A stretch of 59,896 nucleotides of DNA, counting the filler. It is 5 parts of 5 records of this genome, joined end to end, with 100 filler letters (N's around TTAATTAATTAA, not from the genome) between each part and the next. Parts side by side here need not be neighbours in the genome. Positions count along the whole stretch, not along the records: positions 1 to 6,986 come from DRR723986_15151; 4 more parts are not named here. The stretch is one strand, 5' to 3'. How positions within the stretch are numbered: the first letter of the stretch is position 1; each line of letters opens with the position of its first letter. Positions 1 to 59,896 of this stretch are shown piece by piece. Both the position numbers and the translations under genes were made by a program. The notes beneath the pieces are model-generated. The model was not told the DNA's origin. It did not search any database and worked only from the letters and a program-made list of their open reading frames with translations.

Positions 1-30
1 GGCTCGAACCAGCGACCTCGTCGATGTCAA
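1..30 (-). tRNA. tRNA-Val(GAC) 3'-half fragment (att core copy; homology ends at the anticodon loop)
   Basis: Reverse complement TTGACATCGACGAGGTCGCTGGTTCGAGCC = anticodon loop TTGACAT, 3' anticodon stem, variable loop and T-arm GGTTCGA. Sequence beyond 30 is not tRNA-like. Confidence 0.85.
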
Positions 31-94
31 AAATATGAACGGCTAGGCTTTCAGCCAAAAATCAGCTTTCAGCACCATCCCTCGCCTACAGTTA

Positions 95-107
95 AATCAA
101 AGGCTTA
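95..107 (+). promoter_or_regulatory. IHF consensus site in att arm
   Basis: AATCAAAGGCTTA matches WATCAANNNNTTR exactly, 65 nt from the att core. Confidence 0.6.
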
Positions 108-126
108 CCAAACCGTCTTGTCAGTA

Positions 127-147
127 TTGCAAACGGATTTGCAAAAC
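127..147 (+). repeat. Putative integrase arm-type sites (TTGCAAAC, TTTGCAAAAC)
   Basis: Tandem copies at 127-134 and 138-147; TTTGCAAAAC recurs at 6879-6888 on the other side of the core. Confidence 0.6.
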
Positions 148-199
148 CTGAGCACAGTTTATGGCAATCTCAGCCAAGCATCACGCATGGAGGTTTGCC

Positions 200-682
200 A
201 TGTCTGATAATCATGAGGTCACTATTCAACTGCGGGTCCCGGCGGCTGATGCAGATGCAATGGAAGAAGCAGTCAATGAGCTGCTTGCAAAAGCAAAGAC
301 CCAAGTGCGGCGTATAGCAGAAGAGGCAGAGCTTCGGACAATTGAACGTAAAAAGTTCAAGTACAGAACAAAGTCATTCTTCGCCTTAGCACCGGAAGCC
401 TTCAGGCTTTATCAAAAGTATCGCCAAGCTCATGCGTCCGCAAAAGCAACCTATTTGTTTATTGCCAACCAACTCCACTTGGATGCTCCCATAGCTGCTG
501 AAGCTCTCGTTCAAATCCATCGACGCAAACATATTAAGGAGCGCCAGAAAATGGCGCTGAAACTGGCTCGGCAAGGCCTGAGTAATACAGCAATTAGTAG
601 GCAACTGGGCGTATCGACAAGAACCGTTTCAAGGCTGCTTGTACCTCTTCTTCCATCAAAGTTGGGAGGCAAAAATGCATAG
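200..682 (+). CDS. DNA-binding protein with C-terminal helix-turn-helix
   Basis: GGAGG at 189-193 favours ATG 200 over 161; C-terminal GLSNTAISRQLGVSTRTVSRLL is a typical HTH. Confidence 0.75.
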   Translation: MSDNHEVTIQLRVPAADADAMEEAVNELLAKAKTQVRRIAEEAELRTIERKKFKYRTKSFFALAPEAFRLYQKYRQAHASAKATYLFIANQLHLDAPIAAEALVQIHRRKHIKERQKMALKLARQGLSNTAISRQLGVSTRTVSRLLVPLLPSKLGGKNA

Positions 683-971
683 CCTTCCAGCTACATTCGC
701 ACTTTGGCGACTTCAAGGTGAAACTGTTGCAAACCTCTTGTTTGACAGTCGCAGGAAACGCCAGTCCAAGGTGCTGAAAAGCGTTTTGAAAGTACTTGAT
801 CAAATTTGGACAAACCAATTTGGCGACCTGTACGTTGGTGAGCTGGTGCGACTGATCGATCTCCACCAGAAAGACGCCGCTTTGCTAGATGATACTGGCG
901 TTGGTGGTAATGCAGCAAACGATGATGATTTTGGCTTAGTGGCCTGCCCTTCGACCGAAGGGAATGCTTAA
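675..971 (+). CDS. Small hypothetical protein
   Basis: GGGAGG at 664-669; ATG 675 overlaps the upstream stop (ATGCATAG). Confidence 0.6.
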   Translation: MHSLPATFALWRLQGETVANLLFDSRRKRQSKVLKSVLKVLDQIWTNQFGDLYVGELVRLIDLHQKDAALLDDTGVGGNAANDDDFGLVACPSTEGNA

Positions 972-2752
972 TGATCTACACCCTAAAACCAGTTTGCACT
1001 TATGACGCACTGTCACAGCCCCGACCCGGTGGCGCTTTAGCGCCAGTGGTGCGGGAGGGGCTTGACCGGGCGGCGGCTCCTCACGCTGGCCCCGCAGGGG
1101 TCAGAAAACATTCTGACCCCTTGCCTAGCGGCGAGCGATTACTCTTTAAAAAACAACTCGCTTTCTCCAGCCTGTTTTTGAGTGTGGAGTGGTTAAACCT
1201 TTTTCAATTGCTCAATAAAAGCTGTTGTAAACGCGATGTAATGCGTAAATTCGGTTTCGAGAAACAAACCGGCCTCGACTTTATTTTCATGCCGGTTTAT
1301 TCGGTTGAATTTTCCAATTCGGCCTTGAATTTTGCGGATGTATATTTTGTATCTAGGTTCAAAAACCGTGATTATGCCGATAATGGAATTATTCAGAAGA
1401 ACGGCATTATTGCTCATGTTTTCATACACTGGCCTAAAAGGATAAAATTCCTCCACACGTTTTTCCTTCCAGACAGAGCTGTCGAGGTTTTGAAGCGCTT
1501 CAATATTTTTTTTCGCCAGTTCTTGAGAGACTTTGAGTTCTGCGATCATGCCGATTCTTATCGATTTCCGGAGAACATTTCTCTCTTTCTTGGCCTCACT
1601 AGCTCGCTCTTTCCATTCTGCTTGTTGTCGAGCATCCGCTTTTTTGTCCAAACGCAATTCTGCACGCAGTTGTCTAAAAAATCGCTGGTTTGTGTTGCGA
1701 TTGTTCCAAATAGCTATACCGATTGCAGCAAGGCCCGCGAGTGGCCCAGATATAGCCGCGGTAACATCAATCCAGTCTTTGTTACCGGAATAAGAACAAC
1801 AATATTGGGGCTGCCCCAACCAAAAGCCAATGTATCCAGCCGCAAAAATAACAAAAAGCGAAAGACAAAGAGTTTTCCAGTTGAGTTTCAAAATCATTCT
1901 TTTGACCTCTCTGATTTATTTTTCAACGAGCTCAAGACTAGGGTCCGGAGCTTTGGGGAGTTTGGAAAGCCATTTTTCGGTTTTAGCATACCGTTCTGGA
2001 AAATCCTGACGCTGAGCCTCAACAAGGGCATGCATATATTTCACAAGCGTTTTTCGCAGTGTTCCAGCGCTCCCATAAAGTGCGCGAAGGTCAATTGGGC
2101 CTGGGTTCGGTTTATTCAACGCGTCCCTGTATCGCCGCAAAGCTCTCTCATACTTAGATTGATTACGCGCGATTGCAGACACAGTATAGGCCGGCAGCGT
2201 CAACATTCGGTCGCCAAGGCTCTCATAAAACGGTCGAACAGGGTCAATGGCCTTTTTCTCGAAAAAATATTCAATAGCCTCTGCAGACAACTCACTGCTG
2301 CCGACAATGTATTTGAGATCAAAGGCGATATTATCAAGTTCAATTACCAAGTTGGTGCAGATCTGCTCTTGCTCAGCGCGTCTTCTGTTTTCAGAAACCA
2401 ACTCATTTTTTATGGAAATATAGAGTGCAACGAGCCCAGCAAGAGTTCCCGAAAGTGCAGAAAGGTATGGAATGAAATTGGGGTCACGATAATTGAAAAT
2501 AGAGAAGACAAGCAATGTCAGCACCAATATCAGTGCAGGCCAGCTCTTAGTTATTATTCTCTTCATTTTCATTTTTTGATCGCACCTTTTGCCATTCTGA
2601 ATACTAGAAATGTACCTGAAACGCTATCAATTAACGCAAACTACCGCTGTTCTATAGCGGTTCAGTGGATGAAAAATACCAATCCCCCCCTCCCTCTAAT
2701 AGGGGGGGTACTGTCTACAAACCCTCTTAAAAAGAGGGATGCTGGCATATGA
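971..2752 (+). CDS. 593-codon 'bridge' ORF antisense and in register to two cargo genes; product probably not a folded protein
   Basis: SD-like AAGGGA at 958-963, TAATG overlap at start, ATGA overlap with rep at end; stop-free over AT-rich DNA. Confidence 0.5.
   Translation: MIYTLKPVCTYDALSQPRPGGALAPVVREGLDRAAAPHAGPAGVRKHSDPLPSGERLLFKKQLAFSSLFLSVEWLNLFQLLNKSCCKRDVMRKFGFEKQTGLDFIFMPVYSVEFSNSALNFADVYFVSRFKNRDYADNGIIQKNGIIAHVFIHWPKRIKFLHTFFLPDRAVEVLKRFNIFFRQFLRDFEFCDHADSYRFPENISLFLGLTSSLFPFCLLSSIRFFVQTQFCTQLSKKSLVCVAIVPNSYTDCSKAREWPRYSRGNINPVFVTGIRTTILGLPQPKANVSSRKNNKKRKTKSFPVEFQNHSFDLSDLFFNELKTRVRSFGEFGKPFFGFSIPFWKILTLSLNKGMHIFHKRFSQCSSAPIKCAKVNWAWVRFIQRVPVSPQSSLILRLITRDCRHSIGRQRQHSVAKALIKRSNRVNGLFLEKIFNSLCRQLTAADNVFEIKGDIIKFNYQVGADLLLLSASSVFRNQLIFYGNIECNEPSKSSRKCRKVWNEIGVTIIENREDKQCQHQYQCRPALSYYSLHFHFLIAPFAILNTRNVPETLSINANYRCSIAVQWMKNTNPPLPLIGGVLSTNPLKKRDAGI
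1030..1130. other. GC-rich hairpin cluster, candidate single-strand origin (sso)
   Basis: TGGCGCT-TT-AGCGCCA (1030-1045) and AGGGGTCAGAA-AACA-TTCTGACCCCT (1096-1121); TAGCG motifs; lies upstream of the nick site. Confidence 0.5.
1193..1897 (-). CDS. Cargo membrane protein 1 (two N-terminal hydrophobic helices, charged coiled segment, helical domain)
   Basis: 234 aa with protein-like composition; paralogous motifs shared with 1916-2572. Confidence 0.8.
   Translation of the reverse strand: MILKLNWKTLCLSLFVIFAAGYIGFWLGQPQYCCSYSGNKDWIDVTAAISGPLAGLAAIGIAIWNNRNTNQRFFRQLRAELRLDKKADARQQAEWKERASEAKKERNVLRKSIRIGMIAELKVSQELAKKNIEALQNLDSSVWKEKRVEEFYPFRPVYENMSNNAVLLNNSIIGIITVFEPRYKIYIRKIQGRIGKFNRINRHENKVEAGLFLETEFTHYIAFTTAFIEQLKKV
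1916..2572 (-). CDS. Cargo membrane protein 2, paralog of 1193-1897
   Basis: SALSGTLAGLVALYISIKN vs AAISGPLAGLAAIGIAIWN; PVRPFYESL vs PFRPVYENM. Confidence 0.8.
   Translation of the reverse strand: MKMKRIITKSWPALILVLTLLVFSIFNYRDPNFIPYLSALSGTLAGLVALYISIKNELVSENRRRAEQEQICTNLVIELDNIAFDLKYIVGSSELSAEAIEYFFEKKAIDPVRPFYESLGDRMLTLPAYTVSAIARNQSKYERALRRYRDALNKPNPGPIDLRALYGSAGTLRKTLVKYMHALVEAQRQDFPERYAKTEKWLSKLPKAPDPSLELVEK
2601..2630 (-). promoter_or_regulatory. Candidate sigma70 promoter for the cargo operon
   Basis: TTGATA-18 nt-TAGTAT on the minus strand upstream of ATG 2572. Confidence 0.35.
2684..2708 (+). other. Rep_trans/MOB_T-type nick site hairpin (dso or oriT)
   Basis: C7-TCCCTCTAATA-G7. 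The loop contains CTCTAATAG as in the pT181-family dso; the C-run/G-run stem resembles ICEBs1 and Tn916 oriT. Lies 40 nt upstream of rep. Confidence 0.8.
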
Positions 2753-3945
2753 CAAGAAAGCGCTTGGATATTGATCTGCATTCCTGTGAAATCGATTATG
2801 GTTTTCTGATCTGCCATAACTTCGACTGGTGGCAAGAGGCGTTGAACCTCATGGTTCCAGTTACCTTGTGGAATAGCATGCTAAAGTCCAAGGAGGCTGC
2901 CAGAGAGTTAGACGATAGCAACAAGGCTTCCATTTCATTTGTTTTTGGTGGCGAGAAGTTCGAGCTTCAAGCCTACGGCCTGCGAAGCAAAGAGTTTGTC
3001 CTAATCAATGATGATATTCGGTTAGAGATCGGCCGCACCGATACGGCAATGGAATGGACGTTTGGTTGGCGTGCAACAGCCGCTGGCTTATGGGAGCACG
3101 GTGTAAAGGCACTCAGGCACCGTGTTTATACCATGTGCGACAAGGCGGGCCTGCGCCCAAGGGTTCGCGGACAATCGTGGATTAAACTTTCCAGAGCAGA
3201 TTATGCCTTCGATTTTTGGGCACCCGGTTTCACACCGGAAATGGAACCCGCTATTGCCGACAGATTTGTACTGCCTCCCGGTGTTAAAGGCAGTGGCAAT
3301 TTCTATCTAAAAAGCCCCAAAAAAGGCCAGTTTCATGCGCAACTGGAAACCTTCACTATTGGCAAGAAGGGTAGTCTGGAAATCCAGATATATGACAAGC
3401 TCACAGAAATCAGGGAAGCGTCAGGAAAAGAATGGATGCTGGATATATGGGCTGACTGTGGATACCAGCCCCCCGGCGAACCTTCTGATGTTTGGCGGTT
3501 GGAAGTCCGCATGTCTGGTGGCTGGCTCAAATCACGAACAGAAAAAGACCCAGAGAAGTTTTTGAGCCTCATGTGGCAGCTAATTGCGGAAGGCTTGCAA
3601 AGCCGCCGCTTAACGGTCCCACAAGGTGCTGACAGCAATCGTTCGCGTTGGCCTGTTCATCCACTATGGTCCCTTGCCATTGAAGCTGTTGGCGACCCTG
3701 AGGAGTTTGTGCCTGTAGGCCGTAAAATCACTGGAAAGCGTTCTGAGATCATCAGAAAATTCCAAACAGCTATAGCAGGCTATATGCGCACTGCTGCGGT
3801 TGTTGAGCATGGCATCACATTCACGGAAGAAGAACTCACAGAATTAGCGAGCAAGGCGGCGAGAGAGGCGCTTGCTGATAAGGAGCATAGTAAAAAGATA
3901 GCTCGTACGCAGGGACGGTATGAATTTGTGGATGAAGCTCAATGA
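2749..3945 (+). CDS. Rep_trans-family rolling-circle replication initiator / MOB_T-like relaxase
   Basis: Motifs LSRADYAFD, TFTIGKKG, IQIYDK (candidate catalytic Tyr), WRLEVR; adjacent nick hairpin. Confidence 0.8.
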   Translation: MTRKRLDIDLHSCEIDYGFLICHNFDWWQEALNLMVPVTLWNSMLKSKEAARELDDSNKASISFVFGGEKFELQAYGLRSKEFVLINDDIRLEIGRTDTAMEWTFGWRATAAGLWEHGVKALRHRVYTMCDKAGLRPRVRGQSWIKLSRADYAFDFWAPGFTPEMEPAIADRFVLPPGVKGSGNFYLKSPKKGQFHAQLETFTIGKKGSLEIQIYDKLTEIREASGKEWMLDIWADCGYQPPGEPSDVWRLEVRMSGGWLKSRTEKDPEKFLSLMWQLIAEGLQSRRLTVPQGADSNRSRWPVHPLWSLAIEAVGDPEEFVPVGRKITGKRSEIIRKFQTAIAGYMRTAAVVEHGITFTEEELTELASKAAREALADKEHSKKIARTQGRYEFVDEAQ

Positions 3946-4142
3946 CCGCCGCACTTCAATCATATACCCAAAATAGCCCAGCCACTACGGCAAGGCTCGC
4001 CATATCTGGTGGTGACGGCCAACACCAATTTAACAGACCCGGAACCCCCCATAGTTCCTCCCCCGGCATATTGCCGAAACTCTTCGGGCTCATGCCCGGT
4101 AAGACGCCATTAATATTGAAAGGAATTCATTATGGCTACTAA
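3942..4142 (+). CDS. 66-codon ORF bridging rep and the first XRE gene
   Basis: ATGA overlap with rep stop; its own stop overlaps the next start (ATGGCTACTAA); runs over hairpin-rich DNA. Confidence 0.4.
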   Translation: MTAALQSYTQNSPATTARLAISGGDGQHQFNRPGTPHSSSPGILPKLFGLMPGKTPLILKGIHYGY

Positions 4143-4995
4143 CAAACAGAATATCCCTTATGACGAACTGTCCGACTTTGGAGAGCGTCTTCGCTATGAA
4201 CGGGAAAAACAAGACCTCAGTCGACCAGCACTGTCGAAGCTAACTGGCAAAGCTATTTCTGCGCGTGTGATTGCGCACCTTGAGGACGGCAATACGGAAC
4301 CAAAACTCAAGCACAGTGAAATTTTGGCAGAAGTATTAGGCGTTGACGAAGTTTGGTTGAACCATGGCCTAACCAACGAAGACCAAAGCGAGCCAGATCA
4401 AGGCTTTGATAGCGTTCTTGGTGACCCAGTCAACGAATTGGACGAAACCAATTCGGGTGATTTCATGGGTGGTATCGACCAAGAAGCATCTGACAATATC
4501 GATGATGGCCCACAAACATTGGTACCCAGCAATGACAATCAAATGAGGCTCTACGTCGACACTGCATATGAATTGCTGGAGGTAATAGCTGCCATCAGGC
4601 ACGAAGGCTTTTTGCATCATATCAGAAAAATGCCCGGCTTGATTGAGCAAGCCATTGAAACCGGCAAGTTCCTCGAATTATCAGAAATTGAAGAGTTAGC
4701 GTCAGACCACAATGTCAACATTGATGGTGATATCCCCTTTGCGGAGCGCGAACCAACGGAAGATGAAATAAACGAAGTCATTCATCGTCTAATTGATACA
4801 GCGCTTCTTGGTATCGACCTCCATCAAGTGGACGTGGATAGTTTGCTCGCTTTTGCAAAAAGAAATCGAGTTCACCTTACGAGGCTTAACCGAAGGACCA
4901 TCTCAGCGTTGATAAATAAGTTGAGGCCAGTCTATTGGAACAGAGCGCTTGAGGATGGACTAACTGTTTCCACTTTCCTCTCGGAGACAGGCTAG
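4132..4995 (+). CDS. XRE-family HTH regulator with acidic linker and unknown C-terminal domain
   Basis: FGERLRYEREKQDLSRPALSKLT...LEDGNTEPKL...LAEVLGVDEVWL; SD AAGGA. Confidence 0.85.
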   Translation: MATNKQNIPYDELSDFGERLRYEREKQDLSRPALSKLTGKAISARVIAHLEDGNTEPKLKHSEILAEVLGVDEVWLNHGLTNEDQSEPDQGFDSVLGDPVNELDETNSGDFMGGIDQEASDNIDDGPQTLVPSNDNQMRLYVDTAYELLEVIAAIRHEGFLHHIRKMPGLIEQAIETGKFLELSEIEELASDHNVNIDGDIPFAEREPTEDEINEVIHRLIDTALLGIDLHQVDVDSLLAFAKRNRVHLTRLNRRTISALINKLRPVYWNRALEDGLTVSTFLSETG

Positions 4996-5678
4996 TGAAA
5001 ACGGGCTGGATTGACCAAAAATTAGTTCAGCCCAAATTTTGGTTGCTTTTTGTATATTTTATGTCATTATTGGATCATATGTTACTAATTTGTACTATGG
5101 ATACAATTTTGAAATTAAAATCAGAAAAATATGATGCTGCTAAACACTTTGAAAAGCCCGAAACCCTTGGGGATGAGCTTATTCGATGCAGGAAAAGGCT
5201 TGGGCTGTCCCGAACAGAACTTTCAAAGCGTTCAGGCATAGCCGCAAATTCCATATCCAAATATGAACAAGCAGGCCGAGTTGGCGGCCAATACCCACCA
5301 ATACCAAAACTTGCGAAGCTTTGCGTTGAGCTAGGCATTGATGCGCGTGAATTGCTCGCGATGACGCTAGAGGATAATCAGGATGCAATTACTCTGCTTG
5401 AAACTGGAGGCAGCCGGGACGACTATGAAAATCTGATGGGTGAGTTGACCGAGTTCGCAGAAAACCCTCAAAAGCCAATGGTGCTGTTTGACCGGAACAA
5501 CAATATGTTTTCTGTCACTCACATTCCCATGCAACAGCACCTTGCAAACCCATGGGATAAAACAGCAAAATTAAAAGAACCCGCGGAGGCTAGTTTGGCG
5601 ACGAGCTCCACGGGTTCAAATCCAAAATCAACACCAATCGCAAAAAAGGAGCCTGAAGATGGACAGTCCTCAGATTAA
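4995..5678 (+). CDS. Second XRE-family HTH regulator (GTG 4995 or ATG 5097 start)
   Basis: LGDELIRCRKRLGLSRTELSKRSGIAANSISKYE...LAKLCVELGID; GGAGA SD and TAGTG overlap support the GTG start. Confidence 0.85.
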   Translation: MKTGWIDQKLVQPKFWLLFVYFMSLLDHMLLICTMDTILKLKSEKYDAAKHFEKPETLGDELIRCRKRLGLSRTELSKRSGIAANSISKYEQAGRVGGQYPPIPKLAKLCVELGIDARELLAMTLEDNQDAITLLETGGSRDDYENLMGELTEFAENPQKPMVLFDRNNNMFSVTHIPMQQHLANPWDKTAKLKEPAEASLATSSTGSNPKSTPIAKKEPEDGQSSD

Positions 5679-6006
5679 TCCTCCTGATGAAATTGCACAA
5701 GCCCTTGCGTCCCTGCCGCTCTTTTTAAGCGTCAAGCGGGCTGCTGAGTTTTTAGGTTTCTGCGCTTCCACTATCCGAGAGATGGTGAAACGCGGAGAAC
5801 TAACAGCTCTTCGCCCAGAGGGTCGTAACATGCGTATTCCGCGCTATGCCATTACTCAATATCTGGAGGACAACACATGGCACGCCCAAGAAAAGGCCCC
5901 CGGCTCGTCCGTATCAACGGAAAAGACAACTGGTATGTCCGAGATGGACGCGGCACACAATTTACGACAGGAACTGCGGATAGGGAGAGCGCTGAATGCA
6001 CGCTAG
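5659..6006 (+). CDS. xis: Excisionase-like HTH protein
   Basis: FLSVKRAAEFLGFCASTIREMVKRGELTA...RIPR; SD AAGGAG; directly before and overlapping the integrase. Confidence 0.8.
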   Translation: MDSPQINPPDEIAQALASLPLFLSVKRAAEFLGFCASTIREMVKRGELTALRPEGRNMRIPRYAITQYLEDNTWHAQEKAPGSSVSTEKTTGMSEMDAAHNLRQELRIGRALNAR

Positions 6007-6926
6007 CCTCCTATATCGCAAAGAAGGCCATTCCAGCCCAGCCAACAATTGCCCAATTGCTGGATATGAGGATGGAAGACCTGCGAGCACGCAATGTGCC
6101 GTCCGCAAGCAACACTGTGTATCGTCACAATGCCTTGAAGCGCCATTTCGGACCACTAAGGCCGGAACAGCTTTCTATCGCCCTGATCAGCAAATTTCGG
6201 CAAGAGCACAACCATGTGCAAGCGATGCTGCGGGAATATCTACTGGAATTGAAATCAACGCTGAAAATGGCGAAGGACAACAATATAATTGCAACGGTCC
6301 TGCCCATATCAGTGCCAGCCAAAAACCCACCACGAGACAGGTTTCTAAGCCACGAGGAGGCCGCAAAGCTTTGGAACGCGGCTCACGGCGCTCATATCAA
6401 GCTTTTCATTCATCTGGCATTGGTTACCGGCGCACGCAAAGGCGCGATACTACAATTGACGTGGGACCGTGTGGACCTGGACAACGGGCGTTTGGATTTC
6501 AACGACCCGAACTGGCCAATAACCAACAAGCGCCGAACACTATCACCAATCGAACCGGCAGTGATCGAAATGCTGACCGAAGCAAAGACATTTGCAGAAA
6601 CCAACCACGTAATAGAGTTCAACGGGAAACCATTGAAAGACATAAAGAAGGGCTTCGCCTTGGCAGCAAAGAAAGCAGGCCTGAGTGGTGTAACACCGCA
6701 CACGTTGAAGCATACGGCAATATCGTGGCTGGCACAGGCAGGAAGCCCGATAGAACATATTGCTGCAATGACGGCCACAAACGCCAACACGGTGCGCCGC
6801 ATCTATCAGAAATTTGCACCGGAATACCTTCAAGACGAGGCGAAAATACTGTCAAATGCCATGAGTTTTACACACACATTTGCAAAACAGGCCCAATCAA
6901 CACAATCAAGCGAGGCCTCAATATGA
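5877..6926 (+). CDS. int: Tyrosine recombinase / integrase
   Basis: TGARKGAILQLTWDRVDL, TPHTLKHTAISW, C-terminal VRRIY; SD GGAGGA; adjacent to att. Confidence 0.93.
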   Translation: MARPRKGPRLVRINGKDNWYVRDGRGTQFTTGTADRESAECTLASYIAKKAIPAQPTIAQLLDMRMEDLRARNVPSASNTVYRHNALKRHFGPLRPEQLSIALISKFRQEHNHVQAMLREYLLELKSTLKMAKDNNIIATVLPISVPAKNPPRDRFLSHEEAAKLWNAAHGAHIKLFIHLALVTGARKGAILQLTWDRVDLDNGRLDFNDPNWPITNKRRTLSPIEPAVIEMLTEAKTFAETNHVIEFNGKPLKDIKKGFALAAKKAGLSGVTPHTLKHTAISWLAQAGSPIEHIAAMTATNANTVRRIYQKFAPEYLQDEAKILSNAMSFTHTFAKQAQSTQSSEASI

Positions 6927-6958
6927 TTGCAAGTTACTGTAATATAAGGGTTTTAAAA

Positions 6959-6986
6959 TGGTGGTCGGTACTGGGCTCGAACCAGC
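6959..6986 (-). tRNA. tRNA 3' end (T-arm, acceptor strand, CCA), truncated by contig end; att core copy
   Basis: Reverse complement GCTGGTTCGAGCCCAGTACCGACCACCA; overlaps and continues the fragment at 1-30, giving a 45-nt core. Confidence 0.85.
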
Positions 6987-7086
6987 NNNNNNNNNNNNNN
7001 NNNNNNNNNNNNNNNNNNNNNNNNNNNNNNTTAATTAATTAANNNNNNNNNNNNNNNNNNNNNNNNNNNNNNNNNNNNNNNNNNNN
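6987..7086. other. Artificial contig spacer
   Basis: 100 nt of N with TTAATTAATTAA (stops in all six frames) at 7031-7042. Confidence 0.98.
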
Positions 7087-7872
7087 GAAAACTCGGAAGA
7101 CATTTATGCGGGTATTGAATACGAAGCTGAAACTGACAAAGCCAAGAAACTGATCAAATTCTTGCGTGAAGAAATGGGTGTGAGCAAAATTCGTTTCCCC
7201 GAAACTTCAGGCATCGGCATCAAGCCAATTTCCAAAGAGGGCACTGAGCGCCTCTTCCGCAAGGCCGTTCAGTACGCCATCGACAACAAAAAGCCCTCAG
7301 TAACAATTGTGCACAAGGGCAACATCATGAAGTACACCGAAGGCGCTTTTGCGGCCTGGTCGTACGCTTTGGCCAAGAACGAATTCGGCGCCGAACTGCT
7401 GGACGGCGGCCCTTGGATGAAAATCAAGGCTGCGCATGGTGACATCGTGATCAAAGACGTGATTGCCGATGCTTTCTTGCAGCAAATTTTGCTGCGCCCT
7501 GCTGAGTACAGCGTGATTGCGACCATGAACTTGAATGGCGACTACATTTCCGATGCATTGGCCGCTCAGGTCGGTGGTATTGGTATTGCCCCCGGTGCGA
7601 ATCTGTCCGACTCCATCGCGATGTTCGAGGCTACCCACGGTACCGCACCGAAGTACGCCGGCAAAGACTACGTGAATCCAGGTTCACAAATTTTGTCTGC
7701 CGAAATGATGCTGCGTCACATGGGTTGGGTTGAGGCTGCTGATCTGATTATCACTTCCATGGAGAAATCCATTTCGTCCAAGAAGGTGACCTACGACTTC
7801 GCACGCTTGATGGATGGCGCTACACAGGTGAGCTGTTCCGGGTTCGGTCAGGTGATGATCGACCACATGTAA
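7087..7872 (+). CDS. icd: NADP-dependent isocitrate dehydrogenase, 5'-truncated
   Basis: [52 protein letters not shown]. Confidence 0.97.
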
Positions 7873-7893
7873 CAGCCAGCTTTTGTGGCAAGT

Positions 7894-7965
7894 AAAAAAG
7901 CCCCTGTTACACGGGGCTTTTTTTATGGGCAAGAAAAAAGCCGGCTTGGGGCCGGCTTTCTTCTT
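7894..7965. terminator. Two intrinsic terminators between convergent icd and csp genes
   Basis: AAAAAAGCCCC-loop-GGGGCTTTTTTT (7894-7924) and AAAGCCGGC-loop-GCCGGCTTTCTT (7931-7965). Confidence 0.8.
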
Positions 7966-7991
7966 AATCGGTGGTTTGATTATTTTACTTA

Positions 7992-8213
7992 TCAGGCGGC
8001 GCTGGTTGCGTCCATCACAGAGATGTTCTGAGCCTGCTTACCTTTTGGTCCATCCACCACTTCAAAAGTCACTTTCTGACCTTCTTTGAGTGTGCGGAAT
8101 CCAGATGCCTGGATTGCTGAAAAGTGGGCGAAAAGTTCATCGCTCCCTTGATCTGGAGTAATAAAACCAAAACCCTTTGCATCATTGAACCATTTTACGG
8201 TGCCGGTCGCCAT
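7992..8213 (-). CDS. cspD: Cold-shock domain protein, CspD by synteny
   Basis: [18 protein letters not shown]...FAHFSAI; GGAGG SD; divergent from clpS. Confidence 0.9.
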
Positions 8214-8576
8214 CGCGAAACCTCCTTCAAAAAACAATACTTCGATCGGAACGCACGAACTTTCCGACAACTCACCAGTCTGAACCAGCTTGCCTTCTAT
8301 TCTTTGACCTGTTTGAGCTGGGGTCAACCATACAATAGATACATTTTTTAAGGGTTTACCCCTTGTAATAGACAGGTGTTGTCTACATCTCATGGGTTCA
8401 GGCTTTTCGGGTGATTGACCTGGTGGGTGACAGATTGCAAATTTGAGAGCGGGTTTGCATAATTTTTGAAGTGTTCCTGATTGAATTTTCAGGAAAAATT
8501 TCTAGCCTTCAATAAAGGCAGTGTATTGCTCTCTAATCCTTGTTGCGTGCCCCTTAGAAGTGATTACAATGAAGTT

Positions 8577-8885
8577 ATGAGTTCGCAAAACAATCCATCA
8601 ACAGTACTGGAATCGCAGACGCAAAAAGCGAAGCTGCCGCCGATGTATCAGGTCGTGCTCTTGAACGATGACTACACCCCCATGGAGTTCGTCGTGATTG
8701 TTTTGCAGAAGTTTTTTGGAAAGGGAAGGGAACAGGCCACCCAGATCATGCTGAAAGTGCATCGAGAGGGAAAAGGGGTCTGTGGGGTTTATCCCAAAGA
8801 CATCGCCTCGACGAAAGTCGAAATGGTATGCGGATTCGCAAAGCAGCATCAACACCCGCTGCAGTGCGTGATGGAGGAAACATGA
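8577..8885 (+). CDS. clpS: Clp protease adaptor ClpS
   Basis: [17 protein letters not shown]...MLKVHREG...HPLQC. Confidence 0.96.
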
Positions 8886-11206
8886 TTGCGCAAGAGTTGG
8901 AAGTTAGTTTGCACATGGCATTTGTTGACGCACGTCAGCAAAAGCATGAATTCATCACGGTAGAGCACCTTCTATTGGCCTTGCTGGACAATCCTTCAGC
9001 GGCTGAGGTGTTACGTTCATGCTCATGCGATGTCGAAGAAATTCGAAAGAACCTGCAAAATTTCATCAAGGACAACACCCCTGTGGTGTCAGGTCAGGAT
9101 GAGGTGGACACTCAGCCCACACTTGGATTTCAGCGCGTTATTCAGCGTGCCATCATGCACGTTCAGAGCACCTCCAACGGCAAGAAAGAAGTGACTGGTG
9201 CAAATGTGTTGGTGGCGATCTTCGGTGAGAAAGATTCACATGCAGTGTATTACCTGCACCAGCAGGGTATTACCCGTCTGGACGTGGTGAACTACATTTC
9301 ACACGGCATTACAAAAACTCCCCAGGCGCCTGCGCCGAAGCCTGAGAATTCCCAGAACGAGAATCAGGAGCAGGAGGCCGAGGCCACCCAAAATGTGGGT
9401 GACAAGCAATCGCCTCTGGACCAGTACACCCAGAATTTGAATGCATTGGCCAAGGAAGGGAAAATTGATCCGCTGATTGGCCGTGAGCAGGAAGTGGAGC
9501 GGGTTATTCAGGTGCTGTGCCGCCGCCGCAAAAACAACCCGCTCTTGGTGGGTGAGGCTGGTGTGGGTAAAACCGCGATTGCCGAGGGCTTGGCATGGAG
9601 AATTGTGCAGGGTGACGTGCCGGAAATTTTGGCAACAGCGCAGGTGCATTCACTGGACATGGGCGCGCTGCTGGCGGGCACCAAATACCGTGGCGATTTC
9701 GAACAGCGTTTGAAAGCGGTATTGAAACAGTTGAAAGCAAACCCGGATTCCGTGTTGTTCATTGATGAAATCCATACCCTGATTGGCGCAGGCTCCGCTT
9801 CTGGCGGCACGCTGGATGCGTCCAACTTGCTCAAGCCAGCCTTGTCCTCCGGGCAGCTGAAGTGCATCGGCGCAACCACCTTTACTGAATATCGTGGCAT
9901 TTTCGAGAAAGACCATGCACTGTCACGTCGATTCCAGAAAATTGATGTGTCTGAGCCCACTGTGGAACAAACCATTGAAATTTTGCGAGGCCTCAAGAGC
10001 CGGTTCGAAGACCACCATGGCGTGAAGTACTCCAGCGCGGCCATTTCGGCAGCCGCTGAGTTGTCGGCCAAGTTTATCAACGATCGTCATTTGCCCGACA
10101 AGGCCATTGACGTGATTGATGAAGCCGGTGCGGCGCAGCGTATTTTGCCAAAGAGCAAGCAGCGAAAAACAATTACCAAGGGCGACATTGAAGACATCGT
10201 GTCCAAGATCGCGCGCATTCCACCACAGTCGGTGAATACCGACGATCGGAACAAGCTTGCGACTCTCGATCGAGATTTGAAAGCCACCGTGTTTGGGCAG
10301 GACCCGGCCATTGAGGCGCTGGCCAATGCCATCAAAATGTCGCGTGCCGGTTTGGGCAAGGCTGACAAGCCGATTGGATCGTTCCTGTTCAGCGGCCCCA
10401 CGGGTGTCGGTAAAACAGAGGTGGCCAAACAGTTGGCGTTCATTCTCGGTATTGAAATGCTGCGGTTTGACATGTCGGAGTACATGGAGCGCCATGCTGT
10501 TTCCCGGCTGATTGGTGCCCCCCCCGGCTACGTTGGTTTTGACCAGGGCGGTTTGCTGACTGAAGCCATTACCAAGAAACCGCATTGCGTGTTGTTGCTG
10601 GATGAAATTGAAAAAGCGCACCCTGATGTGTTCAACATTCTGTTGCAGGTCATGGACAATGGCACTTTGACCGACAACAACGGTCGTAAGGCGGACTTCC
10701 GCAACGTGATCATTATCATGACCACCAATGCAGGTGCAGAGGCTTTGACCAAGCGCGGTATTGGCTTTATGGAGTCGAAGGTTCAGGGCGACGAGATGGA
10801 AGACATCAAACGCATGTTCAGCCCCGAGTTCCGCAACCGCCTTGATTCTGTCATTTCATTCCGCGCGCTGGATGAAGAAATCATTCTTCGCGTGGTCGAC
10901 AAGTTCCTGATGGAACTTGAAGAGCAGTTACACCAGAAGAAAGTCGATGCAGTATTCACAGACGATCTGCGTAAACATCTGGCGAAAAAAGGTTTTGATC
11001 CACTCATGGGTGCCCGACCCATGCAACGTTTGATCCAGGACACCATTCGCAAAGCTTTGGCTGATGAATTGCTGTTTGGCAAGCTGGTCAGTGGCGGCAA
11101 GGTGACCGTGGATCACGACGTAGAAAACGACCAGGTGTCGCTGACTTTTGATGAAGGTTCATCAGGTCAGGAGTCGGAGAGCGGTACTGAGGTGGCGGTT
11201 GATTAA
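8882..11206 (+). CDS. clpA: Clp protease ATP-binding subunit ClpA
   Basis: [11 protein letters not shown] start; Walker A motifs GEAGVGKT and [11 protein letters not shown] loop; ATGA-coupled to clpS. Confidence 0.97.
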
Positions 11207-11263
11207 AGGCACTTTTTTAAGCCGACCCGTCGGGATCAAGACTGTTTTTGTTGAAGTTTGAAT

Positions 11264-11300
11264 AGCCTGGGTGTTCCTCTTGCGGACACCCAGGCTTTTT
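11264..11300 (+). terminator. Intrinsic terminator after clpA
   Basis: AGCCTGGGTGT...ACACCCAGGCT followed by a T run. Confidence 0.8.
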
Positions 11301-11339
11301 GTTTTCTGCAGCGGCTCACCGGTTCAGTTTTAAGATTGA

Positions 11340-12488
11340 CTATTGGTGTACCTTGCCAAGGCAGCTCCGATTTCTACCTTTGTTTTTGGCTTGATAGAGT
11401 GCATGGTCGGCCAGTGCCATGGTGCGATCAATGTTGTCGCTGTGCGTGATGTCACAGATCCCCGCTGAGAATCCCACCTTGCCTTGTCCATTCAATCGGA
11501 TTCTATCGACAATTCTTTGAGCGTCCTGGGCAGTGCAATTGGCCAGAAGCACTGCAAATTCCTCCCCTCCAATACGCGCGATCAGATCACCCGGCCTGAA
11601 ATTCATTCGAAGTGTTTCGGCAAATTCGCGAAGCCGAATATCTCCGGCTTCGTGGCCGAAGGTGTCGTTGTATTGCTTGAAGTAGTCGATGTCAATAATC
11701 GCAACACTGCCTTGAAGCTGATTCTGCGCTTGCATTTTTCGGAGGTAGGCACTGGTCATGTCTTGCCATCCCCGGCGATTGAGCAAACCGGTGAGTGGGT
11801 CGTTGCGAGCCTGATTGCTCAGGTGAAGCAGTTCGAGTGCAAAGCGTTGGCGCAAATTTGATTGTCGCCACAATGTCAGGCTGACAAAACTCACGGAGTA
11901 AATCAACACCACCAGAGTGAGAATCAAGTTATTGCGCTGTAATTCATTGACCTTGTCATCGGCCATCGGTACGTCTTTCTTCAGAATCCTATTGAACACC
12001 CCAAGCTCGATCAGCCAGAACTCGATACTTTGGGTGTCGGGCTTGCCCATTGTTGCAAGTTGCTGGTCCATCGCGATCAAGTGTTCTCGAAGGCTTGCAA
12101 CCGATTCAGTCAGCGCGCTGTGGGTGTTGATCGTTTCGATGACAGCCAGTCTCGCAGCCAGTTGATTGAGTAATTCTTGGGGTGAGCCATAACCTCGCGT
12201 TTCCAGACCAAGTTTGGTTTCATAGGCGTGCTCATTGCCGAGGTGATGCAGGGCCGTGCTTTGTACGACCAGGTCTTGCAGGGATACTTCAAGTAGTCGT
12301 CTCTTGGTCAGGTCACCTTGAATGTGATGTGCTTCGCTGTAGTTAAATACAGCCACTGCGGCGAGAATGATGCAGAGAGCCAACCAAAAATAACGGATGG
12401 CTTTTTCAGAACAGGGACGCAAATACCGTATTGCGTGAACCCACCATGTGTGGCCTGTAGATGTGGCTGGCCCTCCGCCTGAGTTCAT
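11340..12488 (-). CDS. Membrane-anchored diguanylate cyclase
   Basis: Two hydrophobic segments; DPLTGLLNRR, DIDYFKQYND, RPGD I-site, GGEEF. Confidence 0.92.
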   Translation of the reverse strand: MNSGGGPATSTGHTWWVHAIRYLRPCSEKAIRYFWLALCIILAAVAVFNYSEAHHIQGDLTKRRLLEVSLQDLVVQSTALHHLGNEHAYETKLGLETRGYGSPQELLNQLAARLAVIETINTHSALTESVASLREHLIAMDQQLATMGKPDTQSIEFWLIELGVFNRILKKDVPMADDKVNELQRNNLILTLVVLIYSVSFVSLTLWRQSNLRQRFALELLHLSNQARNDPLTGLLNRRGWQDMTSAYLRKMQAQNQLQGSVAIIDIDYFKQYNDTFGHEAGDIRLREFAETLRMNFRPGDLIARIGGEEFAVLLANCTAQDAQRIVDRIRLNGQGKVGFSAGICDITHSDNIDRTMALADHALYQAKNKGRNRSCLGKVHQ

Positions 12489-12554
12489 TGTTGTCCTGAT
12501 GATTCACAATGACACTCAGTGGCAAATCCTCTTGGAGTGGTTCCTTCTGATTTT

Positions 12555-12758
12555 TTAACGGGTACCCGTGCTGCCGAATCCGCCTTCGCCACGCTCACTG
12601 GGCGTGAAATCGCTGACCACTTTGAAGTCGGCATGTGCCACGGGCAAGATGACCAGTTGAGCAATCCGCTCCATCGGTTCAATGGTCACTGGCGCCTGGC
12701 TGCGGTTCCACGCTGAAACCATTAGTGAGCCCTGGTAGTCGGAATCGATCAACCCCAC
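12555..12758 (-). CDS. dut: dUTPase, 5'-truncated
   Basis: [25 protein letters not shown]. Confidence 0.96.
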
Positions 12759-12858
12759 NNNNNNNNNNNNNNNNNNNNNNNNNNNNNNNNNNNNNNNNNN
12801 NNTTAATTAATTAANNNNNNNNNNNNNNNNNNNNNNNNNNNNNNNNNNNNNNNNNNNN
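12759..12858. other. Artificial contig spacer
   Basis: N run with TTAATTAATTAA at 12803-12814. Confidence 0.98.
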
Positions 12859-12887
12859 AGGCTGTTAGCCCTAAGGGCTAACAGCCT
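12859..12887. repeat. REP-like palindrome, copy 1
   Basis: AGGCTGTTAGCCC-TAA-GGGCTAACAGCCT. Confidence 0.8.
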
Positions 12888-13265
12888 GTAGGACAACATT
12901 TCTCTAATTAGAATATTCAACAACTCAGCAACTTACAGCCCAGCCCATACGCCCACAAGCTCAATGATTCAAACGACAGGTATTCCACACTAAACGGCCA
13001 GTATTTCAGACTCAACGACAAGTCTCAAGGGGCCAAGAGCACAAAAGCCGCCAGATTCAGCCTCAAACTCGTATTCCACCCTCAAGACCCGAAGACTCGT
13101 GACGCGCTCAGCGGCTTCGGGCTTCAATCCCATCAACCAACAAGAGAACTCAAAAAGGCGCGCCCCAAGCGCAAGCCGCTCAGTCAACAAACACCACGCA
13201 TCAATGAACCACACATAGTGGGTTAACAATTCGAAGAACTGAACAAGGTAAAATTCCTGCTTTTG

Positions 13266-14423
13266 TTACGACAACGCCGCCAGCGCCTGCTCCATGTCCT
13301 GCCGCAAATCCTTAAACGCTTCAATACCGACCGACATACGCACAAGCGTCTGACTAATTCCCATTGCATTGCGCTCGGCTTCAGTCAAACCAGCATGTGA
13401 ACTCTTGGCCGGCAGTGTAATCAGCGATTCCACACCGCCCAGGCTCGGCGCTACAACCGGAATCTCTAGCGCCTGAATAAACTGATGCAATTTTGTCAAA
13501 TCGCTGTTTAACTCAAAACACAACATGCCGCCGCAGCCATTAAACAAATCCGCCGCGCGCTGATGATCCGGGTGCGACTCCAGGCCGGGATACACCACGC
13601 GACCGACCTGCGCCTGTGCCGCCAACCACTGTGCGAGGCCGCCGGCATTTGCGTTAATCCGCTCCATACGCAGCGCCAGCGTTTTAACTCCACGCTGAAT
13701 CAGGAAGCAGGTGTGCGGGTCCAGCGTCGCACCATAGAGTTTCTGGTATTTTAGCACCGGCCGCATTTGTTCGGCAGCCCCAAGTACCGCGCCGCCAACA
13801 ACATCAGAATGACCATTCAAATATTTTGTTAAGGAATGACACACAAGGTCAAACCCCAATGCCAGCGGCTGAAAGTTAACCGGCGGCGCAAATGTCGCGT
13901 CAATAATGCTGATTAACTGATGCTCGCGCGCAAATGCGACAATCCCGCGCAAATCCGCCACGTTTAAGAGCGGGTTGGTGATCGCTTCACAGTAAAACAT
14001 TGCAGTCGTATCGCGCAGTTTGTTAAGCCACTCGGCACGGTCGTCCTTATCCACAAAGTCAACGCTGATGCCGCGCCCCGGCAATTCGTCGCGGAATAAA
14101 GCCTGCGTGCCGCCGTATAGTCCCGACTGTGCCAGCACGTGATCTCCAGGTCGCAGTTTACTTAACACCGCACTCGAAATCGCCGCCATGCCGCTGCCAC
14201 TTACCACGCAGCTCTCCGCACCTTCCAGAGCCGCGAGTTTATCCTGCAGCGCAATCTGGTTCGGCGAGTTGTTGTAGCGCAAATAGCGCAGTGAATCTAT
14301 GTCCGCATCTGCGGCAAATTCGTGCATCGCCGTCTGATATATCGGCGTGATTACGGCGCCGTCAGGATGTGTTTCCCCGGCGTGTACCGCGCGTGTATCG
14401 GCGCTCTGCTCCCGTTTTGTCAT
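13266..14423 (-). CDS. Cys/Met-metabolism PLP enzyme (cystathionine gamma-synthase/lyase family)
   Basis: SGMAAI, LYGGT, IDATFA, HSLTKYLNGHSD (PLP lysine), SLGGVESL. Confidence 0.93.
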   Translation of the reverse strand: MTKREQSADTRAVHAGETHPDGAVITPIYQTAMHEFAADADIDSLRYLRYNNSPNQIALQDKLAALEGAESCVVSGSGMAAISSAVLSKLRPGDHVLAQSGLYGGTQALFRDELPGRGISVDFVDKDDRAEWLNKLRDTTAMFYCEAITNPLLNVADLRGIVAFAREHQLISIIDATFAPPVNFQPLALGFDLVCHSLTKYLNGHSDVVGGAVLGAAEQMRPVLKYQKLYGATLDPHTCFLIQRGVKTLALRMERINANAGGLAQWLAAQAQVGRVVYPGLESHPDHQRAADLFNGCGGMLCFELNSDLTKLHQFIQALEIPVVAPSLGGVESLITLPAKSSHAGLTEAERNAMGISQTLVRMSVGIEAFKDLRQDMEQALAALS

Positions 14424-14499
14424 GTTTAAGTCTCCCCGTGCGAGTTAAAAGATGATGTCAAAATTTCTGCCGCCCGGGTGACGCGGACTTAAACAGCGG

Positions 14500-15435
14500 C
14501 TAAACCAGTTCGAGGAGAGTAACGTCGGGCCGGGCGCCCAGACGCAAGCCGCGCATATTGCCGATGCCTTTGCTGATATGTAGCTGGCGGCCTTCCCAGG
14601 CATACAGTCCCGCTACAAAACGTTTATCCTTAACCGGCGCGTAAGGCTCACCAATCAGTGGCAGCGAGAGCTGGCCGCCATGCGTATGGCCCGAAAGCAT
14701 TAAGTCCCAACTGTAATTTTTGATACGCTGTTTTGTGTCCGGGTTGTGCGCCAGGACAACTTTGGGATTAAGGTCATTTCTGTTAACTGTACTGAATGCT
14801 TCTGCCGGTTTAAACTCTTCGCCCCACAGATCCCCGATGCCCACCAGGGAAATTTCGCGATTTAAGGGGCGAACCGTGGTTGAACGGTTGTGCAGAACTT
14901 CAATCGCCGAGCCTTCCAGCAAAGTCTCCAGTCTTCTCGTCGTTTGCGGACCACCGCGGCGTGCAGCCCACGTACTTCCGTCGTGATTTCCGAACACAGC
15001 AAAAACCGGGATCTCAGGAGTCGCCGAATTCTGCCGCCAAACGTTAAACAAAGGCAAGACGCGCTGCTCCAGATCCTGCGGCGCTTCGTCGCCACTGGTG
15101 TAGAAATCGCCGGTAACAACAATCAGATCAGGCAGCAGCGCAATACCGCGCTGAATAGCAGTACAAATGTACGGCGTTGACATCCGGCCTGAGACATGCA
15201 AATCACTTAAGTGCAGCAGACGCACAGGCCGCGAGTCATTCAGTCCAATATCAACACGCTGCTGTTTAACTTCCAGCCACTCAGGCTCAATACAGCGCAT
15301 GTACAACAGAGTCGATGCCGCCAAACCACCCAGGCTCCACATGAAACCGCGGCGGCTGATCCGGCGGCCAGGTTTCTCCTGACCGTCGTCATCTTGCATC
15401 TTACTCGTGTTTAACCCGCTATTCTCTTTCAACAT
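14500..15435 (-). CDS. YaeI/YkuE-like metallophosphoesterase; start uncertain
   Basis: SDLH, TGD, GNHD, HNPD, GHTHGGQ; N-terminal SRRGF twin-arginine-like motif. Confidence 0.9.
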   Translation of the reverse strand: MLKENSGLNTSKMQDDDGQEKPGRRISRRGFMWSLGGLAASTLLYMRCIEPEWLEVKQQRVDIGLNDSRPVRLLHLSDLHVSGRMSTPYICTAIQRGIALLPDLIVVTGDFYTSGDEAPQDLEQRVLPLFNVWRQNSATPEIPVFAVFGNHDGSTWAARRGGPQTTRRLETLLEGSAIEVLHNRSTTVRPLNREISLVGIGDLWGEEFKPAEAFSTVNRNDLNPKVVLAHNPDTKQRIKNYSWDLMLSGHTHGGQLSLPLIGEPYAPVKDKRFVAGLYAWEGRQLHISKGIGNMRGLRLGARPDVTLLELV

Positions 15436-15482
15436 GAACCCTCTGGCCCTGGCTGCGTTCGCACAATCATACACACAATGCC

Positions 15483-17024
15483 TTAGCGCGTTTTAGACAT
15501 CGACGCTTCAATAAAGTTGTCAAAGTCTTCCTTAAAACGCTTCAGCGATTCCGTGTGAATGTACATCATGTGGCCCGCCGGATAATAGGTCATCGTGATG
15601 TTGTCACGCCGCGAAGGCTCAAGCCCCATGTGATGCAACGTGAACTCCGTCGCAAAATACGGTGTCGCCAGGTCGTAGTACCCGTTTGAAATCCAAACGT
15701 TCAGATCCGGATTCTTGGCCATTGCCTCGCGTAGCGTTTCGGCCGTGTTGGTGTAACCAGAAGACGCATTGCCCCAATTCCAGGGACGCACGCGGCCGGT
15801 CAGAATCTCGTAGGGAATGTCATTTTCGTACTCCAGCTCACCGCGCACATAGTCGTTGAGCAGTGCCGTGTACGGTCCCATAATTGCAGTTAAACTTGGG
15901 TCGTGCTCCATCCAGGCACCGTTCGCATTCGCGTCGATACCTTTAAAGCGACTGTCCAAACGGCCGACCGTCTTGTCTTCTGAACGCAATAACTCTTTGC
16001 AGAACTGATGAATGTTAATCTTCAGGTCACTTAACAGAATCCACTCCTTGTCCAGTCCCGTGTATTCCACCAAACGGTCGGCAATGCGCTGACGCTCGGC
16101 TTCTTCCAGATCCGTGCCGCGCGCCAGGGCCGGCAGATATTCTTCCATTGCAAATTCTTCGACTTCGTCGAGTGTTGTGCGCAGGTCCGCCTGGTATTTG
16201 ACCGGCAGTTGATTGTGGTAAAACGACGTTGCCGTGTAGGTTGGCAAAAACAGGACGTAGGGCCAGATATTGCCCGGATCAAAACGTGCGGTATTAAACT
16301 GCAGAATCGACGAAACCAGCATCAGGCCGTTAAGGTACATGCCATGCCTGTCTTGCAAATAACCGGACAGCCCGGCCGCACGTGTAGTTCCATAACTTTC
16401 ACCCGCCAGGAACTTCGGCGAAGTCCAGCGTTCGTTTTGTGTTGTCCACAGGCGGATAAAATCACCAACTGAGCGGATGTCTTCGTCAACGCCGTGAAAC
16501 TGCTCGCGTTTTTCTTCCGGTGCCGGGCGGCTGTAACCTGTCCCCACCGGATCGATAAACACCAGGTCGGTTTTGTCGAGCCAGGTGTCTTCATTGTTAA
16601 CAAGTTTATAGGGCGGAGCGCTCGCATGTAGCATGTCCTGCATATCCACACGCCGCGGACCAAGTGCACCAAGATGCAGCCAAACCGAGGAAGAACCAGG
16701 GCCACCGTTAAACGCAAACGTCACCGGTCGGTCAGATTTTCCGGTTACACCATCCAGTGTATACGCAATAAAAAATATCGCGGCCTTGTGCACACCATTC
16801 TCCGTCACGGCATGCAGATAACCGCTCGTACTGGTGTAATTGAGCGCACGCCCTTTAACCTGAACGGTATGTTTGGCAACTGCGATTTCGCCGGCGCGAT
16901 CTCCCAGTCCGATCTTGTGCATTGTAGCAGCCGTGCCTTCGTCGGCATTCACGCTGGCAAAACAAAACGTCAGCAGAGCCAGACACATCACTGTCAGTCG
17001 GCGCATCAACATGGTATCACTCAT
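15483..17024 (-). CDS. Secreted S10-family serine carboxypeptidase
   Basis: FNGGPGSSS, IDPVGTGYS, GESYG, GYYDLATP, AGHMMY; signal peptide. Confidence 0.93.
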   Translation of the reverse strand: MSDTMLMRRLTVMCLALLTFCFASVNADEGTAATMHKIGLGDRAGEIAVAKHTVQVKGRALNYTSTSGYLHAVTENGVHKAAIFFIAYTLDGVTGKSDRPVTFAFNGGPGSSSVWLHLGALGPRRVDMQDMLHASAPPYKLVNNEDTWLDKTDLVFIDPVGTGYSRPAPEEKREQFHGVDEDIRSVGDFIRLWTTQNERWTSPKFLAGESYGTTRAAGLSGYLQDRHGMYLNGLMLVSSILQFNTARFDPGNIWPYVLFLPTYTATSFYHNQLPVKYQADLRTTLDEVEEFAMEEYLPALARGTDLEEAERQRIADRLVEYTGLDKEWILLSDLKINIHQFCKELLRSEDKTVGRLDSRFKGIDANANGAWMEHDPSLTAIMGPYTALLNDYVRGELEYENDIPYEILTGRVRPWNWGNASSGYTNTAETLREAMAKNPDLNVWISNGYYDLATPYFATEFTLHHMGLEPSRRDNITMTYYPAGHMMYIHTESLKRFKEDFDNFIEASMSKTR

Positions 17025-17056
17025 TTCTAGTTATAAATTCGCTGGTCACAGCCTTC

Positions 17057-17085
17057 AAGTTATCGTTCAGCGCTTACCTGTGCAA
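17057..17085 (-). promoter_or_regulatory. sigma70-like promoter of S10 gene 1
   Basis: TTGCAC-17 nt-TAACTT, conserved upstream of the paralog. Confidence 0.6.
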
Positions 17086-17194
17086 GTACCGCCGCCCGGA
17101 TGGCCGGATAACATGCCCGGGCAAGGTGTATATTGCGGCTGCAGACGCGCGTATTCGGAGCTTTGGTCTTAGACTTCTCGGTCGACTCAGAATC

Positions 17195-17230
17195 GGCCAC
17201 ATTTTGGCCACATTTTGGCCACAATTAGCC
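17195..17230. repeat. 11-bp tandem repeat, about 3 copies
   Basis: GGCCACATTTT GGCCACATTTT GGCCACAATTA GCC. Confidence 0.8.
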
Positions 17231-17280
17231 GGAAGGGCTTCAATTCCGGGTGCGACGGCTGCGCTGGACGCGAATGTGCC

Positions 17281-19059
17281 TTAACTGGAAGCAGTCCCGG
17301 ACGTGGACGCATCGATAAACTGATCAAAGTCTTTCTTAAAGTCCAGCAGCGAAGGTGTATGGATATACATCATGTGGCCGGCTTCGTAATACGTCATGCT
17401 AACATTCTTGCGTCGCTGTGGCTCCAGCCCCATGTGACGCAAGGTGAACTCGGTCCCAAAGTATGGCGTCGCAATGTCGTAGTAACCATTCGAGATCCAG
17501 ATTTTGAGATCGGGATTTTTGGCCATCGCTTCCCGCAGGGTTTCGGCCACATTAATATGCCCTTTAGCCGCACTGCCCCAATTCCAGGGCCGCACACTTC
17601 CCGACTGGACTTCGTAGGGAATATCATTTTCATATTCCAGTTCGCCGCGCACATAGTTGTTAAGTAGTGCAGTATATGCTCCCATCACTGCCGTCATGCT
17701 CGGGTCGTGTTCCACCCGCGCGCCATTGCCATTTGCATCCATGCCTTTGTAGCGGCCGTCAAGACGCCCAACTGTGACACCTTCGGCACGCAACAGTTCT
17801 TTGCAATACATCTGCGCATTAATTTTCAGCTCACTTAACAAAATCCATTGTTTGTCCAGCCCGGTGAATTCTGCCAGGCGCTCAGCTATGCGCTGCCGTT
17901 CCGCCTCTTCAATATCCGATCCCTTGGCCAGCGCCGGTAAATATTCATCCATTGCAAATGTTTCGACTTCGTCCAGTGTGGTCCGCAGGTCTTTCTGGTA
18001 TTTGGCGGGCAGCTTTTTATGATAAAATGAAGTTGCCGTACACGAAGGCAAAAACATAATGTATGGCCAGATATTGCCTGGACCAAAACGCACGGTGTTA
18101 AACTGTAAAACAGAAGAAATCAGCATCAATCCGTTTAAGTACATTCCATGCCTGTCCTGCAGGTAACCTGCCAGCCCCGCCGCACGCGTAGTCCCATAAC
18201 TTTCACCCGCCAGAAACTTGGGCGAATTCCAGCGCTGGTTTTGTGTCACCCACAGGCGAATGAAGTCACCAACCGATTCAACATCTTCTTCCACGCCGTG
18301 AAACTGTTCACCTTTTTCATCCGGCATTGGGCGACTGTAGCCGGTACCAACCGGGTCAATAAACACCAGATCAGTTTTATCGAGCCAGGTCTGTTCATTG
18401 TTAAGCAGCTTATAAGGTGGCGCGCTCGCATGCAGCATATCTTTTAGATCTACACGGCGCGGTCCCAGGGCTCCAAGATGCAGCCAAACCGACGACGCTC
18501 CAGGGCCACCGTTAAACGCAAATGTCACCGGACGTTCTGCACTCTTCTTTTTCTCGTCCAGCGTATAAGCCACAAAAAATATCGCAGCTTTTTTGGTGCC
18601 ATTTTCCGTCACAGCATGCAAGTAACCACTCGTACTGGTGTAATTTAGCGCTTGTCCATTTACTGATATTGAATGTTTTGCCACCGCAATTTCACCCGCG
18701 CGGCCCCCTAAACCAACGTTCGAATTCTTGTCCCCAGCACCGTTCCCGGAAGCGTCTTTAGCGCCTTCTGCGGCACTCACCGTCATAAAATTAAGTGTCA
18801 GTAATGCCAGACTACTTAACGTCAGAAGACTAAATATTTTTGCGGTATCTGATCCCTGTTCAAAACTGATAGTTTCAGCTAAATTCTGTTTAATCGGAGC
18901 CAAATGCTGCACCGCCACACCTTCAGCAATATCGTCCCGCATTTCGTGCAACGGCACGGCCGCAGCCACACTTTCTACAACACTCAGCGGTAGAAAGCTC
19001 AGTGTTAGCAAGGCCAGACACGTTATTGTCAGTTGGTGCTTAAGCATTTTGTCACTCAC
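17281..19059 (-). CDS. S10-family serine carboxypeptidase paralog with extended N-terminus
   Basis: Same catalytic motifs as 15483-17024; two signal-peptide-like segments. Confidence 0.92.
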   Translation of the reverse strand: MSDKMLKHQLTITCLALLTLSFLPLSVVESVAAAVPLHEMRDDIAEGVAVQHLAPIKQNLAETISFEQGSDTAKIFSLLTLSSLALLTLNFMTVSAAEGAKDASGNGAGDKNSNVGLGGRAGEIAVAKHSISVNGQALNYTSTSGYLHAVTENGTKKAAIFFVAYTLDEKKKSAERPVTFAFNGGPGASSVWLHLGALGPRRVDLKDMLHASAPPYKLLNNEQTWLDKTDLVFIDPVGTGYSRPMPDEKGEQFHGVEEDVESVGDFIRLWVTQNQRWNSPKFLAGESYGTTRAAGLAGYLQDRHGMYLNGLMLISSVLQFNTVRFGPGNIWPYIMFLPSCTATSFYHKKLPAKYQKDLRTTLDEVETFAMDEYLPALAKGSDIEEAERQRIAERLAEFTGLDKQWILLSELKINAQMYCKELLRAEGVTVGRLDGRYKGMDANGNGARVEHDPSMTAVMGAYTALLNNYVRGELEYENDIPYEVQSGSVRPWNWGSAAKGHINVAETLREAMAKNPDLKIWISNGYYDIATPYFGTEFTLRHMGLEPQRRKNVSMTYYEAGHMMYIHTPSLLDFKKDFDQFIDASTSGTASS

Positions 19060-19091
19060 TTATAGTTCAAAACTTTTTGGTCGGATTGCTC

Positions 19092-19120
19092 AAGATATAG
19101 CCCGCAATGTACCTGTGCAA
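19092..19120 (-). promoter_or_regulatory. sigma70-like promoter of S10 gene 2
   Basis: TTGCAC-17 nt-TATCTT. Confidence 0.6.
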
Positions 19121-20342
19121 ACTCCGCCAAGCGCTGAATTGAGAAATTCAAAGTTCGTGCACATTCCCACTTTTTGCGCCGCACAATTAAATGCCATCAA
19201 ATCCGTTTATTACAAAGTTATTCCTGCGTTCGCCACTTCCTGCCACTCTTTCGCCTTAACTTCAGACTCCATTTTCAGCCCATTATTACTCGCGTGCCAA
19301 CACGCCAAATCTGCACTCAAATACTGCCTCCGCATTTTCCTGTTGCTGACCGCTTTGAGCCCTGCACTCCACTTTCAGTGTCGTTTGTTCTCAGGCTCCT
19401 TAATATTCTGTTTAGTCACTAAATCGCCGGCCCCCAACCACTCAGCCTCCAGTCTTTTGTCTCAATTCCCTCATTCTGCAGACGCATAGTCCGATTCGAT
19501 TCAATCACTCCGAAAACCTCAAGCGCAGCTGTCAACCCATTGACAGAATTGTCGATTCCCGCCCATATTCTGACTTCTTGCAGCTCAATTGCGCAGTCTT
19601 GTGGCAAATCCCGGCACTTGCCGCTGGAATTTTCACTGCCTGGTTACTGGCCCGTTCAGCTCAGATGTTGAGGCGTTGAGGCTTGGGGGCTGGACGCTGG
19701 GGTCTTTTGGATTGGAAGTTTGGGGTATTTGGCTTGGTGAAAATGAGTGTCTGAACAACCAAAAACCCACCGGATCCAGCCCCCATTAATTACAGATGGG
19801 GCTCGACCCGGTAGCCTCTTAGCCGAACATCCAAAAACTCACCCGCTCAGCCACAATCCGGCAGCATTCAGCCACAAAGACCAGCCGCTCAGACACTTTG
19901 CCTTGTCTCCCGAAAATATCTGACTTCATGAAAAGCATTACAGCCTGCAGTCTGCAGATTTTCAGCCTCAAGCCTCAAGTCTCGTGAATTGAATCCGAGA
20001 CTCTCAACAATCGATGAGCGAATAGCTGCTCTTTTTTTGATGCTCAAGTCTCTCAGACTGAAATTGAGTCTCTCATCACTGGATACTCGTTCTTGGCTCA
20101 TGTTCTTGATGCTCGGGGCTTTTCGATGGCGGCCGTCGCTCTTGAGGCTCTTCTTTCGCTGAGCGACTCAAGGACTTGGGACTTCTGGCCCGCTGACTAA
20201 CAAAAACAAACAACAAGCCACACAACAACGAGCCGATAGGCGAAGGTGGGGCGAAGTGATCAAGCCCCAGGATGCTGAATGTGCGAAAAGAGAGCTTTTG
20301 AATCAGAATTTTTACCTTGCCCGCGTATTTGTAAATTCCAGC

Positions 20343-21032
20343 ATGAAAACACGCATTTTGCTGGTGGATGACGAAGCGGCGATTGCCGATACAATTGTGT
20401 ATGCGCTCGAAACTGAAGGTTTTGAGGTGCTGTGGGTGACGACGGGGGGTGAGTGCCTGGAAGTGCTGCGGCGCGAATCGATTGCCCTGGCGATCCTGGA
20501 TGTGGGCCTGCCCGACTGCAATGGATTTAATTTGTTTAAGGACGTCCGGCAGCTCTGTGATGTGCCTGTACTCTTCCTGACGGCGCGATCCGAAGAAATC
20601 GATCGTGTCCTGGGACTCGAACTGGGAGCCGATGACTACGTCGCCAAACCATTTAGTCCACGTGAGTTAAGTGCGCGTGTCAAAGCGATTCTGCGGCGTG
20701 TGGAACGGACTAATGCTCTTAACACACCAAACCACAGTGATACTCCGTTTACTATCGACACAGCCAAATTTACGATCACCTATCGCGGTACGGCACTTAA
20801 ACTATCGCGTTACGAGTTTAAGTTGCTGCAGCTCCTGATCGAACGTCCGGGGCAAGTATTTTCGCGCGCACGCCTGATGACACTCGTGTGGGAAGACGCC
20901 GAATTCTCGCTGGAGCGGACCGTCGATACACATATCAAAACCATCAGATCCAAACTTAAACAAGTGGACAAAAAAATCGATCCGATCCAGACGCACCGCG
21001 GCCTGGGCTACTCGCTGCGGGAGGAGTGGTGA
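20343..21032 (+). CDS. creB: Response regulator CreB (OmpR family)
   Basis: ILLVDDE, LDVGLPD, KPFSPREL, RTVDTHIKTIR, THRGLGYSL; synteny with creC and creD. Confidence 0.9.
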   Translation: MKTRILLVDDEAAIADTIVYALETEGFEVLWVTTGGECLEVLRRESIALAILDVGLPDCNGFNLFKDVRQLCDVPVLFLTARSEEIDRVLGLELGADDYVAKPFSPRELSARVKAILRRVERTNALNTPNHSDTPFTIDTAKFTITYRGTALKLSRYEFKLLQLLIERPGQVFSRARLMTLVWEDAEFSLERTVDTHIKTIRSKLKQVDKKIDPIQTHRGLGYSLREEW

Positions 21033-22465
21033 AAATTGCGACGCGCATCCTGATCGGGATTGTCATAATTGTCTTTGGTGGAATCTATTACCTCGTCGAT
21101 TGGCTCGTTAGTGACATCCGGCCGCGCTACCTGGAATCGCTCGAAGAACCGATGGTCGATTTTTCGCACATTCTGGCAGAGCTGCTTGAAGCCGACATCG
21201 TTGACAATCGCATTGACGCAGGCGACCTGGCGATGGCCTTTGACTCGGTCTATAAACGCCAATTTTCGGCCAGGATCTACCAACTTCACAAAACGCGTGT
21301 ATCGCTGCGCGCCTATGTTACCGATCACAAAGGCATAGTGATTTACGACTCAGAAGGTAAAGACGAAGGCAGTGATTTTTCGGTCTGGCGTGACGTGCGT
21401 TTAACACTCGCCGGTGAATATGGCGCGCGTGCCACCCGCACCCGCGAGGAAGATCCGGCGACGAGTATCATGTATATTGCGGCACCAATTTTTAACAAAA
21501 GCGGTGAAATTATTGGTGTAGTTTCTGTTGCCAAACCGACCAGCACAATCATGCTGTTCATTGAAACAGCCAAAACCAAAGTTGCAACTGTCGGCACTGT
21601 CACTGGCCTGACGGTCATTTTCCTCAGCGTATTGCTGTTAATGTGGATCACCAAACCAATTGCGCGTTTAACACAGTACGCGCGCCAGGTACGTGACGGC
21701 AAAAAGGTTTCACTGCCCAAACTCGGCAGCGGCGGCGATATCGCAGAACTCGGTGGAGCATTTGAAGAAATGCGCGATGCGCTTGAAGGCAAAAACTATA
21801 TTGAGAAATATGTCCAGACCTTAACACATGAAATTAAAAGCCCACTCTCGTCCATAAAAGGTGCAACCGAACTCTTAAGTGAGGACATGCCCGCCGAACA
21901 GCGCGCGCGTTTTCTGCAAAACATCAGCAAAGAGTCAACACGCATTCAGGAGCTGATTGATCGCCTGCTGCAACTCTCTACGGTGGAAGCGCGCAAAGGC
22001 CTCAACAATATTGAGAAGATTAATATTGAAAGTTTACTTGCCGACGCGCTGGACAGCCTGGCCGCATCCATTCAGCATAAGAACCTCACAATTAAACGCG
22101 CAACGGCGGCACTTAAAAATCTCACTGTCAGTGGCGAACACTTCCTGCTTGCCACTTCAATCATTAATCTGCTGCAAAATGCGATCGACTTTGCACCGTC
22201 CGGCAGTGAGTTGCTAATCAGAGCTGATGTTCAGGACAATTACTTAACTCTGCGGATTCGTAATGCCGGGGGCCACATACCGGATTATGCGCTGGACAAA
22301 CTATTCGACCGCTTTTATTCGCTGCCACGCGAACACTCAAAACAGCGCGGCACAGGCCTCGGATTGCCCTTTGTACGCGAAGCAGCCCTGCTTCACGGCG
22401 GCCAGGCCGAAGTCCACAACGTAGACGAAGCCAGTGTGGAAGCGGTTCTACAGCTCCCCTGCTAA
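21029..22465 (+). CDS. creC: Sensor histidine kinase CreC
   Basis: DFSVWRDVRLTLAGEYGAR, LEGKNYIEKYVQTLTHEIKSP, N box, FDRFYSLPR, GTGLGL. Confidence 0.92.
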   Translation: MKIATRILIGIVIIVFGGIYYLVDWLVSDIRPRYLESLEEPMVDFSHILAELLEADIVDNRIDAGDLAMAFDSVYKRQFSARIYQLHKTRVSLRAYVTDHKGIVIYDSEGKDEGSDFSVWRDVRLTLAGEYGARATRTREEDPATSIMYIAAPIFNKSGEIIGVVSVAKPTSTIMLFIETAKTKVATVGTVTGLTVIFLSVLLLMWITKPIARLTQYARQVRDGKKVSLPKLGSGGDIAELGGAFEEMRDALEGKNYIEKYVQTLTHEIKSPLSSIKGATELLSEDMPAEQRARFLQNISKESTRIQELIDRLLQLSTVEARKGLNNIEKINIESLLADALDSLAASIQHKNLTIKRATAALKNLTVSGEHFLLATSIINLLQNAIDFAPSGSELLIRADVQDNYLTLRIRNAGGHIPDYALDKLFDRFYSLPREHSKQRGTGLGLPFVREAALLHGGQAEVHNVDEASVEAVLQLPC

Positions 22466-22468
22466 GAC

Positions 22469-22517
22469 TTCACATAAACTTCACAAAAAGTTCACTTCCG
22501 ATTCGGCAAGACTTCAC
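22469..22517 (+). promoter_or_regulatory. cre-tag (CreB box) array
   Basis: TTCAC at 22469, 22480, 22491 and 22513, with TTCGG at 22502: the TTCAC-N6-TTCAC period upstream of creD. Confidence 0.85.
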
Positions 22518-22576
22518 ATGCCGGCTGCATATTGCGTACAGTTCGGTGAAGGTCACCGGCAGAATGTACTATCGGG

Positions 22577-24142
22577 ATGAGCGATCACATGTCAAATCCA
22601 CTGCAGGCAGTCCGTACACGTGTCAAACAATCAATCATTCCAAAAATTGTGTTTATTGGTTTGCTGGTAATTCTTCTGTTATTGCCCGTCACAATGATTG
22701 AAGATTTAATGCGCCAGCGCTCCTACACCAAAGACGCAGCAATTTCTGAAGTCGCGCGCCGCTGGGGTGGACGCCAAACTATCGCCGGGCCGATTATCAC
22801 GATCCCCTTCCGCGAAAAATACCGAGACAAAAACGATTCGGTACGTACGACCATCCGCAAGGCACATTTCCTGCCTTCCACCTTAAACATCGTTGGTGAC
22901 GTGGAACCGGAAGTACGCCGACGTGGCATTTTTGACGTTCTGCTTTATCGCACCAAGTTTGAGGTTGAAGGGAGCTTTAACAATATCGACTTCAGCCGCT
23001 GGAATGTTAGAGCCAAAGATATTTTGTGGAACAATGCATATTTATCTGTTGGCATTCCGGACACTCGTGGCATCAAAAAGTCGATTAAACTGGAGTGGAA
23101 CGACACTAGTTACGTGTTTGGCCCCAGCGTAGGTGACGAAGGCATTTTCAAGGGCGAAATCGGTGTCAAACCACAGCTGTTCCCGCTGGGAGAAAGTACC
23201 AGGGTTGATTCCGCAACGTTTAAGTTTGGCCTTGAGTTAAACGGTAGTCGCAGTCTCGGCTTTGTTCCGCTCGGAGCCGAAACCAATGTACAACTGCGCT
23301 CAGAATGGCCCCACCCTGGTTTCACCGGTGAATATCTGCCCGACGAGCGCGAAGTGAGTGGCGAAGGGTTTGCTGCCAGCTGGAAAATCAACTATATCGA
23401 ACGGCGCTATCCACAGGAATGGCGTGGAGGAGAGGTCTTAGCTGAAGATTTAGAGGAATCGTGTTTTGGTGTTAACCTGATTATTCCAGTTGACACACAT
23501 CAGCAATCGATGCGCTCAGCCAAGTACGCCAGTTTGTTTATTCTGCTGAGTTTTGTGGTTTTCTTCCTGATTGAAATATTAAACAAGATTCGCGTGCACC
23601 CGATCCAGTACTTCTTGGTTGGTTTCGCCATCTGTCTGTTTTATCTCTTGCTGGTTTCGCTCTCGGAGCATATTGACTTCAGCCTTTCCTACGCAATTGC
23701 GAGCATCAGTTGCATAGGCGTCATTGGCGGCTACAGTCGCAGCGTGTTAACATCCGGGGCACGTGCGGGCATTATCATGCTTGTCTTAGCCGCGCTCTAC
23801 GCGATTCTGTTTGTGCTGCTGCAACTCCAGGAATACGCGCTGATTGTCGGATCGATTGGCCTCTTCCTGATCCTGGCGACGCTCATGTACCTGACGCGCA
23901 AAATCGATTGGTACAATGTTAACAGGACTGTCTCAAATCAGGTTAGTGACATGGTCACTACAACTAAGGATTCATTGGGACCGGAAGTTGAGTATACAAA
24001 CCACGCGCACGGTAAAACACAATCCGATTCGGACTCTGCGGCCGGGAACACAGATCCGAACGAGAGTTCCGACAAGCCCGGCGGCGATCAGGATCTTAAC
24101 AGTGCGGGTGACACTCCAGTAAAACCCTGGGACGGCAACTAA
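22577..24142 (+). CDS. creD: Inner-membrane protein CreD
   Basis: RRRGIF, WPHPGFTG, HPIQYFLVG, LLVSLSEHI, MYLTRKIDWY. Confidence 0.93.
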   Translation: MSDHMSNPLQAVRTRVKQSIIPKIVFIGLLVILLLLPVTMIEDLMRQRSYTKDAAISEVARRWGGRQTIAGPIITIPFREKYRDKNDSVRTTIRKAHFLPSTLNIVGDVEPEVRRRGIFDVLLYRTKFEVEGSFNNIDFSRWNVRAKDILWNNAYLSVGIPDTRGIKKSIKLEWNDTSYVFGPSVGDEGIFKGEIGVKPQLFPLGESTRVDSATFKFGLELNGSRSLGFVPLGAETNVQLRSEWPHPGFTGEYLPDEREVSGEGFAASWKINYIERRYPQEWRGGEVLAEDLEESCFGVNLIIPVDTHQQSMRSAKYASLFILLSFVVFFLIEILNKIRVHPIQYFLVGFAICLFYLLLVSLSEHIDFSLSYAIASISCIGVIGGYSRSVLTSGARAGIIMLVLAALYAILFVLLQLQEYALIVGSIGLFLILATLMYLTRKIDWYNVNRTVSNQVSDMVTTTKDSLGPEVEYTNHAHGKTQSDSDSAAGNTDPNESSDKPGGDQDLNSAGDTPVKPWDGN

Positions 24143-24347
24143 GTTTTTGACGGCTTGCATCCGGAATCGCGTCTGCGGCTGATGCGGTTCTGAGTGCTTC
24201 GCCTCCTCTTTGGCATCGGCGGCTTGCTTTTTTGAATTTTTGTTTGGCACTGAGTGTGCAGTGAGAATTCACATAAAAAGCGGCAAGCCGCCGGGCCTGG
24301 AGGCTGAGAGGTGGCAACAAGCACTTGAAATATTAGACTGTGTTAAA

Positions 24348-24370
24348 AGCTGTTAGCCTAAGGCTAACAG
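24348..24370. repeat. REP-like palindrome, copy 2 (contig end)
   Basis: AGCTGTTAGCC-TAA-GGCTAACAG. Confidence 0.8.
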
Positions 24371-24470
24371 NNNNNNNNNNNNNNNNNNNNNNNNNNNNNN
24401 NNNNNNNNNNNNNNTTAATTAATTAANNNNNNNNNNNNNNNNNNNNNNNNNNNNNNNNNNNNNNNNNNNN
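24371..24470. other. Artificial contig spacer
   Basis: N run with TTAATTAATTAA at 24415-24426. Confidence 0.98.
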
Positions 24471-24523
24471 CGAGTATACTCGTCAATCACAACAAACATC
24501 TTCAGTGCTTGACCGATTTCGGT
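24471..24523 (-). pseudogene. IS3-family transposase core fragment at contig edge
   Basis: Minus strand reads TEIGQALKMFVVIDEYT, like the VIDEYTRECL motif of IS3 OrfB; upstream codons do not continue the motif. Confidence 0.55.
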
Positions 24524-24786
24524 GTTGCGAGGCCGATAGGCGTTTGCAACCGTTGATCGCTTCGCTCAACGAGCGTCTCGCCAACACCAACCAAGTCAGC
24601 GATACGGGTATTTCAACCAAGAATCGTCACAAGTGCTTTGGTGGTATTGGTTAAGTGACCGGGTGGGTCGCGAACAACACTCCGAAAAAGTTCACTAGCC
24701 GTCTTGTCGTCCCGACTCAAAATTACGACAGCTCGTCGCTTTCGACTGCGGCGAGCTGTTTTTTTGTTTCAAGCGAGCCGGATTCG

Positions 24787-27708
24787 TCAATTGTTTGCTT
24801 CCTTGGCTCTGAGTTCAGTGCGTTCCATAGCGATTCGCATTTTCTCGAGTGCGGCTGTGTGCGCGGCTGAACCGGCTAGGTTGAGCTGTTCTACCGGATC
24901 GGCGGATAGGTCGTAGAGTTCTTCTCCGGTCGGCCACTTCGTGTAGTGATACTGCTGCGTTCGGATGGCTTTGCCTAGCGCTTGCCCGTTTGAGGAGCCA
25001 CGTGTGACTACCGTGTAAGCAAAGTCTTTGCCACTGCTGGCGGGGTCTCGAATCAGTGGTGAAAGGCTTTGCCCCTGGAGCTCGGACGGTGGATCTACGC
25101 CGCAGAGGTCTGCGAGTGTCGGGAACAAGTCAATCAACTCCACCAAGCCTTGACTCTGCGATCCAGGTTCGGTCGCGACATTGGTCACAGACTGAGGAAC
25201 GCGAATCACCAAAGGAACTCGATCGCAAGTTTCGAACAACATGACCTTGCCCCACATGAATTTTTCGCCCAGCAGATAGCCGTGATCCGACGTCAGCACA
25301 ACGATCGTATCGTCCCAGTGGCCGCTTTCCAGGAGCGCATCGAAAACGACACCGATTTGCGCGTCAATGAATGAGATACAAGCGTGATAGGCCTGCATAT
25401 AATTGCGACGCAAGTCATCGTTCTCTTGGCCGAACGTAAAACCGAATCCCTCATAGCGCCGCGTCTGTGCGATTTTTGGGACCGTGTTCCAAAACTCCAG
25501 CGATGCGGGCGTGAACTGTAATTCGGCCTTCGGATACATGTCGAAAAATCGGTCAGGCGCAAGGAACGGGACGTGTGGTTTTTGGATGCCACAAGCCATG
25601 AAGAACGGCTTGTCACCGTGAACGCTATTCTTCAGCCAATCAGCAATCTGCCTCGCGTTCTTGCCATCTTTGTGCTGGTCATCCCGCAGGCCTGTTGGAC
25701 CGTAGCCAGGTTGCTGCCCGCGAGTTTGTGGAGCGATTGTGGGGTAGAACTCGCGCCACAGTTTTCGAGCCTTGCCTGATTCGATCGAACCATGCTTGGC
25801 TTCAAACTCTGTGCGAATCTGAGTGACCATGGGCAATTCGTCATTATCGAATCGCGCTGTCTGGTGCCATGCAACCTGGCCAGGATCGACCTTCGTGTTG
25901 TGAAACACTTTGCCGACCGCGCCGGTCCAGTAACCGGATTCTTTGAAACGCTGCGGCATAGAAACCGTGCCCGGACGCACTTCTCGGATGTCGGACTTGT
26001 TATCGAGGATACCGGTCGACTGAGGATACAGTCCGTGCAGAAATGAAGCTCGCGATGGTCCGCAAACCGGGTACTGGCAGTAGGCTCGGCGGAACGTCAT
26101 GCCTGCGGCCGCGAGTTTGTCGAAAGCTGGTGTATGGATGTGCGGGTAACCTGAAGTGGAGACGTGTGTGTTTAAGTCATCGCAGACGATGAACAACACG
26201 TTGGGCTGTTTGGCTTGGCTCTCGTCCTTTCCCTTTCCCTTTCCCTTCGCCGCCTTCCTGGCCTTCATCTTTTCCTGTCGTCGTTGCTCGCGAATTTTTA
26301 CCCGTTCAATTTCACGCTTCGTCATGCCGGACGTTTCGGGCTTGGCTACCGACGGCTTCTCATTCTTCGGCGATGCACCGGTAATTGGTGCCGCCATCGT
26401 CGCAATCCACTTGTTGTAAGCTTGCTTAAGTTCCTGCACTTTCCCCGGTTGGCTCTGGGCAAGGTTGTTCATTTCGGATGCGTCCGTCGCCAGATCGATC
26501 AGCTCCAGATTGCCTTTGGCTTGATGCAGCTTCCAGTCGCCTTGCCGCACGGCCCAGTCATCGCTCGGGCCTTTGCTCCAGTAAAGCGTCTCGTGATGAA
26601 CAGTTGTTGCCCCAGTCAGCAGCGGCAATAAGCTTTTGCCGTCGAAGTCATTCTCCAGTGGCGTGTTTCCGATCGCGTCAAGTGCAGTAGGCAGGATGTC
26701 AAACGAAATGACGGGGGTGTCCACCGTTCGTCCACCTTCAAATTTGTCGGGCCAACTGACGATGAAAGGCGTCCGAATGCCTCCTTCGTCGAGCGACTGT
26801 TTGAATCCCCGAAGCGGTGAATTGTTGGCACTCATCGCTTTCGAACCACCATTGTCGGTCAGAAAGAATAGCAGCGTGTTGTCGAAGATGCCTTCTTGTT
26901 TCAGTTTTCCAACCACGCTACCAACACCATCGTCCAAGTGCTTGAGCATCGCCATCAGGATCGCACGTTCTTTGCTGATGCCAGGGAACCGAGCTTGGTA
27001 AGCTTTGATATCTTCTTCCGGTGCTTCCGCCGGAGCGTGGACCGCGTTGTAGGCCAGGTAGAGAAAGAACGGGTTGTCATTGTTACGGTCAATAAAATCG
27101 ACGGCCTCTTCGCTCAGCCGATTTGTGAGATATCCTTCGTCGTTGATGCGCTGCATATTGCGGTAGATCGCACCGGAGAACTTGCCGTCGGTATCGCTTC
27201 TCAGGTTGAAGTAGCTGTGTCCGCCTCGCCCCATGAACTTATAGCACTCATCGAATCCCCGGTTCATCGCGTGCCACTTTAGTTCTGGATAATCATCGTC
27301 CAGCCCCAGGTGCCACTTGCCGATCGCCGTTGAAACATATTCATCCGGCAGGAACCCGGGAAAGATCGTCTTCCCCGGATCAAAGCCACGACCACCGTCG
27401 CCGGCGCTGTAGACGCCAACGCGTTGCTGGTACCCGCCGATCATGAGTCCCGCACGAGTTGGCGAGCAAACATGTCCGCTGGTGTATCCTTGCGAGAACA
27501 CAACACCGTCGCCAGCGAGAGCGTCCATGTGCGGCGTCGAAACTTCCTTCGGATGCAGCGGATTCAAACTGATGTCCGCATAGCCCTGATCGTCCGTCAG
27601 GATGACAACGATGTTCGGCCGCTCTGCCTTTGGATTTTTGGCAGTGGCGAAACCGGAGCTGGCGACAGCGATTGTCGCCAAAACGAAGAGAATAAGAGGC
27701 TTTTTCAT
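24787..27708 (-). CDS. Tandem two-domain formylglycine sulfatase
   Basis: Signal peptide; domain 1 DDQG, CSPTR, GKWH; Lys/Arg-rich linker; domain 2 DDL, CGPSR, GKVFH, SDHG. Confidence 0.93.
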   Translation of the reverse strand: MKKPLILFVLATIAVASSGFATAKNPKAERPNIVVILTDDQGYADISLNPLHPKEVSTPHMDALAGDGVVFSQGYTSGHVCSPTRAGLMIGGYQQRVGVYSAGDGGRGFDPGKTIFPGFLPDEYVSTAIGKWHLGLDDDYPELKWHAMNRGFDECYKFMGRGGHSYFNLRSDTDGKFSGAIYRNMQRINDEGYLTNRLSEEAVDFIDRNNDNPFFLYLAYNAVHAPAEAPEEDIKAYQARFPGISKERAILMAMLKHLDDGVGSVVGKLKQEGIFDNTLLFFLTDNGGSKAMSANNSPLRGFKQSLDEGGIRTPFIVSWPDKFEGGRTVDTPVISFDILPTALDAIGNTPLENDFDGKSLLPLLTGATTVHHETLYWSKGPSDDWAVRQGDWKLHQAKGNLELIDLATDASEMNNLAQSQPGKVQELKQAYNKWIATMAAPITGASPKNEKPSVAKPETSGMTKREIERVKIREQRRQEKMKARKAAKGKGKGKDESQAKQPNVLFIVCDDLNTHVSTSGYPHIHTPAFDKLAAAGMTFRRAYCQYPVCGPSRASFLHGLYPQSTGILDNKSDIREVRPGTVSMPQRFKESGYWTGAVGKVFHNTKVDPGQVAWHQTARFDNDELPMVTQIRTEFEAKHGSIESGKARKLWREFYPTIAPQTRGQQPGYGPTGLRDDQHKDGKNARQIADWLKNSVHGDKPFFMACGIQKPHVPFLAPDRFFDMYPKAELQFTPASLEFWNTVPKIAQTRRYEGFGFTFGQENDDLRRNYMQAYHACISFIDAQIGVVFDALLESGHWDDTIVVLTSDHGYLLGEKFMWGKVMLFETCDRVPLVIRVPQSVTNVATEPGSQSQGLVELIDLFPTLADLCGVDPPSELQGQSLSPLIRDPASSGKDFAYTVVTRGSSNGQALGKAIRTQQYHYTKWPTGEELYDLSADPVEQLNLAGSAAHTAALEKMRIAMERTELRAKEANN

Positions 27709-27958
27709 TTAGTTAGCGTCCAAAATGTGCCGGACTGTTTTCGTGTTGAAGGGCTATTCGCCATGTATCAAATCGCCGAGCAGCTAGCTCAGTAACGCTT
27801 CATTAGAAGTAGATAAGTTGAAACTGATCCGGATTGGCTCTCACTGAGTTTATTGGGCCTTGCAGTTGAACGTCTCCGTAAGACGCATCGATATCGTTTC
27901 CGAACCCTCTGTTATCGGCCACGGTCAACCCATGGTCGACATTCCACGTTCTCCCTGA

Positions 27959-29752
27959 CTATTGATCCAAGGCTTCGTGACTATTTGACTTGGCTTTTTG
28001 GCGAGCTTTTCGACGTGCTTCGCGTTCGGCCTTTTTGGTTGCTTTGTCGTTCGGATCTGGTGCATCGGAGACTCCCAGATTCTTTTTCAATGCACTCGGC
28101 ACTGTCACCGTTTTACCTTTGATGTCGAGTTGTTTGACAATTTCGATTTGCTTTTCGATTTGACCGGGCGGCGCGGCGTTGCCGCCGGGGATGAATTCTC
28201 CGAATGGACGACCGATGGCTTCAAGGTCTCGCTGCAAGATGTTGCGCATTGTTTTCAGACGAGCGGCCTGAGCGGGTTTGTACGCCAGGTTCTTTATCTC
28301 TTTTGGGTCACGCTGCAGGTGGTACAGTTGATCTTCATCGAAGAAACCCGGGCGATCGGCACCTCTGACTCCGATGCCCAAACGTCCGATGTACGACATG
28401 GCTTTGGGCAGGTTCTGCGGCGCGGCATTCTTGATGGCAGCGATTTGTTCTTTGGTGTGACGAACGGCAATGTAAGACCAATCTTTCGTAACGGCTGCCC
28501 TCGCGGATCCCATTTCCAGGTACAGGTGGTCGCGCCAATCTTCGACTGTTTCCCCTTCGAAAAGAGGAGTAAGGCTTCGCCCATCGATTTGGTACGACTC
28601 AGGCTTTTCCGCTTTGCCAAGATCTAAGAACGTCGGCACGAGATCGATGTTCTGTACGAGTGCTTCGCATTTCTGGCCTGCCGGGATTCCGTTTGGCCAA
28701 CGCATGATCATGGGGACCTGGCAAGCACCGTGGGAAAACACAGAAGCCTTGCCATCGCGACCGTGATCGGGCGCAAAAACCACGAGCGTGTTGTCGTCGA
28801 TCCTCAGTTCCTTCAGCTTTCTGAGAATTGCCCCGAGTGAATCGTCGATCCACGCTTCGCCAGCGACATGGCTCTCGGGATCGAAACCCTTTTCGGCGAC
28901 CGTTTTGAGCAGCTCTGCACGAGGTGTCATGACCTTTGGAAGATTTTCCACGACTTCACCTTCGCCGGTAATCATCGGGTGGTCCATGGACTTTCGCCAG
29001 GACCGATCCGGACCGTGTAGCAGCGTGCTGCAAAGATGAAGGTAAAACGGGCCGTCTTTGTTCTCTTCAATGAACTCCAACGCAGCTACTGTCGTCCACT
29101 CTGGATTGTGCGAAGAATATGGCGATCGCACGTTCTCTGGGTAGACGTTCTTTGCCCAGGAGAAGCCCAGTGCTCGAAGGTATCGCCGCATCCAGAGTTC
29201 GTTGTGCTTGAACTGATCCGATGTTTCAGCGCCTGGGCGCGCGTCTTTGGGAATGTTGATCCATTTGTCTTTCCCCTTATAAAACTCCGGGAAATCCAGC
29301 TCTGAAGTCAGGTGGAATTTTCCGACAAACCCGGTCGTGTAACCGGCTTCTCTGAGCAGATTCCCGACGTTCATATTGTCGCGTTCCAAAGCAACATTGA
29401 AATTGGGAAGCCCTTGATTCTGCTTTCCGCCTACCGCATCGGCGTACAGCTGGCTATGCGAGTTACCGGCAAACCGTCCTGTCAGAAAACTATAACGCGA
29501 AGGAGTGCAAACGGAGCTGCTGACGTAGGCGCGAGTGAACATCATTCCTTCGGCAGCCATGCGGTCGAGATTCGGTGTGTAGGTGTCGCCTCCGAACGCA
29601 GCGATGCTGGATGGATTCTGGTCGTCAATCAGAAACATGATGATGTTGGGGCGTTCGGCGGCGGACACAGACTGCCAATTGGAGATGAGAGAGAGTAAGA
29701 CGAGCGTGAGACTGCGAAGCATAGTTCGTTTTGTAAAGCAGGGGTGCATCAT
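27959..29752 (-). CDS. Sulfatase
   Basis: PNIIMFLIDD, CTPSR, GKFH, PDHG; basic C-terminal tail. Confidence 0.93.
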   Translation of the reverse strand: MMHPCFTKRTMLRSLTLVLLSLISNWQSVSAAERPNIIMFLIDDQNPSSIAAFGGDTYTPNLDRMAAEGMMFTRAYVSSSVCTPSRYSFLTGRFAGNSHSQLYADAVGGKQNQGLPNFNVALERDNMNVGNLLREAGYTTGFVGKFHLTSELDFPEFYKGKDKWINIPKDARPGAETSDQFKHNELWMRRYLRALGFSWAKNVYPENVRSPYSSHNPEWTTVAALEFIEENKDGPFYLHLCSTLLHGPDRSWRKSMDHPMITGEGEVVENLPKVMTPRAELLKTVAEKGFDPESHVAGEAWIDDSLGAILRKLKELRIDDNTLVVFAPDHGRDGKASVFSHGACQVPMIMRWPNGIPAGQKCEALVQNIDLVPTFLDLGKAEKPESYQIDGRSLTPLFEGETVEDWRDHLYLEMGSARAAVTKDWSYIAVRHTKEQIAAIKNAAPQNLPKAMSYIGRLGIGVRGADRPGFFDEDQLYHLQRDPKEIKNLAYKPAQAARLKTMRNILQRDLEAIGRPFGEFIPGGNAAPPGQIEKQIEIVKQLDIKGKTVTVPSALKKNLGVSDAPDPNDKATKKAEREARRKARQKAKSNSHEALDQ

Positions 29753-31311
29753 TCTGTTCCAGCAGCTTGATAAAGATTAGCGATTTCATCTGCAGTGAGC
29801 GCTCGATCGAACAACACCAGTTCATCGATTCGTCCATCCCAAAGTCGCTGCCGCTGAGACGAGGTTCCTATCCAAAGTTTACTTGGCTTGCAGGAACGAA
29901 TCGAAGGACAGGGTTTTGATACCATTTGAGCTCCGTTCCGGTATATGCTTAAGTGTTTTCCACCGACGGTCAGAACGACGAATTGCCAAGAGCCGAGCGG
30001 CAAGGGGTTTGGATCATTGACGTTCACTTGCTCGTTTTCATTCGTCGCGATCACTCCCGTTAAGCGTCCAGTGCGATCAAGCGACAAAGTGAATCGACCG
30101 TCTCTATCGGAGGCGTCCGTAACCACGGTGCCGCCTGGAGGCCGGCTATCGGCATAGACCCATGCCAGCAAGCTGAAGTCGGGGCCGCTGAGTTGAGGTG
30201 GATTGTCAACACGTGCCCCGCGCCCGACAGAATCTGCTCCGATACGCAGTGCCCCCCCGACGATCCCCGGTGCAAAGGCGGGCCGGGTGCCTTTGCCAGT
30301 CAGTACTTCGCCTGCGTACTTATTGGGGCTGCACGCCAGTCCTCGAGTTCGAATTGGCATTCGATAGTACGCCACGCATCCAAGCTGCTTTACCAACAAG
30401 GGGTATCTTTTCTGAGGCTCGTGAATACTGCGGATGAACCGATCCGTCGCCAGGTCGATGCCGGCTGGTTGTTTCGTGCCGTCAGAAATCCGAATCGCTT
30501 GTTCGGTCCGCAAATCAATCGCATCGGACTGCCTGAAGCCGATTTCCGTTTTTGGCTTCACCTGCACGTGGCCGCTAAACACGTGCACTTCGCTCTTCTC
30601 GCTGCCGACTTCAACAGAAAACTCCGTGCCAAAGTCGACCACGTCAGCCTCGGGCGTCTCGACGGTAAACCCGATTCCTTCAGGAGGCACGTTGGCGGAG
30701 AGTCGTCCTGTGTGAAGAACAAGTCGCTGCGCACTGACCGCGTCGAAGCGAGCAGGTGCCTCGATCAGGGCAGAGACTCCAGACGCAAACTGAATTTCAA
30801 CGAGCCCGCGTTCGATTTCGTAGCTGCCAATCCGCACCTCAGTTGTCTCCCACGGCACCGAATCGGCTGTCACGACCGCGTCAATGCGGCTCGCAAACTG
30901 AGCGATCACGGAGCCAAGTTCGGTTGGCTGGATAACATCGCCGCGGTCAGAATTCCACACGGCGTACCGGCCAACGACGGCAAACAAAAACATCGCTGCA
31001 AGCGTTCCAAGGATCGTCGTGACGCGTGTCCATCGAATGGCATACGGTTTTGACGAAACAATATCTGGAATCGGCTGCGCAGGATCCGCCATAACAAGCC
31101 CATGTTCCCATGACAGCGCCGCATGTGTTTCGCAGAAATCGAGATACAACGTTTGCGCCTGCGAATCGCTACTCAATCGCTCGACCAAACGACCACGATC
31201 GCTTTCGCTGAGTTCGCCGTCGAGGAGATTGGCGAGCAATTCCTGGAATTCGCTATCGGCAGAATTTGAAGACTTCACGTCAACCGCTCCTGCAATTTTC
31301 GGTTCACGCAA
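29749..31311 (-). CDS. FecR-like anti-sigma factor with C-terminal LamG/ConA domain
   Basis: N-terminal anti-sigma-like region, TM helix, GFTVETP..VVDFGTEFSV, GRIDELVLFDRALT. Confidence 0.88.
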   Translation of the reverse strand: MREPKIAGAVDVKSSNSADSEFQELLANLLDGELSESDRGRLVERLSSDSQAQTLYLDFCETHAALSWEHGLVMADPAQPIPDIVSSKPYAIRWTRVTTILGTLAAMFLFAVVGRYAVWNSDRGDVIQPTELGSVIAQFASRIDAVVTADSVPWETTEVRIGSYEIERGLVEIQFASGVSALIEAPARFDAVSAQRLVLHTGRLSANVPPEGIGFTVETPEADVVDFGTEFSVEVGSEKSEVHVFSGHVQVKPKTEIGFRQSDAIDLRTEQAIRISDGTKQPAGIDLATDRFIRSIHEPQKRYPLLVKQLGCVAYYRMPIRTRGLACSPNKYAGEVLTGKGTRPAFAPGIVGGALRIGADSVGRGARVDNPPQLSGPDFSLLAWVYADSRPPGGTVVTDASDRDGRFTLSLDRTGRLTGVIATNENEQVNVNDPNPLPLGSWQFVVLTVGGKHLSIYRNGAQMVSKPCPSIRSCKPSKLWIGTSSQRQRLWDGRIDELVLFDRALTADEIANLYQAAGTE

Positions 31312-31796
31312 TCGACAATGGCAGCACGAGCACGAAAGAGAGCCTGCTTGACCGCTCCGGTCGTTCGGTCCAGCGCCTTGGCGATCGCGGCAATGTCAAA
31401 ACCGTCCTGATACCGGAAGCTGATCAACTCCCGTTGGCGGTCGCCAAGTTGCGACAAGCACTCACGAAGCAAATCCTGTCGTTCTTCAATCGTATCGTTT
31501 CTCGCCTCGGCAGCACGCGCAAGATCGGCGGTCAGCAAATCATCGAATATCAAACGATCCCGTGAAGTTCGCTTCCGATGAGCCATCACTTGATAAAAGG
31601 CGGTCTTGAGCATCCATGCCGAAAAGTTCGTCCCGAGCTGGAAGTCAGCGGATTTTTTCCACAGGATGGTGTTCGTTTCCTGCATCACATCCCGAGCCTG
31701 TTCCGGATCGCCAACCAGCGACAACACGTAGGCAAACAATCGCCCCTGGTGGGACGTCAGCAATTGTATAAATTCCAGCTCCGAATCGGACATCAA
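31275..31796 (-). CDS. ECF sigma factor (planctomycete/verrucomicrobial type)
   Basis: HQGRLFAYV, DVMQETN, NFSAW, region 4 AVKQALFRAR; overlaps the anti-sigma gene. Confidence 0.92.
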   Translation of the reverse strand: MMSDSELEFIQLLTSHQGRLFAYVLSLVGDPEQARDVMQETNTILWKKSADFQLGTNFSAWMLKTAFYQVMAHRKRTSRDRLIFDDLLTADLARAAEARNDTIEERQDLLRECLSQLGDRQRELISFRYQDGFDIAAIAKALDRTTGAVKQALFRARAAIVDCVNRKLQERLT

Positions 31797-32281
31797 GCCC
31801 TCCAGTTGAGTTCCTCTGCATAGTAAATAGCCGAATACGCGTCGCGGTTACGCCAAATGCCCGATCTTTCTCAATGCCCTAAGAAACTAATCGCACTGTT
31901 CACACAACATCTGGCAACTCTCGAGAGATAGCTCAAAACGAAACACGCGAACGCTGAGAACGCATTTAGATCACTTAAAACCAGACTAGAGACGGTCATC
32001 TACGAAGTCACGGTGACCCGAAATCACGGTGACACGAAATCGCCCGAAGGCCCCGCGTCTTGTTCCAGCCAACTGAGCGAAAAGAGACAAGAGAGCCCTA
32101 ACGTTGATCCAGTGCAACACTACCGCGGACTTCAAATGTAGCAAGCACAAGATCAACAGACTGCGTCTTGAGAAAGAGCTGTGCTTTAGTTCGATTCGTC
32201 GATCGTCTTGGCAAAACGTCTGACGTGACTCAAGCCGCGCGGGCACACTGAATCCCTAGAATATCAATCATCCGCACCGTC

Positions 32282-33313
32282 TTACAGACGCAATCCGCCG
32301 CCGATGCCAACGAAAAAATCGTCGGATTCGCCGGTTAGCCCTAAGCCGGTTCGAACGTCCAGGACAAAATCATCGGTGACATAGTAGTCGACTCCGATGT
32401 TGTAGAAGACCTGCTCAAGGTTTTCTTGACGGCCCGATGTGAACAGCCCGTAGAACTCGCTGTAGAAGGTAATCGATTCTGTCAATTCCGCGCCGATCGC
32501 CGCTGATTGTGACCACAGATTAAACGCATCCTCCGACGGCGGCTCTCCCAATAGTGAGAATTCTGCCAAGCCATTTGTCGAGTAACCGGTTGAGCCATAG
32601 AGCTCGAACCATTCGCCCATTGGCCAGCCATAGATGTAGTCAATTCCGAACTCAACGCGATTCGTCGAGAACTCTTCTCCGGCAGTGGGGGCAGTGAACC
32701 TCAACTCCAGAGCACTCTCTGGTCGCCAGGCGATTTGTTCGTCGTATTCACTGATGCCAAGTTTGAACGCCCAACGCAGGTCCTCTGTGCCGCTCTGCGA
32801 CTCCTCACCTGACTCCCAGACGTAATTCGTCCGCAAGCGAAACTCAATATTCTCAGTCAAACCAAGACGGATCAGAGTCTCGGGCGCTGTATGCGCTTGC
32901 TCAATTGTCTCGTCTCGATCGGTATAGAAGTAAGTGTAACCGAACTCGCACTGAGCCCCGCCGCGGCCAACGGTTTCAACCGACTGCGTAAAGTCGTGTC
33001 GCTCGGTCTCGATACGTTGCGTATTGTACCGCCTGGCGCGTTGACGTCCCGCGCGCGGTGAACCTTGGACGATCTCGGCAATATCGTCTAAGAACAGCGG
33101 ACGAAAGATCGATCTAGATGATGCACCGCCCTGTAGAAGGGCATGCTGCGCGGGGGCGAGCTGGGCACCACAGTGCACGAGCAACAATGCAAGCAAAAGA
33201 GTGCATCTGCGGACTGTGGAGACGACCGCCATTGCCTGCGTCAGTGTTTTTCGCATCGCTTGCCCCATCCTACGGCTCTCGAGTTCGGCGTCCCAAAGAA
33301 GAACTGCTATCAA
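32282..33313 (-). CDS. Putative outer-membrane beta-barrel ('transporter', MetA-pathway-like); start uncertain
   Basis: IETERHDFTQS, PETLIRLGL, amphipathic strands, C-terminal DDFFVGIGGGLRL. Confidence 0.7.
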   Translation of the reverse strand: MIAVLLWDAELESRRMGQAMRKTLTQAMAVVSTVRRCTLLLALLLVHCGAQLAPAQHALLQGGASSRSIFRPLFLDDIAEIVQGSPRAGRQRARRYNTQRIETERHDFTQSVETVGRGGAQCEFGYTYFYTDRDETIEQAHTAPETLIRLGLTENIEFRLRTNYVWESGEESQSGTEDLRWAFKLGISEYDEQIAWRPESALELRFTAPTAGEEFSTNRVEFGIDYIYGWPMGEWFELYGSTGYSTNGLAEFSLLGEPPSEDAFNLWSQSAAIGAELTESITFYSEFYGLFTSGRQENLEQVFYNIGVDYYVTDDFVLDVRTGLGLTGESDDFFVGIGGGLRL

Positions 33314-33545
33314 GACAACTTTGGGGCGTTAGAAGCCTAATCGGGAGTTCTCAGCCGCCCTCCGCAGGATCATTTGAATCCACTCAAAATTTACGCAAGA
33401 TTAAAGCCATCGACGCTGCCCCCCGAGCGCAAAGAACTCTTGCCGTGTCTCATGGCTAGAACGCTTTCGACGTGCCGCTCAGGTCAAGTCACGACCAACG
33501 TTCGACTCTACGCGTTGGCCAAGCACTTGGAACGCACAAGCAGGA

Positions 33546-35192
33546 TCAACGGGCAGAATCTTGGATGAATTGGTCGCGCCGTGTTCTCCAAAGTTCCGCC
33601 ATCGCGGCGACACGTTCTGGATACTGTTCGGCGAGATCATTTTGTTCGGCGCGATCATCGGCCAGGTTGTAGAGCGACCACTTCAGATCATCGAAGGCAG
33701 AATCTTCCGCGTCGCCGTGTTTCTTCGATCGCACAATGGGGCTTGGCACAGCATGGACGATCTTCCAATCACCCTGCCGCAGGGCGCGATGGCCATCGTG
33801 GCTGAACCATAGTTCGTCATGCAGCGTGGCCTCATCTGATACGAACGTCTGCCGCAAACTTTTGCCACTCATCGCCGGCCGGTCACCAGCATCGGCTAGA
33901 CTGACACCAGCAAGATCCAGGACTGTCGGAGTGATGTCAACAACGTGCGCCTGGGTGCGACGGAACTGGTTGCGTGACGCAATGCCGGCAGGCCAGTGAA
34001 CAATGAAAGGCGTCGAAACACCACCTTCGTGAACCCAAGTCTTGTGACGACGGAATGGCGTGTTCGCGGCACTAGAGAACCCTGGCCCCAAGCATAGGTA
34101 CGTCGCCGCTGATCCCATCGGAGCTTCCGGATCATGCCCATCGCCGCGGACCATGATTTCAGCACTCGCGCCGTTGTCCGAGAGGAAGCAGATGAAAGTG
34201 TTTTCAAGCTGTCCCATTGATCGAATCTGTTCAACGATTCGCCCGATTTCTCGATCCATGCGGTCGATCATTGCCGCATGAATCGCCATCTTCTTGGCTT
34301 GGAATTGTTGCTGCTGATCACTTAGGCCATTCCAAGGCAGTGGACGATTAATTTCACCGGGGCCCAACTGCTCGATTTGCTCCGGGAATGCATAGGGTGG
34401 TCCCAATTCAGGCTCCAAAGCAGACAACTTTGCATCGTGAATTCCCAAGCGAAGCTGCCGAGTGTGACGCTGCTCGCGCAGGCGATCCCATCCGTCGGTG
34501 TACTTGCCTTCATACCGCGCGATGTCCTCTGGCAGTGCATGAAGCGGGAAGTGCGGCGCGTGAAACGCAACGTATTGAAAGAACGGCTGCTTGGCGAATT
34601 CAGAAGCGTGTTCTTGCAGGCACTCGACCGCATGGTCTGCCGTAGCGATCGTCCTGTAAAATTTCTCGTCGCGGTTTTCACGTTTCAGAGCGTCGAAGAA
34701 CCCGTGACCTTTGCTTCCAGGGTTCGAACGATCGAAACCACATTTGAGAGGATCACCGTCGATGTGCCACTTCCCCGAGTGATACGTTCGGTAGCCCGCG
34801 GGCTGCAAATACTGAGCGATCGTCTTGGCCCACTTCGGCCGCTTTCCACCGTTCCCGAATCCCGCCGGAGTCCCCGGTGCACTGTCACGCCTAATCTGCT
34901 GCGGATAGTAGCCAGTGACCAACGCCGATCGAGTTGGCCAGCATCGTGCGGTGTTGTAAAACTGCGTGTACCGCAAACCGCCCGCCGCCAAGGCATCTAG
35001 GTTGGGAGTTGCAATCTCGCCTCCGTAACAGCCCGCATCTGAGAACCCCATGTCGTCAGCAATGATGACCAGAAAATTGGGTGACGCACCGCGAGCGTTT
35101 GTGCTTGACGCGCCCAACAGGAGAATCATTGAAAACGTGAAAGCCAATTTGCTTAAGCCGAGCATTGGGAATTTCATGGGGGTTTGGTTCAT
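33546..35192 (-). CDS. Arylsulfatase; start uncertain
   Basis: ADDMGFSD, CWPTR, GKWH, SDNG. Confidence 0.93.
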   Translation of the reverse strand: MNQTPMKFPMLGLSKLAFTFSMILLLGASSTNARGASPNFLVIIADDMGFSDAGCYGGEIATPNLDALAAGGLRYTQFYNTARCWPTRSALVTGYYPQQIRRDSAPGTPAGFGNGGKRPKWAKTIAQYLQPAGYRTYHSGKWHIDGDPLKCGFDRSNPGSKGHGFFDALKRENRDEKFYRTIATADHAVECLQEHASEFAKQPFFQYVAFHAPHFPLHALPEDIARYEGKYTDGWDRLREQRHTRQLRLGIHDAKLSALEPELGPPYAFPEQIEQLGPGEINRPLPWNGLSDQQQQFQAKKMAIHAAMIDRMDREIGRIVEQIRSMGQLENTFICFLSDNGASAEIMVRGDGHDPEAPMGSAATYLCLGPGFSSAANTPFRRHKTWVHEGGVSTPFIVHWPAGIASRNQFRRTQAHVVDITPTVLDLAGVSLADAGDRPAMSGKSLRQTFVSDEATLHDELWFSHDGHRALRQGDWKIVHAVPSPIVRSKKHGDAEDSAFDDLKWSLYNLADDRAEQNDLAEQYPERVAAMAELWRTRRDQFIQDSAR

Positions 35193-35330
35193 TGGTGGGC
35201 TACCCAAGGTATCGGATGTCATGAAGTCGTCGGGAACTCGCTTGCGTTTGTCTGCGAAGCGGGACGGCGCAGTATACAATGCTGCCATTGGCTAGTAGCC
35301 ACGACACACATTTATCTTCCTGGCAATTCG

Positions 35331-38105
35331 ATGCGCGGCCTCAATTCACTGCCGATAGTCGTTCTCTTGTGCTCCACTGCTTGGGCCGACATAGATTTCG
35401 TACGCGACGTGCAGCCAATTCTTCGCCAGCGTTGTTACCAATGCCACGGGGAAACAGCCCAACGAAGCGGATTGCGACTGGACATCAAGTCCGAAGCGTT
35501 TCGGGGAGGCGATGGATGGGGGCCAAGTATCGTGCCCCATGCTTCTGGCGACAGCCCGTTGGTTCAGTTGATCAAGTCGCAAGATCCTGACGAACGCATG
35601 CCTCCAGAAAAAGGCCCATTGTCCAAACGCGAGATTGGAGTGCTGGAGACTTGGATTCGCGAAGGCGCCGAGTGGCCAGAGGGCGTCGACCCAGCTCAAC
35701 TCGAGAACAAACTCGAGCACTGGAGTTTCAAACCGCGTCCCCAAGAGTACTCCTTGGATTCGATCGATGCATTTGTAGATCGAAAGCTTACCGAAAAGGG
35801 CCTTAGTCGGAATCCGCCCGCGGATCCCAACACACTGCTGCGTCGATTGCACTTGGACATCACCGGACTACCACCTACTCCCAGGGATGTCAGCAATTTC
35901 CTAGATGCGCCCAATGTACCTCAAGTAGTTGATCGGTTGCTGGCGTCCCCCCGTTACGGCGAACGCTGGGCCCAGCACTGGTTGGATGTGATTCGCTGGG
36001 CAGAAACCGTTGGCTTTGAGACAAACGCTGAGCGTCGAAACGCGTGGCACTACCGCGACTGGGTGATCCAGTCGCTCAATCAAGACAAGCCGTACGACGA
36101 ATTCATCTTTGAACAACTCGCTGGCGACACGATTGGACAAGATGCTGCGCTGGGTTTTCTCGTCGCTGGCCCTGCAAATCTCCCTGGTCAGATCGGTCGC
36201 GACGAAGCCGCCATGCGCGGCGCTCGACAAGACGAGCTAGACGAAGTCATTAACACGGTCAGTCAATCTTTTATGGGCTTGACCGTAGCTTGCGCTCGCT
36301 GTCACGACCACAAATTCGATCCGATCACCCAAGAAGATTACTATTCGATGCAAGCATTGTTCTCTGGCTTGCACTACGGATCACGACGACTGCGTGGCGA
36401 AAAGAATGATGCGATGGCTGCCCAAATACCGGCAGCGAGCCAGCAGGTAGCGGCGCTCAAACAATCGCTTGAGGAAATGCGTCAACGATTCGAGCTACGT
36501 GAGCCGGTCGCTGACGTTCACACGGAGACCTTCCCCCCAGTCCGCGCGACGGCAGTTCGGATGCAAATCAATGCAACGAACAACAACTCGGCAGCATCGC
36601 TGTATGAATTTCAAGTGTGGGACCACGATCCAGCGTCCGCCTCAAACCGAGATTTGGGCGCGAAGCGGCAATTCGCACAAGCAAGCGCACGAAACGTCGC
36701 GCTAGCAAGCCAAGGAGCCAAGATCAACGCTTCGAGCTTTGCATTGGCCAACCAGTCACGCCACTTCGACAATCTAGTTGACGGCACCGTCGATCGCCGG
36801 CAGTCCTACCCGTGGGTTGCAGCGAAGATCGGTCCAGCATGGCTGCAAGTCGACTTCCCGCTCGTGCAAACCATTTCATCGGTGACCTTCCATCGTGGCA
36901 ACAGTTCACCTGCCGACTTCCGTATCGAAATACTCAGTGCCGACGATGGCAAGTGGCATGAAGTCGTGCAGTCGAGGAAACGTCTACCAAGAATCGACGA
37001 CACGCGACCTGCTGAACAAATCGAACTTCCGACCGCTACGCTGGAAGAGAAACAGGAATTGGCCAAGCTGCTAGGGCGTCTTCGCAAAGCGCAATCGAGA
37101 CTCGCCAGCTTGAAAGCGGGACCTCAAGTCTACGCCGCGAGCTTTACGCAGCCATCAGGGGAAACGTTCCTTCTGCGTCGTGGCGACGCGATGCAACAAG
37201 CGTATTCGGTCGAGCCAGCCTTGCCTGAGTTCCTCGCGGACCTCGGTCTGAACCATAATGCCCCCGAGACATCTTGGCGCCTGGCATTGGCAAAGCACTT
37301 GACTGCGCCTGACCACCCTTTGACCGCTCGGGTGATCGTCAACCGCGTTTGGCACTACCACTTCGGAACCGGACTCGTCGATACACCATCGGACTTCGGA
37401 AGGATGGGCACCTCACCAACCCACCCAGAATTGCTCGACTGGCTGGCCGAGAAGTTGATCGAGGACGGTTGGTCGCTGAAGAAGTTGCACCGACGTATTC
37501 TACTCTCCCAGACGTATCAGCAATCAAGCGCTCCAAACGAAGAAGCGTCTTCGATTGATTCAGATTCTCGACTGCTATGGCGTTTCCCACCACGACGCGT
37601 TGAAGCCGAAACGTTGCGGGACGCCATTCTTGCCGTCAGCGGCAAGATCAACTTACAAGTTGGAGGCCGTGGATTCGACTTCTTCAACCAACGCGGCGGA
37701 CTTGCAGACTATAGACCCAAGCAGACATTTTCTGATTCGGGGTTCAGACGCATGATCTACGCCCATAAAGTGCGTATGATTTCCGTCGATGTTTTCGGAG
37801 CATTTGATTGTCCCGACGCCGGACAGATGAAACCCAGCCGGACGCGTTCAATCACGCCAGTGCAGTCACTTGGCCTGTTCAATAGCCCCTTCGTCCTCCG
37901 GCAGGCCGCCTTCTTTGCCGATCGAGTTCGCGTTGAGGCGGGTGACGAGGCAGCCGAGCAAGTGGAGCGAACGTTCGAAATCGCTTTCTCGCGACAACCA
38001 ACACAACTTGAAAAGGAACGCTTGGTTCCCTTCGTCGAACAACACGGACTTGCCAGCCTGTGCCGCGCGATTCTGAACACTAGTGAGTTTGCTTTCATCC
38101 AATGA
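35331..38105 (+). CDS. Planctomycete cytochrome c / DUF1549 / DUF1553 protein with inserted discoidin-like module
   Basis: [45 protein letters not shown]. Confidence 0.92.
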
Positions 38106-39511
38106 CATTGCCTGCACCTCCAGCCAGTTCGGCCACTCATCCCGACCGTCGTGGCTTTCTGTCATCGATCGCGCTTTCAGCCATGCTCGCCGGCCGACCA
38201 ACATCGGCAGCCGAACAAAGCCCCCACTTTGCGGCAAAAGCGAAGAATGTAATCGTCGTTTTTTGCTCCGGTGCACTTAGCCAAGTTGATACGTTTGACT
38301 ACAAACCAGAACTGGAAAAGTTTGACGGGCAACCTCTGCCTGGCAGCGAGCGTCTGGTCTCGTTCCAAGGTCCCAACGGCAACCTCACGCGTCCCCTCTG
38401 GAAGTTTCGGCCGCGCGGCCAGAGTGGCAAGATGGTTTCCGACCTCCTGCCGCACATCGGGAGCATGGCCGACGAACTGTGCTTCATCCACTCCATGACC
38501 AACACTTCCAACACGCACGGCCCAGCCGAAAACGTGATGAACACGGGCTTCGCCTTTGATGGCTTCCCCAGCATGGGCTCCTGGGTCAACTACGCACTAG
38601 GCAGCGAAAACGACGACCTTCCGGCCTTCGTTGCGATTGAGGATCCACGAGGGAACCCGCAATCTGGGCCAAACAATTGGGCAAGTGGCTTTCTGCCCGC
38701 CGCTCATCAAGGGACACCATTCTCCAGCACGAAGCCGATTCGCTACCTGGATCCTCCCGCAGATGTTTCCTCAACGACAAACACAGCCACTCAAGAGACA
38801 ATCGACTTTCTCGATCGCGAGCATCTTCGCCGACACCCGGGCGACGAAGAGCTAAAGGCGCGTCTGGCTAGCTATGAACTTGCTGCCCGTATGCAACTCT
38901 CTGTACCAGAGGCAGTTGGCGTTGCCTCCGAACCGCAACACGTATTGTCACTCTACGGAGCTGACAGCAAGAATCCGACTAAGGCAGCCTTCGCCAAGAA
39001 CTGCATTCTCGCGCGGCGCCTGATCGAACGAGGAGTGCGGTTCGTCCAACTGTTTAACGGTGCGTACGCTTCCGGCGGGAAGCTAAACTGGGACGCGCAC
39101 AGTCAGATCAAGCAGCAGTATGACCAACATGGCGACATCCTTGACCAGCCCGTCGCAGGCATGCTCAAAGACCTTAAGCAGCGCGGATTGCTGGACGAGA
39201 CACTTGTGATCTTCGCTACTGAGTTTGGACGCATGCCGATGTTCCAGATGGGAACTTTTGGCCGCGACCACAATCCGCATGGGTTTACGTGCTGGCTAGC
39301 CGGAGCCGGAGTTAAACCGGCCTACTCATATGGTGCCACAGATCAATTCGGCTTTAAGGCGGCCGAGCAGGTCGTCACACCACCCGACTTCCATGCCACC
39401 ATCCTTCATCTTCTTGGGTTGGATCACGAGAAACTAACCTATTACCACAACGGTATCCAGCGACGCCTGACCAACGTTGAGGGGCACGTCATCAAAGAGG
39501 TTTTGAAATAG
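38102..39511 (+). CDS. DUF1501 protein
   Basis: DRRGFL Tat-like motif, [35 protein letters not shown]-coupled. Confidence 0.93.
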
Positions 39512-40431
39512 TGAGCAGCTCCTACCCAATGAATGCCCCCCGCACGATACGGTTAGCTCGACCGATCAGCTTGATAAAACTCGGGATTGCATTTGCCTGC
39601 TACGTCGCTTGCATTGGCCTGCCCGCAATGACCATGCTCTCTGTCGCCTTGCTTCCGCGAACCGCAGTGGCTCAACTGTTCGAGAGCTCGGTCGTCGGCA
39701 CGGATTTCGACTTCATAACCGAGGACGACCCGTCGACTTTTGAGGAACTTCGGTACGTTAGTAGAGGTCGAGCTGAGATGCCGGACAAGCGAGGCGAAGA
39801 TGCCCCGCTTTTTCGCGACGCGTTTCTGTTTGAGGCCTCGTTCGAAGGCGACAAGACAATTCAGATTTTCATCAGCGCGGAGTTCAAGACCAAGCAATCT
39901 GCTGAGTCGGAGGCTAAACGTTACGTTCAGCCGCTTGGCAAGCTGCCAAACATCCTCCGTAGTGGCGTCAATCGATTGATCGTGCATCGTGGAGGGCCGA
40001 CGACTACTGCGTTCAGCGACATTGGCCTAATCGTCGTTTACTCAGACAACGCGAGCCGTCGCATCAAGACGCACGACTTGGAAGAGACGATTTTTCATGA
40101 GTCCGTGCACGCGGCCTGGGACGCTAAGTACGCAGCTTCGAAGGCGTGGCGCAGAGCCCAGGCGGCAGATGGAGCCTATGCGACACGGTACGCGCAGCGA
40201 CTGCCGGAAAGGGAAGACCTCGCCGAATCAACTCTTTTTGCGTACACGGTTTTGTACAATCCAGACCGCATCCCAGACGATGACCTCAAGAAGATCCGCG
40301 AACTGATGCCGAATCGAATTGCATTCGTGGCGGACCGCATTCCGGTTCCAAGCGTTCCGAATGAAGACTCACAAAGCAAATCGCCCTCGAAATCACCGTC
40401 AGAATCGCCAGCCACGCCGCCTTCAGTTTAG
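39511..40431 (+). CDS. Secreted HEXXH-motif protein (possible zincin)
   Basis: IFHESVH followed by YA...EDLAES; hydrophobic N-terminus. Confidence 0.65.
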   Translation: MSSSYPMNAPRTIRLARPISLIKLGIAFACYVACIGLPAMTMLSVALLPRTAVAQLFESSVVGTDFDFITEDDPSTFEELRYVSRGRAEMPDKRGEDAPLFRDAFLFEASFEGDKTIQIFISAEFKTKQSAESEAKRYVQPLGKLPNILRSGVNRLIVHRGGPTTTAFSDIGLIVVYSDNASRRIKTHDLEETIFHESVHAAWDAKYAASKAWRRAQAADGAYATRYAQRLPEREDLAESTLFAYTVLYNPDRIPDDDLKKIRELMPNRIAFVADRIPVPSVPNEDSQSKSPSKSPSESPATPPSV

Positions 40432-40739
40432 CCCTTCGGCACGCCTGGTTGAGCTGCGGCTGCTTCTTGTCAAACAGAATCTAATCAAACAGATACACCG
40501 GTATCATCGGATCGTTAGCTTGCAACTCCTACTTTGGTGTCATCATGCTCTGCCAAACTCTTCGCATCCCAAGGCTTCAACCTAGTCGGGTCCAAATTCT
40601 GTTTCAATCGATTAAGCTATGCCATTGACGCGACTCTTTGGTTTGTCGACAACTTTCGATCTTCCAACGTTTGAGTCCGCATTGATCGATTCCTTGCACG
40701 CACGACGCCTCCGGCCCTTAAATTCGTTTCACTACCAGC

Positions 40740-41810
40740 ATGTCGCAACCACAAACCGACTTGAATACAGACGATCTTCGCATCGTGAAAATGAAGAATC
40801 TCCTCGCGCCAAAGGAGCTTCTGGCTGAAATACCTGCAACCGCTGACGTTGCCCAAGCGGTGATCGATGGCCGAAAAGGAATTCAGAAGATTCTTGCCAA
40901 GGAAGATGACCGGTTGGTGGTCGTTGTCGGGCCTTGTTCAATCCATGATCCCGAAGCCGCAATTGAATACTGTGAGCTTCTGCGTCAGGAACAACTTAAG
41001 CACGCCGGTGAGCTACTCGTGGTCATGCGTGTTTACTTTGAAAAACCTCGAACAACCGTCGGTTGGAAGGGCCTCATCAACGATCCCGGCCTCAACGACA
41101 GTTTCGAAATCAATAAAGGCCTACGGATAGCGAGAGGGCTCTTGCGTGACATCAACGCAATGGGGCTACCAACCGGCACCGAATTTCTCGACTTAATTAG
41201 TCCTCAATACGTGGCCGACTTAGTTGCTTGGGGAGCTATTGGCGCGCGAACGACAGAGAGCCAGGGGCACCGCGAGTTGTCCAGCGGTTTGTCTTGCCCA
41301 GTCGGTTTCAAGAATGGCACCGGCGGGAATGTTCAGATTGCCGTCGATGCAATTTGTTCCGCTAGTCGCCCCCACCATTTCTTGTCAGTAACAAAAGACG
41401 GAACATCCGCGATCTTCGCCACCTCTGGCAACTCGGACTGTCACATCATCATGCGAGGTGGAATACACACCAACTACGATGCGGCCAGTACTGACATGGC
41501 AGCCGAACTGCTTGAAAAGGCCAAGTTAACGCCCCGCATTATGATTGATTGCAGCCACGCCAACAGCCGGAAACTCCACCATCGCCAACGGTACGTCTGC
41601 CGCGACGTCTGCGCTCAAGTGGCCGGAGGCGATGACCGGATTATGGGCGTAATGCTCGAGAGCAACCTACTGGAAGGCAACCAGAAACTCAGTGCCCAAC
41701 CACTTGTTCGTGGCGTTAGCGTTACAGATGCCTGCATTGGCTGGGACGAAACTAAACTTGTTCTGGCAGATCTCGCCGAGGCCGTCACGGCTCGGAGAGG
41801 CGCGAGCTAG
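40740..41810 (+). CDS. DAHP synthase class I-alpha (AroF/G/H family)
   Basis: GPCSIHD, RVYFEKPRTTVGWKG, IGARTTESQ, DCSHANS, SVTDAC. Confidence 0.96.
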   Translation: MSQPQTDLNTDDLRIVKMKNLLAPKELLAEIPATADVAQAVIDGRKGIQKILAKEDDRLVVVVGPCSIHDPEAAIEYCELLRQEQLKHAGELLVVMRVYFEKPRTTVGWKGLINDPGLNDSFEINKGLRIARGLLRDINAMGLPTGTEFLDLISPQYVADLVAWGAIGARTTESQGHRELSSGLSCPVGFKNGTGGNVQIAVDAICSASRPHHFLSVTKDGTSAIFATSGNSDCHIIMRGGIHTNYDAASTDMAAELLEKAKLTPRIMIDCSHANSRKLHHRQRYVCRDVCAQVAGGDDRIMGVMLESNLLEGNQKLSAQPLVRGVSVTDACIGWDETKLVLADLAEAVTARRGAS

Positions 41811-41842
41811 CTTTCACACACAACTTAGAATTCAGGTTTCAA

Positions 41843-42475
41843 CTACCACTGGCTTTCAGTCGCCACCTTTTTATCCGCCAAGACAAACCGCTTTCGGCTG
41901 CCCGAACGATCCACGTCAATCTGAATCGACTCAAGCGGATAAGCTCGAACGGCCCCGCGAGCCATTGCCAGACCACGCCAAGCCGCCTTGGTGCGCTGCC
42001 CGTTTAGGCTCTCGACTACGTCTCCCGGTTCGATGCCCACCTCGGCGGCAGGCGAACCATCTGACACTTCTCCAACGATCAGTTTTCCATTTCGATCAAC
42101 ATCGAACGTAATACCTGTCGTATTGATGCAGAAGGGACTGTCGAGTGAGTCATTCGGTTCAACATCAATTTCTGATTCTGCGAAGCGAATTCGATAGTCA
42201 AAACGCCGAAGTGCATCCAACCCAACGCTTGTCTCGTCGGATTCAATACATGGTACGTCCCGCAAAGTACTACCGAATAGTTCTATGGTCGGCACGCGAA
42301 TGGCTCGTTTTTTAGATATCCCCTTGGCCGTAAGCGTAGATGTATCTGGAAGCCGTTGTACACCGGGGATCTTCAGTACCTTCGCAAACAATTCCTGCGA
42401 CAAGGAGATTGGAGAATTTGCGCCAGTATCTAGCAGGGCTCGTGGAATCGGCTGACCTTCAACCACAAGACTCAT
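41843..42475 (-). CDS. Retropepsin-like aspartyl protease domain plus PDZ
   Basis: LLDTGA, VGLDALRRF, GSPAAEVGIEPGDVVESLNG. Confidence 0.75.
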   Translation of the reverse strand: MSLVVEGQPIPRALLDTGANSPISLSQELFAKVLKIPGVQRLPDTSTLTAKGISKKRAIRVPTIELFGSTLRDVPCIESDETSVGLDALRRFDYRIRFAESEIDVEPNDSLDSPFCINTTGITFDVDRNGKLIVGEVSDGSPAAEVGIEPGDVVESLNGQRTKAAWRGLAMARGAVRAYPLESIQIDVDRSGSRKRFVLADKKVATESQW

Positions 42476-43002
42476 CGTGTGGTATAGGCCGTTTGATTCC
42501 TCGAGCTGAAACTTTTACCGGTAAAGTAACACCGATCGACCGAGCTATAGCACAAGGTTCCTCCCCGGAGAAAGGCTGACCCGAGCACTGCAACATAGTG
42601 ATCACCGAGAATTCTGCGCATCGGATACAGATTGTGCATGACGACAGGTGATAGTTTCTGTTCTCCTAATCTGGACCTGACCCAACAAGCGGAATATAGA
42701 TCCATCTCGACAGGACCACCAGGCATAGAAACTTGGACTTGCTGACCAAGCCCGTGGCAATAAATGCGAAATGCGTCATCGAATACGGACACACTGGCGC
42801 CCGTATCAATGAAAGCCGAGTGTTGCTTGCCATTCATCCACAATTCGAATCGGATTGGGCAATCGCTCAAAGCTTCCTCACCGGAGGGAGTGAGTCGCGT
42901 TTCCCCCGGAAACAACGCGATGCACAACAAGAGTTTTAATAACACCAGCACACTCCTCCCTCTCAGCGAAAGACGACTCGCCTTGATTCTTTTACGCCGC
43001 AA
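42472..43002 (-). CDS. Retropepsin-like aspartyl protease domain (N-terminal partner, possibly a frameshifted gene)
   Basis: FIDTGAS, VLGSAFL; ATGA overlap with the downstream half. Confidence 0.6.
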   Translation of the reverse strand: MRRKRIKASRLSLRGRSVLVLLKLLLCIALFPGETRLTPSGEEALSDCPIRFELWMNGKQHSAFIDTGASVSVFDDAFRIYCHGLGQQVQVSMPGGPVEMDLYSACWVRSRLGEQKLSPVVMHNLYPMRRILGDHYVAVLGSAFLRGGTLCYSSVDRCYFTGKSFSSRNQTAYTTR

Positions 43003-43133
43003 TGACTACAGAACTTGGCTGGCACGTACGAATTCCGGATACCAAATCTTAGCAAATCCCGAGTGACTTCAAGAGTGACAAAACTGAAGAGGGTGCAAAT
43101 AGCAGACTATGCGGGGCAACGGCAGTGTTTCAG

Positions 43134-44558
43134 CTAGCGCGACTCCAATACTTGATAACAACTCAAGACGCGATCGTTTCTCAAGTAGATGTTCGTGCCG
43201 GCAAGGGCAGGGTAGGTCCACAATACCGTTCGGCCCATCGTCTTGGTGGTTGGATCAATCGCGTGAAAACGTGACACTTCACGGTACGATTCTGGCGTCA
43301 ATTCTGCGTGAATCAAATCGCCGGTTTCACTGAGAATCACCGTATCACCTCCAACATCGATCAAGAACGCTGAACCATGCGCACTTCCACGACCACGCGT
43401 TGATCCTGTCGTTGGAACCGCGGACTGCCACAACCGCTTTCCCGTTGCCGCTTCAAAACACATCAAAGCCCCAGAGCTTATATCGGCTCCGTAGATATGG
43501 TCGCCCTTCCAGATGGCATTGGATGTGGCTAGATAAAGAGAACTCTTCGGAACCCCACGCCAGAGCAGCTCGGCTGCGGGACGTTCGCGGGATAGTTTGA
43601 ACATCACAGAAGTGCGACGTTCGCCCGACACGAACAACAGCTTGCCATCAGTGATCGGCGGCAGAATCGACATGCCAAACCCAGGTGCCACTGCCTCACG
43701 CCAATACTGCTCACCGGTGTCGGGATTCAAGCTATAAAGGGTTGTTGGGTCCCAGATCATCAATTGATCAACTCCTCCGGCCGCCACAATAGATGGTGGG
43801 CAGTATCCCGTTTCATTGTCTTGCGACGAGAGGGATTTCCATTTCACTGCACCTGTGGACAGATCGAAGGCGACGACGAGCGATCCGGCCCCACCGACCA
43901 TGCATATCAGTCTGTCCTCGTAGACGAGTGGTGAAGCAGCGTGTCCCCAAAGCGGTGTTTTGGCTCCGAAATCATCCGTGAATGATCTCTGCCAAATGAC
44001 CTCACCATTTTTCAAGTCTAAGCACAGCAAGTCACCTTCACTGCCGAGCGAATAGACTCGTTCGGTATGGATGGTTGGAGTCGCCCTCGGACCGCTGGGG
44101 TACGAAACACTGTATGGCCGGTCATAGCTGTGCTGCCAGAGCCTCTTGCCGGTTCTCGAGTCGTAGCATGATATGCGTTCTTTGCCCGTAAGCTTGTCGC
44201 GTGCACCGGCGTTGTTTGTAATCTTTCCCGACTCAAGCAAGTAGTCTGACAAGATCAACCGATCGCCAACAATCACAGGCCCCGAGTACCCAAGCCCAAC
44301 ATCGACGGACCAAACCGGCTTCGGCGACTGCGGGAATGCCACTTTGAGCTGGCTGTCCAGAGTTCCGTCGCGGTTTGGCCCATTCCAACTTGGCCAATCC
44401 TGCCCGACTGAAACCGAGCACGACATGAACACAGCGATGGTCGTTAAGAACAATTTCCAGCCCACCCCGTTTCTCAGTAGGACACGCCGCTCGGAGCAAC
44501 CCAATGCACCTGCACAGCTTTGAGCTATGGCCGACAAAACACTTCCAATATGATTCAT
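43134..44558 (-). CDS. PQQ-like/BamB-type beta-propeller protein; start uncertain
   Basis: DWPSWNGPNRDG, GYSGPVI, GPRATPTI, repeated TGxxxW blades. Confidence 0.88.
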   Translation of the reverse strand: MNHIGSVLSAIAQSCAGALGCSERRVLLRNGVGWKLFLTTIAVFMSCSVSVGQDWPSWNGPNRDGTLDSQLKVAFPQSPKPVWSVDVGLGYSGPVIVGDRLILSDYLLESGKITNNAGARDKLTGKERISCYDSRTGKRLWQHSYDRPYSVSYPSGPRATPTIHTERVYSLGSEGDLLCLDLKNGEVIWQRSFTDDFGAKTPLWGHAASPLVYEDRLICMVGGAGSLVVAFDLSTGAVKWKSLSSQDNETGYCPPSIVAAGGVDQLMIWDPTTLYSLNPDTGEQYWREAVAPGFGMSILPPITDGKLLFVSGERRTSVMFKLSRERPAAELLWRGVPKSSLYLATSNAIWKGDHIYGADISSGALMCFEAATGKRLWQSAVPTTGSTRGRGSAHGSAFLIDVGGDTVILSETGDLIHAELTPESYREVSRFHAIDPTTKTMGRTVLWTYPALAGTNIYLRNDRVLSCYQVLESR

Positions 44559-44665
44559 TGATGATTCCAATTCGGCAGGGTCTGTGAACACGGATTGCTG
44601 CGAGTCGCTCTCGCATTGAACTCCAACAACTCTTCGGCGAGCTTTCATTTTACCGAAAGACGAAA

Positions 44666-44861
44666 GTAGTAGGCACACTCCGTGTGCCGTCGATCCCCAA
44701 ACAGTAGTAGAGGCACACTCCGAGTGCCGTAGCCATCGGCCACCACAAGCGAGCCCGCACCGACATTATCAATTCAGAAGCCACCGCAAAATTCGTGTTG
44801 AAGATACGGACAGACATTTTAGAGATTCAAACGCGGACGGCACACGGAGTGTGCCTGCTAC
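44666..44861. repeat. GTAG-type REP cluster (two direct copies, one inverted)
   Basis: GTAGTAGGCACACTCCGTGTGCCGTC at 44666-44691, variant at 44704-44730, inverted copy at 44836-44861. Confidence 0.85.
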
Positions 44862-44961
44862 NNNNNNNNNNNNNNNNNNNNNNNNNNNNNNNNNNNNNNN
44901 NNNNNTTAATTAATTAANNNNNNNNNNNNNNNNNNNNNNNNNNNNNNNNNNNNNNNNNNNN
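44862..44961. other. Artificial contig spacer
   Basis: N run with TTAATTAATTAA at 44906-44917. Confidence 0.98.
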
Positions 44962-45188
44962 TTATCAGTTTTCAAATCTTCAACCGCTAAACCCAACTCT
45001 CAACCCTCAAAACCCAAACCACCGACCGCAAAACCGCTTTGCCTTGCAATTGTCAATTCTCAAATTAGTTGGGAGTCAAAGTCAAATGTTACCCCCAATC
45101 CAGAGGCGCTCAAATGCCGTTCTGCCGGCCGTATGCCTCCCGTTCTTCTCCATTTAGCCAATTGCTAACTTGCGAGGCTTTCTGAAAT

Positions 45189-45215
45189 AAGCTGGTAGCC
45201 TAAGGCTAACAGCTT
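45189..45215. repeat. REP-like palindrome, copy 3
   Basis: AAGCTGGTAGCC-TAA-GGCTAACAGCTT, one mismatch to copy 2. Confidence 0.8.
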
Positions 45216-45509
45216 TGGAGTCTGCCAATTCCGCAACTATCCGCATCAAGCCTAAAAATACTCCCAGCTCATAGACTTAAGGCTCCCGGCTGAACAGCTA
45301 ACAAAGTTAAAACAGCAAGCCGGCGAATACCCTGAAAGGGGAAGAAGGCGAAGCGCTCAAGGCTCTGCGTAGGAATTGTTAACTCTAGCCAAAACAGTCA
45401 CAGTCTTATGCCAACAATCCAGAGACGTTTGGCAAAGCCCGCGGAATCCGTATTTTGCGCTGCATGACAATTGCAAATTATGTGAAAAGTTAAAAGGTGT
45501 TAGCTTCTG

Positions 45510-47615
45510 ATGCAGGCCGACGAGTTAAGTAAACTGCGCCGAAAAGTTGAATACAGCCGCGGAGTACGCAAGCTGCAGGCACAGGCTGAACTGACCGAAA
45601 AGTTGGCGCGACACAATAACCGCGAAGGTGTTGAGATTGGCCTTGCCTCCGTAAAACGCGCACGTGCACTACTACAAAAAGCCGAAGAACGACAAACCAC
45701 AACTATTGAGTACCAGCGACTGCTGGCCTGCTGCCTGCGCTCCCTGGCCTACGTTTATACCTCAAGCCGGTCGTTTGCCGAAGCCACAATTCTGATGGAC
45801 GAAGCGATCGATTTGTTTAAGTCGATCGACGACATACGCGCACTCATCAAGTGCCATGACTTCCGCCACATGTTGCTGCGTGACCAGGACTTGTTTAATG
45901 AAGCACTCGTTGAACTCGAAACTTCTGTAGAATTGGGGCGCAGTATCAACTACCGTGCGCATGAGCCACTGGTACATGCTGCGCGGGGAGGATTGTACCG
46001 TTTAATGCAACGCCAGTCAGATGCTGTGACGGCAATTGACCAGGGCTTGACACTGGCGCGTGACCTGGACGACCGTTTAGCTGAGATAATTATTCTCGGC
46101 GGGCTGGCAGCTGTTAAAGCTGATATTGGTTTAATTGCTGAGGCGCTCGAACTTTATCGTCACGCCATTGCCTTACAACGCAAATACCAGTTGCTTGGAG
46201 TATGGAATCAAATTGCGCAGCTTAACTACTGTGCTATTTTGTGTTACCTTAAAGGCGAACTACCTGAAGCGATTGAATTGTTTAATGAGGCAGTTGAAAT
46301 ATTGCGTGTTGCCGGACTGGAGCGTGCCGAAGCTTTAATGCTGGCGACCAAGGCACGTTTGCACACAAGTCGCGCTGAATACATAGAAGCACTTACATGT
46401 TTGAGTCGTGCAGCCGAATTATACGAAAAAGTTAAACATACGAATGGTCTGGCCTGGTCCCTGGCTTTGAGCGGGGCGGTGTATGACTGCGCAGGGGAAT
46501 TGACCGCCGCACAGGAATACTTTAACAGAAGCTGTGAGTTGCTTGGCAGAGGTGTCCGCGAATCGGGCAATGCGGCAAATGTAACAACAAGTGTAATTGT
46601 TCTGGCGCAGCACCACTCAGATTGTTTAGACGCGCGTCACTTTATGCCTCAATTTGAAGAGCGCGTGGCCTCGCTAAAACCCAGCGAGGCCGATACGCTC
46701 AGTACGCAGAACCTCCTGACGCTGCAGGCACATGCTCACCTGCTGGAACACGATGGTCAGCTGGAACGTGCGCAGGCCCGCTATCAGGAAATACTACAGC
46801 ACAGTCGCACCTTGAAGCTGCAATACTTTGAATGCCACATACTGTTTTATTTGGCGCGTCTGTTAAACAACCAGGGGGTACATGCCGCGGCCTGGGTGCA
46901 TTGCGTCACTTCATTACAAATTGCACGGGAGCTACGGATACGAGGCCTGGAACTCCGCCTGTTAAAGTTAAGTCTGTGCTGTTGCAGAAATCTTCCAGAT
47001 CGTCTGGGGGAGCTGGAGCACTTGCAGCAGGAATATGACCGTGTCGCCGCCGAAGTACTGCCCCGGGAGACAATCCTGACACTAGAGTTGGAACATCAGA
47101 AAAGCCTTGGGCAGCGCCGGCAACTACGATATCAGGAACTGCAAACTGAGTACGAGGCAATCAAAAAAGAACGTGCCGCCGGGCAGCGTCTGCTCGAAAC
47201 CAAAGATGCGCACATTCAACATCTATCCGACCTTATTAAACAAACGTCCACAGCACTCAGCCACGATCCCAGTGAGAGTGATACGGCATACAGATTACGC
47301 GCCGAAAATTTGGGGCGACAGCTGACAGAGCAACATGCTGCGGGCGAGTGGACTGCTTTTGAGCAGGATGTGCACAGGCAGGATGAAGACTTCCTTGCGC
47401 GCCTGGCCCGCGCCTACCCAAATTTAACAGCCACGGAACGCAAAGTCTGTGCACTGATGCGTATGGATTACACAACCAAAGACCTGAGCCAGTTGCTGAA
47501 CATTCGTCCGCGCTCCGTACAGGCTTACCGGCATCGCATTCGCAAAAAACTGAAGATTTCTTCTGATGCAGATCTAAATGCATATATTCTTGAGATGTTG
47601 TATCCACCGGCATAA
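45510..47615 (+). CDS. TPR-repeat protein with C-terminal LuxR-type HTH
   Basis: Helical repeats; LTATERKVCALMR...SVQAYRHRIRKKL. Confidence 0.88.
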   Translation: MQADELSKLRRKVEYSRGVRKLQAQAELTEKLARHNNREGVEIGLASVKRARALLQKAEERQTTTIEYQRLLACCLRSLAYVYTSSRSFAEATILMDEAIDLFKSIDDIRALIKCHDFRHMLLRDQDLFNEALVELETSVELGRSINYRAHEPLVHAARGGLYRLMQRQSDAVTAIDQGLTLARDLDDRLAEIIILGGLAAVKADIGLIAEALELYRHAIALQRKYQLLGVWNQIAQLNYCAILCYLKGELPEAIELFNEAVEILRVAGLERAEALMLATKARLHTSRAEYIEALTCLSRAAELYEKVKHTNGLAWSLALSGAVYDCAGELTAAQEYFNRSCELLGRGVRESGNAANVTTSVIVLAQHHSDCLDARHFMPQFEERVASLKPSEADTLSTQNLLTLQAHAHLLEHDGQLERAQARYQEILQHSRTLKLQYFECHILFYLARLLNNQGVHAAAWVHCVTSLQIARELRIRGLELRLLKLSLCCCRNLPDRLGELEHLQQEYDRVAAEVLPRETILTLELEHQKSLGQRRQLRYQELQTEYEAIKKERAAGQRLLETKDAHIQHLSDLIKQTSTALSHDPSESDTAYRLRAENLGRQLTEQHAAGEWTAFEQDVHRQDEDFLARLARAYPNLTATERKVCALMRMDYTTKDLSQLLNIRPRSVQAYRHRIRKKLKISSDADLNAYILEMLYPPA

Positions 47616-47749
47616 TTACATCAGCGATGTAGGTGTCTAAGAGTTAACCGCCTTAACACGACGCCTGGAGCCGTCAAACGGCCAAATGATATCGCGCTAT
47701 TGGCAGTTGGGGACCGCGCGCAGTCAATAGGCATAAGCTTGCAGATGTT

Positions 47750-49393
47750 TTAGGCCTCAGCTTCTGCCAGCTTGGTCAAAAATGCGTTTAAATTTTGGCC
47801 GGTCGGCAAATTTAACTTTTGACGAATATGTTTGCGGTGAGTTTTAATAGTTTCAGGCGAAACGTACATGCTGCCCGCAATTTCCTTGCTGCGTAAGCTC
47901 ATTGAAATCAATACACAAATTCGCAATTCAGTTGGCGTAAGCTTGGACGTCTTTTGGCAGAGGAGTTTAATTAAGGCCTGATTATTACTGGTCAGTAAAC
48001 CGTCGATAGGAGCCAGCTCCTGACGGTCCGCCATAGCCTTGCGGATGAGTTTAATAGTGTTGCCGGCCAGGCGCCGCGCCGTTCCGCGTGTATGCGGCAA
48101 TTCCCGCTCCAGTTCGCTGTGGATAGTTTTAATAATATTGTTGCTGCGCGTTTGAGACTGGATCAGGCGCTCCATGAGTTGTTCCGAACTATTTTTGGCC
48201 TTGTCGTGGGTGAGCTTGTTATCCTTCAGGTTTGCCGAATGTTCACTGTGCAGAACACTCCGGTGGTCGGCAGCGACCTGAATTGCATCGTTAACAACTT
48301 TTGCCCGGCGCGTCTGGCGGATGACGGCGAGTTCCTCCTGGTATTCCAGCGCACTTTTGTGATCACCTTCGGCAGCAAAGATTCGCGCCAGCCCTTCAAA
48401 CACGCGTTCGCTGGCTTGCTGGTTAACCATCAATTTGGGCCGTTTAAGTGCTCGTAGAAACATTTCACGTGCTTCGTCATGCCTGCCGAGGAGCTCAAGA
48501 GTCTCCGCGCTCGTCGGCCAAGCCTCAGATAAGCCGTCTGCGTGGGTTTCGTCATCTTGCACAACCATGAGGCGCTGCAGGTAATCGCCCGCTTCCACCG
48601 CTTGGTTTAACTGTGCATGGCACCAACTCAAGCGTGCCAGGGTATATGCCTGAACTGGTGTGCCTGCATCGAATTTCTTTAGGTATTCAATCGAATGTTC
48701 AAGCTCATGAATCGCAAGTCCAAATTCTTGCTTCTGAATGAAGCAGCGGCCGATATGTGAGCTTGAGATTGACATTGAGACCAGATCATTGGCGCGTTCA
48801 GCGTAGCTTCTACTTTTGCGATAAAGTGTAATTGCCCGTTCGTGATCTTTAATGTCAAAATACAAAGTGGCCAGGTTTGTGTACACCTGACCGAGCCCCG
48901 ACCAATTCTCAATTCGTTCGAACAGCTCGATTGCGCGCTGCGAATGTTTAACCGCTTGCTCAATGTCGATCAAGGTGCCATATAACAGGCCCAGGCCGCA
49001 ATTCACTGCGGCTTCCATTCGGTGGTCTTCATGGACTTTGTATATAGAAAGGGCAGTACTTAAGCATTCGTATGCCTTTGTCAATTGTTGATAATCGATA
49101 TACATACTGCCCAGAAAATACAGGGAACTGGCCTCCTGCGATTCCAGCTTGTTCTGCCGGCTGACTTCAAGTGCCCGTTGGGCTAACTCAATGCGATCTT
49201 TAGGCTTGCCCTGCAAATGCAAAATATCGGATTTAAAAAGCAACGCGCGCACATGCCACTCAGGAAAGACGGTGTCACTTGTTAAGCTCAACATCCTCTC
49301 AATCAATTCATCACGCCGCTCTGAACCGCTAAAGTAGAGAATATTGGATTCTTCGTAGAGCGCGTTTAATTCCGCTTCGACCTTCTTGGACAT
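47750..49393 (-). CDS. TPR-repeat protein with C-terminal LuxR-type HTH
   Basis: LGQVYTNLATLY-type repeats; LTPTELRIC...SKEIA...TIKTHRKHIRQKL. Confidence 0.88.
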   Translation of the reverse strand: MSKKVEAELNALYEESNILYFSGSERRDELIERMLSLTSDTVFPEWHVRALLFKSDILHLQGKPKDRIELAQRALEVSRQNKLESQEASSLYFLGSMYIDYQQLTKAYECLSTALSIYKVHEDHRMEAAVNCGLGLLYGTLIDIEQAVKHSQRAIELFERIENWSGLGQVYTNLATLYFDIKDHERAITLYRKSRSYAERANDLVSMSISSSHIGRCFIQKQEFGLAIHELEHSIEYLKKFDAGTPVQAYTLARLSWCHAQLNQAVEAGDYLQRLMVVQDDETHADGLSEAWPTSAETLELLGRHDEAREMFLRALKRPKLMVNQQASERVFEGLARIFAAEGDHKSALEYQEELAVIRQTRRAKVVNDAIQVAADHRSVLHSEHSANLKDNKLTHDKAKNSSEQLMERLIQSQTRSNNIIKTIHSELERELPHTRGTARRLAGNTIKLIRKAMADRQELAPIDGLLTSNNQALIKLLCQKTSKLTPTELRICVLISMSLRSKEIAGSMYVSPETIKTHRKHIRQKLNLPTGQNLNAFLTKLAEAEA

Positions 49394-49734
49394 ATTCTCT
49401 CACTCCTCAGATAAACACATGTAGTGTAGGGTATTGTTAAGCTGTACTACTATAGCGCCGTTATTCGATTACAGTGCAGAAGCGCTGCCGGTCATCACCT
49501 GGGGGGAGTTTTGTGAAATTGGGGGTATCTGAGTCCAGGCTGCTGTATTCTCGTGTCTCTGAAAGCCTTGCTGTTGCATGTTAAGGCTATTAATGTGCAG
49601 TTGCATCTCTAAATGTATATATTCTGGAGGGAATGAACACGCGAAAGTACAAATGAGTCACAACTTTTTGAGTTCTACATTGGCAGAATGTAATAAAAAG
49701 AGAGTCACAAGTACAAGCCTGAAAGTACGGAGCT

Positions 49735-50021
49735 GCATGTGCCTGGCATCGTTGCCTGGCCTGCGCGAAAGTTTAGACGGCCTGACGGCCGAAGCCGGTG
49801 CGACCCATTTCTACGGGCACCTGGGCTACCTGATGTATCACAACAGTGCAGAATAATTCTACCCGATGATTGGTGACGCCGGCGGGATGAAGTAGCCGGA
49901 TCTGATCGCACACGCTGATCTTAGTCCCGCGCAGCTTGTGCGGCAGCCGGGCAATGCTACTTCGCTATATAATGGCGGCCTGCGCTTTGACGTTTTCGCC
50001 AACGTTGACTGGTCCGGGTAA
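49735..50021 (+). pseudogene. Possible decayed gene fragment
   Basis: One frame with G/C-ending codons interrupted by an in-frame TAA (49854) and TAG. Confidence 0.3.
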
Positions 50022-50322
50022 GGTCGCGATATTCAGGGTGGGCCGGATTTTACAATGAATACATGGAATATTGACCTCTCCTTCGGCAACTTTTTCAATT
50101 GTGACGTCTCAAGGCAGTAAGCGTCTGCATCCTAAGGCCAAGTCGGGTATTGTAGCTATGGTATACTCAAAGCGACCACACATGAATTTTTGAGTTGTAT
50201 TGCGTGTGACAGTGTTGCTAATCATGCTATCTTGTACCTGATGCTGAGTGGTTACCACATTGGCATCTTTTGCGCGACTAATTGAGCCCGGCAAGCAAAT
50301 ATTACCCAATCTCAATAACACT

Positions 50323-51915
50323 ATGCAAAAACACTACAATTTTTCTGTCCTCCTGGCCTTTGCTGTTCTGGCATCGACGATCCAACCTGCCATTGCCGCC
50401 GACCCAACTTACAGTCAGGATATCGCGCCGATCATCTTCGAAAATTGTGTTACCTGCCACCGTCCCGGTGAAATTGGCCCCTTTGAACTGCTGACCTATG
50501 AAGACGCCGCCAACCGTGCCCAGATGATCAAGGCCGTGACGCAGTCGCGTTACATGCCGCCCTGGAAAGCTGAACCCGGATATGGCGAGTTTGCCTATAA
50601 CACCAGCCTGACGCAGGCCGAAATCGACCTGATAGCAGAGTGGGTCGATGCCGGAATGCCACCGGGAGATCCTGCACTCACTCCCGAAGTACCGACCTTT
50701 TTTGATGGCTCACAGCTGGGTGTGCCCGACCTGGTGCTCTCGATGGAACAGGCCTGGGAAATCAAGGACAACTACCAGGATGCATATCGCAACTTTGTGC
50801 TGCCGACGGAGCTGACCGAGGACCGAGTAATTGCGGCCATCGAATTTCGCCCGGGGAATGCCAAAGTTGTACATCATGCAATTGTATATGTGGACGAAAC
50901 CGGTGGCGCACGCGCACGTGATGCCGCCGATCCGGGTTATGGATACTCCAATTTTGGTGGGCCTGGGGTTGACGACGCCAAATTCTTTGATGGTTATGTC
51001 CCCGGCCGTAAAGTTGACTTTTTTCCGCAGGGCATGGGCATGATCCTCCCGGCGGGAAGTGACCTGATTCTCAACCTACATTATGCTCCATCGGTAACCG
51101 AAGAAACCGATCAGTCCTATGTTAACATCTTTTTTGCCGACGAAAGCCCGCAGACTACACGCCAGGTCTATCAGGAATTTGTGATGTCGCCCATCATGAT
51201 TGAAGATGGTCCCTTCTTTATTCCCGCCAACCAGGTCCGCTCATTTACGGGGCGTTTAACACTGCCAATTTCTGTTTCCGTTATGGCACTGGCGCCGCAC
51301 CAGCATTTGCTGGGACGTTCGGCCAAAGCTTTTGCAATTAAACCGAATGGTGACACGATCCCGATGGTCTCGATTCCGGACTGGGACTTTAACTGGCAGG
51401 GTACGTATCGATTCAAAAAGTTAATGCATGTTCCGGCAGGTAGCCAGTTGGTGTATCAGGCAACGTATGACAATACGGTTAACAATCCGGCTAACCCAAA
51501 CTCGCCGCCGCAGAACGCGCGTTGGGGTGAGAAAACTGGTGACGAAATGTTCCTGTGCTCATTCCAGTTTCTGGACTATCAACCCGGCGATGAGCTGATC
51601 TCTCTCGAAAGTGACGACGTGTCCACAGATGTATACGATGCGTATTTTGGCAATCCTCTGAATGTTAACTTAACACCTGCGCCGGCTTCCGGTCCGATGA
51701 ATCTGGCGTTTGACTTGCCTCAGAGTGCCAATGTCTCTGTAGAAATCAGCGATGTCCGTGGTTCTGTAGTTTTGCAGCCGCTGCTTAATCGCGCGTACGA
51801 TTCGGGCAGCCATGTTATTTCAATCGACGGTAATCAGCTTGCTCCCGGCACATATTACCTGCGCTTGCGTGCGGACGAATATTCGCATGGCACACGCATG
51901 ATAATTATTCGCTGA
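50323..51915 (+). CDS. Secreted cytochrome c plus copper type II monooxygenase-like protein with T9SS-like C-terminal domain
   Basis: Signal peptide, CVTCH, MPPW, VHH, LHY, PHQH, DEMF, C-terminal LAPGTYYLRL. Confidence 0.8.
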   Translation: MQKHYNFSVLLAFAVLASTIQPAIAADPTYSQDIAPIIFENCVTCHRPGEIGPFELLTYEDAANRAQMIKAVTQSRYMPPWKAEPGYGEFAYNTSLTQAEIDLIAEWVDAGMPPGDPALTPEVPTFFDGSQLGVPDLVLSMEQAWEIKDNYQDAYRNFVLPTELTEDRVIAAIEFRPGNAKVVHHAIVYVDETGGARARDAADPGYGYSNFGGPGVDDAKFFDGYVPGRKVDFFPQGMGMILPAGSDLILNLHYAPSVTEETDQSYVNIFFADESPQTTRQVYQEFVMSPIMIEDGPFFIPANQVRSFTGRLTLPISVSVMALAPHQHLLGRSAKAFAIKPNGDTIPMVSIPDWDFNWQGTYRFKKLMHVPAGSQLVYQATYDNTVNNPANPNSPPQNARWGEKTGDEMFLCSFQFLDYQPGDELISLESDDVSTDVYDAYFGNPLNVNLTPAPASGPMNLAFDLPQSANVSVEISDVRGSVVLQPLLNRAYDSGSHVISIDGNQLAPGTYYLRLRADEYSHGTRMIIIR

Positions 51916-51927
51916 GGGAGTTAAACC

Positions 51928-52548
51928 ATGTTTTCTAAGTATTTAACACTGCTAAGTTTTGGCCTGCTGCTGATTTGTGGCAGCGGGCATTCACCCGAGA
52001 CTCAGCTTCTGGCGGCTGAGGGACTGACTGCAGACGAAGTGCCTTTGGATTCCGGTCAGGATGTTTTACTCTCACCGGGCAACGAGGCTGAGGTTTATAT
52101 ATTTCTGGCTGAGGGCTGCCGTATTTCGCAGGATTACTCACCGGCTTTGCGTTCACTTCATGCTGAATTCACAAAACGTCATGTGAAGTTTTTCGGCATT
52201 TTTCCGAATGCACATTCTAGCGATTCCAGCATTGCGGCCTACAAGTTAAAATACAAGATTCCCTTTGAGTTGCACCACGATGTTAAGCAGTCCTTAACCA
52301 AAAAGCTGGCGGCGCGGATTACACCGGAGGCAATCGTTACGTTGTCCGACGGCACGGTGGTGTATCGCGGGCGGATCAACGACCTGTTTTACGCATTGGG
52401 CCGCAAACGCACGAATATTCAAAATCACGACTTGCGTGAAGCTCTTATCGATCTGGTGGCCGGCAGACTTCCCGAAATCGCCGAAACCAAGGCGATTGGT
52501 TGTTTAATTGAGCGTCCCAAACAAGCTTCCACTGTTTTGGATAATTAA
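51928..52548 (+). CDS. Thioredoxin-fold redoxin (AhpC/TSA-like)
   Basis: FLAEGCRIS, ITPEA, YRGRIND, C-terminal AIGC. Confidence 0.82.
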   Translation: MFSKYLTLLSFGLLLICGSGHSPETQLLAAEGLTADEVPLDSGQDVLLSPGNEAEVYIFLAEGCRISQDYSPALRSLHAEFTKRHVKFFGIFPNAHSSDSSIAAYKLKYKIPFELHHDVKQSLTKKLAARITPEAIVTLSDGTVVYRGRINDLFYALGRKRTNIQNHDLREALIDLVAGRLPEIAETKAIGCLIERPKQASTVLDN

Positions 52549-52862
52549 GTTCCAGTATCCGGCTGCTGTACCGATTTGATGAAAAGGCTTGAGCGCTTCG
52601 CCCCCATCGTTGCACCCCTTTCACTTCAATCGGTGGCTTGCTGTTTCTTTTTGTTGGTCGCTGGGTGAAAATGTTAAATTCACTGCGTATGTGCCGAGAC
52701 ACCTAATACAGATAATTCAGCAGCTTTGTTTTTGTCGACCGGGCAAAAATGTATATTGCTGTTGCACATAGCTCAATCCCGACGTACTGCTCACAGGGAG
52801 GCTGTCGTAGCGCAAATCCAGTTAATGAGCACATGCTGGATCAGCGAAACCGGACCTTGAGT

Positions 52863-54935
52863 ATGATAGACGAAGCCATAGCCAAATCCCGCAAAAAAGT
52901 TGAGTACAGTCGCGGTCTGCGCAAGGTCCAGGCAGAGACCGAACTGGTTGAGAAGCTGGCCCTGGTTGACGGTACCGAGGCTCTGCAGATTGCCCGCGAC
53001 TCCGTTGTGCGGGCCCGGTCCACACTGGCCAAAACTCTTGAGCGAAATTCAGCTGAACGGCAGTATCAGGATGCGCTTGCGGGAGCACTACGCGCCTACG
53101 CTTATACATTAAAAATCGCGCGAGACCTGGATGCGGCGGAGCAGGTTCTAGGTGAAGCGACAGCGATCTATGAGAAGCTCAACGATGCCATTGAGCTAGT
53201 GCGTTGTTTGCAAGTCCTGAATTTGATTCAACGTGATCGCGGTGACACTCGTTCGGCACTCAGTACGCTTGACCGCGCGCTCGACGTTGACAAACAGGCG
53301 GGTGGCAACTCGGCTGCTGCATTGCAGTCGGCTCGTGCTGCTCTGCTCGGTCAGCTCGGCGAATTCGATTTGGCGCTCGAAGCATTTGAGTCTGGACTGT
53401 ATAGTGCTCGCGCCGGCGGAGATATCCTGGTTGAAGTGATAATACAGGGTGACCGCGCCAATTTGTTTAACGGACTACATAGATTTGATGAAGCCGCCGC
53501 AGGGTTTCAGGCAGCCGTCGAACTGGAACGTCAACATAGGATAGTAGGCGACTTAAACTTTATCGTATTACTGTTGAATTTCGCACGTCTGCAGCTGGAG
53601 ATGGGGCATTACGAGTCTGCTGTCAATCTGTGCACCGAAGGAGTTGGAGTTGCCGCAGCCGCGCATCTACACGAAGACGAAGTTAATTTACGTTTGATGC
53701 ACACATCAATTCTGGTGTACCGTGCAGAATATGTAGAAGCACTTAAACATGCAATGCGTGCATATGCGATCAGTCAAAAAATAGCCTATGGTACGGGCGA
53801 AGCGCGCTGTTTAGTATTTGTGGCAAAAATCTGTGCAACTGTAGGTGATCACAAAAGGGCGGAACGTTACTTCATTAAGAGTAATGAAATTTTGCAGAGC
53901 CTGCCACGGCTTTCCAACGTCGCGCAAATGGAACTTCTCGGAGCACTCTATACCGTGGCAGAAATGCGCTGCGAGGCCGTTAATCTCGATTGGGCGATAC
54001 CGCACTTCCAGGAAGCCTGGGAACGTTTTATGATCGGGCGTAACTCTACCAGGGCCACCGGGGTTGGCGTGGGCCTGTTGATGTTGTTTGAATTGCAGAA
54101 CAATAATGAGGCGATTGCCGAAATCTACCAGGATATACTTGCACAGCATAGTGCTACCACCAGTGTTTCTTCAAAAACACTAGGCTATTATTCGATTGGG
54201 GGATATGAACTACGGTTGGGTAAACTGGACGATGCGCGATGTTATCTGGAGAGTGGTCTTGCCATGGCCGTAAAATATAATATGCGTGATGTCCAGTTCC
54301 GTCTGCATAGTTTATTAGCCGAGTGTTATGCCGGTCTACGTGATTTCCGCCAGGCGTATGAACACAAGACGGCGGCAGACGCTATTGTTGCAGACACAAT
54401 CGATATCTCTTTAATTGGCGGCCTGGAGAGAGAGTTTGAAGAGGGGCAACTCCAAAACGAAAATGCGACTCTGAAGCAGATACGTGCTCAGGATGAAGTC
54501 CGGCTCAGCTCTCTGGAGCGATTAGCTGATGCTAAATCTACACGCATGGCGCATCTTAGTAGCCTTTTGGAAATTGTTAACCGCGAACTACACCGGCGCG
54601 ACAACGAAAGTCCGGAAGCGTTTGCACAACGTGCAGAACAGTTGCGCGCTGATATTCAGACCAAACTTGCTAATCAGAGTTGGGACGAAATTGAGCAGCA
54701 TGCGCAAACACAGTACGACGAGTTCCAGACGCGACTGCGTGAAGCCCATTCTGACTTAACACCTGGCGAATGCAGATTCTGTGGGCTTCTGCGTCTAAAC
54801 CACAGTACCGCGGATTTGTGCGCAATGCTAAATATTTCTACACGCTCCGTACAGGCCTACCGCTATCGCATTCGTAAGAAATTGAAGTTGCCAACGGGTG
54901 CCGATCTGCGCGAGTATTTGTTAACTGTTGAGTAA
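52863..54935 (+). CDS. TPR-LuxR regulator, paralog of 45510-47615
   Basis: Shared N-terminus KVEYSRGxRKxQAxxELxEKLA and C-terminal SVQAYRxRIRKKLK. Confidence 0.88.
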   Translation: MIDEAIAKSRKKVEYSRGLRKVQAETELVEKLALVDGTEALQIARDSVVRARSTLAKTLERNSAERQYQDALAGALRAYAYTLKIARDLDAAEQVLGEATAIYEKLNDAIELVRCLQVLNLIQRDRGDTRSALSTLDRALDVDKQAGGNSAAALQSARAALLGQLGEFDLALEAFESGLYSARAGGDILVEVIIQGDRANLFNGLHRFDEAAAGFQAAVELERQHRIVGDLNFIVLLLNFARLQLEMGHYESAVNLCTEGVGVAAAAHLHEDEVNLRLMHTSILVYRAEYVEALKHAMRAYAISQKIAYGTGEARCLVFVAKICATVGDHKRAERYFIKSNEILQSLPRLSNVAQMELLGALYTVAEMRCEAVNLDWAIPHFQEAWERFMIGRNSTRATGVGVGLLMLFELQNNNEAIAEIYQDILAQHSATTSVSSKTLGYYSIGGYELRLGKLDDARCYLESGLAMAVKYNMRDVQFRLHSLLAECYAGLRDFRQAYEHKTAADAIVADTIDISLIGGLEREFEEGQLQNENATLKQIRAQDEVRLSSLERLADAKSTRMAHLSSLLEIVNRELHRRDNESPEAFAQRAEQLRADIQTKLANQSWDEIEQHAQTQYDEFQTRLREAHSDLTPGECRFCGLLRLNHSTADLCAMLNISTRSVQAYRYRIRKKLKLPTGADLREYLLTVE

Positions 54936-54942
54936 GTGCCTT

Positions 54943-55728
54943 ATGCAACAATTTGAGCAAGTTATGCAGGCTGTTCAACGAGGGAAAGCGCTGGAGAATA
55001 ATCACGGTTTGTATGAGGCCGTGTTTGCAGCTCAGGGATTGACACATCATCGCTCACCTGCATTGTGGTATTGCACCGAACGTGTACCAATGTACTATTC
55101 AAACCTGGTGACGCGCAGTGCAAACTGGCGTCCAGACCCATCCTTTGAGAGGATTGCTACAATTGCCCAGGAAAACAGTTGGTCGAGCTGGTCAATCAAA
55201 GATAGTTATGACGTTTTGGATCTACGTGAGTTTGGCCTTGTGCGCCTCTTCCGCGCCAAATGGCTTTACCTGACGGCCTCCGACTTTCGATCCAGTGCGG
55301 AGCCACTGAGCAGTTGGGCCTGGGAGCCGGTCAGTACAGCTGAAGGGCATTTAGAGTGGTGCCAGGCGTGGGATCCCGATCCCGATGTAGGGCCGCAGAT
55401 TTTCAGCGATAAAATGTTAAATGATCCAGCCATAACTTTCTGCTTACTGCGAATTGAAGGTCAGGTAGTGGGCGGCTGTCTGCTAAACAGTACGGAAAAC
55501 GTTCTCGGAATATCAAATGTCTTTTATGCTGAGAGTCTGCATCAAAAGTATGATTGCAGTAAACTTGACTTTTGGTCGCGTATGATATTCTTTATCCAAA
55601 AGTCATTTGGTCCAATAGACCTGGTTGGATATGAGCAGCAGGACACTGTTAATCAAGCATGTAAGCTGGGATTTGTACCATGCGGCGACTTAAGTATATG
55701 GATCAGTGACAGCAGCAACAAGAGTTAA
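54943..55728 (+). CDS. Hypothetical protein, possibly GNAT-like fold
   Basis: Long ORF; IKDS, VLGISNVF, LVGYE, LGFxxxGxLxIW. Confidence 0.6.
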   Translation: MQQFEQVMQAVQRGKALENNHGLYEAVFAAQGLTHHRSPALWYCTERVPMYYSNLVTRSANWRPDPSFERIATIAQENSWSSWSIKDSYDVLDLREFGLVRLFRAKWLYLTASDFRSSAEPLSSWAWEPVSTAEGHLEWCQAWDPDPDVGPQIFSDKMLNDPAITFCLLRIEGQVVGGCLLNSTENVLGISNVFYAESLHQKYDCSKLDFWSRMIFFIQKSFGPIDLVGYEQQDTVNQACKLGFVPCGDLSIWISDSSNKS

Positions 55729-55871
55729 GTCGTTGCCGACTCAGTGGCAAGCAGTAAAACAAGTAAGCCCGAGTCCGCGAGAGGCGCAGCGCTCAAAAAG
55801 CAAGCCACAAACCGACCAGAGAGAGGGGCGGGGCGCTGCAATTCAGGGTAACCAGTCTGACTGGATTAGAA

Positions 55872-55903
55872 CGGCCCGATGACTTAAACAAAGCATCGGG
55901 CCG
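55872..55903. terminator. Hairpin between convergent genes
   Basis: CGGCCCGATG-12 nt-CATCGGGCCG; no T run. Confidence 0.4.
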
Positions 55904-55962
55904 AAATGCCGGTGAAATATCAGATGCACTCGCAGAATCAATGCACTGCCTATTTATGCAAT

Positions 55963-58900
55963 TTACTGAATCACAAGCTGCTCTGAAATAGAATTGCTTG
56001 AGCCATTTGCATGCACAAACTCAAGTTCAACAAAATACATGCCGGCCGGAAGTGCGGCACCCGAAAACTCCTTGAGCACAATTGTTCTTGAATGCTGGCC
56101 AGTCGGAAGGTCTGCCAAGTTAACTGTTAAACGCGTGTTGCCATTCAAGTCAGTTAAGGTCAGGAGCACGTCTGCGCGCTCGCTTAAACTAAATTTAATG
56201 GTTGCCTGTTTGTGGGCGGGGTTAGGCGAAACTGTTAATGCAGAATTACTGACTGGAGCGCTGAAGTTTTCCAATGCACTGGATTTGAGCTGTGTAACCA
56301 TGATTTGCACCGTTGCACTGGAACTACCGCCGTGGGCATCAATAACTGTATACGTAAACTGATCCGAACCAGTGATTGCGCCGGCCGTGTACTCCAGGCC
56401 AGTTCCGCCTCCCGTGATGTTAACCGTGCCGAGCAAAGCATTGTTAACTGCCGAAATTTCCAGCTGGTGATTATCTGCGTCGCTGTCGTTTAACAACGGC
56501 AAGATTGTGCTTGTCGAATTCTTGTTGATAGCGCCGGCATAGTCGTCGTTTGCAACAGGGAAGCGGTTGCGAAACAGGACTGCCAGTGAATTCTCATTCG
56601 CACCGGGCGCATACGCATATTCGGCATGCGGAGAGAGCGCAACCATTGTCACACCGGATAAACCATCGAAGCCCTCAAGTCCATCGACGGCCTTGTCATT
56701 AAATTCCAAGGTGCCGTCAACTGGATTACGCTTAAACACCGCGACTGCATTCTGCGCTTTACCGGCGACCCAGACTTGTTTGCCATCGGGACTTACGGTC
56801 ACGCTATTTGCGTCTTGAATTCCACTTACAGCAGCAACTCCGTCCTGGTACGTTGCAATAAAGCTGAGCCGGCCGTTGAGTGAATTGCGTTTAAATACCG
56901 TCACGGCATCGTTACCGCTGGAGGCTGCATACACCTGCCTGCCGTCCGGGCTGACAGCAAGATCGCTGACAGTGCCAAGCCCAATAACTCCATTGATATT
57001 GTTGCGCAAGTGTTCAACAAACGACAGGCTACCAGTTCTAAGATCATGCGCGAACACCGCCACCGCATTGTCGCCGGCACCGGCAACATAAACGTGACGG
57101 CCATCCGGGCTAAACGTGAGGCCCAAGGCTTGTTTAAGTCCGTTAACACCATTACTGCCATCTTTGTGACACTCAGCGAATGTTAATGTGCCGAGCAGTG
57201 GATCGAAGCGGAAGAGCACAAGCGAGTGATCCGCATAACCAGTCGCCAGAATGCTGCGCCCATCCGGACTGATACCCAGTCTGCGCGGCTGCTTTAGGCC
57301 TGTAATACTGCGCCCATTGTCAAGCTGGCCGCGTTTTTTACGTTCGACAAAACTGAGCAATCCATTGGTACGTTTTCTGTTAAATACTGCAATTGCATTG
57401 TCGCCATAACCGGCGGCATATAGACGCGTGCCGTCCGGACTGACTATCACATCGCTGACATATTTGAGGCCGCTGACACCATGGTGACCATGCCGCTCGC
57501 GTCCGGTATAGTTTAATGTGCCATCTGTGCTATCGCGACTAAAGCGGACAATGGAATGATCTCTGCGGCCCGCAACATACAAGTTTGCGCCGTCGGGACT
57601 CAGAGCCGCACTATGTGCACTCCGCAGTCCACGAACGCCACCAACACGGTCTTTCTGACGTTCGACATATTCCAGATTGACCATTGGGTTCAGGCCACTC
57701 TGAACAAAAATGTTAACAAGCGCTGCGCTGGTGCATCCATTGCTGTTTTCGGCAATATATGTAAAAGTGTCACTACCACTGAAACTGGGATCCGCCGTGT
57801 ATGTGACCGTCGTTGTATTGAGTTGTAGTGTTCCATGCGCCGGAGTGCCGGCCGTGCTCACTACCAGACCATTTCCGCTGTCGTTGGCCAACACAGAGAT
57901 AATGGTGCTGCTTGTGCCGGAAACTTGTGCGTGGTCTGCTATTGCCAGAATTGATTTTACGGAAGTGTTTAGGCCCGCCGCGCTCGTGCAGCCAGATTGG
58001 CTTGTCCGGCTTACCTGTAGCGAGGCTGAACTGGCGTTCAGATCCCAGACAACATTAACACTTGCGCCGGTCTGACTGCCGATTATTGTTCCACCCTGTA
58101 AACTCCAACTGTGCGTTGTTGAAGTGTTAAGCGGCAAGGCTTCGTAGTGCAGTATTGTATTCGGGCAGGCGCAGTTAGCGCCGGTGATGTTTAGGGCCGC
58201 CCCAGGTACAATTGTAAGGAGCAGAGTCGTTGAGCGCGTAAATTCACCATCAGACACCGTGATAGTCAGGTCGCTTGTTCCGAAAACATCACAGAGTGGC
58301 GTTATTTTTAGAAGAGTGTTTGCCTGTGTAGCGCCAATTACCAGGTTGCTGTCCGGTATCAGAGCTTGATTGGCAGATGTTGCGCTCAGACTCAAACCAC
58401 CGAAGGGCGTGTCTTTATCCGCAAGACTCAGAGTTAACATCGTCGAGCTGTTGCCAAAAGCCGTCAGGTCTTGCGTCGCTGCCAGTACCGGCGGGTCGTT
58501 AACCGGAATGACTTGTAGACTGATCGAAGTTGAGGCCTGCAGCTCGCCGTCGTCAACCGTAAAGCTGATAGTCGCAAGACCATTGGCATCTGCGACCGGA
58601 GTCACAAGAAATTGAGTCGTAGCAGCCGTGCCCCCAAGCTGCGCGATAGAAGCGATTGTTAGGTGATCTGCCGTCGTTGAACTTACAGTTAAGGAGCCCA
58701 GGCCCGGCCAGACATCCCCAAGTGCCAGAGTTAAAACTGTTGAGCTGTCCTCGTTAAGCTGCACCAGAGAGTTAAGGGTAGAAATTGTGGGCCGGTCATT
58801 CATGATTGTGAGAGTTGTGCTGGTTGTTCCACTTTGATTGCCAATAGTTAACGTTAAAGTGCCTACAGTTGCAAGAAGCCCAGCAGGAACAATAGTGCTG

Positions 58901-59895
58901 AATTGCGCTCGTGTGGCGTTGATTGGCGTTAAGTTCTGTAATCCGGCAGCTATGCCCTGCGCATCAAGCTTGGAGATTTGGGCTGTTGTCATTTCAAAGT
59001 CAGTGCCACGGACACTAAGACTCAAAGCAGAAAGGCTCGCCGTCGTGACATTTGGACTCAGGGAAACTACAGTCGGCGCAATTGGCTGGTTTAACCAGAT
59101 TCTTTGTGAGTCATTGCGGTTGGCAAACATGGCATCCAGGTCACCATCGCCATCCAGGTCACCAATTGCAAGTCCCGCGCTTAAGTCCGAGCTTGCACTT
59201 GCAAAGTTCGTCTGGAACATAAAGCCGCCGCTCCCATCGTTAAGGTAAAGGCTGTTGCGCCCATTGTTGTTGGCGAAAAGTGCATCCAGATCGCCGTCAT
59301 TGTCAAAGTCAGCCAGTTCAACGCCGGCCCATCGACTGCCAAAGCTGTTAAAGTCGGTAACAACAAATGTTCCGTCTCCGTTATTAGTCCAAAGTTTGCT
59401 TGCCTGGTTGTAGTTGGAGATAATTGCGTCGAGGTCGCCATCACCATCCAGGTCACCAATTGCAACGTCCAGCGAGCGAAAATTGCCGAGTGTGCTCAGA
59501 GAAAATGTTGCATCACCGTTGTTAAGATAAATGTACTGTGCTTTCCAATTGTCGTTGGCTACGATTGCATCCAGGTCACCGTCGTTATCAATGTCGCCCA
59601 GGTCAATACCGCGACTGGCGTTGTCTCCGCCGCCGGAGGGCCCAAAGAGTACACTGCTAAATGTGGCGTCACCATTGTTTAACCAGAGCTCCTCCTGCCT
59701 GTTAAACCCGGTGAAAATTGCGTCTATGTCGCCGTCATTATCGAGATCACCAAGGGCCATGCCGTAGTTGCCGGCTGCACCATAGCCAAAACTGCTGCTG
59801 GTAAAGGTCGCATCACCGTTGTTTAGCCAAATTTCCTTGGGTTCATCGTTATTGGAAACAATCGCATCCAGGTCGCCATCGTTATCCAGGTCGGC
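55963..59895 (-). CDS. Large surface protein (5' end outside window): FG-GAP repeats, Ig/cadherin-like domains, lactonase-like beta-propeller, T9SS-like CTD
   Basis: Repeated GDLDxDGDLDA, VNDPP-type junctions, about 7 SPDG blades, VSPNPA...LPAGMYFV; frame open to the window edge. Confidence 0.9.
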   Translation of the reverse strand, partial: ADLDNDGDLDAIVSNNDEPKEIWLNNGDATFTSSSFGYGAAGNYGMALGDLDNDGDIDAIFTGFNRQEELWLNNGDATFSSVLFGPSGGGDNASRGIDLGDIDNDGDLDAIVANDNWKAQYIYLNNGDATFSLSTLGNFRSLDVAIGDLDGDGDLDAIISNYNQASKLWTNNGDGTFVVTDFNSFGSRWAGVELADFDNDGDLDALFANNNGRNSLYLNDGSGGFMFQTNFASASSDLSAGLAIGDLDGDGDLDAMFANRNDSQRIWLNQPIAPTVVSLSPNVTTASLSALSLSVRGTDFEMTTAQISKLDAQGIAAGLQNLTPINATRAQFSTIVPAGLLATVGTLTLTIGNQSGTTSTTLTIMNDRPTISTLNSLVQLNEDSSTVLTLALGDVWPGLGSLTVSSTTADHLTIASIAQLGGTAATTQFLVTPVADANGLATISFTVDDGELQASTSISLQVIPVNDPPVLAATQDLTAFGNSSTMLTLSLADKDTPFGGLSLSATSANQALIPDSNLVIGATQANTLLKITPLCDVFGTSDLTITVSDGEFTRSTTLLLTIVPGAALNITGANCACPNTILHYEALPLNTSTTHSWSLQGGTIIGSQTGASVNVVWDLNASSASLQVSRTSQSGCTSAAGLNTSVKSILAIADHAQVSGTSSTIISVLANDSGNGLVVSTAGTPAHGTLQLNTTTVTYTADPSFSGSDTFTYIAENSNGCTSAALVNIFVQSGLNPMVNLEYVERQKDRVGGVRGLRSAHSAALSPDGANLYVAGRRDHSIVRFSRDSTDGTLNYTGRERHGHHGVSGLKYVSDVIVSPDGTRLYAAGYGDNAIAVFNRKRTNGLLSFVERKKRGQLDNGRSITGLKQPRRLGISPDGRSILATGYADHSLVLFRFDPLLGTLTFAECHKDGSNGVNGLKQALGLTFSPDGRHVYVAGAGDNAVAVFAHDLRTGSLSFVEHLRNNINGVIGLGTVSDLAVSPDGRQVYAASSGNDAVTVFKRNSLNGRLSFIATYQDGVAAVSGIQDANSVTVSPDGKQVWVAGKAQNAVAVFKRNPVDGTLEFNDKAVDGLEGFDGLSGVTMVALSPHAEYAYAPGANENSLAVLFRNRFPVANDDYAGAINKNSTSTILPLLNDSDADNHQLEISAVNNALLGTVNITGGGTGLEYTAGAITGSDQFTYTVIDAHGGSSSATVQIMVTQLKSSALENFSAPVSNSALTVSPNPAHKQATIKFSLSERADVLLTLTDLNGNTRLTVNLADLPTGQHSRTIVLKEFSGAALPAGMYFVELEFVHANGSSNSISEQLVIQ

Positions 59896-59896
59896 A

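What the first reader, a model, noticed from the sequence alone, without database searches (positions are those of the whole stretch)
1..6986. Circularised element forms a gapless ring of start/stop-overlapping ORFs: candidate translational relay
Seen: closing the contig at its 13-nt terminal overlap gives a 6973-bp circle in which every + strand base lies in an ORF, and each stop overlaps the next start. The chain is 200-682, 675-971, 971-2752 (TAATG), 2749-3945 (ATGA), 3942-4142 (ATGA), 4132-4995, 4995-5678 (TAGTG), 5659-6006, then 5996 or 6923 across att to TGA 205-207, which overlaps ATG 200. Nearly all starts have an SD-like purine run. Four links look like non-protein 'bridges' laid over the origins, antisense cargo, promoter-like DNA, the integrase and attP. 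Established: untranslated mRNA invites Rho-dependent termination, overlapping stop/start codons give translational coupling, and phage P4 uses translation through its immunity region to avoid termination. Inference: the element keeps ribosomes on one circle-length transcript by maintaining open frames everywhere. I know no description of this as a whole-replicon design.
Basis: partly seen in the sequence, partly recalled or inferred. Interest (0 to 1): 0.93.

Follow-up and report, generated by a model that had tools for sequence, protein, structure and literature searches.

The report
Stop-free bridge frames across antisense cargo
A small integrating bacterial DNA element keeps long, apparently meaningless reading frames open on one strand, even through genes that run the other way, probably so that ribosomes can follow its message all the way to the replication gene.

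Summary
In the 6973-bp in-silico circle every + base lies in an ORF, and each stop overlaps the next start.

It is not chance:
- The minus-strand cargo genes m1 and m2 have 0 TTA/CTA/TCA in 452 codons, against about 17 expected.
- Across 10 such genes in 5 loci the count is 1 in-frame, against about 85 expected.
- Non-genic spacers have 0 stops in the bridge frame in 643 codons, against 22 and 38 in the other two frames.
- The frame laid over the integrase has 0 stops. None of 5000 synonymous shuffles stayed open, in each of three elements.

The minus genes are the real proteins. The bridge peptides are not conserved.

The design recurs in Kordiimonadaceae relatives: L001 complete; L081 and L066 as fragments; L080 with a different Rep and tRNA.

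The closed ring is not conserved. The xre1|xre2 link lies over a terminator-like hairpin and a promoter-like stretch, and it is a gap in L001 and L080. The chain is therefore linear, from xre2 across attP to rep and xre1.

Selection for translatability is well supported. The Rho-avoidance rationale is inferred and untested.

The parts
1..30 (-). Right-hand 30 nt of the att repeat (tRNA-Val(gac) 3' part, anticodon-loop side). With 6957-6986 it forms attP in the in-silico circle.
   Evidence: Sequence. It matches the 51-bp direct repeats that flank the integrated relative L001, next to its tRNA-Val.
123..147 (+). Direct repeat with 6864-6888 (25 nt, 80% identity), one copy on each side of the att core. 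Candidate integrase arm sites.
   Evidence: family D2. The function is inferred.
200..682 (+). orf1, an HTH_23 DNA-binding protein. Its ATG at 200 overlaps the TGA at 205-207 of the attP-crossing frame (ATGNNTGA).
   Evidence: Pfam HTH_23 E 1.9e-7. Junction. L001 has the same ATGNNTGA.
675..971 (+). orf2, no known family. Overlaps the orf1 stop by 8 nt.
   Evidence: No Pfam or PHROGs hit. Homolog in L066 at 41% identity over 61 aa, E 3e-15.
971..2752 (+). Bridge ORF of 593 codons (open from 929). It lies codon-for-codon antiparallel over m1 and m2, crosses the GC-rich element and the origin-like hairpin, starts at TAATG and ends at the ATGA of rep.
   Evidence: No Pfam hit. No coding signature in this frame. 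0 stops in 137 non-genic codons.
1000..1145 (.). GC-rich structured element, 90-92% identical in the G565 and G502 elements. Candidate single-strand origin or other cis element.
   Evidence: (ssDNA fold z -5.1). No Rfam family. The function is inferred.
1193..1897 (-). m1, cargo gene for a two-TM membrane protein (234 aa). No TTA/CTA/TCA codons.
   Evidence: 36% identical to L001 mB by BLASTP, E 9e-48; 40% in MAFFT and global alignments. Coding signature on the minus frame.
1916..2572 (-). m2, a paralogous cargo membrane protein (218 aa), in the same codon register as m1. No TTA/CTA/TCA codons.
2684..2719 (.). Hairpin CCCCCCC..GGGGGGG plus the conserved TACTGTCTACA block just upstream of rep. 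Candidate double-strand origin.
   Evidence: A conserved island in otherwise diverged DNA between the window and L001. Fold z -3.7. The function is inferred.
2749..3945 (+). rep, a distant Rep_trans-like rolling-circle initiator.
   Evidence: Pfam Rep_trans E 3e-3, below the family cutoff. 6 of 9 homologs match at E<=0.1. The model's best PDB matches are RepSTK1/RepDE, E 2.8e-6, prob 1.00.
3942..4142 (+). Short bridge ORF (66 codons) joining rep (ATGA) to xre1 (11-nt overlap). Not conserved. In L001 the same position holds a roughly 310-codon bridge over a fifth antisense gene.
   Evidence: (no family).
4132..4995 (+). xre1, an HTH_3 regulator. Last gene of the chain.
   Evidence: Pfam HTH_3 E 1.4e-7.
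5003..5033 (+). Terminator-like hairpin (12 pairs, then a T-rich tail), followed by AT-rich promoter-like DNA up to 5096.
   Evidence: The homologous spot is an ORF gap in L001.
5097..5678 (+). xre2, an HTH_31 regulator. Probable first gene of the chain. The longest ORF starts at GTG 4995.
   Evidence: Pfam domain at residues 58-120 of the GTG-4995 ORF. ATG 5097 was chosen by inspection.
5659..6006 (+). xis-like HTH_17 protein.
   Evidence: Pfam HTH_17 E 1.1e-10.
5877..6926 (+). int, a tyrosine integrase.
   Evidence: Pfam Phage_integrase E 1.1e-14, above the cutoff.
5996..6986 (+). Alternative-frame ORF (+2 relative to int). It starts 11 nt before the xis stop, has an in-frame ATG at 6923 forming ATGA with the int stop, and continues in the circle through attP (window 14-207) to TGA 205-207. 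Total 1185 nt.
   Evidence: 0 stops against a mean of 10.5 in shuffles; 0 of 5000 shuffles stayed open. Conserved in L001 and L081, absent from the L080 control.

Best explanation
Contig 1 is a roughly 7-kb integrative rolling-circle element. It has a tyrosine integrase acting at tRNA-Val, an Xis-like protein, two XRE regulators, a distant Rep_trans-like Rep, and two antisense membrane-protein cargo genes.

Its + strand carries a relay of ORFs joined by overlapping stop and start codons: xre2 -> xis -> an alternative frame over int -> across attP (joined only in the excised circle) -> orf1 -> orf2 -> a 593-codon bridge laid antiparallel over the cargo genes and the origin -> rep -> a 66-codon bridge -> xre1, followed by a terminator-like hairpin.

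Shown here:
- The bridging frames are kept free of stop codons by selection, at the cost of codon choice in the genes they overlap.
- Their peptide sequences are not conserved.

Inferred:
- What is selected is the act of translation.
- Ribosomes kept behind RNA polymerase on stretches that would otherwise be untranslated, C-rich antisense RNA prevent Rho-dependent polarity (and possibly RNA decay or sense-antisense pairing).
- Termination-reinitiation hands ribosomes on to rep.
- Because the chain crosses attP, rep expression from the xre2-side promoter would require excision.
For: 1. Codon avoidance. 9 of 10 minus-strand cargo genes in 5 loci have no in-frame TTA/CTA/TCA and one has a single CTA, about 85 being expected from + gene codon use. 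At the rate of the window's other contigs (2.59 per 100 codons) 62 are expected, P about 1e-25. The same trinucleotides are common out of frame, and A-ending codons are normal at 20-34% in other four-fold families. Of 112 background long ORFs, 3 have none.

2. Spacers and register. Non-genic spacers inside the bridges have 0 stops in 643 codons, against 22 and 38 in the other frames, P about 5e-14. Adjacent cargo genes share one codon register.

3. Integrase frame. It has 0 stops against means of 10.5, 10.5 and 13.6; 0 of 5000 synonymous shuffles stayed open in the window, L001 and L081. The related L080 integrase (57% identity) has 17 stops in each alternative frame.

4. Openness without sequence conservation.
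- int is 68% identical between the window and L001, while the alternative product is 32% and 54% of third positions differ.
- Cargo proteins are 36-40% identical, bridge products 23%.
- The minus frames show the coding signature and the bridge frames do not.

5. Joints. Every joint is an overlapping stop/start, such as ATGA, TAATG or ATGNNTGA, in the window, L001, L066 and L080.

6. attP crossing. A frame crosses attP and ends on the next start in all three elements with both ends known: the window, L001 and L080. It has 0 stops in 85 and 84 codons, against 5/3 and 4/2 in the other frames.

7. RNA composition, circumstantial. Bridge and int RNA is C>G; 25-39% of 78-nt windows have C/G>=1.3, against 1-3% in rep and xre1. 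A review (PMC12360218, passages read) states that Rho suppresses antisense transcription in coding regions and that translation shields intragenic rut sites.
Against: - There are no expression, ribosome or Rho data. No sequencing run was listed.
- All examples come from 4-5 loci in one bacterial family, and only two elements (the window and L001) are complete with the same gene set.
- int has its own SD-like run and start, so a second translated frame over it is not obviously needed for shielding.
- Solitary m-like genes beside tRNA genes, in what looks like host context (L067 fully covered; L065 with one stop), also keep the antisense frame open. That fits a property of the cassette, or a relic, as well as a property of the relay.
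- rep has its own SD-like run, and an internal promoter upstream of rep cannot be excluded by the crude scan.
- Translating 600-1200 codons of junk is costly.
Confidence: 0.5

Rival explanations
1. The bridge ORFs and the frame over int encode functional, fast-evolving proteins. They would be true antisense or out-of-frame overlapping genes, and the stop avoidance would serve the products.
For: Stop avoidance is strong and frame-specific. The ORFs have ATG starts with SD-like runs. Solitary m-like genes outside complete elements also keep the antisense frame.
Against: Bridge products are 23% identical where the overlapped cargo proteins are 36-40%, and the int-overlapping product is 32% against 68%. 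Synonymous sites of int are not slowed relative to rep: 52% against 45% of identical-residue codons differ. Bridge frames lack the purine/G-rich first position of the benchmark genes in 6 of 7 cases. No Pfam hit in the bridges. Bridge length and content change freely with the cargo: 66 codons in the window against about 310 in L001 at the same position.
Confidence: 0.13
2. The relay is mainly a regulatory switch. rep translation is coupled to a very long leader ORF so that the cargo-gene mRNAs, or convergent transcription, act as a giant antisense repressor of rep while the element is quiescent. Rho need not be involved.
For: An ATGA joint links bridge to rep in the window, L001 and L080, and to an unidentified downstream gene in L066. 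The bridge is fully complementary to the cargo mRNAs. From memory, not checked here: leader-ORF coupling with antisense RNA control is known for IncFII and IncB/I rep genes.
Against: It does not by itself explain why the whole 600-1200 codons must stay open, since a short leader near rep would do. It also does not explain why int and attP are bridged.
Confidence: 0.2
3. The codon avoidance serves the cargo genes themselves, for example dependence on or escape from particular tRNAs, and the open antisense frames are a by-product.
For: The three avoided codons are read by three specific tRNAs. The avoidance also occurs in solitary m-like genes.
Against: The avoided set is exactly the complement of the three stop codons. 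The non-genic spacers are open in the same frame. Neighbouring genes share the codon register. The bridges start and end on overlapping stop/start codons. A same-strand frame over int shows the same stop avoidance. + genes of the same elements use these codons at 3.6% of codons in the window's + genes.
Confidence: 0.04
4. Chance, or a compositional artefact such as shadow ORFs as seen in GC-rich DNA.
For: Frame -1 is the commonest frame for long shadow ORFs. The short link at 4995-5097 is compatible with chance.
Against: GC is 41-49% in the cargo genes. The probabilities are 1e-5 to 1e-25. 0 of 5000 shuffles stayed open. Only 3 of 112 background ORFs lack the codons.
Confidence: 0.01

Closest known systems
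Translational coupling through overlapping stop/start codons in operons (ATGA, TAATG)
   Same: Every joint of the chain has such an overlap, usually with an SD-like run upstream.
   Different: Four or five members of the chain are not conserved genes. They are gene-sized frames superimposed on antisense genes, an origin, attP and, out of frame, the integrase.
Leader-ORF coupling of plasmid rep genes (IncFII tap-repA, IncB/I repY-repZ; recalled, not checked here)
   Same: rep starts in an ATGA overlap with an upstream ORF whose product seems irrelevant.
   Different: Leaders there are a few tens of codons and are controlled by a small antisense RNA. Here the 'leader' is 593 codons (about 1200 in L001) and overlies whole antisense genes.
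Protection from Rho-dependent polarity by translation; regulatory uORFs; phage and island antiterminators (lambda N/Q, RfaH, P4 Psu)
   Same: The proposed purpose is to carry transcription of horizontally acquired DNA through Rho-prone RNA. Source: review PMC12360218, passages read; uORF examples seen only in the search listing.
   Different: No antiterminator protein or RNA was recognised. The shield would be ribosomes on dedicated stop-free frames, which imposes a codon constraint on the overlapped genes. I found no description of this in six literature searches.
[quoted passage not shown]
   Same: Frame-specific avoidance of antisense stops without negative selection on the antisense product. 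The authors speculate that translation itself may matter.
   Different: Here the antiparallel ORFs are chained by overlapping stop/start codons to flanking same-strand genes, run through spacers and several unrelated genes in one register, and sit in a mobile element upstream of its rep.
State-dependent transcription across the joined ends of excised elements (ICEKp1, ICEclc, ICEEc1: PMC13023037, abstract read; Tn916 recalled)
   Same: A transcription unit that is complete only after circularisation.
   Different: There the unit is a promoter-gene junction. Here an open reading frame crosses attP and ends on the next gene's start codon, in three elements.

Membership tests
Rep_trans (PF02486) rolling-circle initiators | Pfam model match above the gathering score | tested here: not met
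   17.5 bits against a cutoff of 29.6, E 3e-3. 6 of 9 aligned homologs match at E<=0.1, best 2e-4, all below the cutoff.
Rep_trans (PF02486) rolling-circle initiators | Fold like solved Rep_trans proteins (RepSTK1 4cij, RepDE 4cwe/4cwc) | tested here: met
   Model from 9 sequences, pLDDT 67. The top 6 Foldseek PDB hits are these proteins, E 2.8e-6 to 9e-6, prob 1.00, TM (target) 0.37-0.49. A PDB sequence-profile search found nothing.
Rep_trans (PF02486) rolling-circle initiators | Catalytic tyrosine and a nick site in an origin hairpin | not tested
   A conserved hairpin block lies just upstream of rep, but no nick site or active-site residue was assigned.
Tyrosine recombinase integrative element at a tRNA gene | Phage_integrase domain above the cutoff, and direct repeats of the tRNA 3' part at both ends | tested here: met
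   55.1 bits against 27.1. The window's contig ends carry the tRNA-Val 3' part. The integrated relative L001 has 51-bp repeats, one of them inside tRNA-Val(gac).
Translationally coupled operon | Overlapping or abutting stop and start codons along co-directional ORFs | tested here: met
   All nine joints from xre2 to xre1 overlap by 1-20 nt.
Translationally coupled operon | Downstream translation depends on upstream translation | not testable with these tools
   Needs reporter or nonsense-mutant experiments.
Functional antisense/overlapping protein-coding genes | Purifying selection on the overlapping product | tested here: not met
   Bridge products 23% identical against 36-40% for the cargo. 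The int-overlapping product is 32% against 68%, with no slowing of int synonymous change relative to rep. The divergence is large, so weak constraint cannot be excluded.
[quoted passage not shown] | Antiparallel ORF over 180 bp with significant avoidance of antisense stops | tested here: met
Filamentous (inovirus-like) prophage | Zot-like assembly ATPase and coat proteins next to a rolling-circle Rep | tested here: not met
   No such Pfam or PHROGs family in any ORF tested in the window's element.
Leader-peptide-controlled rep (IncFII/IncB type) | Short leader ORF overlapping the rep start | tested here: not met
   The overlap is present (ATGA at 2749-2752), but the upstream ORF is 593 codons.

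The most novel reading that the evidence does not exclude
A class of integrative rolling-circle elements protects a once-around-the-circle operon by 'ribosome-carrier' frames instead of antiterminator factors. These are gene-sized ORFs with no protein function. They are chained by termination-reinitiation across attP, the origin, the integrase (out of frame) and antisense cargo genes, and they force those cargo genes to give up the three codons whose complements are stop codons. Any cargo inserted against the flow must be recoded to be tolerated, and rep expression is licensed only after excision joins the chain.
Probability: 0.4. Interest if true: 0.88.

Novelty: new variant of a known kind. 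Interest (0 to 1): 0.78.

Why it matters
If translation itself is what is selected, these elements show a clean natural case in which the need to keep ribosomes on an mRNA shapes the codon usage of genes on the opposite strand over kilobases. They would also show an out-of-frame 'passenger' ORF over an integrase.

That would matter in several ways:
- It would add a factor-independent way for mobile DNA to escape Rho-dependent silencing.
- It would give a concrete explanation for at least some of the long antiparallel ORFs with stop avoidance that genome surveys keep finding.
- It would warn annotators that long ORFs with good starts can be real translation units without being genes.
- It offers a simple test bed: single changes that are synonymous for the cargo but nonsense for the bridge.

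Tried and rejected
Searches and tools that gave nothing useful:
- No whole genome is held for the window.
- Rep and the m-family found nothing in metagenome contigs or viral contigs. Two alignment queries were too diverged to search with.
- Rep against phage records gave no match. Against plasmids it gave 3 weak partial hits at 26-31% identity.
- Rfam gave nothing significant on contig 1.
- Cargo proteins have no convincing Pfam, PHROGs or PADLOC family. There are only 2 homologs in the 5.8-billion-protein word search. The Atlas gave only unnamed clusters, plus weak leads below 0.8 (DUF4760, retron Ec48 effector).
- A PDB sequence-profile search with Rep gave none.
- Sequencing runs: none was listed and no RNA holder was listed.

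Rep homologs: they were found at 24-49% identity in 20 of 401 genomes (class sample) and 13 of 401 (order sample). I mapped ORFs in only 10 of these loci. They look like other, mostly co-directional phage-like modules. L027 and L029 have long ORFs on both strands that I did not resolve.

Readings I rejected:
- The + 593-aa ORF as the real gene.
- An alternative genetic code; it is not needed, because the real genes read normally in table 11.
- General depletion of the trinucleotides.
- The L080 'orf2-like' label: no similarity to orf2, E 17.
- The L066 downstream gene as Rep_1: only 11 N-terminal residues match.

Full report
WHAT IS THERE

The window is five contigs joined by N spacers. The finding concerns contig 1 (1-6986, 47% GC), whose first and last 13 nt are identical.

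The right end carries the CCA/T-arm side of a tRNA-Val 3' part, on the minus strand. The left end carries the continuation up to the anticodon loop. Each end reaches 30 nt into what would be a 47-nt repeat (30+30-13). I infer that a k=31 assembly graph broke at the att repeat. The contig therefore does not prove a free circle, but its in-silico closure is the expected excision product.

The integrated relative L001 supports this. It is a Kordiimonadaceae MAG with Rep 82% identical; it was the only confirmed relative among 38 candidate stretches. In L001 the homologous element sits between 51-bp direct repeats, one of them inside tRNA-Val(gac).

GENES

On the + strand:
- orf1, HTH_23
- orf2, no family
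- rep
- xre1, HTH_3
- xre2, HTH_31
- an Xis-like HTH_17 protein
- a tyrosine integrase, Phage_integrase at 55 bits

Rep scores below the Pfam cutoff for Rep_trans (17.5 against 29.6 bits). However, 6 of 9 aligned homologs hit that family weakly. A model built from 9 sequences (pLDDT 67) has the solved Rep_trans initiators RepSTK1 and RepDE as its six best PDB matches (E about 3e-6, prob 1.00).

On the minus strand lie m1 (1193-1897) and m2 (1916-2572). They are paralogous proteins with two N-terminal TM helices and no convincing family.

THE OBSERVATION

Every + base of the circle lies in an ORF. All joints overlap by 1-20 nt, in forms such as TAATG, ATGA and ATGNNTGA, and most have GGAG-like runs upstream.

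Two links are striking:
- 971-2752 (open from 929; 1824 nt) lies codon-for-codon antiparallel to both m1 and m2.
- 5996 to TGA 205-207 (1185 nt) lies in the +2 frame over int and then crosses attP.

WHICH STRAND CODES

The minus genes are the real ones:
- m1 and L001 mB are 36% identical by BLASTP (E 9e-48) and 40% in a global alignment. The corresponding + products are only 23% identical (E 3e-8).
- Differences between homologs follow position 3 > 1 > 2 in the minus frame.
- The minus frames have the purine- and G-rich first codon position of the benchmark genes. Six of seven bridge frames do not.

IS IT CHANCE? NO.

Cargo genes:
- m1 and m2 contain no TTA, CTA or TCA among 50 Leu and 26 Ser codons.
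- The + genes of the same element use these for 20% of Leu and 24% of Ser codons, which gives P about 9e-9.
- At the rate of the window's other contigs (2.59 per 100 codons; 0 of 28 long ORFs lack them) P is about 8e-6.
- Across ten minus-strand genes in five loci the in-frame count is 1, against about 85 expected.
- The same trinucleotides occur 6-20 times per gene in each of the other two frames. A-ending codons are normal at 20-34% in other four-fold families.
- Only 3 of 112 background long ORFs lack the three codons. Two of those have 68-70% GC.

Spacers: the non-genic spacers inside the bridges have 0 stops in 643 codons, against 22 and 38 in the other frames.

Integrase frame:
- It has 0 stops where synonymous shuffles give a mean of 10.5. 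None of 5000 shuffles stayed open, in the window and in L001.
- The same holds in L081, whose integrase is 49% identical (mean 13.6).
- A 57%-identical integrase in a different element (L080) has 17 stops in each alternative frame.
- Between the window and L001, int is 68% identical, 54% of third positions differ, and the alternative product is 32% identical. Openness has therefore survived near-saturating change without conservation of the peptide.

RELATIVES

L001 (9297-bp circle) has five minus-strand genes. mA, mB and mD belong to the m family; mC and mE appear unrelated. All five are covered by + ORFs 6403-8154, 8145/8154-10004 and 11194-12843, with ATGA joints at orf1/bridge, bridge/rep and rep/bridge. 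Its int-overlapping frame crosses attP and ends on the same ATGNNTGA at orf1, despite several indels in the spacer.

L066 (G565) has an orf2 homolog, then a 320-codon bridge over an m gene, then ATGA into the next gene, where the contig ends.

L080 (G502) is integrated at tRNA-Thr and has a Rep_1 initiator and a YobI-like NTPase.
- It has a bridge over the shared GC-rich element and an m-like gene, joined by ATGA to rep.
- In the circle it has an ORF from the int stop region across attP to the bridge start.
- Its two small minus genes downstream of the xre1-like gene are not covered and contain 4-5 of the avoided codons.

Sampling: m-family hits occurred in 4 of 401 genomes of the order sample (one of them weak) and in 3 of 45 of the family. 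Close integrase relatives occurred in 5 of 401. The phenomenon is so far confined to this family.

The ring is not closed.
- Right after the xre1 stop the window has a 12-pair hairpin with a T-rich tail (5003-5033), then AT-rich promoter-like DNA up to the probable xre2 start at 5097.
- The 34-codon extension from GTG 4995 that covers it is compatible with chance.
- L001 has an ORF gap at the homologous place, and L080 breaks there too.

The conserved object is therefore a linear relay, xre2 -> xis -> frame over int -> attP -> orf1 -> orf2 -> bridge(s) -> rep -> bridge -> xre1. It is continuous only in the excised circle.

HOW IT MOST LIKELY WORKS

Shown: selection keeps these frames open, and the products are not conserved.

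Inferred: the act of translation is what matters. The bridge and int RNAs are C>G; 25-39% of 78-nt windows have C/G>=1.3, against 1-3% in rep and xre1. These are antisense or horizontally acquired sequence, the kind of RNA that Rho terminates when it is untranslated. Translation shields intragenic rut sites (review PMC12360218, passages read). A stop early in a bridge would leave one or more kilobases of naked RNA in front of rep.

Overlapping stop/start codons would pass ribosomes from frame to frame. Crossing attP would make rep expression from the xre2-side promoter depend on excision, comparable in logic to the state-dependent int transcription of ICEKp1 (PMC13023037, abstract read).

Rivals: functional antisense proteins; a coupling-based antisense switch; a tRNA-related reason in the cargo genes. 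They are weighed in their own sections.

Weak points:
- There are no expression data.
- There are few loci, all from one family.
- int has its own start.
- Two solitary m-like genes beside tRNA genes (L065, L067) also keep, or nearly keep, the antisense frame.

KNOWN OR NEW

Stop avoidance in long antiparallel ORFs has been described in general, for example opposite dnaK. There too the product is not under negative selection, and the authors suggest that translation may matter (bioRxiv 10.1101/724807, abstract read). Translational coupling, leader-ORF control of rep and translation-dependent escape from Rho are textbook.

Six full-text searches turned up no description of gene-sized stop-free frames chained across antisense cargo, an origin, attP and an integrase in a mobile element. 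I rate it a new variant of a known kind.

Noticed in passing
window 1000-1145; L066 (G565:C61) and L080 (G502:C1) homologous stretches: A roughly 135-nt GC-rich, strongly structured element is 90-92% identical among three elements whose flanking genes are highly diverged and whose Rep proteins differ (Rep_trans-like in the window, Rep_1 in L080). Hairpin loops vary while the stems are kept. No Rfam family matches. It may be a single-strand origin for rolling-circle replication. It was not found in G001 (the L001 genome).
   Followed up: partly
window 2684-2719; L001 about 9935-9970: A C7/G7 hairpin plus a TACTGTCTACA block is a conserved island just upstream of rep, in otherwise unalignable DNA. 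It is a candidate double-strand origin or nick region, and it lies inside the bridge ORF.
   Followed up: partly
L065 9532-10389 (next to tRNA-Phe 10724-10798) and L067 1635-2297 (next to tRNA-Val 2466-2541): Solitary m-like genes sit directly beside the 3' end of tRNA genes, with no integrase nearby in the ORF maps. Their antisense frames are open (L067) or broken by a single stop (L065). They could be remnants of elements or minimal cassettes.
   Followed up: partly
L001 13906-15438: In the integrated state the frame over int runs on through tRNA-Val, antisense to it, and about 500 nt into host DNA (510 codons in all). Transcripts leaving int in the integrated state would be antisense to the tRNA gene.
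   Followed up: no
L080 10116-13745 and 9286-9868: The G502 element carries a 1209-aa YobI-like P-loop NTPase (Pfam E 3e-117) on the + strand and two small minus-strand Cys-motif membrane proteins. These are possible defence cargo.
   Followed up: no
window 123-147 and 6864-6888: A 25-nt direct repeat (80% identity) containing TTTGCAAAAC lies on either side of the att core. These are possible integrase arm-type sites.
   Followed up: no
L027 and L029 (Rep homologs at 32-33% identity): These loci show long ORFs on both strands over the same DNA, for example 587 aa on + against 371 aa on - in L027. I did not resolve which strand codes, or whether similar bridging occurs there.
   Followed up: no
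window 7087-59896: The other four contigs of the window were used only as a codon-usage background (28 long ORFs, mean GC 53%) and were not otherwise examined. No tRNA gene was found anywhere in the window.
   Followed up: no

Follow-up and report, generated by a model that had tools for sequence, protein, structure and literature searches.

A stop-free antisense frame across embedded genes in a family of small integrating rolling-circle elements

Two genes lying backwards in the operon of a small integrating replicon are covered on the opposite strand by a single open frame of 593 codons, which runs from the stop of the gene before them to the start of the replication gene after them, and the stop-free state of this frame is not due to chance. 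The same arrangement recurs in related elements that carry other genes in the same place. Our preferred explanation, to which we give a probability of roughly 0.55, is that the antisense stretch has to stay translated so that transcript and ribosomes reach rep. As far as sequence comparison can tell, the selected property is the openness of the frame, and the peptide that it would encode is not conserved.

The element and its backbone operon

The element, W, occupies positions 1-6,986, the first assembled piece, of the window (the whole stretch of 59,896 nucleotides that was analysed, linkers included). It is a small integrating rolling-circle element of about 7 kb and belongs to a small family; the comparison set was itself a small sample of four elements (W, L001, L003 and L096) and one remnant (L095), three of them (L001, L095 and L096) being from a single bacterial family and L003 being a metagenome contig. 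The backbone genes of W (Table 1) are all on the plus strand, in the order HTH gene, ORF2, rep, short ORF, two XRE regulators, excisionase-like gene and integrase. Coupling-type overlaps are found at 8 of 8 junctions from 675 to 5877, and the backbone is best read as one translationally coupled operon. ORF2 has homologues in L003 and L096 (41% identity to the ORF2-like protein of L096, E 9e-14), and the 66-codon ORF after rep has no family in PADLOC, PHROGs or NCBIfam. The 13-nt overlap between the two ends of the piece resembles the 3' part of a tRNA and is probably an att core or a circle junction. The piece breaks off inside the tRNA, so that no tRNA gene is called in the window, and tRNA-like sequence flanks L001 and L003; the integrase, the excisionase-like gene and the tRNA-like terminal repeat together identify W as a tRNA-targeting integrative element with a tyrosine recombinase. 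The N runs of the window were considered as masked tRNA genes and rejected, being assembly linkers.

Table 1. Features of element W, in window coordinates
Feature	Position	Strand	Remarks
Terminal overlap, 13 nt	1-13		Identical to 6974-6986; suffix = prefix, GGCTCGAACCAGC
First backbone gene, 173 aa	161-682	+	C-terminal HTH; Pfam HTH_23, 1.9e-7
ORF2, small backbone gene	675-971	+	ATG overlaps the stop of the HTH gene (ATGCATAG)
Bridge ORF, 593 codons	971-2752	+	TAATG on ORF2 stop, ATGA on rep start
Structured hairpin cluster	994-1142		DNA fold z = -4.8
gA, antisense gene, 234 aa	1193-1897	-	Two transmembrane helices, helical bundle
Spacer, 18 nt	1898-1915		Holds gA and gB in one register
gB, antisense gene, 218 aa	1916-2572	-	Distant paralogue of gA
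Promoter-like site upstream of gB	2601-2630	-	TTGATA, 18 nt, TAGTAT; consensus match only
C-run / CTCTAATAG / G-run hairpin	2687-2707	+	Just upstream of rep
Small RNA hairpin with rep Shine-Dalgarno AGAGGG	2722-2738	+	RNA fold z -2.55
rep	2749-3945	+	Rep_trans-like rolling-circle initiator
66-codon ORF	3942-4142	+	ATGA overlap with rep, 11-nt overlap with XRE1
XRE1	4132-4995	+	Pfam HTH_3/HTH_31 assigned across XRE1 and XRE2
XRE2	4995-5678	+	Pfam HTH_3/HTH_31 assigned across XRE1 and XRE2
Excisionase-like gene	5659-6006	+	Pfam HTH_17, 1.1e-10
Tyrosine integrase	5877-6926	+	Pfam Phage_integrase, 1.1e-14

The Rep of W scores 17.5 bits against Pfam PF02486, under the cut-off of 29.6, and 33 of its 49 aligned homologues match this family at E<=0.01 (best 1.5e-7); a profile search with rep for solved structures found none. 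The hairpin motif just upstream of rep is unique in the window, invariant in W, L001, L002 and L003, and present upstream of rep in 13 of 89 loci, distant relatives included. We take it to resemble the pT181 nick site, and it is probably the double-strand origin and nick site of the element; a conserved origin hairpin with a predicted nick site thus stands beside rep, as in replicons with a Rep_trans initiator. At the other end of the antisense region, the predicted fold of the hairpin cluster has 49 pairs, compensatory changes across W, L003 and L096 are seen in 6 of these, and the differences in the cluster are spread 9/9/9 over codon positions; it matches no Rfam family, reads as a nucleic-acid element conserved as such and not as protein, and may be a single-strand origin. 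The small hairpin that holds the Shine-Dalgarno sequence of rep was dropped as a general mechanism, as it does not appear to be conserved in L001 or L003. A Shine-Dalgarno sequence of its own is found at rep in all four elements.

Codon avoidance in the embedded genes

The two antisense genes, gA and gB, lie between ORF2 and rep, flanked by the hairpin cluster and the probable replication origin. The original prediction described a plus-strand frame of 593 codons in exact codon register with both of them, held in frame by an 18-nt spacer, coupled at both ends, and open across the hairpin cluster, the cargo promoter and the nick site. All of this was found on measurement: the overlaps are TAATG at 969-973 and ATGA at 2749-2752, the spacer is 18 nt long, and the frame runs without a stop through the cluster, the promoter-like site (a consensus match only) and the nick-site-like motif. 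In this register, stops lie opposite TTA, CTA and TCA, the frame and the formula for P being those used, in its accessible part, by a 929-genome survey of antiparallel ORFs with stop-codon avoidance, the main example of which is dnaK (bioRxiv 10.1101/724807).

A hand count had given roughly 50 leucine and 26 serine codons, none of them TTA, CTA or TCA, and it proved exact: gA has none of the three among 21 leucine and 11 serine codons and gB none among 29 and 15, so that 0 of 76 possible stops are present in the register frame. As had also been stated, the two genes use ATA (10 of 38 isoleucine codons) and AGA (8), and they further use CGA (9), AAA (29/36 of lysine), CAA (10/15 of glutamine), GCA (10/41), CCA (6/18) and ACA (5/17); codons ending in A are used freely, and there is therefore no general avoidance of them. 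The neighbouring rep was said to use the three codons repeatedly, and it contains TTA 5 times, CTA 5 times and TCA 3 times, with the cited examples at 2881, 2908 and 2935 in frame. The G+C content of gA and gB (41-45%) is below that of their surroundings, for which reason more use of TTA, CTA and TCA would be expected.

With the codon usage of W's own backbone, log10 P for the absence of an antisense stop is -3.66 for gA and -5.02 for gB; with that of 30 other long ORFs of the window, whose remaining four assembled pieces supplied the background usage, gA and gB together give -5.28. None of these 30 ORFs is free of the three codons. Among sliding windows within them, 173 of 8117 are free at a length of 234 codons, 0 of 3652 at 452 codons and 0 of 1885 at 593 codons. 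The 139 bridge codons of W that lie outside the cargo are stop-free as well (log10 P -2.6). An exact register, together with an absence of TTA, CTA and TCA that is significant given local codon usage, makes this a case of stop-codon avoidance in frame -1.

Comparison with L001 indicates which of the two strands encodes the conserved proteins. The gA protein matches its L001 homologue with 149 bits and gB with 67 bits, against 45 and 25 bits for the plus-strand reading of the same DNA: the conserved proteins are the minus-strand ones, and the plus reading just echoes them. These pairs are saturated, and by bit scores the antisense translation is under no purifying selection of its own. The bridge ORF has no family in Pfam, PADLOC, PHROGs or NCBIfam, and the second protein expected of a functional dual-coding gene is neither conserved nor recognisable.

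The cargo proteins form a diverged family (20-36% identity) whose motifs are conserved in a family alignment. The cargo is mostly one rare family of two-transmembrane proteins travelling with these elements and not arbitrary cargo. The structure model of gA is confident (pLDDT 90); compared with the PDB it has no match at E<=0.001, and the matches obtained are generic helical bundles. Its feature-based look-alikes in the Atlas are unnamed clusters and weak leads, among them DUF4760 (0.79) and the retron Ec48 effector (0.76). Neither gA nor gB has a family above threshold in Pfam, PADLOC, PHROGs or NCBIfam; in the L001 genome, it is the minus-strand genes that NCBI annotates.

Recurrence in related elements

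If the openness of the frame matters, a frame without stops should also connect the upstream gene with the next backbone gene in related elements that carry different cargo, and L001, L003 and L096 all have one. L001, whose rep is 82% identical to that of W, has four antisense genes before rep under bridge ORFs of 583 and 619 codons, and a fifth after rep under a 549-codon ORF running into the XRE regulator XRE1; the five genes contain none of the three codons among 112 leucine and 78 serine codons, and stops abound in the other two plus-strand frames of this DNA. In L003 (rep 51%), a 342-codon ORF covers the antisense gene at 7166-7864, which has none of the three among 19 leucine and 17 serine codons, and the backbone of L003 spends TTA, CTA and TCA on 35% of leucine and 34% of serine. 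In L096, a single antisense gene with none among 29 leucine and 13 serine codons lies under a 320-codon ORF. The same slot thus contains 1, 2 or 4 cargo genes, depending on the element, and the backbone genes of these elements use the three codons freely.

Taken over W, L001, L003, L096 and L095, 9 of 11 antisense genes lack TTA, CTA and TCA, and all nine are in exact register with their own bridge ORF. The log10 P per gene ranges from -2.8 to -6.6 and sums to -33.7 for eight genes, L096 adding about -4.8. Non-cargo stretches of 139, 357 and 109 bridge codons contribute log10 P of -2.6, -7.7 and -2.0, with a total of -12.3. Adjacent cargo genes are separated by spacers of 18, 75 and 54 nt, each divisible by three. 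The bridge junctions are ATGA, TGATG, ATGA and ATGA in L001, TAATG and an 8-nt overlap in L003, and ATGA in L096, and in every element the start codon of the next gene is the exact end of the bridge.

The codons were expected to appear where the constraint should not apply, and this is what the two remaining genes show. An antisense gene of L003 in another slot (10336-11043), which has no bridge ORF, contains 20 such codons (9 TTA, 4 CTA and 7 TCA), and in L095, a remnant without rep, the cargo homologue has one CTA, which splits the frame. Both comparisons favour the proposal that cargo is tolerated only if the opposite strand can be translated into rep. The target is not rep as such, since the L096 bridge is ATGA-coupled to a downstream gene without BLAST similarity to rep and one L001 bridge leads from rep to XRE1. 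With the bridge of L096 coupled to a different gene, the rule is one of the operon as a whole and not of a single protein.

Close relatives are few. A scan of genome contigs for them gave one locus and one of metagenomes 58, among which only L002-L007 reach 42% identity or more; the 3 loci from IMG/VR are all distant. A match was found in 13 of 401 genomes of a class sample and in 7 of 301 of an order sample, with no rep closer than 49% identity in these two samples except in L001's own genome. The phage collection gave no match and the plasmid collection 3 weak ones. Among the relatives with Rep identity of 49% or less that were examined, none had antisense genes before rep.

Proposed translation through the antisense stretch, its rivals and its meaning

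The preferred explanation starts from what is observed: frame-specific stop avoidance, its recurrence in relatives, the overlapping junctions and a bridge without protein conservation. Selection on the synonymous sites of gA and gB and on the spacers would maintain an uninterrupted plus frame between the ORF2 stop and the rep start. When the plus operon is on, ribosomes leaving ORF2 would re-initiate at the TAATG overlap, read the 593-codon bridge and pass on to rep at the ATGA overlap; continuous translation would cover 1.8 kb of otherwise non-coding antisense RNA, and the covered RNA would be spared Rho-type polarity, degradation and pairing with the convergent cargo mRNA, so that rep and the later genes are expressed. 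We infer both the translation of the bridge and a fall in rep expression if a stop were placed there. Several observations limit this explanation. Strict translational coupling is not required, since rep has its own Shine-Dalgarno sequence. The C/G ratio is 1.07-1.23 over the antisense stretches versus 0.80-0.87 in rep, and windows with C/G of at least 1.5 (Rho-loading-like) are not enriched in the antisense stretches relative to backbone genes, which leaves the Rho part without sequence support. The unbridged antisense gene of L003 stands before XRE2-xis-int, from which it follows that downstream modules can be expressed without a bridge; there, these genes presumably have a promoter of their own. 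Polymerase collision from the cargo promoter would also persist whether the RNA is translated or not, and this counts against the explanation. In its general form, a "mirror-frame rule", genes carried against the backbone in the slots before or just after rep would be synonymously recoded and spaced in threes for antisense read-through, under bridges (320 to about 1,200 codons) that are meaningless and in which only the absence of stops is selected; we consider this wider statement an even bet.

Chance or ordinary codon bias has a negligible share. Antisense frames in this register are often long, and register shadow ORFs are frequent in these data, for instance one of 232 codons inside the Clp ATPase gene at 8828-11206; when other ORFs of the window are cut into gene-sized windows, 2.1-2.5% contain none of the three codons; at 2.5% per gene, though, nine zero-count genes in four elements would have a probability of about 4e-15, no 452-codon window was free (0/3652), and the low G+C of gA and gB should raise the use of these codons. 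The three codons share a terminal A and decoding by tRNAs whose wobble base is U, a textbook property that would suit a cause on the cargo side, in which they are avoided for the cargo's own translation, for example because such tRNAs are scarce or cleaved, and the open frame is a by-product. We regard this as very improbable, since the other A-ending codons are used normally (GCA, CCA, ACA, CGA and ATA, at the counts given above), the backbone genes of the same element use the three codons, and neither the open spacers nor their lengths in multiples of three nor the overlapping junctions would be explained. Overprinting, with the plus gene first and the two-transmembrane genes arising de novo on its antisense strand so that the open frame is a relic, seems to us just as improbable. 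The register frame is the easiest one for two long ORFs to coexist in, according to the accessible part of the survey (bioRxiv 10.1101/724807), but at 20-36% identity within the cargo family synonymous sites are saturated, and stops would by now have entered a frame that is only a relic; the cargo gene number also differs between elements, and the L095 remnant shows a stop arising once rep is gone.

Slightly better placed, though still improbable, is dual coding, in which the bridge ORF would be a gene in its own right, with a functional product, opposite the minus-strand genes. The ORF is long, with a Shine-Dalgarno sequence (GAAGGGAA) and an ATG, and W, L003 and L096 show apparent conservation over its N-terminal ~55 residues; against this, that stretch is accounted for by the DNA or RNA structure of the hairpin cluster with its even 9/9/9 differences and 6 compensatory pairs, the four libraries gave no family for the bridge ORF, the plus reading scores far below the minus one, and the length and content of the bridges track the cargo (593 codons in W, 583 and 619 in L001, 342 in L003, 320 in L096). 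The strongest of the rivals, which we nevertheless hold to be unlikely, is that on induction the long plus RNA silences harmful or immunity-related two-transmembrane genes by transcriptional interference and antisense pairing, the open frame letting that RNA be translated and survive. It would agree with the orientation of the cargo promoter-like site, which faces the operon, with the membrane nature of the cargo (the retron Ec48 effector membrane protein among the look-alikes, at 0.76, is a lead only), and with a bridge before the non-homologous downstream gene of L096. Silencing does not need a bridge that ends exactly on the next start codon, as it does in every element; the unbridged L003 gene means that such a cover is not obligatory, and toxicity of the cargo proteins has no support.

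Translation through the antisense stretch can be set beside several known systems. In bacterial operons, ATGA and TAATG overlaps couple neighbouring genes, and distal genes depend on upstream translation, which protects from Rho polarity; in the coupled operons known, a real gene or a short leader is translated, unlike the 320 to about 1,200 codons of antisense 'filler' that would be translated here. Rep_trans (PF02486) replicons comprise pT181-type plasmids, CTX-type filamentous phages and PM2-like corticoviruses. The W family resembles them in a Rep of which 33 of 49 homologues match PF02486, and shares the CTCTAATAG hairpin before rep with corticovirus-like prophages and an inovirus contig, but it has no capsid, ATPase or filament genes, carries an integrase, an excisionase-like gene and two XRE regulators instead, and has embedded antisense genes that split its origin. 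A search of an open-access library for an antisense frame that bridges an operon found no description of one. The antiparallel ORFs of the 929-genome survey, in its accessible part, are similar in that the sense gene is under purifying selection and the antisense translation is not; the survey treats them as isolated statistical oddities and gives them no function, whereas here the frame spans several genes and spacers, has stop/start overlaps with its neighbours on both sides, recurs with different cargo and is absent from a control slot (bioRxiv 10.1101/724807). Antisense overlapping genes have also been studied by experiment, such as asa in EHEC, which is likewise a long ORF antisense to an annotated gene and which the accessible part of its description proposes to be protein-coding (PMC6294744); for the bridge ORFs the evidence speaks against a functional peptide.

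For these mobile elements, the translation-through explanation would mean that a hidden filter acts on the genes, and on the orientation of the genes, that they can carry, that synonymous sites are selected from the opposite strand, and that genes in the 'wrong' orientation can be carried inside an operon without a terminator-insulated cassette. For annotation, the rule would be to call the short minus-strand genes and not the long ORF. As a rule, a long antisense ORF is set aside as a shadow or debated as a second protein. A third option is added here, with comparative support that is unusually clean: in one particular slot of a mobile element, the frame would be kept open over several genes because translation itself is what counts. 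If true, these elements would provide the first example of selection for the openness of an antisense frame as opposed to a second protein, and the link between translation and transcript survival would become directly testable in a natural system by one synonymous base change.

Organization of the element

The window consists of five assembled pieces and not of one genome stretch, and because linkers (44 N, TTAATTAATTAA, 44 N) join these pieces, the element's neighbours in the window are not its genomic neighbours. The entire object of interest is the first piece, of 6,986 bp (positions 1-6986) and 47.4% G+C. Its first 13 bases are identical to its last 13 (GGCTCGAACCAGC) and resemble the 3' part of a tRNA, so this piece would be circular and closed, or else an element that the assembler excised at its att repeats. 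Its plus strand carries a continuous chain of ORFs, every one overlapping its successor, and its only minus-strand genes are gA and gB, embedded as cargo opposite a 593-codon "bridge" ORF that precedes the replication gene rep. A weak Rfam match to RT-7 RNA (22.6 bits vs. a gathering score of 116.8, E 0.035) is probably due to chance.

Coordinates of the features (window positions unless a related locus is named)
Feature	Location	Strand
HTH protein	161-682	+
ORF2	675-971	+
Bridge ORF, 593 codons	971-2752	+
Structured element (~135 nt), two compound hairpins	994-1142; L003 7012-7162; L096 1254-1400	L096: -
gA	1193-1897	-
gB	1916-2572	-
Origin-like motif	2687-2707	
rep	2749-3945	+
66-codon ORF	3942-4142	+
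XRE regulator 1 (XRE1)	4132-4995	+
XRE regulator 2 (XRE2)	4995-5678	+
RT-7 RNA match	5555-5797	-
Excisionase-like HTH_17 protein	5659-6006	+
Tyrosine integrase	5877-6926	+
Linkers	6987-7086, 12759-12858, 24371-24470, 44862-44961	
Clp ATPase gene	8828-11206	
Origin-like hairpin, distant Rep gene	L089 4362-4382	-
Non-conserved ORFs after rep	L003 9191-9331; L001 9194-10226	
rep-XRE1 fragment and surroundings	L002 5700-9950	
Antisense gene between XRE1 and XRE2	L003 10336-11043	
Solitary cargo-family gene	L095 8924-10396	

Codon avoidance in the antisense genes

gA and gB are real genes. Compared with its counterpart in L001, a related Kordiimonadaceae genome, gA scores 149 bits (36% identity) against 45 bits for the plus-strand reading of the same DNA, and gB scores 67 against 25 bits; the NCBI annotation of the L001 genome also calls the minus-strand genes, and the bridge ORF matched no family in four libraries. 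Together with most of their counterparts, gA and gB form one diverged family, its members sharing conserved motifs and a pair of transmembrane helices at the N-terminus; the family profile recovered only 47 representatives at E <= 0.001 among 1.84 billion proteins, several of them sharing contigs with Rep homologues. The model of gA, built from 31 sequences (mean pLDDT 90), presents two membrane helices, a 95-residue helix and a helical bundle, and found no informative match in the PDB.

Both genes had been noted to lie in exact codon register with the bridge ORF across an 18-nt spacer, and to lack TTA, CTA and TCA, whose reverse complements are stops in that frame. The register and the spacer were confirmed, and none of the three codons occurs among the 50 Leu and 26 Ser codons of the pair. 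The accompanying claims, that the cargo uses ATA and AGA and that rep uses the avoided codons, also agree with our counts (ATA for 10 of 38 Ile, AGA 8 times; 5 TTA, 5 CTA and 3 TCA in rep). Codons ending in A are not shunned overall, as seen for AAA (29 of 36 Lys), CAA (10 of 15 Gln), CGA (9), GCA (10 of 41) and CCA (6 of 18), and the G+C content of gA and gB (41.3% and 44.9%) is below that of rep (49.5%).

In the seven pooled backbone genes, TTA or CTA makes up 21.7% of Leu and TCA 25.8% of Ser codons, and under this usage gA would have an open register frame with probability 10^-3.7 and gB with 10^-5.0; the usage of the window's 30 other long ORFs gives 10^-5.3 for both genes together. None of these 30 ORFs lacks all three codons. 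Within them, 2.1% of 234-codon windows are free of the three codons, so one gene-sized shadow may arise by chance, and the Clp ATPase gene (ClpA/ClpB-type), opposite which register shadow ORFs extend over 116 and 232 codons, is an ordinary example of the lengths that chance reaches in this assembly. Among 452-codon windows of the same ORFs, 0 of 3652 are free, and the 139 spacer codons under the bridge ORF contribute a further 10^-2.6: an open frame across two genes and their spacers does not arise that way.

Related elements, exceptions and elements without cargo

Searching for Rep homologues gave 99 at E <= 0.001; for six of the eleven with 49-54% identity (P0004-P0014), the sole known source is a contig of 6.2-8.1 kb, a size that suits an element of about 7 kb existing free or assembled on its own. 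The original prediction called for a comparison with relatives carrying other cargo, and L001, L003 and L096 all keep bridge ORFs. In L001 (rep 82% identical), four antisense genes upstream of rep lie under two plus-strand ORFs, of 583 and 619 codons, which share a TGATG overlap; ATGA joins the start of the first to the HTH stop and the end of the second to rep. A fifth antisense gene, 3' of rep, lies beneath an ORF of 549 codons whose start is joined by ATGA to the stop of rep and whose frame continues into XRE1. Across these five genes, the 112 Leu and 78 Ser codons include none of the three. The metagenome contig L003 (rep 51% identical) has one such gene (0 among 19 Leu and 17 Ser), under a 342-codon ORF that TAATG links to ORF2 and whose far end shares 8 nt with rep. 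L096, a second Kordiimonadaceae genome, recovered by the cargo profile, also has one (0 among 29 Leu and 13 Ser), under a 320-codon ORF which opens with the same hairpin cluster as our element and closes with ATGA on a downstream gene that BLAST does not relate to rep and that matches no Pfam family.

All nine antisense genes of these four elements are in register with their bridge ORFs, and neighbouring cargo genes are separated by spacers of 18, 75 and 54 nt. The summed log10 P reaches -33.7 over eight antisense genes, with the spacers of L001 (-7.7) and L003 (-2.0) on top. Since protein identities of 20-36% imply saturated synonymous sites, each gene counts in effect as an independent trial, and the avoidance has to be kept up continuously. 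Non-conserved ORFs with ATGA on the rep stop also head to XRE1 in L003, L001 and our element (its 66-codon ORF), and such short filler ORFs may bridge further operon gaps.

Over five loci, the three codons are present in 2 of 11 antisense genes. One, a four-helix membrane protein gene between XRE1 and XRE2 of L003, lies under no plus-strand ORF and contains 9 TTA, 4 CTA and 7 TCA among 30 Leu and 17 Ser. The other is the cargo homologue of L095 (genome G499), flanked by a host aminotransferase gene on one side and a tRNA-like stretch on the other, in which a single CTA at codon 96 splits the plus frame into 226 and 254 codons; no rep was found among the ORFs of this locus, nor for G499 in an order-wide Rep search. 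With its solitary cargo-family gene beside the tRNA-like stretch and a degenerate origin-like motif, L095 is probably the remnant of a decayed element. A slot-specific, rep-dependent constraint predicts both exceptions, with one case of each.

L002 is a rep-XRE1 fragment adjoining a tRNA, with no antisense genes and a 124-codon open frame closing on rep. This locus presents the tRNA, a hairpin region, the origin, rep and XRE1, then MerR-like regulator, cation-efflux and RND-type efflux genes, with no integrase within it. Rep relatives at 31-49% identity (L006, L007, L016, L028, L031, L083-L088) belong to corticovirus-like prophages encoding Rep, a zinc-finger protein, a P-loop ATPase, a capsid-sized protein of ~280 aa and a cell-wall hydrolase-like protein, and those examined have neither antisense genes before rep nor a long upstream frame. 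Sharing Rep and origin with them while lacking structural genes, the 7-kb element could be a satellite of phages of this kind.

Elements beneath the frame and probable translation through it

Two nucleic-acid elements underlie the bridge ORF, and the embedded genes thus sit between them. The motif CCCC(T/A)CCCTCTAA(T/C)AGGGGGG, invariant in our element, L001, L002 and L003, recurs directly upstream of rep in distant relatives and an inovirus contig; we read it as a putative double-strand origin, with what we take to be a resemblance to the pT181 nick site. Copies of this motif lie upstream of, or inside the start of, distant Rep genes (L089, L013, L014, L017, L018, L019, L040, L065/L088), a filamentous-phage contig from IMG/VR included. 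The second element, conserved in our element, L003 and L096, is strongly structured (z -4.8), better conserved than every protein of these elements and without an Rfam family; it may act as a single-strand origin or as an RNA, and a different hairpin region occupies the equivalent place in L001 and L002. Of the 49 pairs predicted in the conserved element, 6 show compensatory changes in the three sequences, and substitutions are evenly distributed over the three codon positions; the apparent conservation of the bridge N-terminus therefore reflects nucleic-acid structure.

Stop codons matter solely to ribosomes, and the frame-specific avoidance of stops, the overlapping junctions at both ends and the unconserved peptide therefore argue for selection for translation through the stretch, while the bridge product itself appears not to be selected. 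Dual coding has a low probability, since no family was found for the product in four libraries and its reading scores well below those of the minus-strand genes. A tRNA-related cause on the cargo side would account for missing codons, but is likewise of low probability given the free use of other A-ending codons and the open spacers; low, too, are an overprinting relic, whose frame would have gained stops with synonymous sites so saturated, and chance, which can yield single shadows. The main rival, which we consider improbable, is that a translated antisense RNA silences membrane proteins upon induction; the transmembrane helices of the cargo family suit it.

That translation can couple neighbouring genes and can shield a transcript from Rho is textbook knowledge. 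A survey of 929 genomes catalogued 2,898 antiparallel ORFs, out of 10.5 million, in which stops are avoided significantly and the translation is not under selection (bioRxiv 10.1101/724807), using the same probability formula for an open frame as here. Antiparallel stop avoidance and coupling are thus already known; in our full-text searches of an open-access library, we did not find an antisense frame that combines bridging of several embedded genes and spacers, splicing into an operon by overlapping codons, recurrence in related mobile elements with different cargo and absence from the control slot.

Some specifics of a coupled operon are weakened by rep having its own Shine-Dalgarno sequence everywhere, by the lack of enrichment in Rho-loading-like composition, and by the L003 integrase module sitting behind an unbridged antisense gene. 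On the sequence evidence, we nevertheless favour, with a probability of about 0.55, that the backbone would act as one coupled operon, in which an untranslated antisense stretch of 1.4-3.6 kb would cost the expression of the distal genes, the loss arising from polarity of the Rho type, from decay of the RNA or from its pairing with the cargo mRNA transcribed towards it.

Follow-up and report, generated by a model that had tools for sequence, protein, structure and literature searches.

In Tn916, compared here by its description, xis and int occupy one end, and only excision to a circle places the co-directional genes of the far end downstream of them. These genes thus have their expression tied to excision, and the described link is transcriptional read-through. 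In termination-reinitiation coupling, known from trp operon junctions and from MS2 coat/replicase, stop and start codons overlap and the ribosome-binding site lies in a hairpin that is melted by the upstream ribosome. Same-strand overprinted genes of phages and viruses have residues that are constrained in their own right, and synonymous change in the host gene is suppressed; de novo overprinted proteins are commonly disordered. In leader and upstream ORFs it is translation, not the peptide, that matters, as in attenuation and in protection from Rho-dependent polarity; such ORFs are short and precede the genes under their control. Finally, the int gene of phage lambda is retroregulated by sib, an RNase III hairpin that lowers Int. 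In literature searches we encountered no ORF described as overprinted on int or as crossing attP.

An ORF that does both is present in the element analyzed here. The reading we favour, and consider fairly probable, is that it would act as a ribosome-relay ORF, coupling xis to the far-end genes of the element only after excision. The window, the whole stretch of 59,896 nucleotides that was analyzed, contains the element in its first contig (positions 1 to 6986), and all genes named below are on the plus strand. The xis-like gene (5659..6006, 115 aa, stop TAG at 6004-6006) lies directly upstream of int, matches Pfam HTH_17 at residues 22-72 (42.1 bits, cut-off 27) and falls in PHROG 66, 'excisionase and transcriptional regulator'. 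The tyrosine recombinase gene int (5877..6926, 349 aa) has its own Shine-Dalgarno (SD) sequence, GGAGGA at 5865-5870, and is assigned to Pfam Phage_integrase (55.1 bits, cut-off 27.1) and PHROG 1 integrase (E 1.9e-42). Its start is located inside xis. A 42-codon tail of xis, read in the +1 frame, shares its DNA with int codons 1-42, an overlap that is general across the family. Y310 of Int aligns with the catalytic Tyr of the solved integrase 5c6k. The second Arg of the H-x-x-R motif, which is catalytic in tyrosine recombinases, is absent in this alignment: HTLKHT of Int aligns with HALRHS of 5c6k, so that K278 occupies the expected Arg position, and this Lys is shared by all four sequences of alignment A2. 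The first gene past attP is orf1 (200..682, 160 aa), with a C-terminal HTH_23 domain (31.3 bits versus 24.6); its equivalents in relatives L155, L156 and L157 match HTH_23 too. A same-strand chain (675..5678) follows, consisting of a 98-aa ORF (675-971), a 593-aa ORF without a family (971-2752), a 398-aa ORF with a weak Rep_trans match (2749-3945), a 66-aa ORF (3942-4142) and two HTH_3 regulators (4132-4995 and 4995-5678).

The relay ORF begins at a start site (5982..5998, plus strand) composed of the SD-like AGGGAG (5982-5987), 8 nt 5' of the start codon, a TGA stop in the same frame (5993-5995) and the ATG (5996-5998). The ATG lies 8 nt before the xis stop, with which it overlaps in ATGCACGCTAG (5996-6006), and is in the +2 frame relative to int (5877..6926). 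From there, the first part of the ORF (5996..6986, plus strand) runs stop-free through 310 codons in int and about 20 more past the int stop, up to the contig end. Each codon of this frame is made of the third base (N3) of an int codon and the first two bases (N1N2) of the next, so that stops are possible only at T-AA, T-AG and T-GA junctions. As 89 of the 350 int codons begin with AA, AG or GA and the frequency of T at the third position (T3) is 0.143, 12.7 stops are expected in int, versus two observed, at 5981 and at 5993, immediately 5' of ATG 5996. The +1 frame of int has 23 stops, and an antisense gene was rejected because the minus-strand frames have 8-13. Synonymous shuffles of int (20,000) gave a mean of 11.85 stops, with P(<=2) = 5e-5 and a longest run of 230 codons; a run of at least 310 codons was found in 0/20,000. 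Codon-order shuffles (20,000) gave a mean of 12.8 stops and a longest run of 291. Among the 36 long ORFs of the window, from which the codon-pair background was drawn, the +2 run that comes next in length has 138 codons, and the observed and expected numbers of +2-frame stops over the whole window are 890 and 1042. Dinucleotide (TpA) bias was rejected as an explanation because T-AT, T-AC, T-GC and T-GT junctions do occur. The openness of the int +2 frame is not due to chance or composition. The original prediction had singled out this ATG with its AGGGAG and its overlap with the xis stop, about 330 stop-free codons up to the contig end (394 on the circle), and the frequent stops that such a frame should normally meet; all of these were borne out by the sequence, the frame count and the expected stop number, respectively, and the shuffled controls that it named contained no equally long open frame.

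A metagenome search with alignment A2 yielded 54 loci, and a scan of genome contigs one relative. A first metagenome scan had found no relative, two further class- and family-level genome samplings produced no genomes beyond those already found, and a tblastn search of the phage collection with a clade C integrase gave no annotated close relative, the best match (56.7% identical) being in an unannotated record. Elements with the open frame are 6-9 kb in size, target tRNA genes and come from alphaproteobacterial or marine sources or from phage-like contigs.

The frame is also open in clade A/B and clade C relatives. Relatives at 40-81% Int identity retain it although their 4-fold degenerate sites are saturated, N3 identity at these sites being at random expectation in the comparisons of the window with L021 (36/105 versus 33.0 expected) and with L007 (21/65 versus 17.4). 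Clade A, represented by the window, L021, L001, L007, L037, L022 and L008, plus L160 and L168, shows 0-4 stops in this frame versus 6.8-16 expected, and all of them, bar one in L021, are located before approximately codon 46. Thus, the stops in close homologs by which the original prediction could have been refuted are largely missing. The depletion is specific to phase and context. When counts are pooled from codon 60 onward, N3 is T before AA, AG or GA in 2/1245 cases in 19 open genes versus 667/4118 before other codons, and the corresponding figures for 21 non-open relatives are 240/1340 and 843/4442. L167 (56% identity) is nested in a starred 4-row clade with the window, L021 and L001, and has 17 stops in the frame versus 19.6 expected. 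Directly upstream of int, L167 lacks an xis-sized gene, the preceding HTH_3 gene ending about 200 nt before int, and its cargo differs too. It is a natural control, in which openness was lost where the architecture was lost. These comparisons indicate that one lineage after another has been selected for openness of the relay frame. In L021, the closest relative at 81% identity, one stop lies at int codon 118, where the window has CGG and L021 the synonymous CGT. In L034 the frame is interrupted 6 codons short of the int end, and in L040, L128 and L016 it is partly decayed. The relay ORF is therefore dispensable in some lineages. Long open alternative frames are often found in GC-rich relatives, for example in L149, for which 1.3 stops are expected.

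Contig 1 closes to a 6973-bp circle at a tRNA-Val half-site (attP). The closure rests on a 13-nt terminal overlap, positions 1-13 being identical to 6974-6986; the circle of L156 rests on a 19-nt exact repeat. The attP core is on the minus strand, its first half (6956..6986) resembling a tRNA-Val 3' end that continues at positions 14-33 on the circle, where the second half (1..33) is found. It matches att direct repeats beside tRNA-Val in L155 (51 nt) and in L160/L173 (50 nt). On the circle, the second part of the relay ORF (14..207, plus strand) crosses the attP region and ends with TGA at 205-207, so that the complete ORF has 394 codons and its stop overlaps the orf1 ATG at 200 (ATGtcTGA). 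Stop/start overlaps are thus present at both ends of the ORF, and the far one exists only on the circle; in integrated forms the stop lies 9-199 codons beyond int, without a pattern. Six circles could be joined, namely, those of the window, L155, L156, L157, L168 and L160+L173, the far end of the last having been located through the att repeat; L021, L037, L022 and L031-L034, whose far ends are missing, were left out. Used as a query against G565, the L155 orf1 protein had matched nothing. The relay ORF is 388-406 codons long in these circles, and its stop starts 5 nt past the A of the orf1 ATG (ATGnnTRR) in 6/6. In the int-to-orf1 spacer of the window (246 nt), the relay frame contains 0 stops versus 4 and 3 in the other frames, and in the attP spacers of nine elements (153-275 nt) it contains a single stop, the terminal one, versus 23 and 21. 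In attP-form contigs of clade C, a distant clade, the stop overlaps or abuts the next start in 4/4 distinct contigs (five loci, of which L139 and L142 are near-identical), the contacts being ATGgcTGA, GTGA, TAGATG and ATGA. A crude test for a stop touching the start of an ORF of at least 60 aa was positive in 16/78 non-open loci, so that such contact by itself is weak evidence. The far-end genes are co-directional with xis and int and downstream of them only on the circle. In the window, L155 and L156, the same-strand ORF chain closes fully round the circle. Going forward from orf1, the chain of L157 and L168 comprises three to five ORFs before it is broken after about 3.2 kb. In a crude strand survey of non-open candidates of the attP form, 22 have their first long downstream ORF on the same strand and 20 have it on the opposite one. 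Open and non-open loci are not separated by this survey, which means that co-directional genes past attP are insufficient to predict an open frame.

An ORF of this length could be a true overprinted gene, encoding a functional, basic and disordered protein of about 390 aa that would be made at full length only from the circle, with the overlaps being those of a compact operon. The ORF, its start codon and its SD are conserved, its length is alike in all circles, and disorder would be typical of a de novo overprinted protein. Such a gene should, however, leave a trace in its residues. The synonymous sites of int, which are position 1 of the relay codons, are saturated: even where Int is 81% identical, 4-fold sites agree about as often as expected at random, and the suppressed synonymous variation proposed as a check in the original prediction was not seen. 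In pairs at 40-49% Int identity, residue identity in the relay frame is 0.17-0.24 versus 0.16-0.19 in the synonymous-shuffle null, that is, divergent pairs are at the null level; in several pairs there is a small excess over the null, with z up to 4-5.7 in the closer ones, which would favour a gene. The composition is indistinguishable from that of out-of-frame (+2) translations of non-open relatives, the mean pI being 10.7 in both. Comparison of the relay-frame protein with proteins of 181-578 aa gave 0 homologues at E<=1e-3, and it matched neither a Pfam nor a PHROG family. An AF2 model has a mean pLDDT of 29.5, with no residue above 50, which is weak evidence given that the underlying shallow alignment has 4 rows, two of them identical sequences. 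In L021, moreover, a stop roughly one quarter of the way along the frame is tolerated. The relay ORF thus does not look like a conserved protein, and it appears that only openness, not particular residues, is under selection. A disordered basic product with a function that depends on composition only may be made, but an overprinted gene, the first of the two explanations in the original prediction, now seems unlikely.

We infer from the sequences that the relay frame is translated by re-initiation, and that this would serve coupling or protection from polarity. On the excised circle of about 7 kb, ribosomes ending xis at 6004-6006 would re-initiate at the overlapping ATG 5996, read int in the +2 frame, pass over attP, a region that is otherwise non-coding, and stop at 205-207, atop the ATG of orf1 (HTH_23). 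Their passage would keep the xis-int-attP transcript covered with ribosomes, and might thereby protect it from polarity, possibly with a role for Rho. It would also deliver ribosomes to an orf1 start that is apparently folded in a hairpin. The predicted RNA hairpin (160..202, plus strand) was obtained by folding positions 120-215 (-27.1 kcal/mol, z -1.9); 160-167 pair with 195-202, and as a result the orf1 AUG (200-202) and part of the SD of orf1 (GGAGG, 189-193) would be paired. For L156, L157 and L168 (z -2.0 to -2.8), though not for L155 (z -0.4), folding likewise predicts a hairpin that sequesters the SD and AUG, giving 4/5 of the clade A/B elements folded. The z values (-1.9 to -2.8) are modest, the fold of the orf1-leader alignment shows weak covariation, and orf1 possesses an SD of its own, points that count against the reading. 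In L160/L173, a CCTCC facing the orf1 SD was spotted by eye. A consensus scan found no terminator-like site on the plus strand between 5996 and 207, and no promoter-like (sigma-70-type) or terminator-like site on that strand in 6290..6986 or 1..200. On this path, expression of orf1, the 593-aa protein and the Rep_trans-like protein from the xis side would have to await the joining of the two ends by excision. In the integrated state, the relay frame would run into the host tRNA gene and end nowhere in particular.

The same translation could have a narrower purpose, shielding a poorly translated int mRNA from Rho or RNases, with the end of the frame at the next start being incidental. This is close to the idea of the original prediction and, like the relay, needs only openness to be selected; the location of the int start inside xis also fits it. 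What it leaves unexplained are the 153-275 nt of open attP spacer (1 stop versus 23 and 21) and the identical +5 offset on the next ATG in 6/6 circles, and we regard it as distinctly improbable. The ribosome route from xis over int without synthesis of integrase, as originally envisaged, agrees with the conserved start (19/19, see below) and with selection on openness only. The purpose assigned to it, decoupling read-through from Int dose, falls short, since the route crosses attP and ends on the orf1 start, which suggests excision-dependent coupling rather than only decoupling.

The start of the relay frame is as regular as its end. An ATG or GTG in this frame within -11..+10 nt of the stop of the xis frame was found in 19/19 open loci versus 3/14 non-open ones, and in the latter three the ORFs are merely 5-30 codons long. 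Clade A/B relatives have GGGAGG or GGAGG followed by ATG or GTG 5 or 8 nt before the xis-frame stop, clade A has a relay-frame TGA 0-2 codons before the start, and in clade C the start is 10 nt past the xis stop. With three frames converging in a space of 11 nt, preceded by an SD-like element, a frameshift could be imagined, either +1 at the xis end or -1 out of int, producing a fusion of Xis or of the N-terminal part of Int to the relay frame. A fusion would have no need of the ATG/GTG conserved at the junction in 19/19 open loci, the clade A TGA would stop ribosomes that shift earlier, and the clade C start lies beyond xis; in addition, no slippery motif was noticed, in the course of non-systematic inspection, and the residues are unconstrained. 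A frameshift product is therefore highly improbable. Chance, with a T-poor third position (T3 of int 0.14 versus 0.19-0.32 in other window genes) and the residue content of the family leaving the frame open as in GC-rich relatives such as L149, was rejected and retains almost no credibility, because shuffles that preserve T3 still expect 11.8 stops, depletion is confined to one phase and context (2/1245, with 23 stops in the +1 frame), openness recurs in independent lineages with saturated 4-fold sites, and the nested L167 has 17 stops.

If the relay reading is correct, a frame of about 390 codons is held open by selection for the act of translation alone, and there is a class of selected ORFs without a protein product. 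The test by which a conserved ORF is taken for a gene would then be blurred, which bears on how overlapping ORFs are judged, and relay ORFs may account for a part of the long alternative-frame ORFs that are regarded as 'spurious' in other genes. The element would read its integrated or excised state via an ORF that is completed only by recombination. Single changes synonymous in Int can close the frame, as has occurred once naturally in L021. The signature for annotation would be a start at the xis stop, avoidance of T before AA, AG and GA, and a stop on the first ATG past attP. For mobile elements at large, the odds seem to us even that they can carry relay ORFs, that is, frames hundreds of codons long, open purely for ribosome travel across a gene and a recombination site, by which the element ends would become one translationally coupled, sometimes ring-closed polycistron only after excision.

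The position of xis and int at one end, and of co-directional genes that become downstream only on the excised circle, is shared with Tn916. Unlike the transcriptional read-through described there, the present element has a dedicated ORF of about 390 codons that is overprinted on int, spans attP and has stop/start overlaps at both ends; it would represent a translational counterpart of the read-through logic of Tn916, and a translational sensor of the excised state. The overlaps at both relay ends (ATGnnTRR, ATGA, TAGATG) and the predicted SD/AUG hairpins before orf1 resemble those of termination-reinitiation systems, whereas the relay cistron, apparently without a coding role, extends over about 390 codons within another gene and is completed only through site-specific recombination. 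With overprinted genes of phages and viruses it shares a long alternative-frame ORF on an established gene, conserved among relatives, but neither residue constraint nor synonymous suppression is seen. As in leader and upstream ORFs, the proposed selection is on being translated and not on the product; the relay ORF, however, covers a whole gene and a recombination site. Lastly, as with lambda sib, integration and excision place different sequences past att on the downstream side of int, which would change expression, with the difference that sib lowers Int, whereas here the genes past att would be expressed more strongly through the relay ORF.

Runs of N at 6987-7086, 12759-12858, 24371-24470 and 44862-44961, around the TTAATTAATTAA spacer, separate the five concatenated contigs of the window, and thus the small element on contig 1 (1..6986) has no physical link to the chromosomal contigs after it (icd, cspD-like, clpS and others). 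All genes listed for contig 1 lie on the + strand: orf1 (200..682, HTH_23), a 98-aa ORF (675-971), a 593-aa protein of no family (971-2752), a 398-aa protein with a weak, below-cut-off match to Rep_trans (2749-3945), a 66-aa ORF (3942-4142), two HTH_3 regulators (4132-4995 and 4995-5678), the excisionase-like xis (5659..6006, HTH_17) and the tyrosine recombinase gene int (5877..6926). The first 13 nt of the contig are identical to the last 13, and joining them yields a 6973-bp circle, the junction of which carries on the minus strand the 3' half of a tRNA-Val-like sequence, i.e. attP. ARAGORN found no complete tRNA at this junction; the attP is almost identical, base for base, to the att direct repeats seen in integrated relatives. 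Same-strand ORFs cover every base of the circle and form a closed chain of nine, with overlapping or abutting stops and starts, the ninth running from 5996 round to 207.

This ninth ORF (alt ORF) occupies the +2 frame of int. Its ATG at 5996 immediately follows an alt-frame TGA, with AGGGAG 8 nt upstream and the xis stop 8 nt downstream; the sole stops of the frame, at 5981 and 5993, are followed by none to the contig end. On the circle it spans 394 codons, and its stop (205-207) overlaps the orf1 ATG at 200 (GGAGGtttgccATGtcTGA). The original prediction of a start with an upstream AGGGAG at the xis stop, opening a stop-free frame of this length, thus agrees with the sequence. Given 89 codons in int beginning with AA, AG or GA and a frequency of T at third codon positions (T3) of 0.143, ~12 stops are expected in the +2 frame. 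Synonymous shuffles of int (20,000) contained on average 11.85 stops, with P(2 or fewer) of 5e-5; their longest run was 230 codons and none reached the 310 codons of the open run inside int, so that this control did not reproduce equally long open frames. Codon-order shuffles had a similar outcome. The +1 frame of int has 23 stops and the minus-strand frames 8-13. The remaining 35 long ORFs of the window show only mild depletion of +2-frame stops (890 observed versus 1042 expected overall), and their longest run is 138 codons.

Relatives of int were collected from a genome-contig scan, genome samplings, a metagenome scan and viral contigs, and the +2 stop count of each was compared with synonymous shuffles. 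Among the 127 distinct proteins of a FastTree phylogeny, the label open (longest run of at least 78% of the gene) went to 18, but it is uninformative for L149 (72% GC, 1.3 stops expected). Most open genes belong to three groups. Clade A (support 99) contains the window int, L021, L001, L007, L037, L022 and L008, with L160 and L168 as later additions; L031, L032 and L033 form its sister, clade B; and the distant clade C consists of loci from viral contigs (L097, L114, L116, L132, L139/L142, L148). L034 is open too; its sisters L036 and L081 are non-open. Members of clade A have 0-4 stops in the +2 frame versus 6.8-16 expected, all before approximately codon 46 save one in L021. Scattered stops in close homologues, the outcome that was to count against the prediction, are not seen within the clade, and the finding stands. 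An alt-frame stop at int codon 118 of L021 results from a single synonymous difference (CGT versus CGG in the window), and the frame is partly decayed in L034, L040, L128 and L016. L023-L030 and L075-L079 (42-44% identity, GC 0.48-0.49) are non-open, with 15-18 stops versus 18-23 expected; comparable identity and GC without openness occur in other relatives.

The integrase itself seems to carry unusual residues at positions that are usually catalytic. When aligned to the solved integrase 5c6k, residues 275-280 (HTLKHT; window 6702-6719) place K278 at the Arg of H-x-x-R (HALRHS), and K278 is invariant across four aligned clade A integrases. Ahead of the catalytic Tyr, the customary His/Trp likewise appears to be missing, with MTATNAN in place of LGHTRI.

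Judged by sequence comparison, the alt ORF does not behave like a protein-coding gene, and the option of an overprinted gene is not borne out: third positions of int codons, which are alt codon position 1, are saturated, leaving alt residues free to change, and at 40-49% Int identity alt identity is 0.17-0.24 versus 0.16-0.19 in the synonymous-shuffle null (z mostly 0-2), exceeding the null in closer pairs only. Its composition (mean pI 10.7, R+K 0.17) is the same as when non-open relatives are read in the +2 frame with stops removed. The alt protein matched no family in Pfam or PHROG, and a search against 5.8 billion clustered proteins, limited to lengths of 181-578 aa, gave no homologue at E<=1e-3; its AF2 model, based on a shallow alignment, has a mean pLDDT of 29.5 and 0 residues above 50.

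The alternative to selection for openness is shared ancestry of open frames. Identity at fourfold third positions in clade A is at random expectation (window-L021, 36/105 versus 33.0; window-L001, 31/88 versus 25.9; window-L008, 16/60 versus 17.2), indicating that each lineage re-drew its synonymous sites yet still avoids stops. From codon 60 onward in 19 pooled open genes, T precedes an AA, AG or GA codon in 2/1245 cases and other codons in 667/4118, with C filling the place of the missing T; the counts in 21 non-open relatives are 240/1340 and 843/4442, respectively. A natural control is provided by L167, a relative 56% identical to the window Int and nested with the window, L021 and L001 in a starred four-row clade, which has 17 stops in the +2 frame versus 19.6 expected. 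Its int is preceded by a gene for an HTH_3 protein ending ~200 nt upstream, with no xis-sized gene directly before int, and its cargo is unlike that of the others (Rep_1, YobI-like NTPase). Since L167 is nested but non-open and lacks the xis overlap, openness follows element architecture rather than integrase lineage.

The L167 element (G502:C1:1913000-1932900) measures ~10 kb, adjoins tRNA-Thr and combines a clade A integrase without overlapping xis with a 1209-aa YobI-like P-loop NTPase (E 3e-117), a Rep_1 replication protein and two HTH_3 regulators; its limits are uncertain, the att repeat found being only 15 nt. Across xis and int of the window (5501-7000), AT skew is strong at 0.17-0.25 (A over T), and T3 is 0.14 in int versus 0.26-0.31 in the remaining genes of the same element. 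Both features are expected to be partly a by-product of C replacing T before AA, AG or GA codons.

The start of the alt ORF is tied to the xis stop. In 19/19 open loci, an alt-frame start (13 ATG, 6 GTG) lies -11 to +10 nt from the xis-frame stop, the offset being -8 or -5 in clades A and B, save L033 (+4), and mostly +10 in clade C. Eleven of 14 non-open relatives have no such start, and those of the other three open ORFs of 5-30 codons only. In clade A, GGGAGG or GGAGG and an alt-frame TGA come before this start. Family-wide, and also in non-open members, the xis-frame ORF extends over the initial 33-60 codons of int, in the +1 frame (window 5877-6006); the 42-codon Xis tail of the window may be functional or may itself belong to the ribosome route. 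In open members of clades A and B, the xis stop is made from a conserved int Leu codon (CTA, TTA or TTG, then G or A); of these codons, CTA and TTA tend to be rarely used.

The end of the alt ORF is tied to the circle. Regions of 20 kb around integrated relatives were examined for att direct repeats and the ends joined in silico: repeats of 51, 19, 77 and 51 nt delimit elements of 9297, 6115, 6331 and 6022 bp (L155, L156, L157 and L168, respectively), and the far end of the G565 element (L160/L173), on a separate contig, was located via a 50-nt repeat. In all six joined circles, the alt ORF is 388-406 codons long, and the distance from the A of the first gene's ATG to the beginning of the alt stop is 5 nt (window, ATGtcTGA; L155, ATGtgTGA; L156, ATGgaTAA; L157, ATGgtTAA; L168, ATGgtTGA; L160/L173, ATGcaTAA); in 5/6, GGAGG or GGGAGG lies 6-8 nt upstream of this ATG. 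In integrated forms the alt stop falls 9, 36, 54 or 199 codons past int, unrelated to any gene. Contigs of clade C already have the attP form: a partial tRNA separates int from the gene that follows, and in 4/4 distinct contigs the alt stop either overlaps the start of that gene or directly adjoins it (ATGgcTGA, GTGA, TAGATG, ATGA); here the near-identical L139 and L142 count as one contig, and L132 and L097, running off their contigs, are left out. Nine attP spacers of 153-275 nt together contain 1 stop in the alt frame, the terminal one, and 23 and 21 in the other frames; the open-spacer probability in mononucleotide shuffles is 0.006 to 0.36 per element. Because a crude test, a stop touching the start of an ORF of at least 60 aa, is positive in 16/78 non-open loci, the weight rests on the constant offset, the SD and the identity of orf1, which is HTH_23 in the window, L155, L156 and L157.

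Chains of same-strand ORFs close round the circle in the window, L155 and L156 (9, 11 and 8 ORFs, respectively); starting from orf1, the forward chain extends for only ~3.2 kb in L157 and L168, and a reverse-strand ORF comes next in L168. Reverse-strand chains close in no circle, despite a permissive rule admitting TTG starts and short ORFs. Co-directional downstream ORFs also occur in many non-open elements. In L157 (G282) and L168 (G720), int ends within the att repeat (77 and 51 nt, respectively), its ORF extending into tRNA-Ala sequence; thus, the attachment site overlaps the int coding region. In L116, a phage-like contig of clade C, the first gene beyond attP (3693-4295), proposed hand-over target of the alt ORF, has a 200-aa product carrying a DnaJ (J) domain at its C terminus (33.1 bits versus a cut-off of 27.8).

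A frame selected only for openness starts on the xis stop, runs through int and attP and, in the circle only, ends on the ATG of the following gene, and the whole pattern is lost together with the xis-int overlap; the simplest account of this set of observations would be a relay ORF. Ribosomes leaving xis would re-initiate at the alt start, cover int and attP in a frame yielding no integrase, and hand over to orf1. The benefit may lie in re-initiating at a structured start site, in guarding against Rho-dependent polarity, or in both. A hairpin pairing the orf1 SD and/or AUG is predicted in the window (z -1.9), L156 (-2.1), L157 (-2.0) and L168 (-2.8), but not in the L155 orf1 leader (z -0.4), and the consensus leader fold across relatives is weak. 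The relay reading is limited by orf1 possessing its own SD, by the alt-frame stop in L021 and the partly decayed frames of L034, L040, L128 and L016, and by the co-directional downstream ORFs of many non-open elements. The + strand from 5996 to 207 on the circle contains no terminator-like site.

Translational coupling, read-through across att and translation-only ORFs are known components. To our knowledge, no known case combines ~390 codons, free of coding constraint, with completion only by recombination, and full-text searches gave no account of an ORF that overprints an integrase gene or crosses attP. In Tn916, according to the review PMC5812530, there is little transcription of the transfer genes in the integrated state, and transcripts from the xis-int side reach them after circularisation. 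The relay ORF that we propose would be the translational counterpart of this transcriptional arrangement.

Follow-up and report, generated by a model that had tools for sequence, protein, structure and literature searches.

In Tn916, the genes for DNA processing and conjugation are promoterless as long as the element is integrated and, after excision, are read from Porf7 across the joint; the same report describes terminators and an antiterminator RNA (canT), and shows that orf5 does not act as an ORF (PMC11658703). The element that we describe here resembles Tn916 in that expression of the genes at the far end would be coupled to excision via the joined ends; it differs in that the coupling would involve a stop-free frame with a coupled start and stop, in an element of 7 kb that has a tRNA target and a Rep_trans-like initiator and is known from sequence alone.

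In mycobacteriophage BPs, attP lies inside the repressor ORF, and integration removes an ssrA-like tag, an arrangement known as integration-dependent immunity (PMC4557955). BPs shares with our element the location of attP within an ORF, so that the products of the integrated and the free state differ in their C-terminus; here, however, no product is conserved, and the ORF instead joins int to the next gene. In ICEKp1, the promoter of int is switched with the state of the element, as the joined ends change the promoter near att, and the abstract of the report describes no ORF that spans the joint (PMC13023037). End-joining on excision thus alters the expression of a gene near att in ICEKp1, as it would in our element; but there the switch is transcriptional and acts on int itself.

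Two further systems bear on the role that continuity of an mRNA or of its translation may play. In phage lambda, the sib element, an RNase III site beyond attP, leads to the destruction of int mRNA and acts only when attP is intact; our element is similar in that an effect would be exerted across an intact attP, and different in that continuity would switch downstream genes on. In the tap-repA system of plasmid R1, an upstream ORF is translated whose product is irrelevant, and this translation is needed for rep, the start region of which is folded. The leader ORFs of plasmids that we know of comprise a few dozen codons and do not lie antisense to other genes, whereas the frame before rep in the present elements extends over 342–619 codons and lies antisense to cargo genes. 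Among the full-text literature matches listed, there was no description of stop-free relay frames of this kind.

Gene content and ends of the element

The window, i.e. the whole stretch of DNA that was analysed (59,896 nt), contains at 6987–7086 a linker that consists of 44 N, TTAATTAATTAA and another 44 N and is artificial and non-biological. The 12-mer TTAATTAATTAA occurs four times in the window and is absent from shuffled sequences; as linkers of this six-frame-stop type recur, the window is a string of draft contigs, of which positions 1–6986 form one. The best explanation for the gene content of this contig (Table 1) is that it represents a small element of about 7 kb that would integrate into a tRNA gene and carries genes for an XRE-type protein, Xis, Int, an HTH protein, cargo, a Rep_trans-like Rep and an HTH_3 regulator. 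The integrase gene, identified by its matches to PF00589 and PHROG 1, adjoins the att site; the xis product matches HTH_17 (PF12728, 3.5e-11) and PHROG 66 excisionase (1.7e-07), and an excisionase function is predicted from these matches. A search against Rfam gave a single match, below threshold. Rep scored 17.5 bits (window) and 21.5 bits (the relative L001, see below) against PF02486, i.e. below the cut-off of 29.6 bits, and a precomputed PF02486 match was present in 10 of 99 Rep homologues; given this sub-cut-off score and the matches among the homologues, we regard Rep as a distant relative of the family and call it “Rep_trans-like”. The Rep relatives P0001, P0003 and P0005–P0014 have identities of 49–92% and are mostly encoded on contigs of 6–8 kb.

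The attP join that we analyse runs from the end to the start of this one draft contig, and was thus inferred rather than read through. The two ends have 13 nt in common (6974–6986 are identical to 1–13), and the joined ends match the antisense strand of the tRNA-Val(GAC) 3′ half at 50 of 52 aligned positions for the gene of the relative L060 and at 50 of 55 for that of L001; since joining the ends rebuilds the tRNA-Val 3′ half, the join is biologically sensible. Of the flanking direct repeats of a tRNA 3′ half that such an element would have, the window shows the 13-nt overlap of the two contig ends, together with this joined match of 50/52. The tRNA likeness at the left end stops after base 30, which indicates that both contig ends break inside the att core, 30 nt of which are found on the left and about 30 nt on the right of the contig; a k=31 assembly graph around a 47-nt repeat would leave exactly such ends.

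Table 1. Features of the element at positions 1–6986 of the window.
Feature	Position	Strand	Remarks
att core, left-hand part	1–30	−	1–13 repeat 6974–6986; 14–30 extend the tRNA-Val 3′ half as far as the anticodon loop
attP-spanning ORF, distal part (68 codons)	1–207	+	TGA 205–207, 8 nt into the HTH gene (ATGTCTGA)
HTH_23/GerE-like DNA-binding protein gene, first left-end gene	200–682	+	Pfam; GGAGG 7 nt 5′ of ATG
98-aa ORF, no family	675–971	+	Overlaps of 8 nt and 1 nt with the adjacent frames; relatives in L003 and L064
Putative relay frame, 593 codons, stop-free	971–2752	+	Antisense to and codon-aligned with two cargo genes; terminates in ATGA at the start of rep
Cargo gene m1 (234 aa, membrane/coiled-coil-like, no family)	1193–1897	−	Real coding strand
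Cargo gene m2 (218 aa), m1 paralogue	1916–2572	−	
Conserved block with C7/G7 hairpin (2684–2690 pairs with 2702–2708)	2682–2720	+	About 40 nt 5′ of rep; candidate double-strand origin
Rep_trans-like replication initiator gene (rep)	2749–3945	+	Pfam, below cut-off
66-aa ORF	3942–4142	+	Second-last member of the chain
HTH_3 regulator gene	4132–4995	+	Last member of the chain; Pfam, PHROGs
Terminator-like hairpin	5003–5033	+	Directly 3′ of the HTH_3 stop; followed by an AT-rich stretch before the XRE start
XRE-type HTH_31 gene	5097–5678	+	ATG 5097 the probable start; first gene of the proposed operon
Excisionase-like HTH_17 ORF (xis, 115 aa)	5659–6006	+	Tail overlaps the int start
Tyrosine integrase gene (int)	5877–6926	+	PF00589, 1.1e-14; PHROG 1 integrase, 1.9e-42
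+2 frame of int, stop-free	5996–6986	+	ATG 5996 lies in an 11-nt overlap with the extended xis ORF (stop 6004–6006); continues across attP
attP-spanning ORF, int-proximal part	6923–6986	+	ATG overlaps the int stop TGA 6924–6926; GAGG 6911–6914
att core, right-hand part: antisense tRNA-Val 3′ end (acceptor and T arm)	6959–6986	−	Contig end; cf. tRNA-Val(GAC) of L001 and L060

The reading frame across attP

Relatives of the element were sought with its integrase and with Rep. The window integrase at first identified only one genome locus (L001; 67% identity), on an 886-kb contig of a Kordiimonadaceae metagenome-assembled genome: a syntenic integrated element that encodes a Rep 82% identical to that of the window, is flanked by perfect 51-nt repeats and adjoins a tRNA-Val gene. 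A profile search with Rep led to a second element (L003) on a 103-kb metagenome contig, with a Rep of 51% identity, the backbone of the window element, an integrase too distant to be matched by that of the window, and a pair of 48-nt repeats with one mismatch at a tRNA-Phe gene. An order-level genome search with the integrase, which matched 7 of 401 genomes at E <= 1e-40, added three loci: L059 (integrase 57% identical, tRNA-Thr), which has an imperfect pair of att repeats and no Rep_trans match, and the truncated loci L060 (integrase 49%, tRNA-Val) and L061. The genomes in which relatives were found belong to Kordiimonadaceae. One more locus, L064 (integrase 50%), came from IMG/VR and lacks its left end. 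An integrase search at the phylum level (1 of 401 genomes sampled, already known) and a search at the family level (3 of 45, none new) yielded nothing further; initial scans with Rep of contigs from metagenomes and viruses, and a second viral scan, found no relative either, and tblastn with Rep gave three distant matches in a plasmid collection and none in a phage collection. As the identities of their integrases and Reps show the window element and L001 to be related by descent, these two do not count as independent.

The initial annotation had proposed that an ORF existing only after excision spans attP and links int to the gene chain that contains rep, and its description of this ORF holds in every detail that we checked. 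ATG 6923 overlaps the stop of int as ATGA and is preceded by GAGG 8 nt upstream; the frame that it opens enters position 1 in phase (17 codons at 6923–6973, after which 6974–6986 correspond to 1–13); the first stop in frame 1 of 1–207 is TGA 205–207, in an 8-nt overlap with ATG 200; the joined ORF of the circle model has 85 aa (17 + 68 codons); and it crosses the antisense tRNA core, as seen from the match of the joined ends to the tRNA-Val 3′ half. In the circle model the ORF is whole only in the excised form. The frame is also open far 5′ of ATG 6923, from ATG 5996 to TGA 207 (394 codons), so that the 85-aa ORF forms the last part of a 394-codon frame that overlaps int, a point that the earlier description overlooked.

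We closed the complete integrated relatives that have both att copies into circles in silico and listed their ORFs. In each of the four complete elements whose int lies at the right end (window, L001, L003 and L059), an open frame leads from the region of the int stop through the core and into the first left-end gene. In L001, ATGA lies at the int stop with GGAGG 5′ of it, and the frame ends with TGA 8 nt into the HTH gene after 84 codons (393 from an upstream ATG); in L003, GGAGG and 6 nt precede ATGA at the int stop, and the frame reaches ATGTCTGA at the HTH start after 75 codons; in L059, an ATG lies 20 nt before the int stop and its frame (190 codons) crosses attP and merges in phase with the first left-end gene. 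No clear Shine-Dalgarno sequence (SD) was found before this ATG of L059, and the frame does not end on the start of the first gene. The exact geometry, GAGG or GGAGG 6–8 nt before ATGA and ATGNNTGA at the next start, is thus common to the window, L001 and L003, and the frames across attP are 75–394 codons long. In integrated copies, the frame stops 3–33 nt past the core in L003, L059 and L060 and 525 nt past it in L001; on the left side, it is closed at or inside the left copy of the core.

We estimated how often such a frame would be open by chance from 20000 dinucleotide shuffles of both arms, with the core fixed, scoring a frame that stays open to the ATG of the next gene. Open frames were obtained in 497/20000 shuffles for the window (2.5%), 2459/20000 for L001 (12%), 547/20000 for L003 (2.7%) and 2214/20000 for L059 (11%); in the window, L001 and L003, the remaining two frames across attP have 2–7 stops each. 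Taken alone, openness is moderately significant, being only moderately unlikely in L001 (0.12) and L059 (0.11); we judge chance to be unlikely because openness is accompanied by SD-ATGA and ATGNNTGA junctions that recur between elements with different tRNA targets. The TGA within ATGNNTGA could, on the other hand, be a by-product of conserved residues 2–3 of the HTH protein. The HTH gene also has a good SD of its own (GGAGG), which, should the left end contain a promoter, would allow its independent translation.

The peptides encoded by the attP ORFs, compared by eye as frames rather than by alignment, are alike only where the tRNA core dictates it, and the frame of 1–207 matches no Pfam family. 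Since conservation of the product is confined to the tRNA-derived core, selection is unlikely to act on the peptide as such. Immunity of the BPs type, in which the attP ORF would encode a repressor, was rejected on the same observations, i.e. a 1–207 frame without a Pfam family and a product that appears unconserved by eye.

The geometry is absent from L050, a locus with a distant Rep relative, tRNA-Glu, a left-end integrase and AbiEii, and from L006. When the other Rep-bearing loci were compared with the HTH, Xis and Int proteins of the backbone, no match was found, and L002 and L045 match the HTH_3 regulators only. These Rep relatives are part of elements of very different kinds: in a Pfam search of the loci, to which 48 of 82 ORFs of at least 180 aa were submitted, corticovirus-type P2 coat genes were found in L007, L008, L009, L044 and L045, Zot and secretin in L048 and L049, and the integrase with AbiEii in L050. 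The Rep-bearing contig of genome G565 (L063) was set aside as belonging to another element, and L072–L074 because their backbone differs from that of the window.

The gene chain and the stop-free frames

Beginning with the XRE-type gene and ending with the HTH_3 gene, every + strand ORF of the window element overlaps the next; the overlaps between the int stop and the HTH_3 gene measure 4, 8, 8, 1, 4, 4 and 11 nt. The stop/start overlaps that serve as a criterion of translational coupling are thereby present along the chain, and reinitiation is predicted at them. In L001 and L003 the chain is interrupted only before the XRE-type gene and, in L003, around one minus-strand gene. As for the link between int and rep that the initial annotation had drawn, the gene chain itself stands, in that overlapping ORFs run unbroken from the int stop to rep in the circle models of the window, L001 and L003; expression along this chain would be gated by circularisation.

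Signals for transcription and RNA folding were surveyed along the chain. A crude consensus scan, which found fewer sites overall than in shuffles (6 vs. 8.1), revealed no sigma-70-like + strand site in 1–200 or 2573–2748, and L001 has a promoter-like AT-rich gap at the place that matches the stretch before the XRE-type gene of the window. A local hairpin is predicted in the start region of rep in the window, L001 and L003, which, as a prediction, fits the expectation for a rep that needs upstream translation. RNA folds around the HTH gene start were no better than those of shuffled sequences (z = -1.4, -0.6 and -0.5) and so make no case for a masked start there.

The frame that overlaps int is itself unusual. 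Beyond codon 48, stops in the +2 (= −1) frame of int number 0 (window), 0 (L001), 0 (L060) and 1 (L064), vs. 10.7–14.3 expected, and none of 10000 codon-order shuffles had a count as low; in L059 (13 stops) and L003 (30 stops) the frame is normal. In the four loci depleted in stops, the ATG of the frame and the stop of the extended xis ORF lie in an 11-nt overlap, which may simply follow from conserved residues of Int. Amino-acid identity between the window and L001 is 0.33 in the +2 frame and 0.37 in the non-coding +1 frame, and in 10 of 10 pairs of int genes the +2 frame is at or below the +1 frame; as its identity never exceeds that of a non-coding frame, the openness of the +2 frame appears to be kept, not its sequence. 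The frame of 5996–6973 has no match to a Pfam or PHROG family.

A comparable pattern is found over the cargo genes. Stop-free + frames that are antisense to the cargo and aligned with its codons are 593 (window), 583 and 619 (L001) and 342 (L003) codons long, and each of the other two + frames over the cargo contains 17–36 stops. Correspondingly, the codons TTA, CTA and TCA are entirely absent from the seven cargo genes, vs. expectations of 16.1, 36.3 and 12.0 (P = 1e-8, 1e-18 and 4e-7) derived from the codon usage of the other genes of the elements. In the minus-strand frame, nucleotide identity decreases from codon position 2 to position 1 to position 3 in 8 of 8 pairs of cargo genes, and the best pair of minus-strand cargo proteins has E = 4e-45, vs. 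9e-9 for the + frames, which have no match to a Pfam family. The codon-position pattern and the protein scores, both of which favour the minus strand, rule out the 593-codon + ORF as a real gene; judged by these sequence patterns, the minus strand is the coding strand of the cargo. A dual-coding (overprinted) gene was rejected as well, because neither the +2 frame of int nor the + frame over the cargo shows the amino-acid constraint that a second coding frame should display. The cargo proteins matched nothing in PADLOC (8 proteins) or PHROGs (the two of the window), and a word-indexed search with m1 returned only 2 homologues and missed its L001 paralogue. If this reading holds, gene callers are likely to call the + frames of 583–619 codons and thereby to miss the true cargo genes on the minus strand.

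The proposed relay and its alternatives

Selection on continuity across attP is well supported by these comparisons, and gating of rep is the consequence that we draw from it: we lean, by a modest degree, towards a relay of translated frames that would make expression of rep depend on circularisation. The + strand would form one operon that makes a full turn of the circle. A promoter, placed by us in the AT-rich stretch before the XRE-type gene (about 5040–5096), would drive XRE, xis and int, and induction would first yield the XRE-type protein, Xis and Int. In the circular form only, transcription and translation would pass attP and reach the HTH gene, the 98-aa ORF, the cargo-antisense frame and rep, and the transcript would run on from rep to the HTH_3 gene and the hairpin at 5003–5033. 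The attP ORF would be the link that integration cuts, a translated relay frame rather than a protein gene; selection would act on the lack of stops and on the coupling of its start and end to its neighbours (SD-ATGA and ATGNNTGA), whereas its amino-acid sequence would drift. Ribosomes in the attP ORF would hand translation to the next gene by termination-reinitiation, and might also shield the RNA from Rho-dependent termination; reinitiation, protection from Rho, or both may operate, and by either route Rep would be made only after excision.

We also entertain, more tentatively and with doubts that outweigh our confidence, a broader version in which a third or more of the + strand is kept as drifting stop-free “relay frames” (the −1 frame of int, attP and 0.7–3.6 kb of cargo antisense), so that one transcript would be covered by ribosomes for a full lap; integration would break the relay, and the rest of the transcript, including rep, would never be made or would be terminated. 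This would amount to a topological switch built from continuity of translation and Rho polarity, and not from repressors or antiterminators. Against the relay stands that the need for an open +2 frame over int is unexplained if the int frame and ATG 6923 suffice, and that L003 and L059 lack this open frame.

Several other explanations have to be weighed against the relay. The stop/start overlaps all round the element, the GGAGG of the HTH gene itself and the occurrence of many Rep relatives on contigs of about 6–8 kb would all be expected from ordinary translational coupling in a compact, mainly circular replicon, in which the left-end genes and rep have a promoter or promoters of their own, which our promoter scan is too crude to exclude, and in which integration gates nothing. 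We consider this unlikely: compaction leaves unexplained the stop-free frames that have no gene to couple, i.e. those antisense to the cargo and the +2 frame of int, and L001, L003 and L059 all sit integrated in large contigs. It is improbable that the attP ORF, alone or as the 394-codon ORF from ATG 5996, encodes a functional protein of the excised form, such as a regulator or a recombination cofactor, as its sequence is not conserved outside the tRNA core, identity in the +2 frame is no higher than in a non-coding frame, 5996–6973 lacks a Pfam or PHROG match and 1–207 a Pfam match, and lengths vary from 75 to 394 codons; such a protein would nevertheless agree with a frame that is open, conserved as a frame, preceded by an SD and different between the integrated and circular states, and has a parallel in BPs, the repressor gene of which contains attP (PMC4557955).

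A chance open frame combined with an assembly artefact, in which the contig ends merely share 13 nt, would be in keeping with a join that is inferred and with ends that break inside a repeat, as those of assembly graphs presumably do; moreover, the tRNA core appears by eye to be open in all three frames and therefore adds nothing to the test. This is nonetheless very improbable in our estimate, given the low frequencies of open frames among the shuffles and the recurrence of the SD-ATGA and ATGNNTGA geometry in L001 and L003, which have both att copies within long contigs. The open frame over int is, finally, its −1 frame and extends for about 300 codons in four relatives, as would be seen if it served programmed −1 frameshifting that yields an Int isoform with a C-terminus set by the integration state; but a single frameshift site needs no 300 open codons, and the frame instead begins in an overlap with the xis stop; we give this explanation hardly any credence.

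That genes for replication or transfer can be coupled to excision is already known from Tn916; in the elements described here, uninterrupted translation appears to provide the coupling. Its signature is visible in the sequence as long stop-free frames that are free of amino-acid constraint and may even lie antisense to real genes. If the relay operates as we propose, it would provide a simple way for a rolling-circle element to keep its origin unfired inside the chromosome, and would offer a natural system in which to study translation-dependent survival of transcripts.

Stop-free frames and the cargo genes

Our analysis showed that long stop-free frames occur in two parts of these elements. 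On the + strand, the frames antisense to the minus-strand cargo genes are long and codon-aligned and are kept stop-free, and the cargo genes make no use of the codons TTA, CTA and TCA; the minus-strand cargo genes are the real genes beneath these antisense frames. Their products form a paralogous family of 210-260 aa with hydrophobic N-termini, encoded by two copies in the window, four in the relative at tRNA-Val (L001) and one in that at tRNA-Phe (L003). Searches of the cargo proteins against Pfam gave weak, sub-cut-off matches and no confident one, PHROG and PADLOC held no family for them, and a database search with a cargo protein returned only two homologues.

In four relatives (including the incomplete elements L060 and L064), the integrase gene has a +2 frame that contains no stop across ~300 codons, against ~11-14 expected. 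This frame shows no sign of amino-acid constraint, and two other integrases do not have it in stop-free form. The whole window was built by concatenating draft contigs, with a linker consisting of a 12-mer flanked by N between them; ORFs that enter a linker, such as 5996..7042, are artefacts.

Coordinates of the features described in the text
Feature	Locus	Positions	Strand
Linker, N + TTAATTAATTAA + N	window	6987-7086	
Linker 12-mer	window	7031, 12803, 24415, 44906	
Stop-free +2 frame of integrase gene	window	5996-6926	
	L001	10141-11071	
	L060		
	L064		
Stop-free frame antisense to cargo genes	window	971-2752	+
	L001	2638-6239	+
	L003	8980-10008	+
Cargo genes	window	1193-1897, 1916-2572	minus
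Conserved ~38-nt block	window	2682-2720	
	L001	about 6170-6207	
	L003	about 9923-9960	
Repeats flanking core	window	123-147, 6864-6888	
tRNA-Thr 3'-half copies compared	L059	5628-5672, 15712-15756	
Degraded tRNA-Phe core copies	L003	6893-6929, 7762-7779	

Repeats and tRNA ends at the attachment sites

The att core of the window's element is flanked on both sides by a repeat with ATTTGCAAAAC at its end, and L001 carries a similar repeat pair, CAGTTTGC. Both pairs are candidate arm-type integrase sites, and these repeats fall within the spanning ORF, which is whole only in the circle. In the relative at tRNA-Thr (L059), the displaced left copy of the tRNA 3' half differs from the tRNA-gene copy by paired T-stem changes; thus, the element provides a slightly altered, still base-paired tRNA end. 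Two more, degraded tRNA-Phe core copies lie to the left of the L003 element, which suggests that they are leftovers of past insertions at the same site.

The block upstream of rep and other Rep-bearing elements

A ~38-nt block is almost identical among the elements of the window, L001 and L003, which have diverged elsewhere. Within it, C7 and G7 pair into a hairpin whose loop is 11 nt long; rep starts ~40 nt downstream, and we consider the block a putative double-strand origin or nick site.

Two further contigs (L006 and L073), each ~10.3 kb, have a repeat (47 nt and 55 nt, respectively) with copies at the contig start and near the end, and all of their small ORFs lie on the same strand as Rep; they are probably circular genomes of a different Rep-bearing element. 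Relatives of the window's Rep are also carried by seven prophages (L007, L008, L009, L044, L045, L048 and L049), which have either corticovirus-type P2 coat genes or, as in inoviruses, Zot and secretin. The window's element has no P2 coat, Zot or secretin gene; it may represent a satellite, or else a pared-down derivative.
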